A stretch of 51,329 bases of DNA, counting the filler, from Catajapyx aquilonaris (lineage: Eukaryota), in the NCBI GenBank assembly GCA_000934665.2. It is 2 parts of 2 records of this genome, joined end to end, with 100 filler letters (N's around TTAATTAATTAA, not from the genome) between each part and the next. Parts side by side here need not be neighbours in the genome. Positions count along the whole stretch, not along the records: positions 25,709 to 51,329 come from JYFJ02005331.1; 1 more part is not named here. The stretch is one strand, 5' to 3'. Under the pieces are notes generated by a model, which worked only from the letters and a program-made list of their open reading frames with translations, had not been told where the DNA came from and searched no databases. How positions within the stretch are numbered: the first letter of the stretch is position 1; each line of letters starts with the position of its first letter. Shown here piece by piece: positions 1 to 51,329 of this stretch. The translations under genes and the position numbers were made by a program.

Positions 1-495
1 GTCATATTGCTCTACGAGGCCTGGTTAGGGCTCACGAGGCCTCCAAAGTTTGGGCCAAATCATGACGTCATATCCGCCCGCGAAATTCAAACACTACCGT
101 ATCGCTACCGTACGCGGTGCGTTGCCAGGGGTTGCCAAGTTGACATCCCCCTCATTTCCACACAACAATGGAACCGTATAAACTGGCTGGGACGTTGCCA
201 GGCATTGCCATACCGTCGTCGCCGCGTGCCTGGCAACGTCCGAGGGAGTTTATACGGTTCCATTGTTTGGTGAAAATGTGGGGGATGTCAACATGGCAAC
301 AAACCGTGTACTGTAGCGATACGGTATTGTTTAAATTTTGCAGGCGGATGTGACGTCATGATTTGGTCCAAACTTTGGAGGCCTCGTGAGCCCTAACCAG
401 GCCTCGTAGAGCAATATGACCTTCACTTCCATATACTGGTTTTTCACAACGAATCTCGCTACCTGAAGCTTGTCCGCCATTTTCCGACCACCCTG
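1..495. mobile_element. Fold-back MITE, Tc1/mariner-like, left end outside the window; lies in the intron before the last UBXN7 exon
   Basis: 1-204 is a near-perfect reverse complement of 227-420 (gtcatattgctctacgaggcc... / ...ggcctcgtagagcaatatgac). The right arm continues to CACCCTG (489-495) followed by TA, the same terminus as the element at 46184-46621. Confidence 0.8.
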
Positions 496-581
496 TATAT
501 GTATCTGTTCTTTTAATAATAGAGATTCTTCATGGACTTAATTCCTCACTAAATGAAAATTTGCACTGTTCTTGCTTGCAG

Positions 582-740
582 GCAGTTTCTAAATATGTGG
601 AGGAGAAAGGCTTCCCTCCTGACAGTTACGAGCTGGTGACGAACTTTCCAAGAAGACAGCTGTCAAACCTGAGCAGCTCAAGCACCTTAACGGAGGCTGG
701 GCTGGGAACCCAGGAGACTATATTTGTGCAACCAAGATGA
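582..740 (+). CDS. UBXN7: Terminal coding exon of a UBX-domain protein (UBXN7-like)
   Basis: After acceptor ttgcag (AG 580-581): AVSKYVEEKGFPPDSYELVTNFPRRQLSNLSSSSTLTEAGLGTQETIFVQPR*. Contains the UBX FPR loop and resembles the recalled UBXN7 C-terminus (ELLTNFPRRKLS...TLQEAGL...QETVFVQ). Absent from the ORF track. Confidence 0.85.
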   Translation, partial: AVSKYVEEKGFPPDSYELVTNFPRRQLSNLSSSSTLTEAGLGTQETIFVQPR

Positions 741-1210
741 CTTTTTACCAGTTTGACCATTTTTATGGCTCAACAATGTTCGCCCATATTTATTTACCAC
801 TCTCACAACTGCCCAGTCCAGAAGAACAAAGGCTTGTCGTACACCTGTTGAATTGCACCTAATTGCTCGGACCAAGTTTTAAACATATTTCTGATGTTAT
901 TGCATGTGTTTGTTTAATACTACAAAACAGCTGCCACTGCCATATTTGCCTGAATGACAATTTATTGTGTGGTGCATCGATTTTGGTCACCCCCACACCT
1001 GTAGTGTATATAAATGTGACGTGGGTGCGAGGCAAAACCATTTGGCCAGTAATTTTGTTTCTCCTTGGTGCGTGTTGAAAAAATCAGTGACGGAATTTTT
1101 ATTCTTGTATTCACTTACGTTGGACAATTTTTATGTCTCTTACAAGAAAGAATTGGTAATCAAATGTGTTGTTTTACATTTTACGACACACCCACAGATT
1201 ACCTCTGGCT

Positions 1211-1344
1211 CAGTGGTTCCCAACCTGGGGGTTGCGCGTGGCCGCAGTAATTTTTATAAACAAAAAAAAATTACTATTTCAGGTCACAGGTTACTTGACT
1301 ATCATAAAAGGGGGTGGCGACCTGGGAAAGGTTGGGAACCACTG
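1211..1344. mobile_element. hAT-type MITE
   Basis: 16-bp TIRs CAGTGGTTCCCAACCT / AGGTTGGGAACCACTG, typical of hAT (Charlie-like) ends; the 8-bp TSD is only degenerate. Confidence 0.75.
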
Positions 1345-2503
1345 CTTCTAGCAGCAATTGAATAGTACTATAGAATTTCTTGTGGTGCAAGTTGTATAAA
1401 TTTTGGAACATTTTGACTCCATAGTTGAATTTCTGTAACACTTAACTGCTGGCAATAATTTACTATTGAATTTTTTCATTATTAGTTTTTATAAGTCGAA
1501 GGTGGTGTGGGAAGTAGGTTAAGTTTCCACATACAGTTGTGCACGGCAAATTTTTTTCAAACTCTTCTGACGCGAATCTGTTTTTTTTGGGGTCTCGAAT
1601 AGATTTTAGATAATGAAGTACAACTATAGTTTTGTTTTTTAAAAGTGCTGCTAAGGATCTGTAGGTGGATATGACAGCTGGTAATTTTTACCTGAGAGCA
1701 AAAAACTTTATTGCTCAATTTCTTACATCAAACTGGTTTACTGTTAAAAATCAGAAGTGCAAGACATTGGCAATTTCCTTTTGGTTCATCTGAGGTCATG
1801 TCATTCTTGTATCTTTAAGGTGAGTTGCGAATGGCGTGACTGGCCTCGGGGTGAAATTAATATTGTTTTTTCTTGGAAGCAATCTTATCCAACTTTTCGA
1901 CCCCAACATGCTGATGAATCATGACGGTGCCTGGGAATCATACTCTGGGGAATACAGTCAGCACATTTTGAAGGTCCCAAGTTCTTTGTTCTGATGAACC
2001 AAGACAACGGGGTTGACCTCGACGAAGTTCAGCAGTACAATGGCATCGGGCATCGGGCTATTAATTTCTTTTTTGTTCCTTGTAAACATTATTGCGTATC
2101 GTATTCCTCGTCCACATGTTGCCAGCTCGTCATCTCCCAGTTCATGTGGTTCAGATTGTGCTCCGCTTTTGCTGATGGCATATGCTGTCACATGCTGGTC
2201 CGGAATGGTAACGCATTGCGATGGTCGGGTGACGTGACACTGGGTGTCATGCTGTCAAAATTTTGACACATGGCACAATTTGGCAACTCTGCAACTGGTC
2301 AGCTGACATTTCAGCCTGTAGATTGTAGAATTACACAGTGCCTTCGTCTTTACTATTATTGTCCGCATAGTGGCAGGACGATCGTATCCAACTTGCTCAC
2401 TAGTAAATAGTGCTGCCCTCTGTTGCAAAATGTGTCACACCACTGGTGTCTCGTTCCTTGTTGTTGTGAAGTGAAGTCTCTGGCCAGAGGGGTAACATCC
2501 AAG

Positions 2504-4149
2504 ATGGTGGACGATCTAAGTCTTTTCTCGTGGTTCCTGATCCTTCTGGTGCTGCTGGCCATCACCGTCGTGCTCCTGCTGGCCTATGCCGGGCTCTTCG
2601 CCAAGGTGGATGTCACGGCTGCACCACCACCGTTCGGGCAGCTCAGGATCGCCTACAAGTTCGCCAGGGGACCATACAGGAACGCAGGTGATGGAACACA
2701 AAGGATTTGGAACACAAAGGGTCTCACTGCCCCGATGGAAAATTCCTGCACATTTTGCCTACAAGGAAACGACTCGTGGGGGCAAAGAGTCTGGAAAATG
2801 TAGAAAATATAAACTACACTTACCAATCAATTTAAAAAAAAATCTTTTCATAATGTGATTGACATGTGAGTCATCAGTGCCCTTGACTTTCACAGGCCAA
2901 CTGTTCACTGAAGCTCATTCACTTTGTCCCAAACTGAACACCTTTGGGGTGTACTACGATGACCCCGAGCGTGTGTCGCCTTCCGACTTGCGGTATGTTG
3001 TTGGCCTGGTTCTGGCCAAGGGAGATGAGGAGCCGAAGGATGAGGACGTGGAGGCAGTGAGACAAAATGGGTTCAAGCTCTTCACCTTCCCTGCCGCCAC
3101 CTATGCTGTGCAGACCAAGTTTCCATGGAACTGCACCCTTTCCATCTTCATCGCTGTGGCGCGAGTTTACCCGAAGCTTGCGGCCTATATTCAGGTGCTT
3201 TACTAGGTTTACGTTTGAATTCAGAACACGTGTGATGAAATGTCAGATTTAATTTTTCGCTGAAATTTACTGCGTGTATGGATTTTATTTGAACAAATCA
3301 GAAGAAATTTTCTAGTTCATCTTATGCTTATAGTGCAAGTACACTGAGAAAGTTTATGCAAGTCAAATGTGTAGGAATAGGGAATTTCGTTGGTGGAAAG
3401 AGCCAAGCTTGACATTTTGAATTTTGATGCAAAGTACTACCCTTGAATTATTCAATATTCTGTACAAATATCTAGGAATTTCTTGCTTGTAAATACATGT
3501 TTATTTATTCATCTATGGATAAAAAATATTTCTGCCAAATGCAACGAACCAGCATTGTCAGTACTGATATTGGACTCCCTGATGTTGCAGGAGCATGGCT
3601 TATGTGCACATCCAATGATGGAGTTGTACGAGCCCGATTATATTCTGTTTGTGGCCCCGCTGTCCAGACAGGATGAGTTCTACGTTCCAGAGGTGCAGGA
3701 CGAGGAGGAGTCTGTGCTCACATCTCGCAGTGACGAGTCAAGTCTACTGCAGGACGAGACTTCCAGCACTGTTCACGGTTGGTTTGCAATATTACTTTTT
3801 GTTGGTTGTAAGTAGTTGAGCAGTGACTAAGATTTGACCTCAATGTTAAGCCGCCTTTCTAACTGTAACACCATGTCAAACTCAAGGAACAGACACAGAG
3901 TCAGTTATGGGCTCATCAAGAGGAGACTGCGGGGACAAGCCCAATCTGTTGGACTCCCTCCTCCCACACAAGGCAGTCTTACGAGAAGAGGACGAGGAGG
4001 AAGAGGACTTGGCGCCTGTGCATGAGGCAGTAGGGAATGGGGACGACAGCAATGGGTCTTCCTTTGAGGAACTTGATGTTGTGGATGCAGAGGAAGTAGG
4101 ACCGGCAGGAGACAGCAAAGTGAAGAGGAGGACCGGACTTCGATCCTAG
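2504..4149 (+). CDS. TEX264: TEX264-like ER-phagy receptor, 4 exons
   Basis: Exons 2504-2687, 2896-3194, 3591-3777, 3887-4149, all GT-AG and phase-consistent. N-terminal TM helix, GyrI-like domain (AYKFARGPY, GVYYDDP, IAVARVYP, LCAHPMMELY, PLSRQDEFYVPE), acidic tail with SSFEEL LIR motif. Confidence 0.9.
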
Positions 4150-4948
4150 GAGAAAAAAAAATTGTTCTCTGCTTATTTACATGTATTTAGATCACACGTA
4201 TTTTTTTGTTGTTGTTATTTTGGTGGGGAGCAAATATCATTGGAGGACCCTGTTACAAGAATTGCAGAGAATCTGCTTACATTTTTTTGTTGGTTAGACA
4301 GGGCAGGTTACAGATAATCACCATTCGAGTTCCTGTTACATGCCATTTGATATCAGATGATATTAAGGGTATTAAGCTACTTTTTGACTATTTTTTTTTA
4401 TCTGTCAATGTTAAGTTAGGTATTAAGTTCTATTGCTTACGAAACAGTACGAGTTGAGAATTGCAGGCAAGTTGAGTGATGTTTCGTGCCAGTCTGTAAT
4501 CCCAAAGTTATTGTAGCCTTTTTTAAATATCCAAAACAAGTGGCTTCCATTCCTCCTGAACCTAGGACACGTTTATTTTCATGCACCTTTATCACAACGA
4601 ACATTCGCTTCACAACACCAAACGCAAGGGATAGAATCTTCTTCCCGCTTCAGATTCACAGCTTGAAAGTGGTTCGTATTAGAATCCCAGGACATTCCGT
4701 TTAAGCAAGTATTTTATCAATGGGAAGAGGTCGCTGCTTGTTTTCCCAGCCAAAGACTCATCATTTAAAAAATGTGCTGTTCCATTTGATCTGCTGTTTG
4801 CTAGTCGTGTGCAATGGCTTCTGTCTTTGTTTCCTGTGTATTTAAAAAAATGAAGCTCACAAAAAAAACATTCTGAGTGTTTATTGCCCTTCCTCTCCTG
4901 TAGATCGAAACATCGTAAATCATTCGACAGGATCTTTTGCACATCTAA

Positions 4949-5073
4949 GGGCCGGTTTCACTGAGCTCAGTATATGATAAAACCAGGGTATTTCTCAAAA
5001 TCCCTATCTATTTGTATGGATTTTCCTAAAGAAACCTGGTTTTATCATATACCAAGCTCGGTGAAACCGGCCC
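4949..5073. mobile_element. PIF/Harbinger (Tourist-like) MITE
   Basis: TIRs GGGCCGGTTTCAC / GTGAAACCGGCCC, pairing extends inward about 40 bp; TAA duplicated on both sides (4946-4948, 5074-5076). Confidence 0.85.
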
Positions 5074-6106
5074 TAAATGTGTAATACTGAACTTTTTTAC
5101 ATGTAAATTTACATAAATATCTTGCAGTTGCTTTGTTTACACTTCAATCCTTGAATATATGTAAATACAAAGCAGCTGTGGACTAGGCTTGAATACTAAC
5201 TGTCCTAAATTACATATAAGTCCCAAATTGATTGATTATACAAGGTGAATCAGATGACTGCAAGGTACTGACATGGGCAAAATGTCGGTTCTGTGGTTCT
5301 TCTCCGCCACGTCCTGTCACATTATGCAACTCGGACACGTGCTTACAAAATCCACAAGAAGCCCTCAGCTCAATATGCTTGCAATTAACTGAAATCATCA
5401 TGAAATGACGCAATGTGATGTACCGTGCCTGGCAGGGCCACAGGACTGGCAGTACTGGTATGGTCACCTCCAAAGCCATACATATAACATGAAAACAACA
5501 GGGGGACAACACAATATGACCACACACTTGACAAAATTCAGGGAAGAAAAATTCTCGAGTAAAATGCCCTGGAGGTGAATACATAATTGGAACGAAATTA
5601 TCATGGGTAAAAAATGCAGGGACAATCTGCCCGAAAACAGATATCCGTGGCCCTCTGAAGTCTCTAATATCCAGTCAACTGTATCCCATTGCTCTGGGTT
5701 TCTTGTTTTGCTCATGACTGCACCTGCATCATTGATTGTCCCAAAAACATGATGCTGTTACACACCTAATGTCTCTTATCAAACTCAATTTTCTGTGGTC
5801 CATAGTACAGTATAATTAAACTTGCATTTATATCAGTGAAAGCCCCTGCAATGATTGAGACCAATATGTCATATTCCTTTTAGAATCACACATCAGATGC
5901 AGAACAGCATTTTATTTCAGAGATATTTTCAAGAACGTAACAGGACAGGCAGATTTTCCATCTGACACGTAAACAAACTTTCACCATACAAAGAGAGATT
6001 GGACAAAGTATCAGGGCACCACCATGCCAACTTGTCACAGTCTTTTGACACATGTACCTCAGTAACTCGTGCAGAATTAAGAGAGATGTTACACTTGACA
6101 TGCAAG

Positions 6107-7989
6107 TCACCTCCCAAACCCATCCAACTCCAACGGCAATGGCTTGGAGCAAAGCTCCAAGTCCCAGTTCTTCATGTGTACCTGCACCTGGAATCGTACG
6201 AGCTGTACTGATGTCACTCTTCCCCAGTCACGGAGGCATCCGATTCTACGCAGACCGGGACAGTTTTCCAGCAGAGACCAGGCCAAGCGTAGTGTCAAGT
6301 GGGAGTTGGTAGGGGCAAAGAACTCTTGGAGACATCCTAATTGCCCACCCTCAGCCGCAGCTACCACCACTGGCTCTGTTGGGTGGAGGAGCGTGAGGTA
6401 GCGAAGAGAAGGGGTCCTCTTCAGGATGCTGGCTTGAGTTGCAGCGCTTAGGTAGGACTTGCAATTAAGTCGCTTCAAGTGTTGAAGTGGGGGAAGATTC
6501 CCTAGCGGCTGCGCAAGAGAACGAGAAAATTATTAACATCGAAAATGGCATGCTGCCAATTAACACTCACATCGTCAGTGTCGGACTCATCCATCTGGCA
6601 AGTCACAAGAGACAGCTCCTGTAGCAGCACACAGTTCTCCCAGAGTGTGGCCAAGGCAGCCCCGTTAAATTCTCTCATCCCTTTGAGACATAGGGACTTG
6701 AGCCTAGGGCCTACGCTTTGGAGCAGCTTTCTAACACCATCTGCGGCAAAGTCCATTCTACCCAGAACCAGATGGTTCAAATTCGCGAGGTGGCTGAGAG
6801 GCTCGATAGTTTCAGGGACGAGTTCCATTGGGATGAGTTCTACAAAAGTCAGATTCGAGCATTTCAGGACCAACTGCTCCAGTGAGGCTGCGCTGACATC
6901 CTCAAGCTCCGCATGGGTGAGACCTAGAGGAGTCGTACACATCTCCAAGGCATTTCCTGGAAACAAGCAATTGTCCAACATCCGGATGCCTGGAAGAGCC
7001 TTCAGCAGTGATGCCAGACCATTTGAAGTTATGCGTGTACCACGTAAGCTCAGAGCTTGCAGTGACCCACACCTGCGATAGGACAGCAGTAATTAATCAC
7101 AGCTTTTGATCCCATTTAATTAGGAGGCTCACTTGGAAAGGTGCGGTACAGCCTGGTCAGTCACCCTGGACCACCGAACATCCAGTTGAGTCAGTTGCGG
7201 GCAATTTTTACAGATGGGATAGAGATAGTTATCAAACGCTTGCCCAGGTATACACACAACCTGTAGAGCGTGTAAGTAGTTGAGCTGCGGCAAGAGAGGA
7301 AAACGGCAGGGGTCAAAGCGACGCGTGCGCGGGTGTGGGATGCGCAGGGTAACCAGCGAAGTCATGTCTCCAATATGGCCAATGAACACCGGCCACAGCA
7401 GGGGCGGAATAGCATCCAGCGACACTTCTTGGATGTGACGCATCATCATCGCACGAGTCATCACCTAAAATTCACACCATAATAATTATGAACTGTTATG
7501 TATGCATACAGAATAGTACATGTATAAGAGTAAAGGCAAGGTTTGTAGGTTAGTTCATGGCAACGGTTGTTCATTTGTTTGTCCATGGCAACAGTGGTAG
7601 CTTGTCTGTCCTGTTTGTTTGTCAACAACATACTGTGACCCCGTTGCCACAGGAGGAGGGGGTCAACGCACCTGCAGAATCTCCAGCTCCTTTGGCTTCC
7701 TGTTGCTGTAGGCGACCTCCGCCCTCTCTCCCAGCTCCCCTCCGGAGTCCTTGGCCACCAGGTTGTCCACCAGGCCCTTGAGCCCGACCAGGGCGTCCGC
7801 CACCACCTCGTTGGCCACATACCCGTGCACGTACAGCTCCAGGAACTCCTTCAGCCTGGCGGCCTCCCCGTGCAGCTGCTTCCCCGTCTTCCCCGACTTC
7901 AACGCCCTTTGACACAGGCTGCAGAACAGTCGGCCGAAGCTGCCCACGGCCAGCTTCTGCAGAGTCGGCGGCTGCTTCAAAGGCGCCAT
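6107..7989 (-). CDS. Leucine-rich-repeat protein (FBXL/AMN1-type repeats) with N-terminal BC-box-like motif, 4 exons
   Basis: Exons (minus) 7989-7672, 7464-7133, 7072-6571, 6508-6107, GT-AG, phases consistent. Repeats such as CPQLTQLDVRWSRVTD, CGSLQALSLRGTRITSNG, LKSLCL, CVLLQELSL, CPGLRRIGCLRDW. Start MAPLKQPPTLQKLAV; in-frame ATGs at 8019 and 8013 are alternatives. Confidence 0.8.
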
Positions 7990-8193
7990 GTTTATTTCCT
8001 TCCTTTCCTTCATGTACAATAATCATCGAGCCAGCCAAGCCAAATGGGGTGGAGTGGCCAAGTTATCAGGAGGTGGCGCTTCCACATTGAGTCACGGACC
8101 ACTCTGGAACTACGGCGGCCATGACAGTTTATGACAATGTAATAGTGACCATTGGGATAGCAGCTACTATAATATTAGCTGATTGTATGGTAA

Positions 8194-9216
8194 GGGTGCA
8201 GTTTAGAGCCGCAAAAGTCTTCCAGGTTTCTATATATTTTCTGAATCGACTCGATGAGATGAGTCGAATGACACTATTCCTAGTGTGCGGAAATGCTTGG
8301 TGCAAGAGTAATTGAATTTTGAAATTGCAAGTAATAACAATGAATAAATGAAAATAAACAAGTGTTCCTTTGTTGAAACAGTTTACTCCCATTGTTGAGT
8401 GAACGAATATCCATGGTAATTTTAAACGTAGTTTGGGGGTTGTGTGTTCGCAGAAATACTGTCCGCCTTGTGGTGGCGTAGATGTGGGTGTTGCGTGATG
8501 TGGATGTGGCAAAGCCACAATAACGTTCGTTGGCCTGCGGCGCCACAAGACGGACAGTAAATGTTGCGGATACAGAAACCCACAATAAGCGCCCAGCTCC
8601 GCTATCGCTCCGCAAAAACTAAAAATATCACGCACAGGCGACGTACCGTGCCTGGCAGGGCCACAAGACGGACAGTACTGGTGCGGTCACACCAACGCCT
8701 CACAGATATAACACCAACACAATCAGAGTGGGGCATGCCTTGAGTAAAACCTTAGGATTCATTTTGTTGGCGGGCAAGAGGCCTCGATCAGTGGCCCTGG
8801 AGATACCAAGCAACCTCCCTCATTACTTCCAGGAAGGCTTGCCCAATTATTCCTGATAAGCACCGATGCAATGCCTCGGCCATGGACGCTCCTGAATGAG
8901 GTTAAATTAAACTCCTACACTCTCGTTCTATGTCCAACGAACCAAGAACAACCGTTTATTTACATCATTCAGCATCCCTCACAGCACGTTTCCACGGAGA
9001 ATCACCTGACGCAACAATGGGAGTGAACAGTCTCAACAAATGAACACTTGTTTACTTTCATTTTATTCATTGTTATTACATGCAATTTCAAAATTCAATT
9101 ACTCTTGAACCAAGCATTTCCGCACACTAGGAATAGTGTCATTCGACTCAGCTCATCTCGTAGATTCAGAAAATGTATAAAAACCTGCAACATTTTTGCG
9201 GCTCTAAACTGCACCC
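8194..9216. mobile_element. About 1 kb non-autonomous DNA transposon with about 200-bp TIRs (PIF/Harbinger-like ends)
   Basis: 8194-8397 is the reverse complement of about 9012-9216 (GGGTGCAGTTTAGAGCCGC... / ...GCGGCTCTAAACTGCACCC). TAA on the left only; no transposase ORF recognised inside. Confidence 0.8.
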
Positions 9217-9360
9217 AGGCCGATTGTATTTCATTTCATATATTTGGCAGTACCCATAGATGTCGGACTACACTTATATGTATGTAATATTACTAATTAA
9301 GTTTCATAAATTTAACAATATATCAGGTACATTAATATAAATGCTGATATAATACATTCA

Positions 9361-9830
9361 TGTAAACTAGTATATTATTTAATTGCAAACTGGTATATTA
9401 TTTAATTGAAAACTAGTATATTATATGTAAACTAATATATTATATCATTTACACTAATATATCATATAATTTACACTAATATATTATATAATGTAGACTA
9501 ATATATTACATCATTTACATTAATATATTATTAATGAGGTATGTAAACTAATATAATATTGTGTAAACTAATATACTATTAAGGAGGTATGTAAACTAAT
9601 ATATTATTTTGTAAACTAATATATTATTTTGTAAACTAATATGTTATTAAGATGTCTACGAATATGTTATTAAGATGTCTACGAATATGTTATTAAGATG
9701 TCTACGAATATGTTATTAAGATGTCTACGAATATGATATTAAGATGTCTACGAATATGTTATTAAGATGTCTACGAATATGATATTAAGATGTCTACGAA
9801 TATGTTATTAAGATGTAAACTAATATATAA
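9361..9830. repeat. AT-rich minisatellite
   Basis: Degenerate units of about 20 bp (gtaaactaatatattatttt) at 9361-9640, then 7 full plus 1 partial 23-bp units aatatg(t/a)tattaagatgtctacg at 9638-9816. Confidence 0.9.
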
Positions 9831-10474
9831 CAATATCCGATATCTATGAGTTTAGTACTGTCATTATTGCCATGCTGCAATGCACACAATGCACACATTG
9901 TTGCCGGGGTAAGCGTGAACATATCGGCAACATAGTAGTCTAAATCAGACAATATTCACTATTCGATCAAAAAGCAATCGACTGTTATTAGTAGCTGTTA
10001 TTATTTCTCAGTGTCACGGCCGCCCCATTATGTTCAAAGATGGCGGGCCATTCACGTATCTAATTTGTATAGATAATTGGGACAATTCGCCCTTTGCCGT
10101 GTAGAGCTTGCGTAAATGGCCGCGACGAGTCGCTTCAATCGGCAAATGTGGTCAACACACGTCGTTTGGCGGAAGGTTTGGTTTATCGAGAGTGAAAGTT
10201 TTGTATGATACAGTGTGTCGAGTAGTCTTAGTGGGGGTAGAAGAGCTGGAAGTTGATCATTCATTGGGTGGGTTGTTGGCTTACTTTTTCTCGAGACGGT
10301 GGAGTGGGTGGGAGTAGAGAAGGAAGGGGGGAGGAAATAATAAAAAAAATACATATGTACGCGTTTCGGGGGCGGTGTTGATAAAGGTGTTTTGTTCGGC
10401 GGCTTTGCACTAGTAGGCGCTTAACTTTCGATTGTTGCGGGGGTGAGTTTGTTTTTGTGTCAATTTTTCTTTAC

Positions 10475-10500
10475 TGTGTGTGTGTGTGTGTGTGTGCGTG
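10475..10500. repeat. (TG)n microsatellite
   Basis: Direct reading. Confidence 0.9.
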
Positions 10501-11162
10501 CTGGTGGTTTATTATCCGGGATCCAGGCTGGAAGGTAAGACCCGGGAAGGGAAGGAAATAATTTAAATTGCGGGAAAAATTAGGCAGGTTGCATGGCTCA
10601 AGAAAGGTTCAGGCAATATTAGACTGAACCGAAATTTGAGTTCGTCTGAATATTTTTGAGCCATCTGGTAAAGCACAATTAGGGCTATTAAATAGCGGCA
10701 TGAAAATATTATTGCAGCAATTAATGACAATTAAAAATGGGCACACTGTCCGTTCGCAAATGTTTGGTGCGAATGGCGCAAATATGAAAATTGTTTGCCA
10801 TGTTTTTATGGGAACATTACCGGTCAGTACTTTTTTTTAACGAGCAAGGTACAAGATTTGACAAAATTAGTGTGACAATAAGTTGTCCTGTGGTCAGCTA
10901 TCAGGCTCTAGTTACATAGGACCGTCATCCATGCTTCTCAGCGGAATTTAAACTTCTCTTCCTCGTTTCACCTGATCCTGTACATTTCCTCGACGGCTTC
11001 AACTTTTTTTTCCCTCCACCTTTACATTACGCCCGCAAAATTGGCCGTATCTTTGTCGTCGCCAATTTTTTTTTACAAGTCACTTTCAACGCACATTTGC
11101 TCCTTTTTTGTGACATAAGTGTAAGCGTGACAAATTCAATTCACAGTAATTCACGACTTCTG

Positions 11163-11277
<115 letters not shown>

Positions 11278-14200
11278 CTCGATTTGGAATGTTTATATGT
11301 TTGATGCAATTTACAAACTGGAGCACCAGGTCGTGAGAATTGAAGAAATGTGGATGAACAATTGCGTTACAGTAATTATCATGTGTGACTGCATGAAGTT
11401 TTTTCCCACGACAAAAGTAGTGAAATCCTCGTAAATTTCACAGCGAAGAAACAGTAGAGCACAAAGCGAGAGAACATAACCGTCGGATTTATGCTCAATA
11501 TTATTTCACATGTGTTCACACCTGAGCAGGTGTAGCAGGTGTAGTGTCAAAACAGGAATATTAGATTTTCCTTCCGGGTTGATTGAGAGGAAAGGGTCAG
11601 ATGTATGGTCAGTCTGATCACGACTAGTTCGGCTTGTTCCAAGGGGGGTCCTTAATTAGAGCCTAACACTATTATTGTCTATTATTACATGATTTATTCC
11701 TGTATATCTAGATGTGTAATTTGCAATTATTTCAAGTATTGTCCCCCATTCTATTATTGCAATGGTAATGTCCGCAATGGAATGTATGAAAGAGCAATAA
11801 TTACAAAATGTGGTAGTCTCGTGACGTTATGGGTCATGACCGCATTGTTTTACTAGAGATATTCTTAGTACTCGCAAGAATTTCTGGCAGCTCTTGTCAA
11901 TTTTTTTTTTCTCTCCAAGAAACGCGCACGGAATCTCAATTGTACTCGTACAGTGTGATTAGCAAATATAATTGAATACCTTGCCTTTCCCAACACCGAT
12001 ATTACCAAAAATGAGTCGCTTTCTGGAAGAAAACAAAGGGTCCTGTGAATATTATTTGATGATAATTTCTGCCTTGTATGTTTCAAATTCCAATTATATT
12101 GACAAGTAGTCCGAAATTGCAAGTATTATTCAGCTGATATGTCACATTGACTTACTGCTTTTTAATTGCCAACATTGCTATGCCAGCTGTAAAAAAATGT
12201 GCTCTTGTTCTGAACGGATATGACGGCCGCGCTACGTAAATTTAATTTCCACAGTACCAGAAAAAAGTGACATTTTTCAGCATGGTAGCTCAACCAGACT
12301 ATTTCTCCTGGAGCATTACAAATAATATAACTCACGCAAAGAGTAAAGGAGGAAAAAAACTTGCTATTGAAACATGTCGAGATTTTAACACCAGGACGCA
12401 AACGTGTGAGGTCGATTACATGTACCAAATATTGCATTCACATATTCAGAGAAATAAACAATATGGGTGTCTGCTTGGAGGCCCATACAATAGACACTTT
12501 CTCCATACAGATTATTCAACAGAATTCCTCAAAAGGAGCTCCGAATGTGGTCCATTATTATTTGCAATCTGCTAGATAATGGGTATCAGTCGCACGCATT
12601 ACCAATGCCACGATTGTTGCATTATTACTTCCAAAGATCACGTGCCTAAATTCTGGATGCGATAACAACACAAAAGGAGACAAGGATTGCGTCTGATGAG
12701 TATCGTAATGTTTCGTGTACCGTACTTAGAGTTTGCATGTGACCTTCCAGCATTTTTTTTTTTCTTTTCAAAAAACCCAATCTTTTACATTTCCTGCTCG
12801 GTTTTTGTTTGCGAATAAAACCATTTTACACGAAAGGCGTCATATAGTGTTGTAACTCAGTCTGACATTAAACTGACCACAAAAGGATCGTATGAAATTG
12901 CTGGGCATGGCAAGGTCTCCATAATGCGCCATTACTTTTACAGTGTTACGATAGTCATGCATTTTAAGGTCATTGGCAGATGTCTTAAGACAAACACTCC
13001 AGATACTTTCTATTTCTTTGCTGTCTCTCACAGGTGGTATTCTTGGAGGCCAGCCACGTGTCTTGTTGACGACAAATTCTGGCGAATTCCAAGACAATGA
13101 TTGTGCATCAGAAATCATATTCTGTCATGAATAGTGCGATGAAGTGCTTCCCTCCAGTGGGGGGCAGTGTCCTTCCGACCTTCTAAGGTTCCATCTGTAC
13201 ATGTTGATACCTGGAGAATGGTGACACTATCCCATAGACAGCCACGTGAGCAGGACTGGAGGGGCGGTGGTCCATCCTGAGAGGCCTTCCCGGAGGCGCC
13301 TCCCACTCTTCGAGGGCATACCGCGACTGTGTGAAGGACTAAGGAGCCCCATTTGAACACTGTCGATCCGTGCCATCAGTCAGGACTTAACATCATGGCG
13401 ATCGTCGCCGAGAAGCCTCCCATTGTCGACCCACCTGCGACACCTGGAAAAGAATCGGAACCATGTCTGGACATAGCCACCAGGACATTTCGTCGCTATC
13501 TGGAGGCCTTCTTCAACTGGTGAGAGTGATACCCCCCGTTGGTTACCCCAGGGCTGTGCTGTCCCAATTCGATACCTTTCGATCATACATACAGCTGTCG
13601 GGGTGTGTACCAGGTTGCACCAACTAAGAATATTAGGGTGTGGACTCCCTGTGGTTTCTAGATATTGATGGTGTTTCCATCACAATATTTTTTATTCTTA
13701 ATTTTGATTCAACTGGCAGAAAATATTGTTATGAAATAAAAGGGCAGGGTATATTGCAGTGCAGTGTTGGTGAGGCAATGTGATCGGGCGAGAGATGAAG
13801 AGGTGCGGTTTTTGGAGGTCCTCCAGTGTCCGTCACGTGGCCCCATTCTCTCTCGTCCGTCCATCATCACTGCTTGTCACATATTATAATCGAATCGGGA
13901 CCGTATTAGGCGATGGAAAAAGTGTTATCGATGAGTGCAATGACTTCTTCTATTTATGGCGGGGCTTGAATAGACACTAATTAAATCGTGTTCCAGTTGT
14001 GGCTCTTAATTTATTTTTTCAAATGCTTCAAAATGAAAATTCATAAAATAAATTTGGACGAAAATAAATTTTTGGGGGAACCATCACATTTTCTTTCCAT
14101 ATTCATGAACGAACGTGCATGTGGAACCATACACGAAAGCTCATCCTTTTTCAAGCTGAAAATTAATGTATCTCGAGAGAAAATCTCGGCCCCAATTCTG

Positions 14201-14693
14201 CAGAGAAGTTTTCACATAGTTGTGGTGGTGCACTTGTATATCCACGCTTCAAAGTGATGTAATCTTTGCATACTTTATAACAACATCACTCCAGCCTGGG
14301 GGCCGCCTTGACACGCGCATATAATTAAAAAGAATCATGTAATCTCTTGTGTGTAACCAATGTAAGATAACATCGAATTGCAAGCACGTGCCCCGATTGG
14401 GATGCTGCATGGGTATATTGCAAAATAGTACAAGACCTACGTGCCTTTTATTATGTAGTGATGAAGGGACCTTCGTGGTAACACCCTCAAGGTCTCTTCC
14501 TCCAATGGAGGTGAAGTTCAAACGCCTTGGAGACTTAAGAGGAACCGATTGTTCATTTTTTTTGCCACTTTTAGTGACAGTGGTGATGACCTTTATCACC
14601 AAGGTGAAGGTGTTTTTGAGGGAGTGGACCACATTTTGACAGATGGATTGCATGGTCCGTGACACACATTTTTAGAGGACAATGTTTCCCTAG

Positions 14694-17600
14694 GTTGGGG
14701 CTGTTGGTTGGACGACATCCGAAGAGGACCATCTTCTTGTCTCTGGTTGTGGTGGCTGGATTGGGTGCAGGTCTTGCTTGCTGGAAGGAAGAGGAGGATG
14801 TCATCCTGCTATGGACCGGAAGTGGGACACAGCTGAGACGTGACGCGTTTTGGGTGAAGAAGTACTTCCCGGACACAGCGAGGTTCCAGCATGTTATTGT
14901 CGAAGCGGACAATGTGCTGGATCCGAAAGTCATCCGATTTGTAAGATGAATGCTGTCTTTTCCAGCTGGGCGTCTCACTCACGATTTATTTTCCAGTTGT
15001 CAAGATTGGACGAGGCGGTGAAAGGAATCAAAGTTGATGGACATGGATGGAGTGACGTGTGTGCTGGGTATGCTGTGAGAGATTAGTTTCTAATATCCGA
15101 TTGGTGAATGTTTTTTTAATATATACATACTCGGTGTAGGTACCACGAATTGTTTGGCGATGACAGCAACGGTTCTAGAAGGAGGAAAAGAACGGCTGAC
15201 AATAGCACAGACGAGGAAAAATCGCATTGTCTCACACGTCACTTATTGAGGTTATGGGATACCAACAGGAATGTAATCTACGACCTCAACGAAGCGGAAA
15301 TCCGAAATAAACTGACTTCAATTCTCGTTTTTGGGTACGTACAGTGTGGCTATAATTATTTTATTGATATTGATTGCAATCTTTCTTCACAGTGCCACGA
15401 GCGACCCTCCAGATTTGTCGGATTTGCTCTCAGGAGTGAGCTACGATGCTAAAGGTCAGGTGGTAGGTGCCAAGGCCACTTGGATGACATGGATGCTGAA
15501 GAAGGACGAAGAAGCCACAGCTGTAAGTACAATTTGTGATTGCTTCAACCAGAGAATGGAACCGACATTGTGAGGATCCAGCAATGGTCTACTTTGCAGA
15601 CATGGGAACGAGAGTTTGTCCCAACTGCATTGGCGGCTGCAGCATCCAGTTTTGCTCCAGCTGGAGTACGTGTGTGGGCACTTGCAGCCAGAAGCTACGA
15701 AGACAGTGTGGGTCAAGTGGTCAAAGGGGACGTTCCAGCACTCATAGGAGGTGTGGCCCTGATGCTTGTCTTTGCTGCCATGGCACTGGGTCGATGTGGG
15801 TTGGCTCGTCCAAGGGCCGCATTGGCAGTGCTTGGGGTCGTGGTGGCACCCATGGCACTCCTGGCAGCGTACGGAGGAGGTGCAGCACTGGGGGTGCCAG
15901 CAGGTCCCATCCACTGCATATTGCCGTTCCTCTTGCTCGGAGTTGGTGTCGACGACATGTTCGTCCTTCTACAGGCTCTGGCATCAGTGCCGAAGGTACC
16001 TCACTTTTTAACCTAACCACATGCCCAATTTAACACTTCCTCAACTTGTATAGGGGCTGTCGGTACCAGCTCGTCTGGCTGAGACTCTCAGGCAGGCTGG
16101 AGTGGCAGTGACGGTGACGTCGTTCTCCAACGTCGCTGCCTTCGCCGCTGGAGCAGTTACCACGGTTCCTGCATTGCGATGGTTTTGTCTCCATGCTGCA
16201 GGTGGAATACTTGCATTACTGGCGTTGCATGTGACCTTCTTCGCCGCTTGTGTCGCACTGGACGAGGCACGACGGGATAGACTGGAGGAATCCAAACTGG
16301 AGAAGAGCAAAACTGTTCTCATATCTAAAGTCGGGGATCCAGGTCCGTCATCTTCGTCGTGCTGCTTGCCCATACGAATATTCAGCTCGGCATGTTCCGG
16401 TACTGCAGGTACCGGCATTGTCATATTAATGCAATGGTACTGACGTCTGAAGCCATTTGTGTACTCTTTCCAGGACGAGATTTTCTCCAGGAGTTTTTCT
16501 CCAACTGGATGGCCCCTTGGCTGCTGTGTCCTGGAGGAAAGGTGGCCACTGTAGCCGTGGCTGTTTCTCTTGGGGCTGCTTCATGTTATGGGGTCATGCA
16601 CCTGCAGAACAACTTCGATCGCCTGCTGTACCTGCAGCCTGAGTCTGATCCCGCAAGGTTCCTCCATGCTGTGAGAAGACTCTTTCCTGCAGAAGGAGAG
16701 AGGGCTGCAGTGTACCTTCCGCCCATAGACTTCCTGCAGGAAAGGCAGAGGCTCATTTCTCTCCAGCAGCTCCTGCAGGACTGTCCATATGTGAGACCAG
16801 GATCAGTCAAGTTCTGGATGACTGGTTTGCAAGAATGGCTTAACTCCAAAAATGGTAGGAGCTCTTCCGCAGTACTTCATTAGAAGAACACTGGTACAGT
16901 TAGGCAATTTTGAACAGTACACACACAATAAGACATACATAAGCAAAAAAAATCATAAAGAAGAGCATTGCTAATTTAACTTTCAAATTCGACACTATTA
17001 CATAATACCACCAAAAAAACCACCTTGTTTTTGGTCGCTTGTCTGGAGGAAGTGGGCAGAACTGTCAAGATTTGGTTCAAACACGTGAAATCGCTTCCTC
17101 TCCTTGCAGAGACGTTTCCAACAAGCCGTGACGACTTCATGTCACAATCCAGCGATTTCCTGATCTTTTCGCCTGAGGGACACAAATTCATTCAAGATGT
17201 TCGTTTCACTGGTTTTCCATTCGGTGACTTCAACATTACTGTAAGTACTGTTCATTTAAAAAATAATAATTTACTGAGTTTTATTCTTAATTATTTTAAA
17301 TTCAATATTTTAATGATGAAACAAGATTAATATTGCAGGACAAACTGTGCAGAAAACTTCAATTACAGTGATGTGAAAATATTTTCAGCATTCATTTTTT
17401 TCCTTCAGATATATTCTCCAAAGGAACCATTTGGCTGTACAACAATAATTATTCACATGAGTTTCTGTTTTAAGGCATCCCGCATGCGTTTTGCACATCT
17501 TCCACTGGCCAACACGACCCAGCAGCGAGAGGCCATGGCTTGGCTCCGCTCTCTGGCCTCACATGTGACCCTTCCGTCATCACTGGACCCATCTGGATCT

Positions 17601-18769
17601 GCATTTGCCTATGCTGACGCCTATGTGACCTGGGAGGCCAACCAGGCCATATCCAGAGAGTTGGGCCGTAACCTTGGACTTACTTTGGCTGCGGTGGCCG
17701 CAGTGACTCTGATCCTACTTCCCAACGTGCGTGCCTGCTTTTGGGTTCTGGCCTGCGTGGCACTCACCCTGCTGGAAGTTGGGGGTGCCATTTACTTCTG
17801 GGGACTGGCTCTAGAGCTGGTGACATCGCTGGTGGTTATTTTAGCAGCTGGACTTGCAGTGGATTACGCAGCCCATGTGGCGCATGTGTTTGTTCATACT
17901 GGTGGGACTAGGAATGATCGAGGGAGAGAGACCCTCGCCAGGATAGGACCTGCAGTGCTTAATGGGGGTCTCTCCACCTTCTTGGCATTTGCATTGTTGG
18001 CAGACTCGAAATCCTATGTCTTCCTCACATTCTTTAAGGTTAGTGATATTGGGTCCCATCATTGTACAGTACAGTTAGCATAATGATTTTGGAGTATTTG
18101 AGCAATTTCCATATTTTCTGATGCAATGGAATTCACTTCCAGCTCATCCTGGCTGTCGTGACATTTGGATTGTTCCAAGGGTTGTTCCTCCTTCCTGTGG
18201 TCCTCAGCTGGTGTGGACCTGACTCAAGTGAATCCCCATCTACCTCTGCTCATAGCAGCCCTCCTGAAGAACCAAAAACGCCTATCATTACCATCTCACT
18301 TGGAGTAGACAATCATGGTTACAACCCACCTACCCCACCAATTCCGCATCCCCAGCCAACATCACCCTTGCCCCCTCGCCCTGTCACACCTCATCCAGAC
18401 TACACGCCAGAACCTTCCCCTAAAAAACCTCGTCGTCCAACCCCACCACCAAACTTGCCGTTACAGATCCCCAAAGTGAAGCCACTGGGTGAAATTGAAG
18501 AAGAGGCTCCCTACTCATCAGACGAGTCATTCGCATCAAGGAAGTTTCACAAAAAGCGGCGACCAGGTCGTCACTTATCAGCACCAGACATATACGAGGG
18601 CAAAGTGGCACCACCGTCGTATGACAGTGCCATTAGGTTAAGCTCTGATGACAGTGATGATGCATCATCAACACCGTCAACCTTCACTAAAGCGCCATCC
18701 GGGGAATCCGGATATGCAACTCCAGAACCAGTATTCAGTGGTTGTGCAGACAAAAAACAATGGCAATAA
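14694..18769 (+). CDS. Patched-related / PTCHD3-NPC1-family sterol-sensing-domain (RND) membrane protein; 5' end unresolved
   Basis: Exons 14694-14940, 14997-15067, 15140-15334, 15393-15522, 15582-15995, 16054-16408, 16474-16854, 17110-17240, 17475-18038, 18143-18769, phase-consistent. Motifs LGLLVGRHP, PFLLLGVGVDDMF (TM4), AGVAVTVTS, GLAVDYAAH (TM10), GPAVLNGGLSTFL, FGLFQGLFLLPVVLS; Pro-rich tail. Start-codon exon not determined. Confidence 0.9.
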
Positions 18770-18825
18770 TGCTGGGTGGGTGTAATAACTTTAGTGCACT
18801 ATGGTTATAAACAAAAAAACAATAT

Positions 18826-20822
18826 TCAGCTCTCTGTAGGCCATTCCTCCTGGTTGACATCGTAGTCCTTCATGTGTGACTGCAGGACCCACCAGCGATC
18901 CAAAAACCCAACGTCCATCACCCGCTGATGAAGATCCACATAGCGGGGCTTTAAGTATTCACACTGTGCTGAGTACAGGCCCAGATGTGCATCCTGGTTG
19001 TCATACCATAGCAAAGTCATGAAGCCCAAGTTGAAGAAGCGCAGCTGTAAATAGAGTGGATTTGAAGTGCATTTGTTAATGGGTGTGTTTTTGAACATTA
19101 TGACAGTTACAATGTTGCAAGAGCAGTGAAGATGAACCACAGGGTGTCTTTAGCTGCTATGTGCAGTATTTAATGACTTTTGCATGATTTTATGTTGGTT
19201 ACAAAGTGAAGCGTAAGTCGTTGAGATTGTATGCAGCCACTTTGACTCACCATGTTTATCCTAAGATGTCATTTAAATCAAGGTGATCACCCGTCACCTG
19301 CATGTATTTAATATGGGTGCCGCACCAACAAAAACAGCACAGATACTGCATTAACAGTTGATGACTGGCAGGAATCAATAAATACCACATTCATGGTGCA
19401 CCTCTAGTTGGGAAGTGAAAACAGGAGCACAAAAGTCTTAACAAGTTGTCGAAAGGTGCTGTTACAATTGACCAAACCTGACGAGATGACACCATATTTT
19501 CAGAGAACTGGTTTTTTTTGGCCCACCCACTGCATAATTATATGGTTGATTTTTCAATAAATCGGATGACTTGGAGCCATGTAATGCATGTATTTTGCTT
19601 CCAAGGCTTTGATGTTCATTGGAACAATTACTTGCTAGAAGAATATACTATCATTTCATCTAAAAATGATAGGTAAGTGGGCTGGCAGTCCATCTTAATT
19701 TTATCAGCAATCCTCATGCATAACAGGTTTAATTACAGGTTGATCCAATGGGTGGTATGTGTCACTTGAGCCAAGAAGCATCATATGCAATAATTACCTT
19801 TCCTTGGTTGACCAGCCTTTGCATCTCCAACAGGTAGCTCTCCGAGTTTCGATTCCTTTCACTGTCGGAGAGCAGCAACGTCTTAAGCCCACACTTGACC
19901 AGAGTGTTGTGGAAATGCTCTTCGTCTGGTTTCACAAACGAGGCCCCAAAGAGGAATCCTAAGGTCCCTGTAAGAACTGCCGTCCTCTTGGGATGATCCA
20001 CAGCATCTTTCGCAGCGTCACTCAGTGCTTCCTTGTAGTCCAGGAACATGCCCCTCCAGTACATGGCTTGGAATGCACATGCAGCTCATTACGCAAAAAC
20101 ATATATTTAACCCTTAACTACGTAGGTGGGCGAAACACCTTTAACTACGTAGGTGGAGCCTGAGAGGCTCCAACGGTATATTTAAATTTATGCTTATCAA
20201 CTAAATTGTTATATTGGACTTTTCACATACAGAAAGTGCAGTTCAGATCATTAGGCTTCCGAAAACGCAAAAATCACACGCTGAGTCAGCATATTCTGAC
20301 AGGGAAAAATTTTTAATTAAAAGGTTACATCAACAACTTTGAGCAACTTTGAGCATTGAGCCGCTCTGGCTTCACCTGCATAGGGATAGCCTGAGTGGTT
20401 AGAGGGACATGTTCCTCGTTACGAATTTTTTAAAACCAAAAAATAGGGACTAAAAATTTTTTTCTTTCCTTTTCATGCTTAGGAAGGTTTTTCTGACAAA
20501 GTCACGGAAGGAGAGTGGAAAATAAAATTCAATGAAAAAGTTACATGCGTTTAAATAGTGCTTGGAGCCTCTCAGGCTCCACCTACGTAGCTAAGGGTTA
20601 AAATCGGATTATTAATCATTATAATTTACCATATTTTTCAATGCGTCCTCCCTTGAGCTTCTCTGGAAAGGTGAGTTGCTGTGCCCATTTCACGAAGTTG
20701 GACACTCTGTAAAGAGACTTTATGTAGCAATCACACACTTGAAATATCTTTAATTACTGTAACTGTAACATAAAAATTAGTGCTCACTTTTGATTCCGCA
20801 TGAGGAACCTGGAGGCCGACAT
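18826..20822 (-). CDS. TIMM29: Mitochondrial TIM22-complex subunit Tim29 (C19orf52), 4 exons
   Basis: Exons (minus) 20822-20788, 20706-20630, 20066-19798, 19044-18826. MSASRFLMRNQKV...YWRGMFLDYKEA...LLLSDSERNRNSE...LRFFNLG...LYSAQCEYLKP...RVMDVGFLDRWWVL...DYDVNQEEW matches recalled Tim29 motifs (LYQARCRYLQP, RVLDVGFVGRWWVL, DCDIN). Confidence 0.9.
20111..20597. mobile_element. piggyBac-type non-autonomous element in TIMM29 intron 2
   Basis: TTAA on both sides (20107-20110, 20598-20601); ends CCCTTAACTACGTAGGTGG / CCACCTACGTAGCTAAGGG; internal inverted GGAGCCTGAGAGGCTCCAA. Confidence 0.88.
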
Positions 20823-21183
20823 GTTGGATACTACAATAGTCAGCTATGCACCTGAGAGCAACTTGCATCAGCCAACTAATCTGCCTCAACGGTAATGACA
20901 TAAATTAACCTAAATATTTAACGATTGTAAATATAGTTAAACGCAACTTTAGCTAGGCTTATGTTTTTGTCCAGAGTGAAAGGAACTTGATATGACTATT
21001 TATCAAGGTGTTCTGTACATTTTAATGCAGAGTGTAATAAAACTGATTTAATATATTTTACTGTTATATATTTAATTTATCTCATGCTGATGACAGCTGT
21101 ATGTGAAAAGCACTTTAAAATGAATATCGTTTCCGACTATTCCTCCCGTGTAATAATAAACAGATGACCTTGTGACCGCCAAC
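20823..21183. promoter_or_regulatory. Probable bidirectional promoter between TIMM29 and YIPF1/2
   Basis: Head-to-head ATGs at 20822 (-) and 21184 (+), 361 bp between them. Inferred from geometry only. Confidence 0.6.
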
Positions 21184-24100
21184 ATGGCAACTTCCAAAGC
21201 AGCGATTCTCGATCTCGACGTGAGTAATTATTTCCCAGTTAATCAGGCTGTTCAATTACTTCGCACTCGTTTAATAAGCATTCTTGTAACTCGTAGGTTG
21301 ATGTGCAGCGAGAAGCGGAAGCGCAGCTGCAGTTCCAGGGTAAGGCGGATGGGTTACGTTGGCCAGTGACATGTCATTTTCATCATTTGTTCCATTTGCA
21401 GAGTTCTCGCCGTCGACATCGTCGTCAACGTCGCTTCCTTTGGGCCAGCAGCAGACGAGCGGGAAGCGGGAGCAGGTCATAAACTTCACATCGTTTCCAG
21501 ACACGCCAGGATCCGATGATGAGGATGCCGAGACACAGGTGAATGCTTAGCTGATGTCGTAGCGTCTTATTAGAGCAAATAAATGCACCAATGCATCAGG
21601 GGACGTTGTGGTCAATGTGCATATTAACTGACTAAGAAATACAGAAAATCTGGATGTTTGAGTCCGAGGACAAATGCATGCTTGACATTTACTGTACTTC
21701 ATGCTATTAAGAGCAAACCAGGACCACGTTTGGGGACAAAAAACCAATGAAGCTACGAGGGCCGTACTAAAATTATTTACAATATATTTTTTTGCCACAA
21801 TTACAGTGCCCATACAGGTCGGCAGATAGTCACACATTATAGATAGAATGCTCCTGGAGCCGAATGCACTGCCACTCATAGGTGTGTCAACGTCTCCAGG
21901 CCATCCAGGAACCACTTTTTGAGGGTGCGTGGCACCCACGACCGGACAACTGTGCACAATCAACAACGTAAACAACTGTCAACAGTGTCCTCGAAATGGC
22001 GTCGGCGAAGGGTTTTTTCTCATGGATCTGGGTTTGGGTGCTTCCATACCCACTGCACTCACCCGGCTTGGCCCCTTGTGACTTTCACCTTATCAGATCC
22101 ATGAAAAAATCTCCTTTGCCGATGCCATTTCGAGGACATTGTTGACTGTACGTAAGCAGTTGTCCGGGAGGGGGTGCGCGGAACCTCCAAAAAATGGTTC
22201 CTGGGGAGGCTGGAAAGGTTGACACACCCATGAATCCTGCTCATTCAGCTCCAGGAGGATTCTCTCGAGAAAGTGTGACTATCTGCCGACCGGTACGGGC
22301 ACGGTATTTGTGGCAAAAAAATAAATTGTGAATCATTTTAGTACGGCCCTCGTAGTTTTGACATTGCTCCTCGGTTCCATTATTCCAAGGTTGCTTACTG
22401 TGTTGCCCGGTCTCGTTAGCAGATCCCTGAACCATTTGTGTTGTCGAACCTGTGCGGCTTTGTTTGCCATTGTGAGCTCCCAAGAACTTCATGAGAGTGC
22501 ATTCATTTTGTGACATGTATGTCAGTGATAATTTAGCATTTTGAGCTAGTAGCAGTAGTATCGGCCAGTTGGGTTTGGTTGGAGGGAGAGTCTTATGGAT
22601 ACACTAAACAATCTCTTATTCAAATATCTGGGAACCAAAAAGCAATAGACACTTCCTCCTCAGTCATGTTGGTGTGGTCCCCATGGATGCCACTTGTTCC
22701 TCCTTTCTAATCAACTGCTATAAATAATGAGAAGCAATACGATAAACAAATTATCCGAACGCTGGAACAATCAAGAGTGACTCTTAACACCCATCTCTAA
22801 ACATTGTTCCAGGGTTCGGCTCCAAGCGTGCCTGTAAAGCGAGCAAGATTCTTTTCATGGAAGTTGCGTCCCATTCTGGATGACAAATATACAGACCTGC
22901 CACTCATCATTGAGGCATATGCTGCTAAAATTATAGACCCTAAGGAGACATCAGCACTCATGAAGCAACTTAACAAAATCATGCCAATTCCTAGCCTGCT
23001 GCACTTGAAGAGGGTTAAGAATCTTTATGATGGAAAGGTAGTGCTAGAAAGGAGTGTTTTGTTATGCCTGAAAGACTCTGAGAGATCTGCCCCTTGCCTG
23101 GAAAAGTTGGGCTTAGACACAACAGGATTAGATGTGGAGTCAGTTATGACAGTTTCAGTTCCTGGAAAACCACCATTAACTCGCTCCCAGTTTGAGCAAT
23201 GCAACAAACTGTGGCCATGCAATTTTCGGGAGGATAAGGAGTTAGAAGCAACTTTGCTGAGCAGCAGGTTCAGCTCTTTGGATCTGGTGACCATGGAGCA
23301 GCACATGGCACTTGCTTTGGAAATTGCAAAGGAAAGTGCAGCAGGCATTGCAGCTGCAATATTTGACTCTTCTGGCAGCCTAGTTTGCAGAGTTGCAGAC
23401 AGGCGTGAGTCACATCCTTTGCAGCATGCAACGATGGTTGCTCTTGATGAAGTTTCAGCACTTCGAGGTGGTGGGTCCTGGAGCACAAATAAAGTGACGC
23501 CTGAAGAGAGAAAAGACACTGATTACTTATGTACACGGTATGATGTGTATGTTACACGTGAACCATGCTTGATGTGCGCAATGGCATTAACACATTCAAG
23601 GGTTGGCCGTGTCATGTTTGGATGCACGAGCGCAAATGGAGGTCTTGGAAGCGTCACCAAACTGCATTGCCTGGGTGGGATTAATCACCGTTATGAGGCA
23701 TTTGGAGGCATTTTGGAGGCAGAATGTGCCAAAATTTGTCAGAAATAAATGGTTTTTAAGTTTTATTCTCATTGATTTTGTATTAGTTAACAGTCCCGCA
23801 CACAGTGTCCATAAGCAACATTTTACAGCATCCTAGATTTTTAAATTCTTCGGCAACTTTTATCGTACTAGTATGCATACATTATGCACAGTTACTGTGA
23901 TCTTTTATATTTGTAGCATATGTTAAAAGAATAAGTGGTGGAGGAACTGGTAATTACTAGGCCATATTGCCCATATAGCTAGGTGAGTGAAATGCTAAAT
24001 TGAGTGAAATTATGAGTAAAATTTACATTAATTAACTGGTCTTACTGACAGAATGTTGTACTTTTTTCCCAATGGTTCTTTTTTTGTTGTTGCAGCTTTT

Positions 24101-25234
24101 GGATCCGCAGCAGCAGCCCCAAGCCAAAACTACACCGTCATTCCTTTCATTTGAGTACTACCAACAGTTTTTCAATGTGGAAACGAAGCACGTCAGAGAC
24201 CGAATCATTTGGTCCATGGTTCCTTATCCTCGTGTCAACTACCTGCAGCATTACATCCGGCCTAACCCAGACATATATGGTACAAATTTTTATAACATGT
24301 ACACTCAGCCCCCTGCAACTTCCTATCCAGCCATACAGGGAAGGCCGTGCGTTTAGCTGGTCCGCTATCCCTGGATGTAGTATCCGAAAACCCGTACGTA
24401 GAGCCCTATATCAAAACGCCTTCTGGCGGACGTCTCTGAACCGTCCTGAACCTATACCTACACCGTCCAACCCCATCAGCCCCCATTTGCAGATCCAACC
24501 ATCAGCCACACGAAATGCAATTTAACCAATCACTCAATAATGCCATAACAAGGCATCTACTATTTATATTTAATGACTTCCAATCCCAAAACAATTATCA
24601 TATCTATACATAATAATCAATAATAACAAAACCACTTCTACCTGCATTCAGGTGGCTGGTGCGGTGGATCTGCAAACGGGGGCTGATGGGATTGGATGGT
24701 GTAGGTACGTTCAGGATAGTTCAGAAACGTCCCCCAGAATGCAATTTGATGCTGGGCTTTACATAAGTTTACATCCGGGTTTTCAGGATCTGCATCCGGG
24801 GATAGCTAAGCACACGGGAAAAGGGAGCTAGTTGTGGGGGGCTGTGTACAATACTTGTGTGACATTGCTTTTGATCGTGTTTGTCTTTCATTAAGGGACA
24901 TGTGATATGTTATCACTCATTCCTGCTTAGTAAATAAGTTCTAATATTCGCAGGGCCCTTTTGGATATGCGTCACATTGATTTTCACCATTGCGATGGCT
25001 GGCAATGTATCCAACTACCTACAAACAGCCGCCAAAGCCACATATGTGTGGCGTTATGATTTCCACCAAGTGACAATTGCCAGCACAGCAATATTTTCAT
25101 ATGCCTCGATGATTCCCCTGCTTTTGTGGACCATTCTGTGGTGGCGTCACAGTGGCGAGGGAGGCCCACAGGTCACTCTGCTGGAGCTTCTTTGTGTGTA
25201 TGGCTACTCTCTCGCCATATACATTCCAGTTTCC
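21184..25234 (+). CDS. YIPF1: YIPF1/YIPF2-family Yip1-domain Golgi membrane protein; 3' exon(s) missing at the assembly gap
   Basis: Exons 21184-21219, 21297-21339, 21402-21538, 24096-24279, 24954-25234. Motifs LQFQEF, FLSFEYYQQFFNVETKHVRDRI, IRPNPDIYGPFWICVTLIF, WRYDFHQVT, LELLCVYGYSLAIYIPVS. Confidence 0.9.
21756..22352. mobile_element. mariner-like fold-back MITE in YIPF intron 3
   Basis: TA-CGAGGGCCGTACTAAAAT ... ATTTTAGTACGGCCCTCG-TA; arms pair imperfectly over about 260 bp around a loop at about 22031-22093. Confidence 0.88.
22813..23748 (+). CDS. ADAT3: tRNA adenosine(34) deaminase non-catalytic subunit ADAT3/Tad3, single large exon nested in YIPF intron 3
   Basis: [34 protein letters not shown] (HAE glutamate replaced), [38 protein letters not shown]. 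Begins at phase-0 acceptor ttccag (AG 22811-22812); AATAAA overlaps the stop codon. Confidence 0.93.
   Translation, partial: [311 protein letters not shown]
24302..24846. mobile_element. Diverged fold-back MITE (TA-flanked, Tc1/mariner-like) in YIPF intron 4
   Basis: TA-CACTCAGCCCCCTGCAACT ... AGTTGTGGGGGGCTGTG-TA; internal inverted matches such as ccccatcagcccccatttgcagatcc / ggatctgcaaacgggggctgatggg. Confidence 0.75.
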
Positions 25235-25578
25235 GTGAGTATTCTATAAAATCGCATCCATGAAAGCAACTGATTGTGTTCCAGTTTTTACAGGCATGAC
25301 ATATTTATTTGCTGAGAATACTGCATTCATACTGTAACTTGCTTGTGTTGCTTGATTTATTGCGGTTATTGCTGTACTGGATACTTGAGTGCTTCCAGGG
25401 ACTACCTACAGCAATATTTCAGTCGATGTTTTTGTGGAAGTTCTGCAAGGACCAATCATCTGGAATCGTACTCATTGTGTGCGACTGATTTTTGCAGAGC
25501 TTGCATCCAGAATTCCACAGCAATTTAGTAGCATTTAGCTAATGGATGCATTATTGCTGCAAGTCAACGGTTAACGCC

Positions 25579-25608
25579 GGGGAGGTGTGGTGGCCGTGAT
25601 GGTAACGT
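25579..25608 (+). mobile_element. Probable 5' head of a tRNA-derived SINE truncated by the gap
   Basis: ggggaggtgtggtggccgtgatggtaacgt resembles the head of the SINE at 50720 (gggaggcgaagtggctctgcggtaacgt), including an A-box-like motif. Confidence 0.5.
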
Positions 25609-25708
25609 NNNNNNNNNNNNNNNNNNNNNNNNNNNNNNNNNNNNNNNNNNNNTTAATTAATTAANNNNNNNNNNNNNNNNNNNNNNNNNNNNNNNNNNNN
25701 NNNNNNNN
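25609..25708. other. Artificial assembly spacer
   Basis: Exactly 44 N + TTAATTAATTAA (25653-25664, stops in all six frames) + 44 N = 100 bp. Confidence 0.97.
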
Positions 25709-28700
25709 TCGCGGGCTGGATCGCCAAGTTTACCACACTCATTCATACTCACAGAAATAAAACTAGAAATCATGGAGGAATCATGCTCCACTAATGATCT
25801 AAAACCATCTTGTGAAGCTCTCACCAAAAAAAGGGGGGAAAAGACACTGATAGTTTACGCCCGATTGCAGATATGGTGATTCACCTGGCAACATCTTGAA
25901 AGGAAGTAGAGCTTGTCTTTTCATTCTGTTCGCCATTCCCCAATTGATGGGATCCAGCTGGAAAAATGGTCCCATCCAGCACCCGGGGAAACCTTATTCC
26001 ACCTTCCTTTTCCTGGAGACCCTCGCTCATCTGTACGTAAATCCCACTCCCTCCCTTGGATTTCATTACCGTTTTGGGTGTTGGGGAGACTCAGTTTGCA
26101 AAGCCTGGGGGAGAATCAAAGGGGCGTGATTCAGCTCAATCCCAGAGGTTACAGGCCAAAGTTTGGGGATTACAGAGATATTCACTACACAGTCAAAATA
26201 TACTGTATAGGCCATGCTTAAAAATTTTCTAAAAATTTGTGTTATCTAGTTTATCATTCCATAACATCACAGAAAAAGGAAGGAGGAAGTGATGCACCAA
26301 GAAATTCAATGATATCTTCAAAGTGTAATTGCGTGCAGAACTTGCAACATGGAATGAAACTTGGACGTAAAAATAATATCAGACATTCTGAGCATCAAAA
26401 ACATGTACGGTTGTAAAAAAAAAACGTAAGATAAATATTGTCATATNGTTACGGTTCTTTCCCACGATATTCGTGATCATAATTTTATCTTCCCCCGCCT
26501 CCCTGTTCCATTCCACCGCAAAATACTCGCCACAAGACCACCTGCGCGCCCACAACTGACCTTATTTAAATAGGTTTAATATACTTAACGACACTATGAA
26601 TTCCACCCACTTCAGTGTCTCATACTAGTAATTTGTCGATCTTTAAATATTTGTCCAGTTGTACAGTATACATATTTTGAATAAATATTAAGCAATATTA
26701 CCTGTTTGTATTATGCTCAATTAGTGATACCATAAATTAAAATGTATATAAACAACTGTAATTTTTGCCCATATTACTAAGCGTACAGAAATTAGATTTT
26801 ATGAGCCGCTATTGCATTTTTTTTATCTTTTTTTTTTTTTTGCATAAACTCCAAGCACCGGAACCTGGTCAGTGGAATCAAAATGTGAGTCGTTTTTTGG
26901 GCGCGTTTCAATCGCCGCCGTAAATCACGCACCAAAGTGAGTTAAGTGCAATAAAGAGAGGATTATTCTCATTTTGGCCGTGACGTAAATCCCCCCTCCT
27001 GCCGGGTAAATGGCGCGTGTAAAAGTAATGCGGGCCAAATGCAATCGGAATGCGCGCTGGAGGCCTTAATTACGCCGCCTCCCACGCATAAATCGCAGGG
27101 GGCAACAGCGTCATTTGTGGGATTAACAGGTGAGTTGATTATTATGACTTTAGCTTCAGAGGGGGAAAAAGAGATGGGGATATAGGACCCGCTTCGAGGC
27201 TTAAAACCTTCTGCTAAATGACGTTTGAAAATTGGCAGTGTATTAAAAACTTATGATCCGTTGTTCCTTATATACTGTATGACAACCAGACTGTGTTTCC
27301 TTTACACAGGAGTCGTTTGCAGGTATGTAGACTAATTAAGTGCTAGTGAAGTATATGGATGGGCTATAAATGTTGTCAGTATTCATGAAAAATTAGGGTC
27401 TACAGTGCAATACAATGTGTCTGACGTTCCTGATGAAATATTTATTCTCGTAATAATTTTAGGAAAATGTCTGAATCATTATTTTTAATGAAATTAAATG
27501 CCTGCAGATATTTTGTTATTTAATTTTATTGACTCCTGACTGTTCTGACATTAGAGATTAAGAGTATAGGCCTGTAGGTGTATCAAAGCAGATGTAACTA
27601 CATGTCAAGCCTAATTTTCCACCAAATCGTGTATCGATAAGTATAGTGCACAGCAGGTGGTTGCCGTACTTTTTCAAATTCTTAAAAAATTAATTATCCA
27701 GCGTCACCTATCCCACTTTGTGAACCAACGGTGTTGGCAGATGCAAGCGTTCTTTCCTTTTGCCTGACTAGAGTGCGAAAAAAAGAGAAGGATTATGGGC
27801 ATGTGGCGAAAAAGGATCGATAGGCAGGAAGGAAAAGGCGATGGTGGGGACTAGGCTATAGAAAGAGACGCCACACAGACGCCGCGATGCTTGTCGCCGG
27901 CGACAGGCGACCGATCCGCCATAATGAGCCTTAATTTTCTAATGACGCTTGATTAGGGCGTCATTAGGACTCCTTTATACGGAAACCGCAGATAAGGTCT
28001 CGGGCGCTGCGCGGCACCTGCTTTGTGTCCCTTTTTTTCGTCCACTGCCTCTCTTCTCCTTTCTCCTGCACTTTTCACCTTACAGCTGCAACTTGAATCG
28101 TCATCATCATTAATGACTGTGTTTTAGTCAGGCTTGTAAACGAATTTGAAAAATACTTGGAATCACGTCGGGAAGGGCGGAACGCGAATTAAAATCCATG
28201 CTAAATATTGCCTGTGCGGGTGGATGACGCGGTGCGCGACATTTCTATTGTTTTAGAGTCATTCGCGCAGGTATGTCCCCAACATCGACTGAGGTGTTAG
28301 TTAATAATAATTTTCGGTCTTGCAAGTTGCTGGTCGAGCAGTGACCTTCCCAAGTGAGTTGAAGCCTCGCTCTTAGTCAAGGGCAGCCAGTCAGTCATTA
28401 CAGCGCCCCTTTTTTTCTGGGAAAGGGAACGAGGGCAATCATACCCCGACCCCCGCCACCCCCACTACCCGCCTCCACATTCTCGTCTAATCCCCCACAT
28501 TCCCTCCCAACTCCCACACTCCCACATCACATACGATATGCATGATGTTAACTCATGTTTTGAAATGTCAGTTTGTTTCTCGCTGACATGTTGTTTTTAC
28601 TAGGATTATTAGTTATAAAACGTGCAACTAATAATAAAATAGAAGCGTGAGGAAAGCAGGTGAGATGCTACTTGGATTTTTATTGGCTCTTTTTTATGTG

Positions 28701-30089
28701 ATAACGTCTAATATGAAGGCCATGTAAGACACTCCATACTTTTTGCACCTTGTACTTATAATAAGGGTGTGCTGTGCTTTATGGCTGTATTACAACACTG
28801 GATTATAACGAGATAGATGCCAGAGACATTCATTACTCAACTTAACTGTGTCTCTGATAATGATCTATACGTGCACAAACACGTACGTACAGTATGCTGA
28901 TGATAAAGAAATTTTGGCGAATGTTCTGAAGCAAGGCTATCATGATAAACATGTGAATTATGACGTTAGGCTTCACATAACTCTTAACAATAATGCATCG
29001 CAGTATAAAATTGGATGAGCTGACACCAAATTTTAAAAAACAGTTCATGCTTCTTCATGCCAGCCACTTCGCTAGTAATACATTGTATATGCTCCATAGC
29101 ATTGTAGCCCATATCCTCCAATGTTGGATTTATTTTAAAAATATATACAGTATTGTTTTCATGACGTGAAGTCAACCGTAACCTTACGCTGAATATGCGA
29201 CATAGAGGGATCATTGTTTTTTCGACCCTGCTGAGAGTCAGATGGTGACTCGGTGTGCCCTGTCAGTCGGCCTGTAAGCGTGCGTGTCAAGAGAGAGAGG
29301 GAGAGGGGTCGAGTGAGAGGGGTTGACGAGAGAGTGAGGGGGTGGATAAAAGGCGAAGTTTACGCGTATAAGTGATCCTGGAGTAGTGGACTGCTGCTGC
29401 ACGCACTATCTCGTGGCAATAAATTTGACTCCTGTCATGTTTCTCACTTGATACCATACTCTAGCTATTTCTATATTTACGCACCTAAAACTATATCGAT
29501 CGCGTAATTTAAATTTTCTACACCGGAAGTCATTGAAATCCGAACCCGACAGTGCCAGGCCTAACCTATCTTAATGGTTCCTTAAAAAAAATACATATCA
29601 CGAACCAGGAATTAGCGACATTCTTTTCTCACATTCTCCAAGAAACATTCTGACAAGCCAAGACTAGAACATTCGAAGCATGTCATGATGCCCTTCCTCC
29701 GGGTCCTACGGAAACGCTTCTCCGAGAGTGTATTTGTGGGCAGGCACGAAAAGCATCGGGCGGGAAGCTTGCCAGTGCTAATTACTTAATTAGAGGCCCA
29801 GGTGTCGTCGCCTGTCAGCCGCTGCCTGCACTTTTGCTATCACACTTACACTTTTTTTTCCTACAAAATTTTTTCCGTGCCAAAGAACGCCACATGTGCG
29901 AATAGAACATACAGTATGGTACCCTTGAAGTAATTTTGATGATGCACGTGCAATTGCGCATGGTGGCCATGTTTGGTATCCAGATGCGTGCTTCCGCTTA
30001 AGAAGAACGAGGTCGATCTGAAAGGTGGTTAAAGGCGTGAAACACATGTTGGGACGGCATATGTGCTGGCCCCTCCCTCGGCCTGCCTT

Positions 30090-30476
30090 TCTCATTGATC
30101 TGGTTCATCCGGGAGAATAGTACCCCGGACGCTCATTGGACTCACCACGCCCCTTTTTCCCGACGCGACGCTCCGTGGAGACAAAGAGGACACTTGACTA
30201 GCGTCACACGCTCATTTTGATCGATCCCAATGACCAATCCGAGCACATCCTCCTACTGTAGCCGCAGGAGTGGACACTCCGCCACTTTTTGATTGTCGCA
30301 ATTATTGCACACACAGGATTAGATGTCAGATCAAGCTTGTTGTCACGTGTCCACCAAAGTGACCCAAGTCATGCGGGAGGAGGAAAATTGCGCTAGTGCG
30401 TTTCGCGGAAGAGAAAAGGGACATGGCGTCTAGACAGTGACACTTAGCATTGCCAAATAACAACGGGTTAGGAAAT
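30090..30476 (+). promoter_or_regulatory. Candidate promoter and first exon of the Sp6-9 gene
   Basis: ATTGG 30135, GT-box CCACGCCC 30145, CCAAT 30227 and 30234, strong donor AAT|GTAAGT at 30477; nearest such arrangement seen upstream of the acceptor at 32277. Confidence 0.4.
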
Positions 30477-32277
30477 GTAAGTAGCCTTTTCCTAGTTTTG
30501 CAGGCCTGATAAAGAGCTCAATTTTCCACCTTGTCTGCGTAGAACACGCAAACCTGAAAAGGGACCACTTCCTCTAGGGCTTTTATTCGTCTTATCCTTG
30601 ATCGATTCGCCTGAAGGTTCTCGGGACATACACACATTGTGCACAAAAGTCGGTCCGATCTCTAGTCCATGATAAACACTTCTTACCGACAACCAAGTGC
30701 CTAATTACACCCGAGTGGATTAACTATTGTAGTTATCACTGGAGCGGCTGCCATCAGGGGTATAGAATGAGCGAGGGTGACCCCCAACTGTCGCAAAGGT
30801 CCCTCAGAATGAGATTTGGGGTGAAGGGGCGTGGAGTGAACATGGTTGTCTCTGCTGATGGGATTGAAGCCCCCGGATCATGTGGGGTCCTCACCCTGGG
30901 TGGCAGGCCTGGAAATAGGCCTAGCCGGTTTGTAATTATCAGGCCTGTCAACCAGTGCTGTTTGTGGGAGAGTTGAAAAAGGGGTGGGAGGGAAGGGAAT
31001 CAAGGGTCTCGCCGGTGGTCAGCTGACCTTGCCTTCTGTCGTAGCCAACACTGTAGGAAGTCAACGAGTTTACTACACCAAAAGTACAATATACTGTAGC
31101 TGTGTGTTATTTTTAATGTCCAACACAAGTAATTAAATATATAAATACTGTAATACAAAAGAAAAACATTCATTGTGTTGGCTGCTTTGTTGGTTTTGGG
31201 GATATGCATGATAGATGAACGGTTTCTTTTAGTAGAAGGCTGTTCATTTAAAAATAAGAACATTCAAGATGTGTCCTGTCGATGGCTTTTGTACAGACTT
31301 ATAATTTTTATTATAAGCGCAAAACCGGCCTTGCAAATACTTGAGTCGAAATTATTAGTTAAAATTACTCAAATTAAATTACTGTACGGCTGGCTGAAAA
31401 AGGTGTAATTGAATAAAGTAGGCCATGACATTATCCAACGAATGATAGAATTATGCAGTAGAAGTTAGGTTTACTTCGTGCGTCAGTTAGTGTCTAAGCT
31501 TATGACGTCAAGTAGGCATCAACAGTTATTATATGGACGTGTGGTATTTAATGACCTTACCACTCCTTGCTCATGGTGATATGACGTAGGTTTTATTCGA
31601 GTGCAATTGGTTACGGAGAAATAACTGTCCACGTCAGGGGAGGGCCTATATAATTTAAGCATATGTCTAGATGACATCGTAACATAACTGATTTCTATTT
31701 AAATTGTTCTGAGATACTTTTCATTGATATCAATTAGTTTTACAGCTGCTTCATAATTATGAAATATTGTGTCAAAGAATGAGATCTTTTTATTAGAACT
31801 TGCTTCAGAGAGAGAGAGAGACTTGTAAGCAAGTTTCCAGATCCAGAATTGTTGAGCACATGCTGTTTCTGCAGATTCGGACGTAAGCAGGATTTTGTAA
31901 GGTCGGACAAAGAGTCTGTGACGGACGGACCACAAGTTGTCAGTGGGTCGGTGTGCAGGAGGGAGACGACTGGTCTGGTCATACAGGGCCGGTCCCCTGC
32001 TGGGTTGAAAGAGGAGGCCTAGGAGGGTGAGAACCGGGACAAGCACTAAGCTAACAAAGCTACCCGCCGAGACCATTGTCAGCATCCTTGTCAGCTCTAG
32101 TGACAAAGGACAGCCGCACCGGCAAACAAGAGGGGGCGATGGGATAGGGGGAAGGGGGGGAAGGCACGTCGCGCCTGTACGAAAATGCTGTGTGCAAACT
32201 TTATTCCTCTTGATTTACCACTGATGAGCCACTTGTGATGGCACCCATTTCATGCCTCGCTTGTTGGTACATTTCAG

Positions 32278-34082
32278 GAGCACCCCGGTCTAAGAGGGAC
32301 GCCGCTGGCGATGCTGGCGGCGCAGTGCAACAAGCTCTCCAGCAAGAGCCCTCCACCTCTTGCTGACGCCGCCGTGGGCAAAGGCTTCCACCCGTGGAAG
32401 AAGACTGCGGGTGGGATGGGCATGGGCGTTGGTGTTGGAGTGTCCGTGTCCTCCTCCATGCCGCCGACGCTGTCCCTGGCTGCAGGACATCAAAGAAACC
32501 CGGTGACCTCATCGGTGGCATCGACGGGATGCACCTACAACCGATCCGTCGTAACCTCCGCTTGTCCCTCCGCACCTTACGCACCTGACCTCTACTTCAC
32601 CCCAGGGGCAGGACCCCCGGGTGGCCATCATCACGGAGGCGGTTCAGTCGGAGTCAATTCAGGACATTCTCAGGCTGACCTAGGAAAGGTAAGTGTCATT
32701 GACAGTGCATTCAGGACACCTGGACACGTTTTCCATTTTGTTCTATCACACCCACTATAGGTGGCTGCAGCGGAAGGGGCAGCTGCGGCGGCACACTTAG
32801 GAAGCATGAGCAGCATGTACTCCCGTGTGGCTGCTGCAGCTGCGGCGTCGGCTGCGTCGGCAGCGGCACACCAATACGAGTCATGGCCGTTCAACGCGAT
32901 GCCGGCTGCATCGGCCCACTCGGCCGGTATCAAGCCGGAGGTGAACTCGCTCAATTCCACCACGGCTGCTTGGTGGGACATGCACTCGGCTGCGGCTGCT
33001 GCAGGAGGCTGGCTGGACATGAGCGGGGCCGCCCCTGGGCTGCCCGCCATGTCGGCTGCCGGTATGCACACACCCAACTACCCATCAGACTATCCCTCGG
33101 CGCTATCCCATTCCCTGGCCGCTGCTGCCTCTTCACCGCACCTACTGTCGTCAGGACAGCACCTTCTGCAGGACACCTACAAGTCTATGCTCCCAGGGGC
33201 ACAAGGGGTTCCCGCATCCGTCGCATCTCCCTTTGGCCTTAGTCAGCCCTCACTGCCTCAGGTTCCCTCTCCAAGGTCAGTATTGTTGATGTTTTGAAGG
33301 TGCAGAAACCGGCTAAAACGTCGCACCAGAATTACACTATCACTCTATGATCAAGTTTCAAATGATTCTGGAGCTACCCCAGCCGTTTTCTGAACCGTTA
33401 ATGTACTTAGGAGGATGGGTACAGGACCAGACGCTTGAGCCTGGCCCTGTAACCATCCTTCGGTGTGTGTGTCTGCCTGGGTGTTTGGGTGACGCACCTC
33501 CGACGTACGTACGGTCGGTCCCATAGACGTAACCCGCACGTTGCGACGCGTAGGTCGCAGAGGCGCTACACAGGCCGAGCGACGTGCGACTGCCCCAACT
33601 GCCAGGAAGCTGAGCGACTTGGCCCTGCCGGCGCACACCTGAGGAAGAAGAACATCCACAGCTGCCACATCCCAGGCTGCGGGAAGGTGTACGGCAAGAC
33701 ATCTCATTTGAAGGCTCATCTGAGGTGGCACACAGGCGAACGGCCATTCGTGTGCAACTGGCTCTTTTGCGGGAAACGATTCACCCGCTCCGACGAGCTG
33801 CAACGTCACCTCCGTACGCACACGGGAGAGAAGCGCTTTGCTTGTCCTGTTTGCAACAAGCGCTTCATGCGCTCCGACCACCTGTCTAAACATGTCAAGA
33901 CGCACAACGGCAACGGCGGCGGAAAGAAGAGCGGATCAGAGAGCTGCAGCGACTCGGAGGACAACAGCCAGTCCGAGCCGCCTAGTGTCAGTTCGCCTGC
34001 CTCTGTCAACACGCCCCCCTTATCGCAACAGACTCTCGAGCCATCACCCAATTCCGTCGTCGACATCAAACCCGCTGTCTGA
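32278..34082 (+). CDS. Sp6-9: Sp6-9 (Sp8/Sp9-like) zinc-finger transcription factor; upstream exon unresolved
   Basis: Exons 32278-32688, 32761-33275, 33554-34082. Sp box [34 protein letters not shown], Btd box [14 protein letters not shown], three C2H2 fingers ([73 protein letters not shown]). Confidence 0.95.
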
Positions 34083-35000
34083 ACTCATATAAAAAAGCGA
34101 TAGAAACGCGAACGAACGCACCCGCGCGCATTCCCTTTCTCATGCATCATCATCTCTATCTCTCGTCCCTTTCTCTCACCTCTCCTGCTCGTTCGTGCGA
34201 ATCATGCTGCTCGATTCACCCCAAATAAAAGGCTTGTTCAGGGGCCCTTACGAGCGCTCTCGCGTGACGTCACGCGGATGAGTCAGCTGCGACTGATGCT
34301 CATATTCTTTTCGGAACACCGTCATTGACAGCTTTATTCAGGCACCAGTGCTCTAGAGGCGTTTCATATTACTGTCGTATATGGGGTCGTAATTGACGCA
34401 AGTTTGTGCTCATTTTTATTCTGTAAAACAGGACAGAATTCAAAATTTTGTAGTTCATTTTATATGATACACAGCGAGGTGAGAAGTCAGGTGTCAGCAA
34501 CTTGCAGCTGTACATAATATCAGTGGATGTCTCCAGTGCTTGAATTAATCGAGATTATGCTCAGCATTGAATTTCAAAATATAGTCGGCTTGATGGCCAT
34601 TCCTAGTCCAACATAATTTACGCTATTCTGTGCTCAGCATTTTAAAATATATTTAAAAAATATAATAAATGGAGAATGTGATGTCACGCGACCGAGCGTT
34701 CGTGCGGAGACTAAACTCGATAGAATCATTTGGATAACAAAACTTTTGCTTAAATTGGGGTCAATGTGCAGTCACTTAATTGATGATACCAGTCCACCGT
34801 ACTGTGGAGTGTAGACCTGGCATTCTTTAGCGTTTTTTGTTTTTTTTTGAAAGCACATAACCTCATTTTGGTAGACATCTACGTGACTCCTCGATGACAT
34901 ATATACAAAAAAAATCATTAAAAAGGGGACCTGAGAGGCAGGTCGCACATGGAAAGCAGCACCAGCAAAGCAGACATTTCTTTTTCAAATAAGTGCGTGT

Positions 35001-35063
35001 GTGTGACTTGACAATATTGGATAGACGGTCGGAGCGCGTGAAGCGTCTGTTGCAGGCAAGGCA
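35001..35063 (-). other. Inverted degenerate copy of Sp/KLF zinc finger 3 coding sequence
   Basis: Minus strand reads CLACNRRFTRSDRLSNIVKSH versus [21 protein letters not shown] at 33843-33905; 47/63 nt identical with no gaps (manual count). Confidence 0.75.
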
Positions 35064-36839
35064 GGTCTACACTTCAAATCCTATGTACGGAATTGTATTG
35101 GATCGCCCTGACTCTTTGGGCCGTGTGGTGCTCACCCAGCCGGGTCTTTCCAGAGACATGCCATATCGCTCAACAGTATTGTCAACGTTGTCTCTCCTAA
35201 CAATGTTCTTGTGTAATCCTCCCCACCTGAAAACTTGATCCCGGTGTACAAAGTACAACATTCAACGATATATCAAACATCTCTGGAAAGACTTTTCATC
35301 CCTTGTGCCTCCACCATTTACCTCCACACTTTTGTTGGGCCCCGAATAAAATAACAAAAAATATGGTCTTTCGGGTTAGTCATTGCTGAGTAATCCGAAG
35401 GTGTAATGGGCGCCATTATTTAAAGCGTTCCTTGTCCGGTTCATAATTTGTAAAATCATTTTGAGAAAAAAAAAAAATATTAATAAGCGACCAGGCCGTG
35501 CCTTTTGTAGGCTCAGAAACGAACTCCTGTCCCTCCCAACAATACCCTGATTCCTGATTGGACTCAGGGAAAAAATAGGACTCACAAAAATGGCATTTTC
35601 TTTCTTTTCCCCTCCCTCCCCTCTGCAACTACACATCACGTGACACTTCTTTTTTTTCTGTGTGTGAGTGACAGTGAGTGTGTGCCGACGACGATGAGGT
35701 GACGAAAGTGACGTCACTCGTCCTCCCCATGCAGTGTGCGACACGTGACCGTGACATTGGTGTTTGCCCTGATTGTTGTGGGGAGGAAGAAGAAGCAGGA
35801 TTTTTTTTTTAGTGCCATGGAATTTCACTTTCTGTGATCTACTTCGGTTGTACGCATATTTCTCTTATAGCCTATTGTACATTATCGGGAAGCCACTTGT
35901 ATAGATTATTATTCTACTGCATCAGGTGTACAGGTATGGAGTGCACACTCTTTGCCTTTTTGATTATTATAATTATTACAATTAATTTGGCGGCAGCAGT
36001 TTCATGCTGTCTTCTCCCTTTGTGTTAGTTTTAAAGAAAGAAAAAACGCTAGTTAGGAAAACTCTTCAAGAAAACCATTGTGTATAATTGTTACGAATAG
36101 GTTTTCAAGACGATAAACCAACAACGGGGTAAAATTATTCCCACGATCTTTTTTTCTCTTTTCTTCCCCATCTCGTCCTTCCAGTTCATTCGCAGATCCA
36201 AATGGAAGATTTCTGGGGCTCAATTAGGACCCCAAATGAGCGCGCCAATGAGATTACCACTGTTGCCAGCTGCAGCCAGGTAGTTGCCAAATGAAGCAGA
36301 AGGGATGTCGTGTCCACATGTGGAAGCAATCATCATTTGCATGGGGCATGAGATCATGTCTAAATAATTTTCCATAAGCACACTAACAAAAAAGAAATCT
36401 CGCATTTTAAATATACCCTGGATTATTATTTCAAGGCCAAGATTTTAAGTGAATGACATCAGTACGATTATGTTCTTTGTCTTAGTTTTTGTCTCAGGTT
36501 AAGTTTATTTGTGATGTCATTTATCTCTGAAATTGCCAGGTTGATGAGTCTGAGCGAGCCATTCGGATTGATTTACCTGTTACTACCCTGGAATGTCTCG
36601 ATTCTTACACCTTTGTCACCCTCAGAACGACAGGCTGCGATGTTTTGAGAGATTGCTCATGGAAGGGCTCTTCCTTTTGTAGGGCAATTTGTACCCGCAA
36701 ACCAGCACATTCCTGGGCTATTGATGGCTTTTCCGATTCTAGGAACACAAGAGAATGACCCATTCTATTTTCGTGGTTGTTTGTATTTAAGCTCTTGTTA
36801 AGACGCTATTTTTATGGTCGTTATTTTGATTACCGTTCT

Positions 36840-37137
36840 TATAAACATGGGTTATTGTCCATTTATATTTAGAGGGCAGCTCCCACCGACCGCCTAATCT
36901 GAATTCCACCCACTCCGGATTCCCATCGCGATAACTGAGTACTATATGAAGCTCGGAAAGACGTGGAGTTGTCATACGTATATCATTATCATAAGTAAGG
37001 CATGACAGCTCTGCTCTTTCCAAGCTTCATATAGCCCTTAGTTATCGCGGTGGGAATCCCGAGTAGGTGGAATTCAGATTATAGGCAGTAGGTGGGAGCT
37101 GCCTTTCACAGACAGATAGACAATAGCCATGTTTATA
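36840..37137. mobile_element. Fold-back (hairpin) MITE-like element
   Basis: tataaacatgggttattgtc...ggcagctcccacc...tctgaattccacc pairs with ggtggaattcaga...ggtgggagctgcc...gacaatagccatgtttata; arms about 135 bp, short loop near 36980-37000. Confidence 0.8.
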
Positions 37138-40100
37138 TATTTTTAAATATCGGGTCAGATCAGTCAGTAAATATTCCCAAATTCTTCATAACAAACATAG
37201 CCTATGCATTCTGTAACGTTAAATTCTTTTCTGCAGCTTCAAACCTTTAATGACCTACATGCATACAAAGAAAATGCTAATAGTTTTCATAGTATATGAA
37301 TGCTATGAATAACATTGCAGTTATTACCGGTGCATGGACGTAAAATAGAGTAATATCATTCTCCATACTGTGCCATTTTACAATGCCGTAACGCTCGGTG
37401 GGGACATGACTCAATTCACCGTCTACTCCGGATTGCCTGCACTCTGCTGTGTAGTACGAATCAAACGAATGTCCTGCAGTAGTCGACACCGATCATCTCT
37501 GCACCAAAGGTAAGAATTTTGTCTCATTACACGACTCTCTCCGACTCTCTTACACATGAAGTTATTGAAGTAGATAGCCTACACCACATGGATTACATTA
37601 CTTTTCGTAGGCTAATTGAAGAATGGTCTAATGTAATAGAGTGTAATGAGTAGCGAATCAGAAAGTATAGGGCACGACGTGGCATTGTAATATGCAAATA
37701 ATGTCAATACCTGAAAATACTGAGCCAGATTCGGAAAATAAGCCATTTTACGTCACGCGATACAGCAAATTTAAGCAGTACAATTACAAATTTGCATATC
37801 ACATTACGTCACTCACTTATTAAAACATTACCTCCTGCTCATAACCAACATAAACTCACACATCGACTCTCTTGGTACAATCAAGATTTTGGTAGATAAG
37901 TGTCCCTTTTATAGCGGTTAAGTTGGTGAGCCTGAACTGTGCCCGTGGCTTCCTTTTCGTGCTAATGAGGACCCCCACCCCACCCACTTCCCGCTTCATA
38001 ACAATTTGAGCCATTTGACAAACTCCCAGCAGACATGCAAAGGCAGCGGGGGGAGAAGCAAAAATCCACACCCTGATTTGTTTCAGACTGACTTTACCAA
38101 TAATTACTGTTTATGATTTATTGTGCGTGGGAACCATTGCGCAGGAAGCGTTCAGAAAGGGGGGGACCAGGTGTTTGTGCAGAAAATATTCTATATGCAT
38201 GGTGCGATCGCCTCCTAAGATGGTGACTTGTTTGTGACTTCCACTCAGATTGTCAGGGAAGCGTTCACAACAGGCCAGAGGTAATAACAAAAAAGATCCA
38301 CTAATTCTGTTACCACCTTTCACGTACCCACAACTGGTGTGCTCGAAGGTCAGCCCTGTCGGTAGAATATTCCCGCAGGAAAATATTATATACGGTGATC
38401 TCCCAGATAAAAAGCGACCACAACTGATGTGGACTATGCCGCTCAAATAAGGATCGTTACCAGGCGCAAAATTTTCCTAGGTACATTATTCAAGAGGGTG
38501 CACGCCATCAAAATTATTTAGGGCAGTCCCCGCAATTTGCTAAATTGTACCAATCATACACTTTTTGCCACCTTACCCAGGCATGTAGCTTTATTTACTA
38601 CGTTGTACCTCCGCTGATCTTATATAGCGATGCTTCTACACATAATTAACAGGGCCTGTAAGTAAACAACTCTGCTCGACGAACTACGAGCAACAAGCAT
38701 ATGATATTAATAAAAAATTGTTTTGCTTCTGTTGAGGCTGATATAGGCTTGTTTTAACAGGAACCAACCTTGCTCTTTGTATATGTGCACAGAAAACATG
38801 AAGGTACTGCAATCGTACATTACAGTATGCATCACTTTCAACAGGAAGAACCTGTGAGAGTTGAATTACTGACACTGTGAAACAGGAATGTGTTACAGGT
38901 TACATGCTGGCTTGCATACGAGGTTAAAATTCAGAATGATACCGACCCGACAAGCCTGAATAAGTCTCTGATTATAATGATGCGACAGATCCACTCACGC
39001 CGCCTTTCGTAAAATTCAAAGCTCCGATAGTGATTTGCACTAATGCGGTAATTACACCTATTAAATGCGCGCTAGAATCACCGTAATTTGTCAATTATTT
39101 GATGGCGATGAGAAAATTATCGTCCCGGACCAGTATTTTGAAAATCCATATGCTTTGAAACACATATTCAACTGGTTTATTTACAAACTTATATACTTTC
39201 ATACGTTCAAAAAAAAAGTGTGCCGATTGTAGCTCATTTTTAAATTGTAATGTTAATATAAAGTTTACGACTACAAATCCAACATATATACTTTATGGTG
39301 TCTGCAATAAAATTAATATTAATTTTACGTTATGAGGGTCACACACGTTCAAAGTTATTTGTCTGTATTCCTGAACACAACGCAGCAATTCTCCAAATGC
39401 CAGAGTTATTATAACAACTGACTGTGTTAGGGATTTAAATAAATAACATAATGATACTGGCAAATAATTGAAGCTGCTAGAAAAATTAGTTCATAATATA
39501 TGTCGTCAGCTACATGTATCTGACACCTTGTGGCAACTGAGGCGCTTGTTGGGCATGCTGAGTAACGTCACGATTTTTCCGCCCATTTCAAGCTGTACTC
39601 CCCCCTCCCCTGATCTATCTTGTCTTATCTCACGCTATCTTAGGGATAAGAGTTTTCTGTTTCTTAGTTGTTGTTTTTTTGTTAACTGTGTATTCCTGGG
39701 GGAATAAAAGTTAGACCCTTATAATCCGCGCTATTCTGAGCCCTAACCTGTGTGTCTGAATAGGACTTGAGTTTACAGGGGAACCGCATTGGACAATAAA
39801 CATTAATATATCGATAATTCTCTGCAGCACAATAAAGCCAATACAAGCAAATACATGCAGAATAAATTAAACCAACACTCTGTTGACCCTCTACACCTCC
39901 ACATTATTCCTCAAACAATCCCAACCTTTGGATTGACCCTTCCCGTAACACCCCGTATGTTAACCAGCTAGTGTCAGCCGAAAGCAATTCCCTGGGAGGA
40001 ATATGAGAAGTGACATGATTGCGGTGATCGAGGCGTGCTAAATGCAGTCACAAAGAGGCGATGAGAAGTTGGCATGATCCGAGTTGGGGCAGCACTGAAG

Positions 40101-42673
40101 CGAGCTAATTGGAACCCAGGGTTCAAAAGTGCGAGCGCCGCCAAATTGTACCCATTGCGGCCGAATCTATTCCATGTATAGGACCCCCCCTATGGGGTAT
40201 GGGAGGGTGATGGAGGGGAGGGTAGACTCTACCTATATAATCCTGTAATACCCCTCGCGCCGGGGGACTGAATGGGCTACAAATGAATCCCGGAGCTGCG
40301 TCTGTCAACACTGGTGACGGCAGCCTTTGGCGCCCTCTCTCATTAGGATTCGTCTTCATTATTATTTTCTTTTTCCCTCCGCCTTTTTAAAGAGGTAGCT
40401 GCAATATGACCATTTGTCATTAGCTTCAGACTTTGTCTGGTAACCGAATCTTTTTCTCTTCTTGTTCAATAGCAGGCATCAGCTTGTCGGCTCATTATCA
40501 ATATTCAACGGGGCGCTATTTTTTGATGTTTTGTCGGCTGTATTTTGTAAAGGGAAGCGCAGTACATACGAGCCGCTAGGTTTTGTGTTGGGAAGGTTTT
40601 GAGCTGTGTTTAGGTGTATAGGTATAGATTGTATACATGACGTTACACATATACAGAAGTGTGATGGCTTTGCTTATCATATTTTATACACATTTGCTCA
40701 CTCATATGTACAGTACATCCAATTTACATCAAATGTCAGATTTCATTTTGTAACCTATCAGTAGTAATGTTCATATAAAAAATAGTAACACAATTATCAC
40801 ATTTCAATCTGATGTCAGCAAATAGCAAACTTAGCACATTATTCATCTGTCACATTCCTATGCTGGCCCAAATGACGTAAATCTTGAGCACCTGTATAGT
40901 AGACATTTTAATTATGAGAGGCCTGGAATTGGAGGCATGAAAAGCACACCCCAGTTGTGAATCGGCAAGGCAAGGCATGTGGCTTGTGCCTGCTCACCGG
41001 TGCTGCTGTTTGTGGGCGTGGCAAGCGGAAGTGCTAATTGTCAGCGGGGGGTTCCATTTGGAACCGGGGGCTCCGGGTGACAGAAACTAAGGAGTCTGGA
41101 GCCCTCCCCGGAGCCACCGCGCCCTCGCTAAGTAAATAAACTTTGACAAATGCTTCCTTCACGCCAACCTAGCCTCTTTTGTTTCCCGCCAGATCAAGCG
41201 CGACCACCATGCATCGGCAAGGACTTTGTGGAGGTCACCAAAATAACCACAACGTCTATAGGTTGTTCCATCTCAGCTGACCCAGTATACACATATGTTT
41301 AACTGTTAATATTATATTTCATTATATTTGATGCAATAACAGCAAATTATGTCACTTTGTAAAACTGATATGTAACTGTAATGACTCAGGATGTTCCACA
41401 CTGTCGTATAACATTTTCTTTCCAAAAAAAAAAAAAAATGTTGGACTGCGTACTTACAAGTTTTTTGCGAGGAATTCCCGCAAGTGTGAGTAAGGCAGAC
41501 AACTCTAGTCACGGAGGAGCAGCGGGCTATGCTATGACCTCGTACCTTCACTCACAGAGCCATCCTTTTTGCTGATAGCCGAGTAATTGCCAACGTGGGG
41601 GATCCCTCATCCACATCACTACACACATCTCCCCCAAGCCCCATCGTATTTCATAAGGAGTGAGGAAAAAAAGCAGCTCAAGTTGCAGGACAATTTGAAA
41701 GGTTTTGTTATTATGCAGAGTTGTCTGAGCAATTTTTAAGGTATCAAGTTTGGTTTGGAATTATGATCAAAGTGTGTGTGTAGATTTCTTTCAAGCGACT
41801 GAAAGGCGTTTATGACCCTAACCGTTGTCTGAAATAAAACTGGCCGCCAAAAGCAATCACGAGTCACCACGACAAACCCGCACGACCAGTCAGCTCTTTT
41901 CAACAGCCTGACACCCAAGGACCTTACAAATAATATTTCTAGCTAATTAACAAATCCTTTCACGGTACTGAAGTTTACCTTTCTCAGTTACTTTTTTTTA
42001 TTTTTTGCAAGAGATATATACGTATTTCACTCAGGAGTGGAAGAAGAAAAAAACATTTTCAATCCCCTTGTTCGATGTTTGGAAATAAGATAAAGACTAC
42101 CCATTTTCATTTTTAAGGGTCATACATATTTTATTGTCAAAGATACAAAAACGCAAACATAGAATTTACAGGGTTAGACAAGGTCAACCAGCACTGACAA
42201 GGTATACAGGTAGGCAATACCGTTTTAGTGTCATTGTGACTATACTGTGGAAGTGTCTTCATTGAAATAATGTCAGCACTGAGCATGGGCAAATATTGCA
42301 AGCCAGTATGACAAAAATGGGTTTAAAAACTCCTAATGACGCAATCAACGTAGTAAAATTACAAAATTACATATAAGCTTAATTGAAAATGCCGCAGTTG
42401 AGTATATGAGCAAGATCCTAGCTGTAATGGGGGTCACTGCTGGTAAAGGCATGCGTGTACATGTAGACACTGGAATAGTACGTTTTAAAATTAATACATC
42501 AATATAAAATTCATTAGTATAGTATATGAGGTATCTGCAATGTTTATCATGCTTGTATATGGTGTGGTAATATAATTATGAATCTTGGCTTCAGTGAAAG
42601 TTACGATTATTGTAACACTTATAATTATAACCCTTTCACCACTGAGCAGCATAAAATTAAATACAGTAAAAGA

Positions 42674-42826
42674 CTGTAAAACCTCGATATAACGCTCCAG
42701 CATATAACGCCTTCCCGCTTTTAACGCCCATATTTTCCAGTCCCTCGATCATATCCATAAGGTAAATTTTCCCGTATACTGGTACTTTTGGACGGTCCTT
42801 TGAAGAGCATTATATCGAGGTTACTA
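42674..42826. mobile_element. pogo/Tigger-like MITE remnant
   Basis: Imperfect TIRs ctgtaaaacctcgatataacgctc / gagcattatatcgaggttacta with internal ATAACG/TTAACG sub-repeats. Confidence 0.6.
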
Positions 42827-45800
42827 TTCTTACTCGCGTTCTAAATATAACAGAGCCTTTAAGTTTAAATAAACAACAATTGTCGAATTCTCAATTCCAA
42901 GTGGTTGATATCATATAGCTGTGTTCCAGTGTTCGAGTGACGAAAAAGATACGAATATAATTTCAGACATCATATGCACCATTTACTCAAGCGACTTCGA
43001 GTATATGATCAAGTTGAATAGTGATTGTATAATGAGATCGAGACACTTTACAGTAATGAAGTTTGAAAAGTAGTTAGTTTGTGGTGCATTGAATTACCAG
43101 TGTCGGATTAAAAGTGACTGACGACCGTTAGAGTTGGCACAGTGCTGAGTTATGCTGTGAATTCATATCCAGTCTTTGGTCAGGTTGAGTTTGGGAGTCC
43201 TGATGGCCTCGGGTGTCGTCCTTACACGTATACACTTTTGTTCATGCCAAGCAAGTCTTGACGCAGCACATTGGGAGCAGAATCCCCGCCGAGTCTCCTG
43301 ATGAACCAACTCTCTCGGAATTTTTATCATCATCTACATTCCCACCTCCCTGACTTTTACTGTAGTCTCCCTTGAAAGTGTTACTATACTGGTATAGAGT
43401 TAATGCTGGTCCTTTTTGTTATTTATGCAAATATTAGTAGCTAACCAACAATAATGAATATGGCAATCCATTGTTTATATATTAATGTGAAGCTACTACT
43501 ATCGTTAAAAGTACGAAGAAGTACCAGCGCTTATTATTTCGAAGTTCTATATCATCTGTATGCGTAGGAAAATGTGTCAAGCCATGTTCATCAAATTCAC
43601 CTCTATAATATATAAACGTCGAAATAACAATATTGTGGTGTTTAAAAAAAAAAAGTATTATAGGCTACTACTGCTTGACCCATAAGTAAAATTATCTTGC
43701 ATTCTCATAAGAACTTATTTAAATTCCCTATTGCAAGTTGGCAGAATTTCAAAATGAGACCAGAGAAATGCAAGGTAGAGTATATATCAGCAGCAGCATC
43801 CCGCTGATAGGATCCCTGACGGAGGGAAAAGTGTGTGGAACGGCACCTCCTAATATCCCCCCGCATCCATCCATCCATCCATTCAACCAGACCTCTTGTG
43901 CTGCACCAACATACTTCCCTAGGCCCCCCCTCTAAGAGAGTTGATTTCAATCGGGACAGCCCCCCCTCGGATGCTCTTCGGAGCAGGCCTGATGCGCGCC
44001 CCGGGTGTTCCTTCCCGCCCCGGGTGCTCCTCCAATCTCACAAGGAAATTAATCCGGTCTACAAGCCACTATCTGCTGGGGTGGCCAAAACGGTCTCCTC
44101 AATTCTGATGCTAGGAACAAGTCATGTCATTCCAGAGATTGTGCAGTGCTCCATGTATAGCCAGGAATTTGTTTCTGAGACCTGCATATGCACCCTATAT
44201 AAACTGTTACAAAAACAGGCTATTTTGACGTACACAGACGTTAAATATGAAACATATGCAATTCAATCATATAATTCATAGTTATTAGTTTTTCCAAATG
44301 TTATTTCCACTGCAGCATCCCCATATCACTGCCAGGTACAGCACATCTGCACAACGGCAAGTAGGCTACTGCAACTATATATGATAGTATCTATAGGTAT
44401 TACACAGCATGCTAATTATTTATCATGACTAATATATTTATTTTTTGCATATCATTTACGTTTGTAGTAGCTGGGTACTATACCATAAAGTCTTCGTAGT
44501 AGGGTGCCGCGAGAAGAGGGGGAAAGCTGCGAGGGTAGCAGGGTGTGGGTAGGGGGGATATATAAAGCGATGATGAATGTGGCGTTACGGGGGCTAATTA
44601 GTCCCCCGTAGGGGTGATTAGGGGCTGCCCCTGGGCCTTTGGGGGGGCTCAGAGTCTGGCTTCGGGTTGCCTTTTTCATGGGTATAGGGGAGTACTCGGC
44701 AGCAGAATCTCGATGGGAATGGGGGAGCACCCCAGAGAGAACAAGGCCACAGACTCCGGAGTCCCCCTACATATTGACCACATGCAACCGGAGAAAGTGG
44801 TGGTAGGTCCCCGGAATTAATTAGACGCTCATTCAGCGCCACTAATGAAGCAAAGATGCGCGCCTCGTTTATAAAAGGATAGCGCCTCAATACGATCACT
44901 CGTTTGCTTACGTTATCAGAGCCTCTCACCCATTGCGTCATTGCACAGCTTGCTTTTTATCTATATTACACAAATTGCACAATTCACTGCATGAAAAAAA
45001 CAAAACAGAATAAGTAGACTGTTATGGGGAGGTGATTTGGTCCCCCAGGATCAAATGTCCACTTCATCATAATTAATGAGGCATTTATGACATAGCGATG
45101 TGGTGGATGTGCATAATCACAGCTAATTGAATGCAGGCGTAATGTGCAGTTTCTATTATAGTATGGCGATTAATCCGCGGAAAATTAAAGAGCAGCCAGT
45201 GATATGACATAACCTGCTAAATGTTCTGAACTGGAAAAGGATGTGCACGAAGTTAGCAAGGGGAAATTTTAAATGCAGTGTTCATTGTAGTGTAATTACA
45301 GTGGCATCAGTGCTGTAATGCTCAGCAATGTGCATGTAAACAATAAGTAATAATAGAGTAGTTGAAAATTTATGATGGACATTCGAAATAATAACACAAT
45401 GTCACAATCACTTACTGCATAATGGACAGTAATCAGAAATGATTTTTTATTTAACACATTTTGAAATGGCGGTAATGTCTAAAATTGTGGTCATAGGCCT
45501 GTATAATTAATTAATTATTATGCAAGGATAACTACTTATTAATGTTCAGGTAGGGTCGAGGGTAGCATTGTAGTTTTAACTTATTGTGTTTAGACGTTTA
45601 GAGTGTTGTTAGAGTGTCCTTTATCCGAAATTCCCACACACGAAAGTTTTACTAAACTGCTGATTGAGCATGCTGGCAAGTTACAAATGGAAATCCATTT
45701 GAATCAACTATCATCATTGCCTTTATCTGTTGACGTATGCAAAATTATTAAAATTGTATAGAAAACTACCTCTATGGTTAATGTATAACCTCGGTATAAC

Positions 45801-46183
45801 CTCCATAAAGAAATTTGCTGTACAGAACATGGACATTTTTACGGGCATTTATCCCATCACAAAGCCGTCCCATTTTATAGATGCAAATACTGTATACAAA
45901 ATAATGTTCTAAAATCCTAAATTCGAAGCACTTCTGGTCCCAACCATTGCGGGATAAAGGATTCTCAACCTGCATTTACAACCATAAAGCAAAAAAATTA
46001 CTGTCACTATTTTCTTAATTACAAAGAAAAGGTCATAAAGAGAAGGTAAATTATTCCATCGAATAGACGCAGGCGCTGAAGAGGTGAATATCACCATAGC
46101 TTTTCTCTGGCTATTTTTCGAACCAAATAAGTCCGTGGCAAAACAGTCAATCAAGAGTATCGGTTTGCGACCTTGTATCTCTA

Positions 46184-46621
46184 CAGGGTGTTCATGAAAA
46201 ACACCGACAAACTGATACCATCAGTGCCCAATGGTAACGTGAGGGTCATTTTATGTAGAGGAGTCATTATGTCTACACCGCCTCATTACTGAGATAATTG
46301 ACTCGTTGCTGATTAGCGATTTTCGCCTAATCGCTCCTTCTGACTTTTAAATAGAATTTACAGGTGTAACTAGCCATAGAGGCCATACCACCTGTGAGCA
46401 ACAAACCAACAAAGTCCGGCCCCCAGACCTTCCAGTCCCTTCTGACTGGGGAAGGGTTCGTTGGGTGGCCTAACTTCCAGGATATTTTATACTACCTGTT
46501 TGAAGGAAATTTGCGCAGTAATGAGGCGGCCCAGGAATAATCACTCATCTACATAATGTGATCGTCTGGTCCCTAGGTCAGGGGTGATATAGGTTTGTCG
46601 GTGCTTTTCATGAACACCCTG
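46184..46621. mobile_element. Tc1/mariner-like MITE
   Basis: TA-CAGGGTGTTCATGAAAA...ACCGACAAAC / GTTTGTCGGTG...TTTTCATGAACACCCTG-TA; internal ccgcctcattactg / cagtaatgaggcgg. Confidence 0.88.
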
Positions 46622-49600
46622 TATAGGCATCTTATCAATCATAACATATATTTCAGCCAGATGGTTTGCCATGTAGTGGGATCAAGTGGAAAGCAAGCGA
46701 AAACTATGAATACATGATACCTGTACTAGATAATATAGACATAGTGGTACAGAAAAAAGAATATAGAAAATACGCAAAAAAATGACACAAGAGCATTCTT
46801 AAATCAATGCCACACATTTGGACTAGTAAATTCCAACTGACAGCTGACCTTTCAGATTCAAGTGAGATTTTGCACATGTGAAATACTGACGACATACGAC
46901 CGGTCATCAGATATCCGAGGCCAATATTAGGTGAACTTCTGATGGTATATGTAAGGTATATACTGCATCACATTTTGGATGATTATCTGGGAAAGTATGC
47001 ATTACGAAGAACATGTGAATAGTGCCAGTGTCATTCTTTTCATGTTAATAGCCTACTTTCACATGATTGCTCTTGGGACTGCAATGCGGATATGTCGCAG
47101 TTGTCTATATAGGGTGCAAACAAACAAACAATATGTTATGTATCTCTCTGCAGGTTGAAGCGTCAATGCGTTTCATATACGAGTACTTGGTGTCAGCCAT
47201 TGAATACACTTGGTGCGCAATCTAGTAGTGTAGAACATGCATATTAAGTGTATTCACTTGGATTGACTAAGAAATACATATCATAGCCAATTTTGCATTA
47301 AAGGGCAAACACCTGTAACAATCCTTTCAGCATAGGCTACATGATGAGACATAATTATGACCAACTGTCAAATCTCATTGAAATTTCTTTCACGTTATAA
47401 GTAACTTATGCTCTCTGATGGGTTAGAAATATAGGGTATAGAATTGATTCAGTCACTGTAATAGCTAAACTGCTAAAGGAACATTAAAAATACAAATCCT
47501 ATTGCTGGAAAAGAACGACTCAGGGGTCACCCATTTGGATGGTGCATAATAGCGAGAAAACTGCTATGAAATTCAGGCCTGCTAAGATTAATAACAATAA
47601 TAAGATCATGGAGAAACGAGTCCATTTAATATAGGAATTCAACGGAAGATACCCTTCCCGACTTGGAAGAAAGAACAGGTAGATTATTTTTTCAGCAGTT
47701 TTGGTTGTTTCTTTTTTTCTTCCTCGCAATGAGAACACAAATAATATCTGTCTGGAGTCTGAGAGTCGGGCTTTGTGGCGCCAAAAGAAGGCCTACCGGT
47801 TAATAATGAGAAGATCCTTTTTTACTCTTCAGGTATGATTGGTTGAGAGAAGAGAGGGGACAGGGATTAGGATGGTTTTAAAGGAGTGGGTGGTTACGCA
47901 AGGACAAAAAAAGGGTTGAAGGGCCACCCAAAAATAGGTCTAATACTTTATATTTTGTTCTCTGAAAGTGTGTGTCTAGTATTTTTAAGCGAAATAATGA
48001 GCAGACTGAATTGCTGTTAATGTAATTGTTATTTTTTTTAAAGATGGTAGTATGAAAGATGTGAGACTGTTAATGTTCATTTCCATTATTATAAACATTG
48101 AAAATTTTAGAGAATAAGTTTGACTTATTGGATAAATTAATGATATACCAGCTTTCACATGTGCAAAATTGTAATTGACTTATGAATGACTCATTATTAA
48201 AATTTGCAAAAAAATGGAGCAATAACCTTTTCTTGGATACATACTGAAGTATGTGTTTATAAGATAACGAGTTCAAAATATGTTAATGATGGTTTTGTCT
48301 TACCTTTACGCTATTGTTTTAAATTATAGAATAGCGTATCAGATATCTGAAGATACTAATGAAGGACACGTGATTATTCTGCCAACCACTGACTGGTAAG
48401 AGCCCGAAACGTCGTTAATTTACTCAAGCCTTTATAGAATGAGCAAAAGGTTGTCAACTTGTGAATGTATTATTTGCTATATGCTCAATCACCAATTTCC
48501 TTAAAGCCGAGTTTATGCTAACATGACTAGTTGGATTAACAGCAGCGTCGTATTTCAGTTTGGCACCCAAAATTGGGCAAATCTGAGTAACTCAAACCCA
48601 TTCAAATGCAGATGTATCGTGGTTAAGTCCCACGCACTTCTATGTCCACCGTTCTCACAACCTCCCCATTTCTCTTCCACCGCCCTGTGGACTTCATTCT
48701 TAATGGTTGGGTTATACCACCGGCCGGCAAAGAGCCATAAAGCGAGGCGTAAAATGGAAAGGCGAAGCTGAAAATGGCGCCGACAGAGGCCTCGGCCTGC
48801 GCGTCCTCCGCAGCCATTGCTCATCATATGACCCCATCGACCACTTGCCCTGCCCCATTTGAATTTTCATGGCTCATTTGGGGCAGCCTGCCGCCAGGGG
48901 GATTGAGGGTAGAAACGGGGAAAGCACATGATATGTTCAGATGGGGGAGATCCAGCCGATTCAGCAGGTTTTCAAACATGGATTATATCTGGGTGAATAT
49001 GTGAATAGATTTGTTTAGAGGTCGTAGTTTTAAATACATTTCTAGGCCCTTAAAATATATTGCTCACAGGGTTTGGCATGATCTCAGGAGATTCATTCTT
49101 CTGAAATCAACAATCTATTTGTGCTGGCCGCTGGGCAATGAGGTATGTCTCAAAATGTTTCAGTCTTAATGTTTAAATAAAAGTACAATAGCAAGGTGAA
49201 AGCATATTATCATTATACTGTATGCTTGTTTTAAGTTTTAATCACGTAGTGCAGTACTGAATATTTAATATATATATATATACCTTGTACTTTCGCTGTC
49301 AGCGCCAAGCGGCTGGGCAAGTGGAGGCTGGTGGAAGCTCTTGTGAATCACGTCTCGCTCGCGGATGCTTCCACCCACCACATTGACTCTGCCTGCCGGG
49401 GTACAAGGCAGCTAATTTTAATTTTTTTAGAAGTGTAATTGTCACGCAAAAAAAAATCAGGAAATTTTTTAAATATGACTATGCTTCCAATAAAAACGCA
49501 CCTTTTAAATTCATTGCCACTAAATGCTACTTGATCAATAGCTGCAATTTAATCACAGCTCTTTTGCAACTATTGTATTTCAATGAACATGATGACACTG

Positions 49601-50322
49601 TACTTGCAAAAAATATCGACAAGAGTTAGTATCTTTTCAACGACAGTATGAAAATAAAACTTGGCCAGTATAGGCTTAGCCTTGCAGATAATATGTTCTC
49701 GTCCTAGAGCATGCATGAGAGGAGTCAAATCACATAATGCAGTATTTCTTCTTTTTTTGTACCTTAAAAAAGAACCAGAGTAGGAGTCTGGCTCGCCTCT
49801 CATTAACTGTTCCAGATGGCCTTCTTCCTGCTGTGGTGTCCCAGCACCATACTGAACCCGAGAATATCTTTTCTTCCTTTTCGTCACATTTGGAATGCAT
49901 TTCTGGTGTCACTTCACAAACTCATACAAATTGGTCGCAGCCTTAATCTTAATGTTCATAGAATGCAGGAAAACTGCAATAGTTGATGCTATACTGTAAT
50001 ATGCTCCTCAATGAACAAAAACAATTAATCAAGGGTATATACAGTATATGATATTTGCGATGTCCGGTGAATTAACGTAATTGTAGCATCCTGTAAAAAA
50101 ATACCGCATCCTTGTAGGGAATAGAATATAATTATGACACTCTAGTAGGGCCTACACAATTATTTATCTATTAACGTCTTGTAAGAATTATCTGCGAATT
50201 TTCTTTGTAATCTATTGAATGTAATGGGCTTAAAGTCTAAGGCCATTTCCTTTTTCGGCCACACATACACTTGCCTATATTTTATGCTAATTACGATATG
50301 TGCAGTTCACTCTGTGCATATA

Positions 50323-50396
<74 letters not shown>

Positions 50397-50720
50397 AATA
50401 ATAGGGGTTAGTGCACCGCCCATTGATGGGCATGGTATACGTTTATTTGCTTTTAGGTGTACAGCTACATTTGTGGTCCTTTTCCGTAACGTGATAGGGG
50501 ATGACAGGAGGGGATGTGCAAAGTGCAAGTGCAATGTCTCAATAGTGGCTTATTTTGTGAACTCCCCCGGGTGGATTAGTCTGTCGGAAATTCCACCCGA
50601 GACGAAGCCAGAGACGACGCAACTCTGCACGAGATGACGGGGGGAACTCCGGGCTGGGATCGAACCCGGGACCTTAACATCAGTGGGTGCATACGTTACC
50701 GCAGAGCCACTTCGCCTCCC
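50323..50720 (-). mobile_element. tRNA-derived SINE with (ATC)n tail
   Basis: Minus strand: A-box-like GTGGCTCTGCGGT, B-box GGTTCGATCC (about 50657-50666) at tRNA-like spacing, unrelated body of about 250 bp, then about 25 ATC repeats (50323-50396). Confidence 0.75.
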
Positions 50721-51329
50721 TTCACTCGGTGCATACATATACAAAACATATCGGAGTATAACAAAACATGGCACCAAGCACAATGTCGAATCAAGCGAAT
50801 TAATTGCTTTGTACCAGGCGATCGTCACATTTCGAGTCTTGCCACGGCAAGTTGGAATATCCTTTATTATAGTCATTGGATATCTCAAAAACGGTGAGTC
50901 GTGTACCTTTCGGTCCCAATCGGTTCCAAGTAATATTTCTTGGACAGTCATCTCCTATACCACATAATTATATCATTTTGGCCGATTTTGGCAGATGAGT
51001 TCATGAACGTGATATAATCGTATAGGAATATTCAACCTGATTTCGAAAGGATTCGAACCTTCATTCTTTGTGCTTTTACGTCAATATAAAGATCTGAAAC
51101 TGGCAAATGATGATACAGTTTTGTAGAAAAGACAGTCAATAAAACTCATTAAAAACATTGCGAGAGTTAGTACTTCTAGACACCAGGCAACATAGGCAAT
51201 AAATTTCTGAGGGCAATATACTGTAAGAATTTTAAGTTTCGATTGATTTCATCCTATTCATATTGCATAATATAATTAACCTCTTCCCACGACCAAATGT
51301 TTTTGTATCCGTGTCTCATTAAGCTTGGC

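Follow-up and report, generated by a model that had tools for sequence, protein, structure and literature searches.

A probable alternative last exon of YIPF1 in Catajapyx aquilonaris encodes ADAT3 and lacks a usable start codon of its own

The window, by which we mean the whole stretch of 51,329 nucleotides (filler included) from Catajapyx aquilonaris that was analysed, contains a eukaryotic, arthropod-type locus in which a YIPF-type gene starts with an ATG at 21184 on the plus strand. Its exons are arranged as follows:

21184..21219, plus strand: YIPF1 coding exon 1, 12 codons, donor GAC/gtgagt in phase 0
21297..21339, plus strand: YIPF1 exon 2, 43 nt, ending in phase 1 at G/gtaagg
21402..21538, plus strand: YIPF1 exon 3, ending in phase 0 at CAG/gtgaat
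24096..24279, plus strand: YIPF1 exon 4, acceptor ttgttgcag/CTT in phase 0
24954..25234, plus strand: YIPF1 exon 5, encoding part of the Yip1 domain

Exons 1-3 sum to 216 nt, that is 72 codons without a stop. The peptide of exon 1 can be aligned with the YIPF1 N-termini of decapods and krill, exon 2 encodes the conserved QLQFQ motif, and a decapod/krill YIPF1 profile matches exon 3 at 21449-21526 (E 9e-4). When the peptide of exons 1-3 is compared as a whole with arthropod YIPF1 N-termini, Smith-Waterman scores of 85-95 are obtained, and none of 2000 shuffles scored as high. Exons 4 and 5 are 67-78% and 55-61% identical to decapod and krill YIPF1, respectively, and the Pfam family Yip1 (PF04893) is recognized at 24938-25249 with 33 bits (cutoff 28.6). 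Judging from these matches, the gene is the orthologue of arthropod YIPF1 over its N-terminus and exons 4-5; tblastn and profile searches located no YIPF1 exons 3' of 25234.

Intron 3 of this gene harbours a further coding sequence on the same strand, with host exons on both sides:

22798-22800, plus strand: in-frame TAA, 12 nt 5' of the acceptor, at which the ADAT3 frame is closed
22813..23748, plus strand: ADAT3 terminal exon, acceptor ttccag/GGT in phase 0, 311 codons, stop TAA at 23746-23748
23744..23749, plus strand: AATAAA poly(A) signal overlapping the ADAT3 stop, with a T/GT-rich stretch next to it

The exon is read in the frame of a 315-codon open frame (22801-23748), and its phase-0 acceptor is frame-compatible with the phase-0 donors of YIPF exons 1 and 3. 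The sole other AG between the upstream TAA and the start of the homology (22825-26) could only be used with a phase-2 donor, and YIPF exons 1-3 provide none. Given that this alternative AG lacks a donor, and that orthologous gene models break at the same boundary (see below), the arrangement appears to go beyond chance. An earlier note on this DNA had described the phase-0 ends at 21219 and 21538, the ADAT3 exon on the same strand in YIPF intron 3 behind the TAA, the phase-0 acceptor and the overlap of AATAAA with the ADAT3 stop, and all of these points were confirmed on the sequence.

Two Pfam families are recognized in the nested exon, dCMP_cyt_deam_1 (PF00383; 41.9 bits, cutoff 25) and MafB19-deam (PF14437; 43.5 bits, cutoff 27). 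Exon residues 15-308 align with residues 25-313 of mouse ADAT3 (chain 7nz7_B; E 9.3e-54), and the protein collection contains no close relative of the window protein, its best match being 43% identical. The zinc motifs HPLQHAT and EPCLMC are present. Where mouse ADAT3 reads H-A-V-M, the window reads H-A-T-M, which places a Thr in the position of the catalytic Glu; given that this Thr follows H-A where mouse has Val, the window protein is of the non-catalytic type. By domain content and alignment, the 311-codon exon is ADAT3/Tad3, the non-catalytic subunit that pairs with ADAT2 in the active tRNA A34 deaminase, and it has kept the ADAT3-type N-terminal domain. It could be argued that the nested ADAT3 is a retrocopy or a decaying duplicate without a start codon, the working gene being located elsewhere, and a single exon that has no ATG to begin with would fit such an origin. 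However, the 311-codon frame is intact, zinc motifs and N-terminal domain have been kept, a precise phase-0 acceptor follows right after the upstream stop and the same intron position is seen in decapod models, and we consider a dead copy very improbable.

The first in-frame ATG of the ADAT3 exon is found at 22960 and corresponds to exon residue 50. This agrees with the previous observation that the first ATG falls after the ADAT3 N-terminal homology, as the alignment with mouse begins at residue 15 of the exon. Three ATGs in other frames, each opening a short frame, precede Met 50 (22857, 22880 and 22919). Exon residues 15-23 are the counterparts of mouse residues 25-33, which form a strand in the central sheet of the C-terminal domain in the mouse ADAT2/ADAT3 structure; tRNA binding and deamination require the N-terminal domain that follows, ADAT3-N (34-151) (PMC8216470). 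Initiation at Met 50 would delete this strand of ADAT3-C together with part of the tRNA-binding domain, which argues that the start codon is provided by an upstream exon. In the nearest relatives of the window ADAT3 (P0001-P0004), the predicted start Met aligns with a GTG of the window (VPVKR in the window versus MEAKR):

22828..22830, plus strand: GTG codon in the context ccaagcGTGc, a possible lost ATG or near-cognate start

It appears that an internal ATG, still present in some relatives, has been lost in the lineage of the window, and with this ATG lost, a fusion of YIPF1 and ADAT3 would be obligatory.

Alternatively, an unspliced transcript might start just 5' of the ADAT3 exon and be translated either from the near-cognate GTG at 22828 or from Met 50. 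One sequence element in the intron would be in line with such a transcript:

22719..22726, plus strand: TATAAATA, 94 nt 5' of the ADAT3 acceptor

This element, one of two copies on the plus strand of the window, is a weak hint at a possible internal promoter, and the GTG combines its alignment with the start Met of P0001-P0004 with an A at position -3. However, GTG starts are inefficient in eukaryotes, three out-of-frame ATGs stand ahead of Met 50, and a Met 50 protein would lack both the strand and some of the tRNA-binding domain. In addition, TATAAA is found 26 times on the plus strand of the window. We regard expression from an unspliced transcript as highly unlikely.

Crustacean gene models, all of which are automatic RefSeq models, point to YIPF1 as the source of the start codon. 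The first 63 residues of ADAT3 isoform X2 of Panulirus ornatus (P0013; XP_071531737 is the Panulirus model) resemble the exon 1-3 peptide of the window. Using residues 1-70 of this isoform as a query, we recovered 10 proteins from 17 candidates, all of them with the same N-terminus: five deaminase-type matches (Panulirus, Penaeus monodon, Procambarus clarkii and two isoforms of Eriocheir sinensis) and five Yip1-type matches, namely YIPF1 of Panulirus, Homarus, Procambarus, Penaeus vannamei and Meganyctiphanes. Contig positions were compared for Panulirus ornatus and Procambarus clarkii (XP_045621536/7): in both species ADAT3 and YIPF1 share a contig, and the ADAT3 and YIPF1 RefSeq proteins have their N-terminal 63-64 residues in common. 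Similarly, ADAT3 X1 of Penaeus monodon (XP_037788315) carries the N-terminus of P. vannamei YIPF1, and two models of Eriocheir sinensis (XP_050689854) place a YIPF1 N-terminus on an ADAT3 body. In four of four decapods, the point at which ADAT3 and YIPF1 diverge aligns with the end of exon 3 in the window, i.e. with the boundary between exons 3 and 4. An 852-residue model of Penaeus chinensis runs from exons 1-3 into ADAT3 and then into YIPF exon 4 onward; while this model is probably a mis-merge, it indicates the same gene order on one strand.

The shared N-terminus is also detectable outside the decapods. A profile of the YIPF N-terminus, compared with the 150 best ADAT3 representatives from a library of 1.84 billion proteins, gave three matches: two decapod proteins (P0042 and P0044, E below 1e-20 each) and, weakly, P0160 (E 0.027), which is ADAT3 X1 of Artemia franciscana (XP_065581667 is the Artemia model). 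The N-terminus of this Artemia isoform reaches a Smith-Waterman score of 63 against the exon 1-3 peptide of the window, a score matched by none of 2000 shuffles, whereas the N-termini of five control ADAT3 representatives, three of them from named insects, score 15-32. The window and the crustacean models would have in common a YIPF1 N-terminus on ADAT3, and the decapod proteins switch at the position homologous to the end of exon 3. They differ in that the window ADAT3 is 31-34% identical to decapod ADAT3 and is devoid of the long inserts of the decapod proteins, and in that Artemia has an additional isoform with a Met of its own, whereas the window ADAT3 has none. The proposal of the earlier note, i.e. 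one transcription unit from which ADAT3 takes its ATG and N-terminal residues, gains support from these orthologous models, in which ADAT3 has the YIPF1 N-terminus in four decapods and, by N-terminal similarity, in Artemia.

The start codon could also come from a small first exon that belongs to ADAT3 itself, with its own ATG and promoter in intron 3 or further upstream, and that is spliced to 22813; the phase match with YIPF would then be unused or serve a minor isoform. A scan of the intron returned 20 ATG-to-GT phase-0 candidates for such an exon. None of these is convincing: with an approximate weight matrix for donor sites, their best donors score 6.07 versus 8.89 for the exon 3 donor, and the best ones lie inside a foldback element:

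21750..22358, no strand: foldback (MITE-like) element, located within the intron between exon 3 and the exon of ADAT3 and built of three nested pairs of inverted repeats

The arms of this element are 117, 77 and 56 nt long and 78-88% complementary, and a 17-nt arm motif occurs, within the window, only in its two arms. Among the relatives, isoform X4 of Artemia (P0190) starts with a Met immediately ahead of the ADAT3 exon sequence, and Panulirus X1 begins with a different first exon but keeps the exon 2-3 peptide; alternative starts therefore do exist. However, every decapod isoform seen passes through the exon 2-3 peptide, which is present in all three ADAT3 isoforms of Panulirus and in both isoforms of Procambarus. 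Given these models and the donor scores, we think it unlikely that ADAT3 of the window relies on a first exon of its own.

From the sequence of the locus and its orthologues, we consider it likely that ADAT3 is an alternative last exon of YIPF1, both being expressed from one transcription unit. Transcription would proceed from the YIPF1 promoter, and translation of both proteins would begin at the YIPF1 ATG at 21184. The donor of exon 3 (21538) would then face two acceptors, 22813 and 24096. Splicing of 21538 to 22813, followed by cleavage and polyadenylation just behind the AATAAA at 23744, would yield a protein of 383 residues that consists of YIPF1(1-72) and complete ADAT3; skipping of the ADAT3 exon and use of the junction 21538>24096 would yield YIPF1. 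Two routes into the ADAT3 exon had been envisaged earlier, from 21538 and from 21219. Given that the decapod proteins switch at the homologue of 21538, the former is expected and the latter is not, and by homology it would be the junction 21538>22813 that is used in Catajapyx aquilonaris. The ratio of the two products may be regulated, and the choice between the acceptors could set tRNA I34 editing against YIPF output. The 72 residues derived from YIPF1 are acidic and rich in Ser. Given that residue 25 is the first ordered residue named for mouse ADAT3 in the cited part of the structural study (PMC8216470), a flexible N-terminal extension is unlikely to disturb the ADAT3 fold.

Gene pairs with a common promoter and common 5' exons but different coding sequences have been listed before, and human SCAMP4/ADAT3 is one of the entries; in CPNE1/RBM12 and other pairs of the same list, one promoter drives two unrelated proteins, which arise by alternative splicing and polyadenylation downstream of the shared 5' exons (PMC2568002). 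ADAT3 is paired with a membrane-traffic gene in human as well as here, but the host is SCAMP4 in human and YIPF1 in the window, where 72 coding residues would be shared and a chimeric protein would be made. In human, the exon shared by SCAMP4 and ADAT3 is not known to give host-derived residues to ADAT3. Likewise, the shared part is 5' UTR in pairs of the CPNE1/RBM12 type, whereas in the window it comprises the start codon and three coding exons. Another related arrangement is the cholinergic gene locus, in which the first intron of ChAT contains the intronless VAChT gene in the same orientation and both genes share the promoter and a 5' exon. While the position of an intronless, same-strand gene in a 5' intron of its host is alike, the shared exon of the cholinergic locus is non-coding and its two products act in one pathway, in contrast to the coding exons shared in the window. 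We know of no functional link between YIPF1 and ADAT3. YIPF1-ADAT3 would be a member of the gene pairs that share promoter and 5' exons, set apart by its host gene and by the sharing of coding exons. In our literature search, no ADAT3-YIPF1 link was found, and papers that mention both ADAT3 and YIPF genes look, by their titles and the beginnings of their abstracts, like gene lists; the search returned no description of the crustacean YIPF1/ADAT3 models and no ADAT3 as a nested gene in such a layout. Given that the host genes differ (SCAMP4 versus YIPF1), it is plausible that the layout is convergent with the vertebrate arrangement.

If the proposed layout is correct, the dose of ADAT3 would depend on the promoter of an unrelated Golgi gene, on which of two acceptors is chosen and on an intronic poly(A) site, and this animal as well as several crustaceans would make an ADAT3 protein with 60-70 foreign N-terminal residues. 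Transfer RNAs with I34 are reportedly needed for low-complexity proteins. Eukaryotic tRNAs depend on ADAT3 for their wobble inosine, and variants of the human gene lead to neurodevelopmental disease (PMC12404733). The YIPF1-ADAT3 locus would provide a testable natural case in which tRNA-modification capacity is controlled by splicing. It also carries a warning for annotation, as loci of this kind are prone to erroneous splitting, or to merging of the sort seen in the 852-residue model of Penaeus chinensis.

The phylogenetic range of the layout bears on its age. A quick maximum-likelihood tree was built from 68 ADAT3 rows. The window belongs to a clade of 29 rows (SH-aLRT 96) in this tree, and all ten organism-named rows of this clade are insects (Nesidiocoris, Anabrus, Bacillus rossius, Coptotermes, Timema, Cacopsylla, Bemisia, Hetaerina, Megalurothrips and Ranatra). 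Decapod ADAT3 forms a separate clade (SH-aLRT 99), and the Artemia branch is long and unresolved. Of the named insect proteins, those nearest to the window have their own N-termini, and a YIPF-like N-terminus is carried by three of the 150 best ADAT3 representatives. A search with the exon 3 peptide among longer proteins gave no scoring match in 33 candidates. Likewise, none of the 80 ADAT3 loci kept from metagenomes had a YIPF-like exon at E 1e-3, and motif and lenient searches of 11 chosen loci found no YIPF exon; two of these 11 (L007 and L009) encode an ADAT3 with 84% identity to a protein of the Coptotermes cluster and are on contigs that reach only ~2 kb upstream and 0.8 kb downstream. 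Among the insects, the N-terminus of Hetaerina ADAT3 X2 scores 28 against the exon 1-3 peptide, which 68 of 5000 shuffles reached, and it gave no match with the N-termini of decapods, krill or Artemia; a YIPF-like N-terminus in Hetaerina is a lead only.

Given that the layout would span Malacostraca, Branchiopoda and the window, which is probably from a hexapod, we infer an early origin in Pancrustacea, and the YIPF1-ADAT3 layout is probably old or ancestral there; repeated origin may be the alternative to such a single early event. On a simple reading, a fused route and a route through an internal ATG once coexisted, and the lineage of the window kept the fused route only. Why ADAT3 has repeatedly become a passenger of other genes, SCAMP4 and YIPF1, is a question that these loci raise. 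A more far-reaching scenario, which we offer tentatively and hold to be doubtful as a whole, is that the unit is ancestral to Pancrustacea and several hundred million years old, that it became obligatory in lineages like that of the window, leaving the essential tRNA-editing subunit there with no promoter or start codon of its own, and that ADAT3 independently became a passenger of SCAMP4 in vertebrates; such a history would suggest that co-regulation of I34-dependent translation and membrane-traffic capacity has been selected for.

Among relatives, the RefSeq model of Penaeus chinensis (P0048, 852 aa) unites YIPF exons 1-3, ADAT3 and the remaining part of YIPF1 in one protein, and most likely represents an annotation in which the two alternative products, YIPF1 and ADAT3, have been merged. 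The N-terminus of a Hetaerina ADAT3 protein (isoform X2, P0096; residues 1-20) bears a weak likeness to the peptide encoded by exon 2 of the window (score 28, equalled or exceeded by 68 of 5000 shuffles), and may be a trace of the YIPF1-ADAT3 arrangement in this damselfly. On L007, a metagenome contig whose ADAT3 shares 84% identity with a protein of the Coptotermes cluster, the region 1925-1990 holds a good acceptor-like site (ttttttatttccag, cut before G) about 50 nt 5' of the ADAT3 ATG, and an in-frame stop lies between the two. This ADAT3 may also be given a spliced, non-coding 5' exon.

Further features of the window lie within and beyond the YIPF1 gene:

17331-18080, + strand: open frame of 250 codons, borderline MMPL-family match
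21750-22358: foldback (MITE-like) element of about 610 bp, three nested inverted-repeat pairs
24364-24806: another element built of inverted repeats, within YIPF intron 4
33453-34079, + strand: open frame encoding C2H2 zinc fingers (match to zf-H2C2_2 at E 3.4e-14)

The foldback element occupies the intron that separates YIPF exon 3 from the ADAT3 exon, and its 17-nt arm motif is confined to it across the whole window. The arms of the element in intron 4 measure 43 nt, with 93% complementarity, and 37 nt, with 78%. Upstream of YIPF1, the MMPL-family match scores 20.3 bits, just under the cutoff of 20.5; a sterol-sensing or RND-like membrane protein may have one of its exons in this frame. The zinc-finger frame is located at the GC peak of the window (59% GC at 32-34 kb).

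Follow-up and report, generated by a model that had tools for sequence, protein, structure and literature searches.

The 3′ region of a Catajapyx aquilonaris gene that we assign to Sp6-9 contains a segment whose sequence is most simply explained as zinc finger 3 of the same gene, copied from template in inverted orientation. The feature is real, and its origin is fairly clear. We give a probability of about 0.5 to a neutral history, that is, to an old copying or repair scar that has been drifting since. Long ago, a templated copying event or a repair slip, probably involving template switching, would have left a single-copy, non-coding inverted finger-3 copy, which has presumably drifted without selection. 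A transcript reaching beyond position 35063 would snap back into an imperfect duplex of about 60 bp. ADAR editing there, most plausibly a K>R change at A33859, would then arise only incidentally and hardly affect DNA binding. The stretch analysed (the window; 51,329 nucleotides from assembly GCA_000934665.2) consists of two joined parts, and the part with the Sp gene is record JYFJ02005331.1 (positions 25,709–51,329). The features are collected in Table 1.

Aligned without gaps, 33843–33905 and the reverse complement of 35001–35063 agreed at 47 of 63 positions, as the sequence-only reading of this DNA had reported. Its count of wobbles was also reproduced: eight of the 16 mismatches turn into G-U pairs in a plus-strand fold. 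The other eight are four A·C or C·A oppositions (33847, 33859, 33880, and 33881) and four transversions (33890, 33891, 33892, and 33900). The inverted repeat as detected spans 64 nt at 75%, with 1093 nt separating the arms. Chance complementarity was rejected and has a negligible probability, since all 63-nt diagonals of the window averaged 15.6 matches (SD 3.5) and the second-best inverted match reached 31/63. The copy is sharply bounded at finger 3, covering the codons of that finger from its first Cys to its last His. Similarity to finger 2, the linker, or the tail was sought beyond the arms, and the flank extensions were not significant (P = 0.08 and 0.30; 0.47 and 0.81 in a second test). 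No indels separate the arms at 25% divergence. In a genome search that skipped common words, 35001–35063 matched only itself.

Table 1. Features of the Sp gene and of its 3′ region, in window coordinates.
Feature	Position	Strand	Remarks
Putative coding exon	32278..32688	+	N-terminal conserved motif EHP...PLAMLAAQC...KGFHPWKK; ORF 32239-32760, ag/gt boundaries; upstream start-codon exon not located
Putative coding exon	32761..33275	+	Ala/Ser-rich (24 protein letters not shown); ORF 32761-33297, splice sites read from the sequence
Last coding exon	33554..34082	+	Btd box, three C2H2 fingers, acidic Ser-rich tail, stop TGA 34080-34082; Pfam zf-C2H2
5′ arm	33843..33905	+	Finger-3 codons, first Cys through last His
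A33859, best predicted ADAR site	33859	+	5′-AAG, opposite C, 3′ G opposite U, then 20 unbroken pairs; K>R
A33880, second A·C site	33880	+	H>R at helix +3; 2x2 internal loop, CAC triplet
Proximal AATAAA 1, candidate signal	34224..34229	+	Sequence motif
Helix B, nested, predicted	34249..34704	+	Arms 34249-34274 and 34677-34704; 11+15 bp, 2-nt bulge, −48.3 kcal/mol
Proximal AATAAA 2, candidate signal	34664..34669	+	Sequence motif
3′ arm	35001..35063	+	Non-coding inverted finger-3 copy, 919-981 nt past the stop
Distal AATAAA, candidate signal	35345..35350	+	Sole AATAAA between the copy and 37500

By its sequence, the host gene falls within the arthropod Sp6-9 clade, nearer to Sp6-9/Sp8 than to Sp1-4 or Sp5/btd. 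The tree forks were poorly supported, so sequence identity and the upstream motifs carry this assignment. The product of the last exon was 98% identical to a Gryllus Sp protein over 117 columns. The rows nearest to the host protein were Gryllus, Tigriopus Sp8-like, Ctenocephalides Sp8-like, Pycnogonum Sp6/9, and Marmota Sp8. The N-terminal motif of the first listed exon is also present in a named insect Sp protein (P0155), and joining the second exon to the last one yields QVPSPRSQRRY, as in P0152 and P0155. At 33555–33908, a CDCPNC motif precedes three C2H2 fingers, placing a Btd box directly ahead of them; both elements belong to the Sp family description in PMC3087555. The remaining Sp genes of the genome lie at other loci (L003 and L004). 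Three KLF-like genes (L006–L008) share one contig, C26, and two of them have almost identical finger-3 DNA.

The sequence-only reading had named a better match to another Sp/KLF paralog, a duplicate remnant, as the finding that would speak against it. The 3′ arm could indeed be the remnant of another Sp/KLF or C2H2 gene on the minus strand that is fortuitously complementary to finger 3; read on that strand, it gives a finger-like peptide without a stop that keeps 12 of 21 residues. Distant homologs also matched it nearly as well as the host gene did, the best of 59 distinct finger-3 sequences reaching 46/63. We nevertheless regard this origin as very improbable. Paralogs matched at no more than 39/63 (24 other zinc-finger loci among 208 matches, including all seven Sp/KLF-like ones), and the host finger matched at 47/63. 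In addition, a stop precedes the arm on the minus strand, the first zinc-binding His is lost, and the flanks hold no finger-2 or linker remnant. The best donor thus appears to be nearby sequence in reverse complement, as a template-switch origin requires. The copy is probably old, because distant homologs match it almost as well as its own gene, both over all positions and at third positions, where the own gene agrees at 13/21 and several distant homologs do equally well or better (at most 14).

The sequence-only reading had supposed that a long 3′ UTR or a nascent RNA could fold back on the exon. In the predicted fold of 33780–35120 (1341 nt), all 55 pairable positions were paired with probabilities of 0.85–1.0. 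A longer fold (33540–35400) retained the core from 33852 onward, with the first nine bases pairing elsewhere. The sense duplex thus constitutes an extended, imperfect same-strand complementarity to the exon (55/63 paired, −89 kcal/mol). Pairing was best with the own gene; the 59 homologous fingers yielded at most 53/63 pairs and −85 kcal/mol.

The evidence on selection for this pairing was mixed. Mismatches occupy 8 of the 21 third codon positions and 8 of the 42 first and second positions. The 2:1 density fits independent drift, because both arms vary at silent sites and the copy alone elsewhere. The G-U excess among transitions (8/12) was not significant (P = 0.19–0.20), and the longest paired run of 20 gave P = 0.11–0.15. 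The stability of the duplex exceeded that of simulated neutral copies with the same differences (P = 0.009–0.025 in 2500 runs of the stricter null), and its strand asymmetry gave P = 0.04–0.05 against the same null. We prefer this null, which sets the wobble odds at 0.5; the looser one, with odds of 27/63, overstates significance and returned P = 0.001–0.011 for stability. The stability tests are post hoc, because the feature was chosen for its wobble-rich look. In strand asymmetry, the copy ranked 2 of 29 among comparable inverted repeats in 490 kb of the genome. Every G or U of the coding arm, 27 in all, is still paired.

Inverted copies were uncommon beside exons in the sample examined. Beside 26 other zinc-finger ORFs, none reached a score of 60 (best 52, as against 79 for the finger-3 copy). 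A gap-free scan of 50 Cys-loop exon stretches (from 90 matches), whose sensitivity to true editing-complementary sequences (ECSs) is uncalibrated, found none except four matches to an inverted gene pair. Two Cys-loop receptor paralogs lie in inverted orientation about 6.6–6.9 kb apart at C421:30500–37834 (L168).

Homologs were collected by a metagenome scan, keeping the best 80 of 489 confirmed loci; besides the window they form 56 groups, 23 of them with at least 1.2 kb downstream. The set comprises distant relatives and no close one. In a prokaryote genome collection, two loci matched and were uninformative. The finger-3 copy was present in none of these 23 groups, counted at species level, and inverted finger copies were absent from 22 of them, including all insect-like ones. 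We also looked for weaker, bulged partners by sliding 45-nt duplex energies over the 36 groups whose downstream sequence reached at least 900 nt. Only the window and L067 were clearly above the reverse-strand control.

The remaining group (L067 and L074) carries its own inverted copy of the finger 1-2 linker, pairing 1176–1220 with 2458–2502 in L067 and 277–321 with 1561–1605 in L074. The arms of L067 are predicted to pair, with 40 of 45 positions Watson-Crick, two G-U, and three U·U. L067 looks like a spliced transcript, because its reading frame, opening with Met, continues across the site where the window gene has an acceptor. Relative to L067, L074 has an A>G difference inside the arm (L067 position 1193), which changes E to G and TGERP to TGGRP. 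It is the sole non-synonymous change among the four coding differences between the two. The E>G change is unique among the 80 loci, and Gly occurs there in none of 147 matched proteins. A polymorphism or an assembly error is as likely a source as editing. Editing is doubtful at this site because the triplet is 5′-GAG, more favorable adenosines of the arm show no change, and many substitutions and indels separate the two contigs. The homolog search returned no further sequences of the L067 species, and its cluster has one member. Compared by sequence, the L067/L074 arm appears to be an independent, non-homologous analogue of the window copy.

With these results in hand, the neutral scar is favored by the codon-position pattern, the third-position identity, the G-U value of P ~0.2, and the absence in 22 of 23 groups. 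Against it stand the excess sense stability, the asymmetry rank, the lack of indels, the best pairing with the own gene, the rarity of such copies, and the second, independent Sp6-9 case.

The same duplex may instead be a selected editing-complementary sequence, with a long 3′ isoform or nascent RNA folding back and an ADAR2-type enzyme recoding finger 3. We consider this possible, with the odds against it. A33859 (K>R) would be the main target, with A33889 and A33898 (both K>R) as further possibilities and A33880 (H>R) as a less likely one. The choice of poly(A) site would turn this recoding on or off, and helix B, spanning the two proximal cleavage zones, could act as the gate. What such editing would need was in part found, namely the predicted duplex, the ADAR2-like genes, and no better paralog match. 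ADAR2-like deaminase exons with HAE, PCG, and SCSDK motifs occur at three loci, C3633, C855, and C396 (L121, L123, and L124). The C3633 exon matched human ADAR2 with E = 3e-27 and ADAR1 with 1e-13, and the C855 and C396 loci are close to one another in sequence. To our knowledge, insects have a single Adar. Other deaminase-like sequences were also seen. L107 reads as ADAT1-like, and an intronless ADAT3/Tad3-like ORF of 315 aa occupies 22801–23748 of the window, on the other part, beyond the N gap (25609–25708) from the contig of the Sp gene.

The adenosine contexts bear on this reading. As the sequence-only reading had noted, A33859 and A33880 both face C in the plus-strand fold. We take helix position +3 of finger 3 to be the His of the A33880 codon. 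This His is invariant (130 of 130 matched proteins), and Arg occurs naturally at the A33859-encoded Lys position in 6 of 130 finger-3 sequences. For human ADARs, a 3′ U-G wobble raises editing of 5′-AAG (PMC11994451; mostly measured with A paired to U), a 5′ G-U wobble suppresses 5′-UAN, and 5′-GAN is poorly edited (PMC11994451). By these rules, the context of A33859 would be favorable and that of A33880 unfavorable, the latter probably making a poor ADAR substrate. At A33888 (5′-UAA, K>E if edited), the 5′ G-U wobble is of the suppressive kind. Any edit of finger 3 would thus most likely be K>R. The sequence-only reading had gone on to propose altered DNA specificity through K>R and H>R. The A·C oppositions behind that proposal stood, but the specificity change fared poorly, K>R being conservative and off the recognition helix and the H>R site lying in a poor context. 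Of all that this reading proposed, a specificity switch by way of H>R has the weakest support. Neither K>R nor H>R finger-3 variants were found in the 80 homologous loci, which do not carry the finger-3 copy. At the level of search listings, openly licensed papers yielded no report of Sp6-9/Sp8 editing.

An editing guide would account for the excess stability of the sense-strand duplex and for the combination of 5′-AAG, A·C mismatch, and 3′ U-G wobble at A33859, alongside the suppressive wobble at A33888. The three ADAR2-like loci, the inverted finger copy of L067/L074 with its A>G in the L074 arm, and expression in the nervous system point the same way; arthropod Sp6-9 genes are expressed in limbs, brain, and nerve cord according to PMC3087555. 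On the other hand, the context argument is post hoc, just three of the eight wobbles adjoin an A, and K>R is a conservative change. The L074 site is a 5′-GAG, poor for ADARs (PMC11994451), with polymorphism or assembly error an equally good explanation. Because L067 duplicates another stretch, its arm cannot count as conservation of the window element, and one case in 23 groups fits a low background rate.

The three AATAAA signals of the sequence-only reading were found again, two ahead of the copy (34224 and 34664) and one beyond it (35345). An additional ATTAAA at 34917, absent from that reading, also precedes the copy. Helix B is nested in the long duplex's loop, and each of its arms is just 3′ of a proximal AATAAA. 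The zone immediately downstream of AATAAA is the normal cleavage site. We speculate that helix B, as modeled, could bias 3′-end choice to the long isoform. Of 300 dinucleotide shuffles, 4 attained its stability, but so did 23 of 157 real genomic windows, many with foldback repeats. The region of its 5′ arm (34248–34265) has a match at 17 of 18 positions in L046, L047, and L049 (E = 2.8), which in L047, an insect-like Sp6-9 locus, lies in the 3′ region at 9108–9125; no partner arm to this match was found. A further candidate, helix C (35142–35156 with 35280–35294), was dismissed, because it ranked outside the best inverted pairs and its sense-strand version is weaker. Downstream, window positions 36850–37128 form a nested inverted repeat with 67-nt arms (90% complementary) and 47-nt outer arms, of the foldback or MITE-like kind.

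In the insect-like Sp6-9 loci L042, L045, L050, and L056 (partly also L047 and L055), the TGA stop is followed by a conserved G+C-rich hairpin; the window gene is without it. This post-stop hairpin resembles the stop-codon readthrough signal of Drosophila Sp1.

Selection could also have kept the RNA duplex without any recoding. It would then alter mRNA stability, localization, or translation via Staufen-type proteins, or feed Dicer in small-hairpin form and damp its own gene. The excess sense stability and the nested helix B are consistent with such a role, as are 14 matches to dsrm, the dsRNA-binding domain, genome-wide (at domain level only), and the hairpin of the insect-like homologs indicates that the 3′ end of this gene can hold selected structure. 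Yet ribosomes unwind a coding arm, the longest unbroken stem measures 20 bp, the three Rfam matches were all well under the gathering score, and helix B is equalled by the genomic windows counted above. We judge this role improbable.

A broader proposal would unite the two Sp6-9 cases. Repeatedly, and in different phyla, genes of this clade would have gained an inverted copy of part of their zinc-finger coding sequence, placed some 1.1 kb into the 3′ region. The long isoform would thereby become an ADAR substrate, and the DNA-binding domain of a master regulator of limbs and nervous system would be recoded, by K>R in finger 3 here and by E>G in the linker in L074, with poly(A)-site use in control. 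We hold this to be unlikely. If the duplex is selected, the locus would offer an edit that is guided from the 3′ UTR, falls in a DNA-binding finger of a transcription factor acting in development, and can be switched through 3′-end choice. The editing reading predicts A33859 to be edited first, A33888 to be spared, and both to hold in the long isoform only. A neutral copy, by contrast, would be no more than a common scar of copying, and a reminder that proof from RNA or from comparison is needed for wobble-rich inverted exon copies.

Several known systems can be set beside the finger-3 copy. The short-range class of template-switch mutations involves jumps shorter than 1.1 kb. Template switching produces reverse-complement copies, as described in PMC7954356 (see also PMC8794818). 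Like such mutations, the finger-3 copy is short, single, sharply bounded, and inverted from nearby sequence; unlike the short-range ones, it implies a jump of 1.1 kb, and its switch points are unreconstructable without an outgroup. The hairpin RNAs of Drosophila that yield endo-siRNAs are separate non-coding transcripts with longer stems. The window element shares with them a wobble-rich inverted repeat of gene-derived sequence, but one of its arms is the gene's own coding sequence and its longest clean stem is 20 bp.

The GluA2 Q/R and R/G sites are ADAR recoding sites with an ECS. In general, the ECSs of ADAR recoding sites are cis-acting partners that fold back on the exon (PMC11994451). 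The finger-3 copy differs from them in that its partner lies past the stop and is not intronic, its target is a transcription-factor DNA-binding finger, and it is a sequence-level candidate, an ECS being defined by editing and conservation. It resembles them in that it is predicted to pair imperfectly with a coding exon, through a duplex containing wobbles and A·C mismatches, in a genome that holds ADAR2-like genes. The ant C2H2 zinc-finger gene Aech_08485 undergoes a K432R recoding, shown by RNA data, downstream of its finger domain (PMC4200514). The Sp6-9 sites, by comparison, lie inside finger 3 and are predicted only; as in the ant gene, the change would be a K>R in an arthropod zinc-finger protein.
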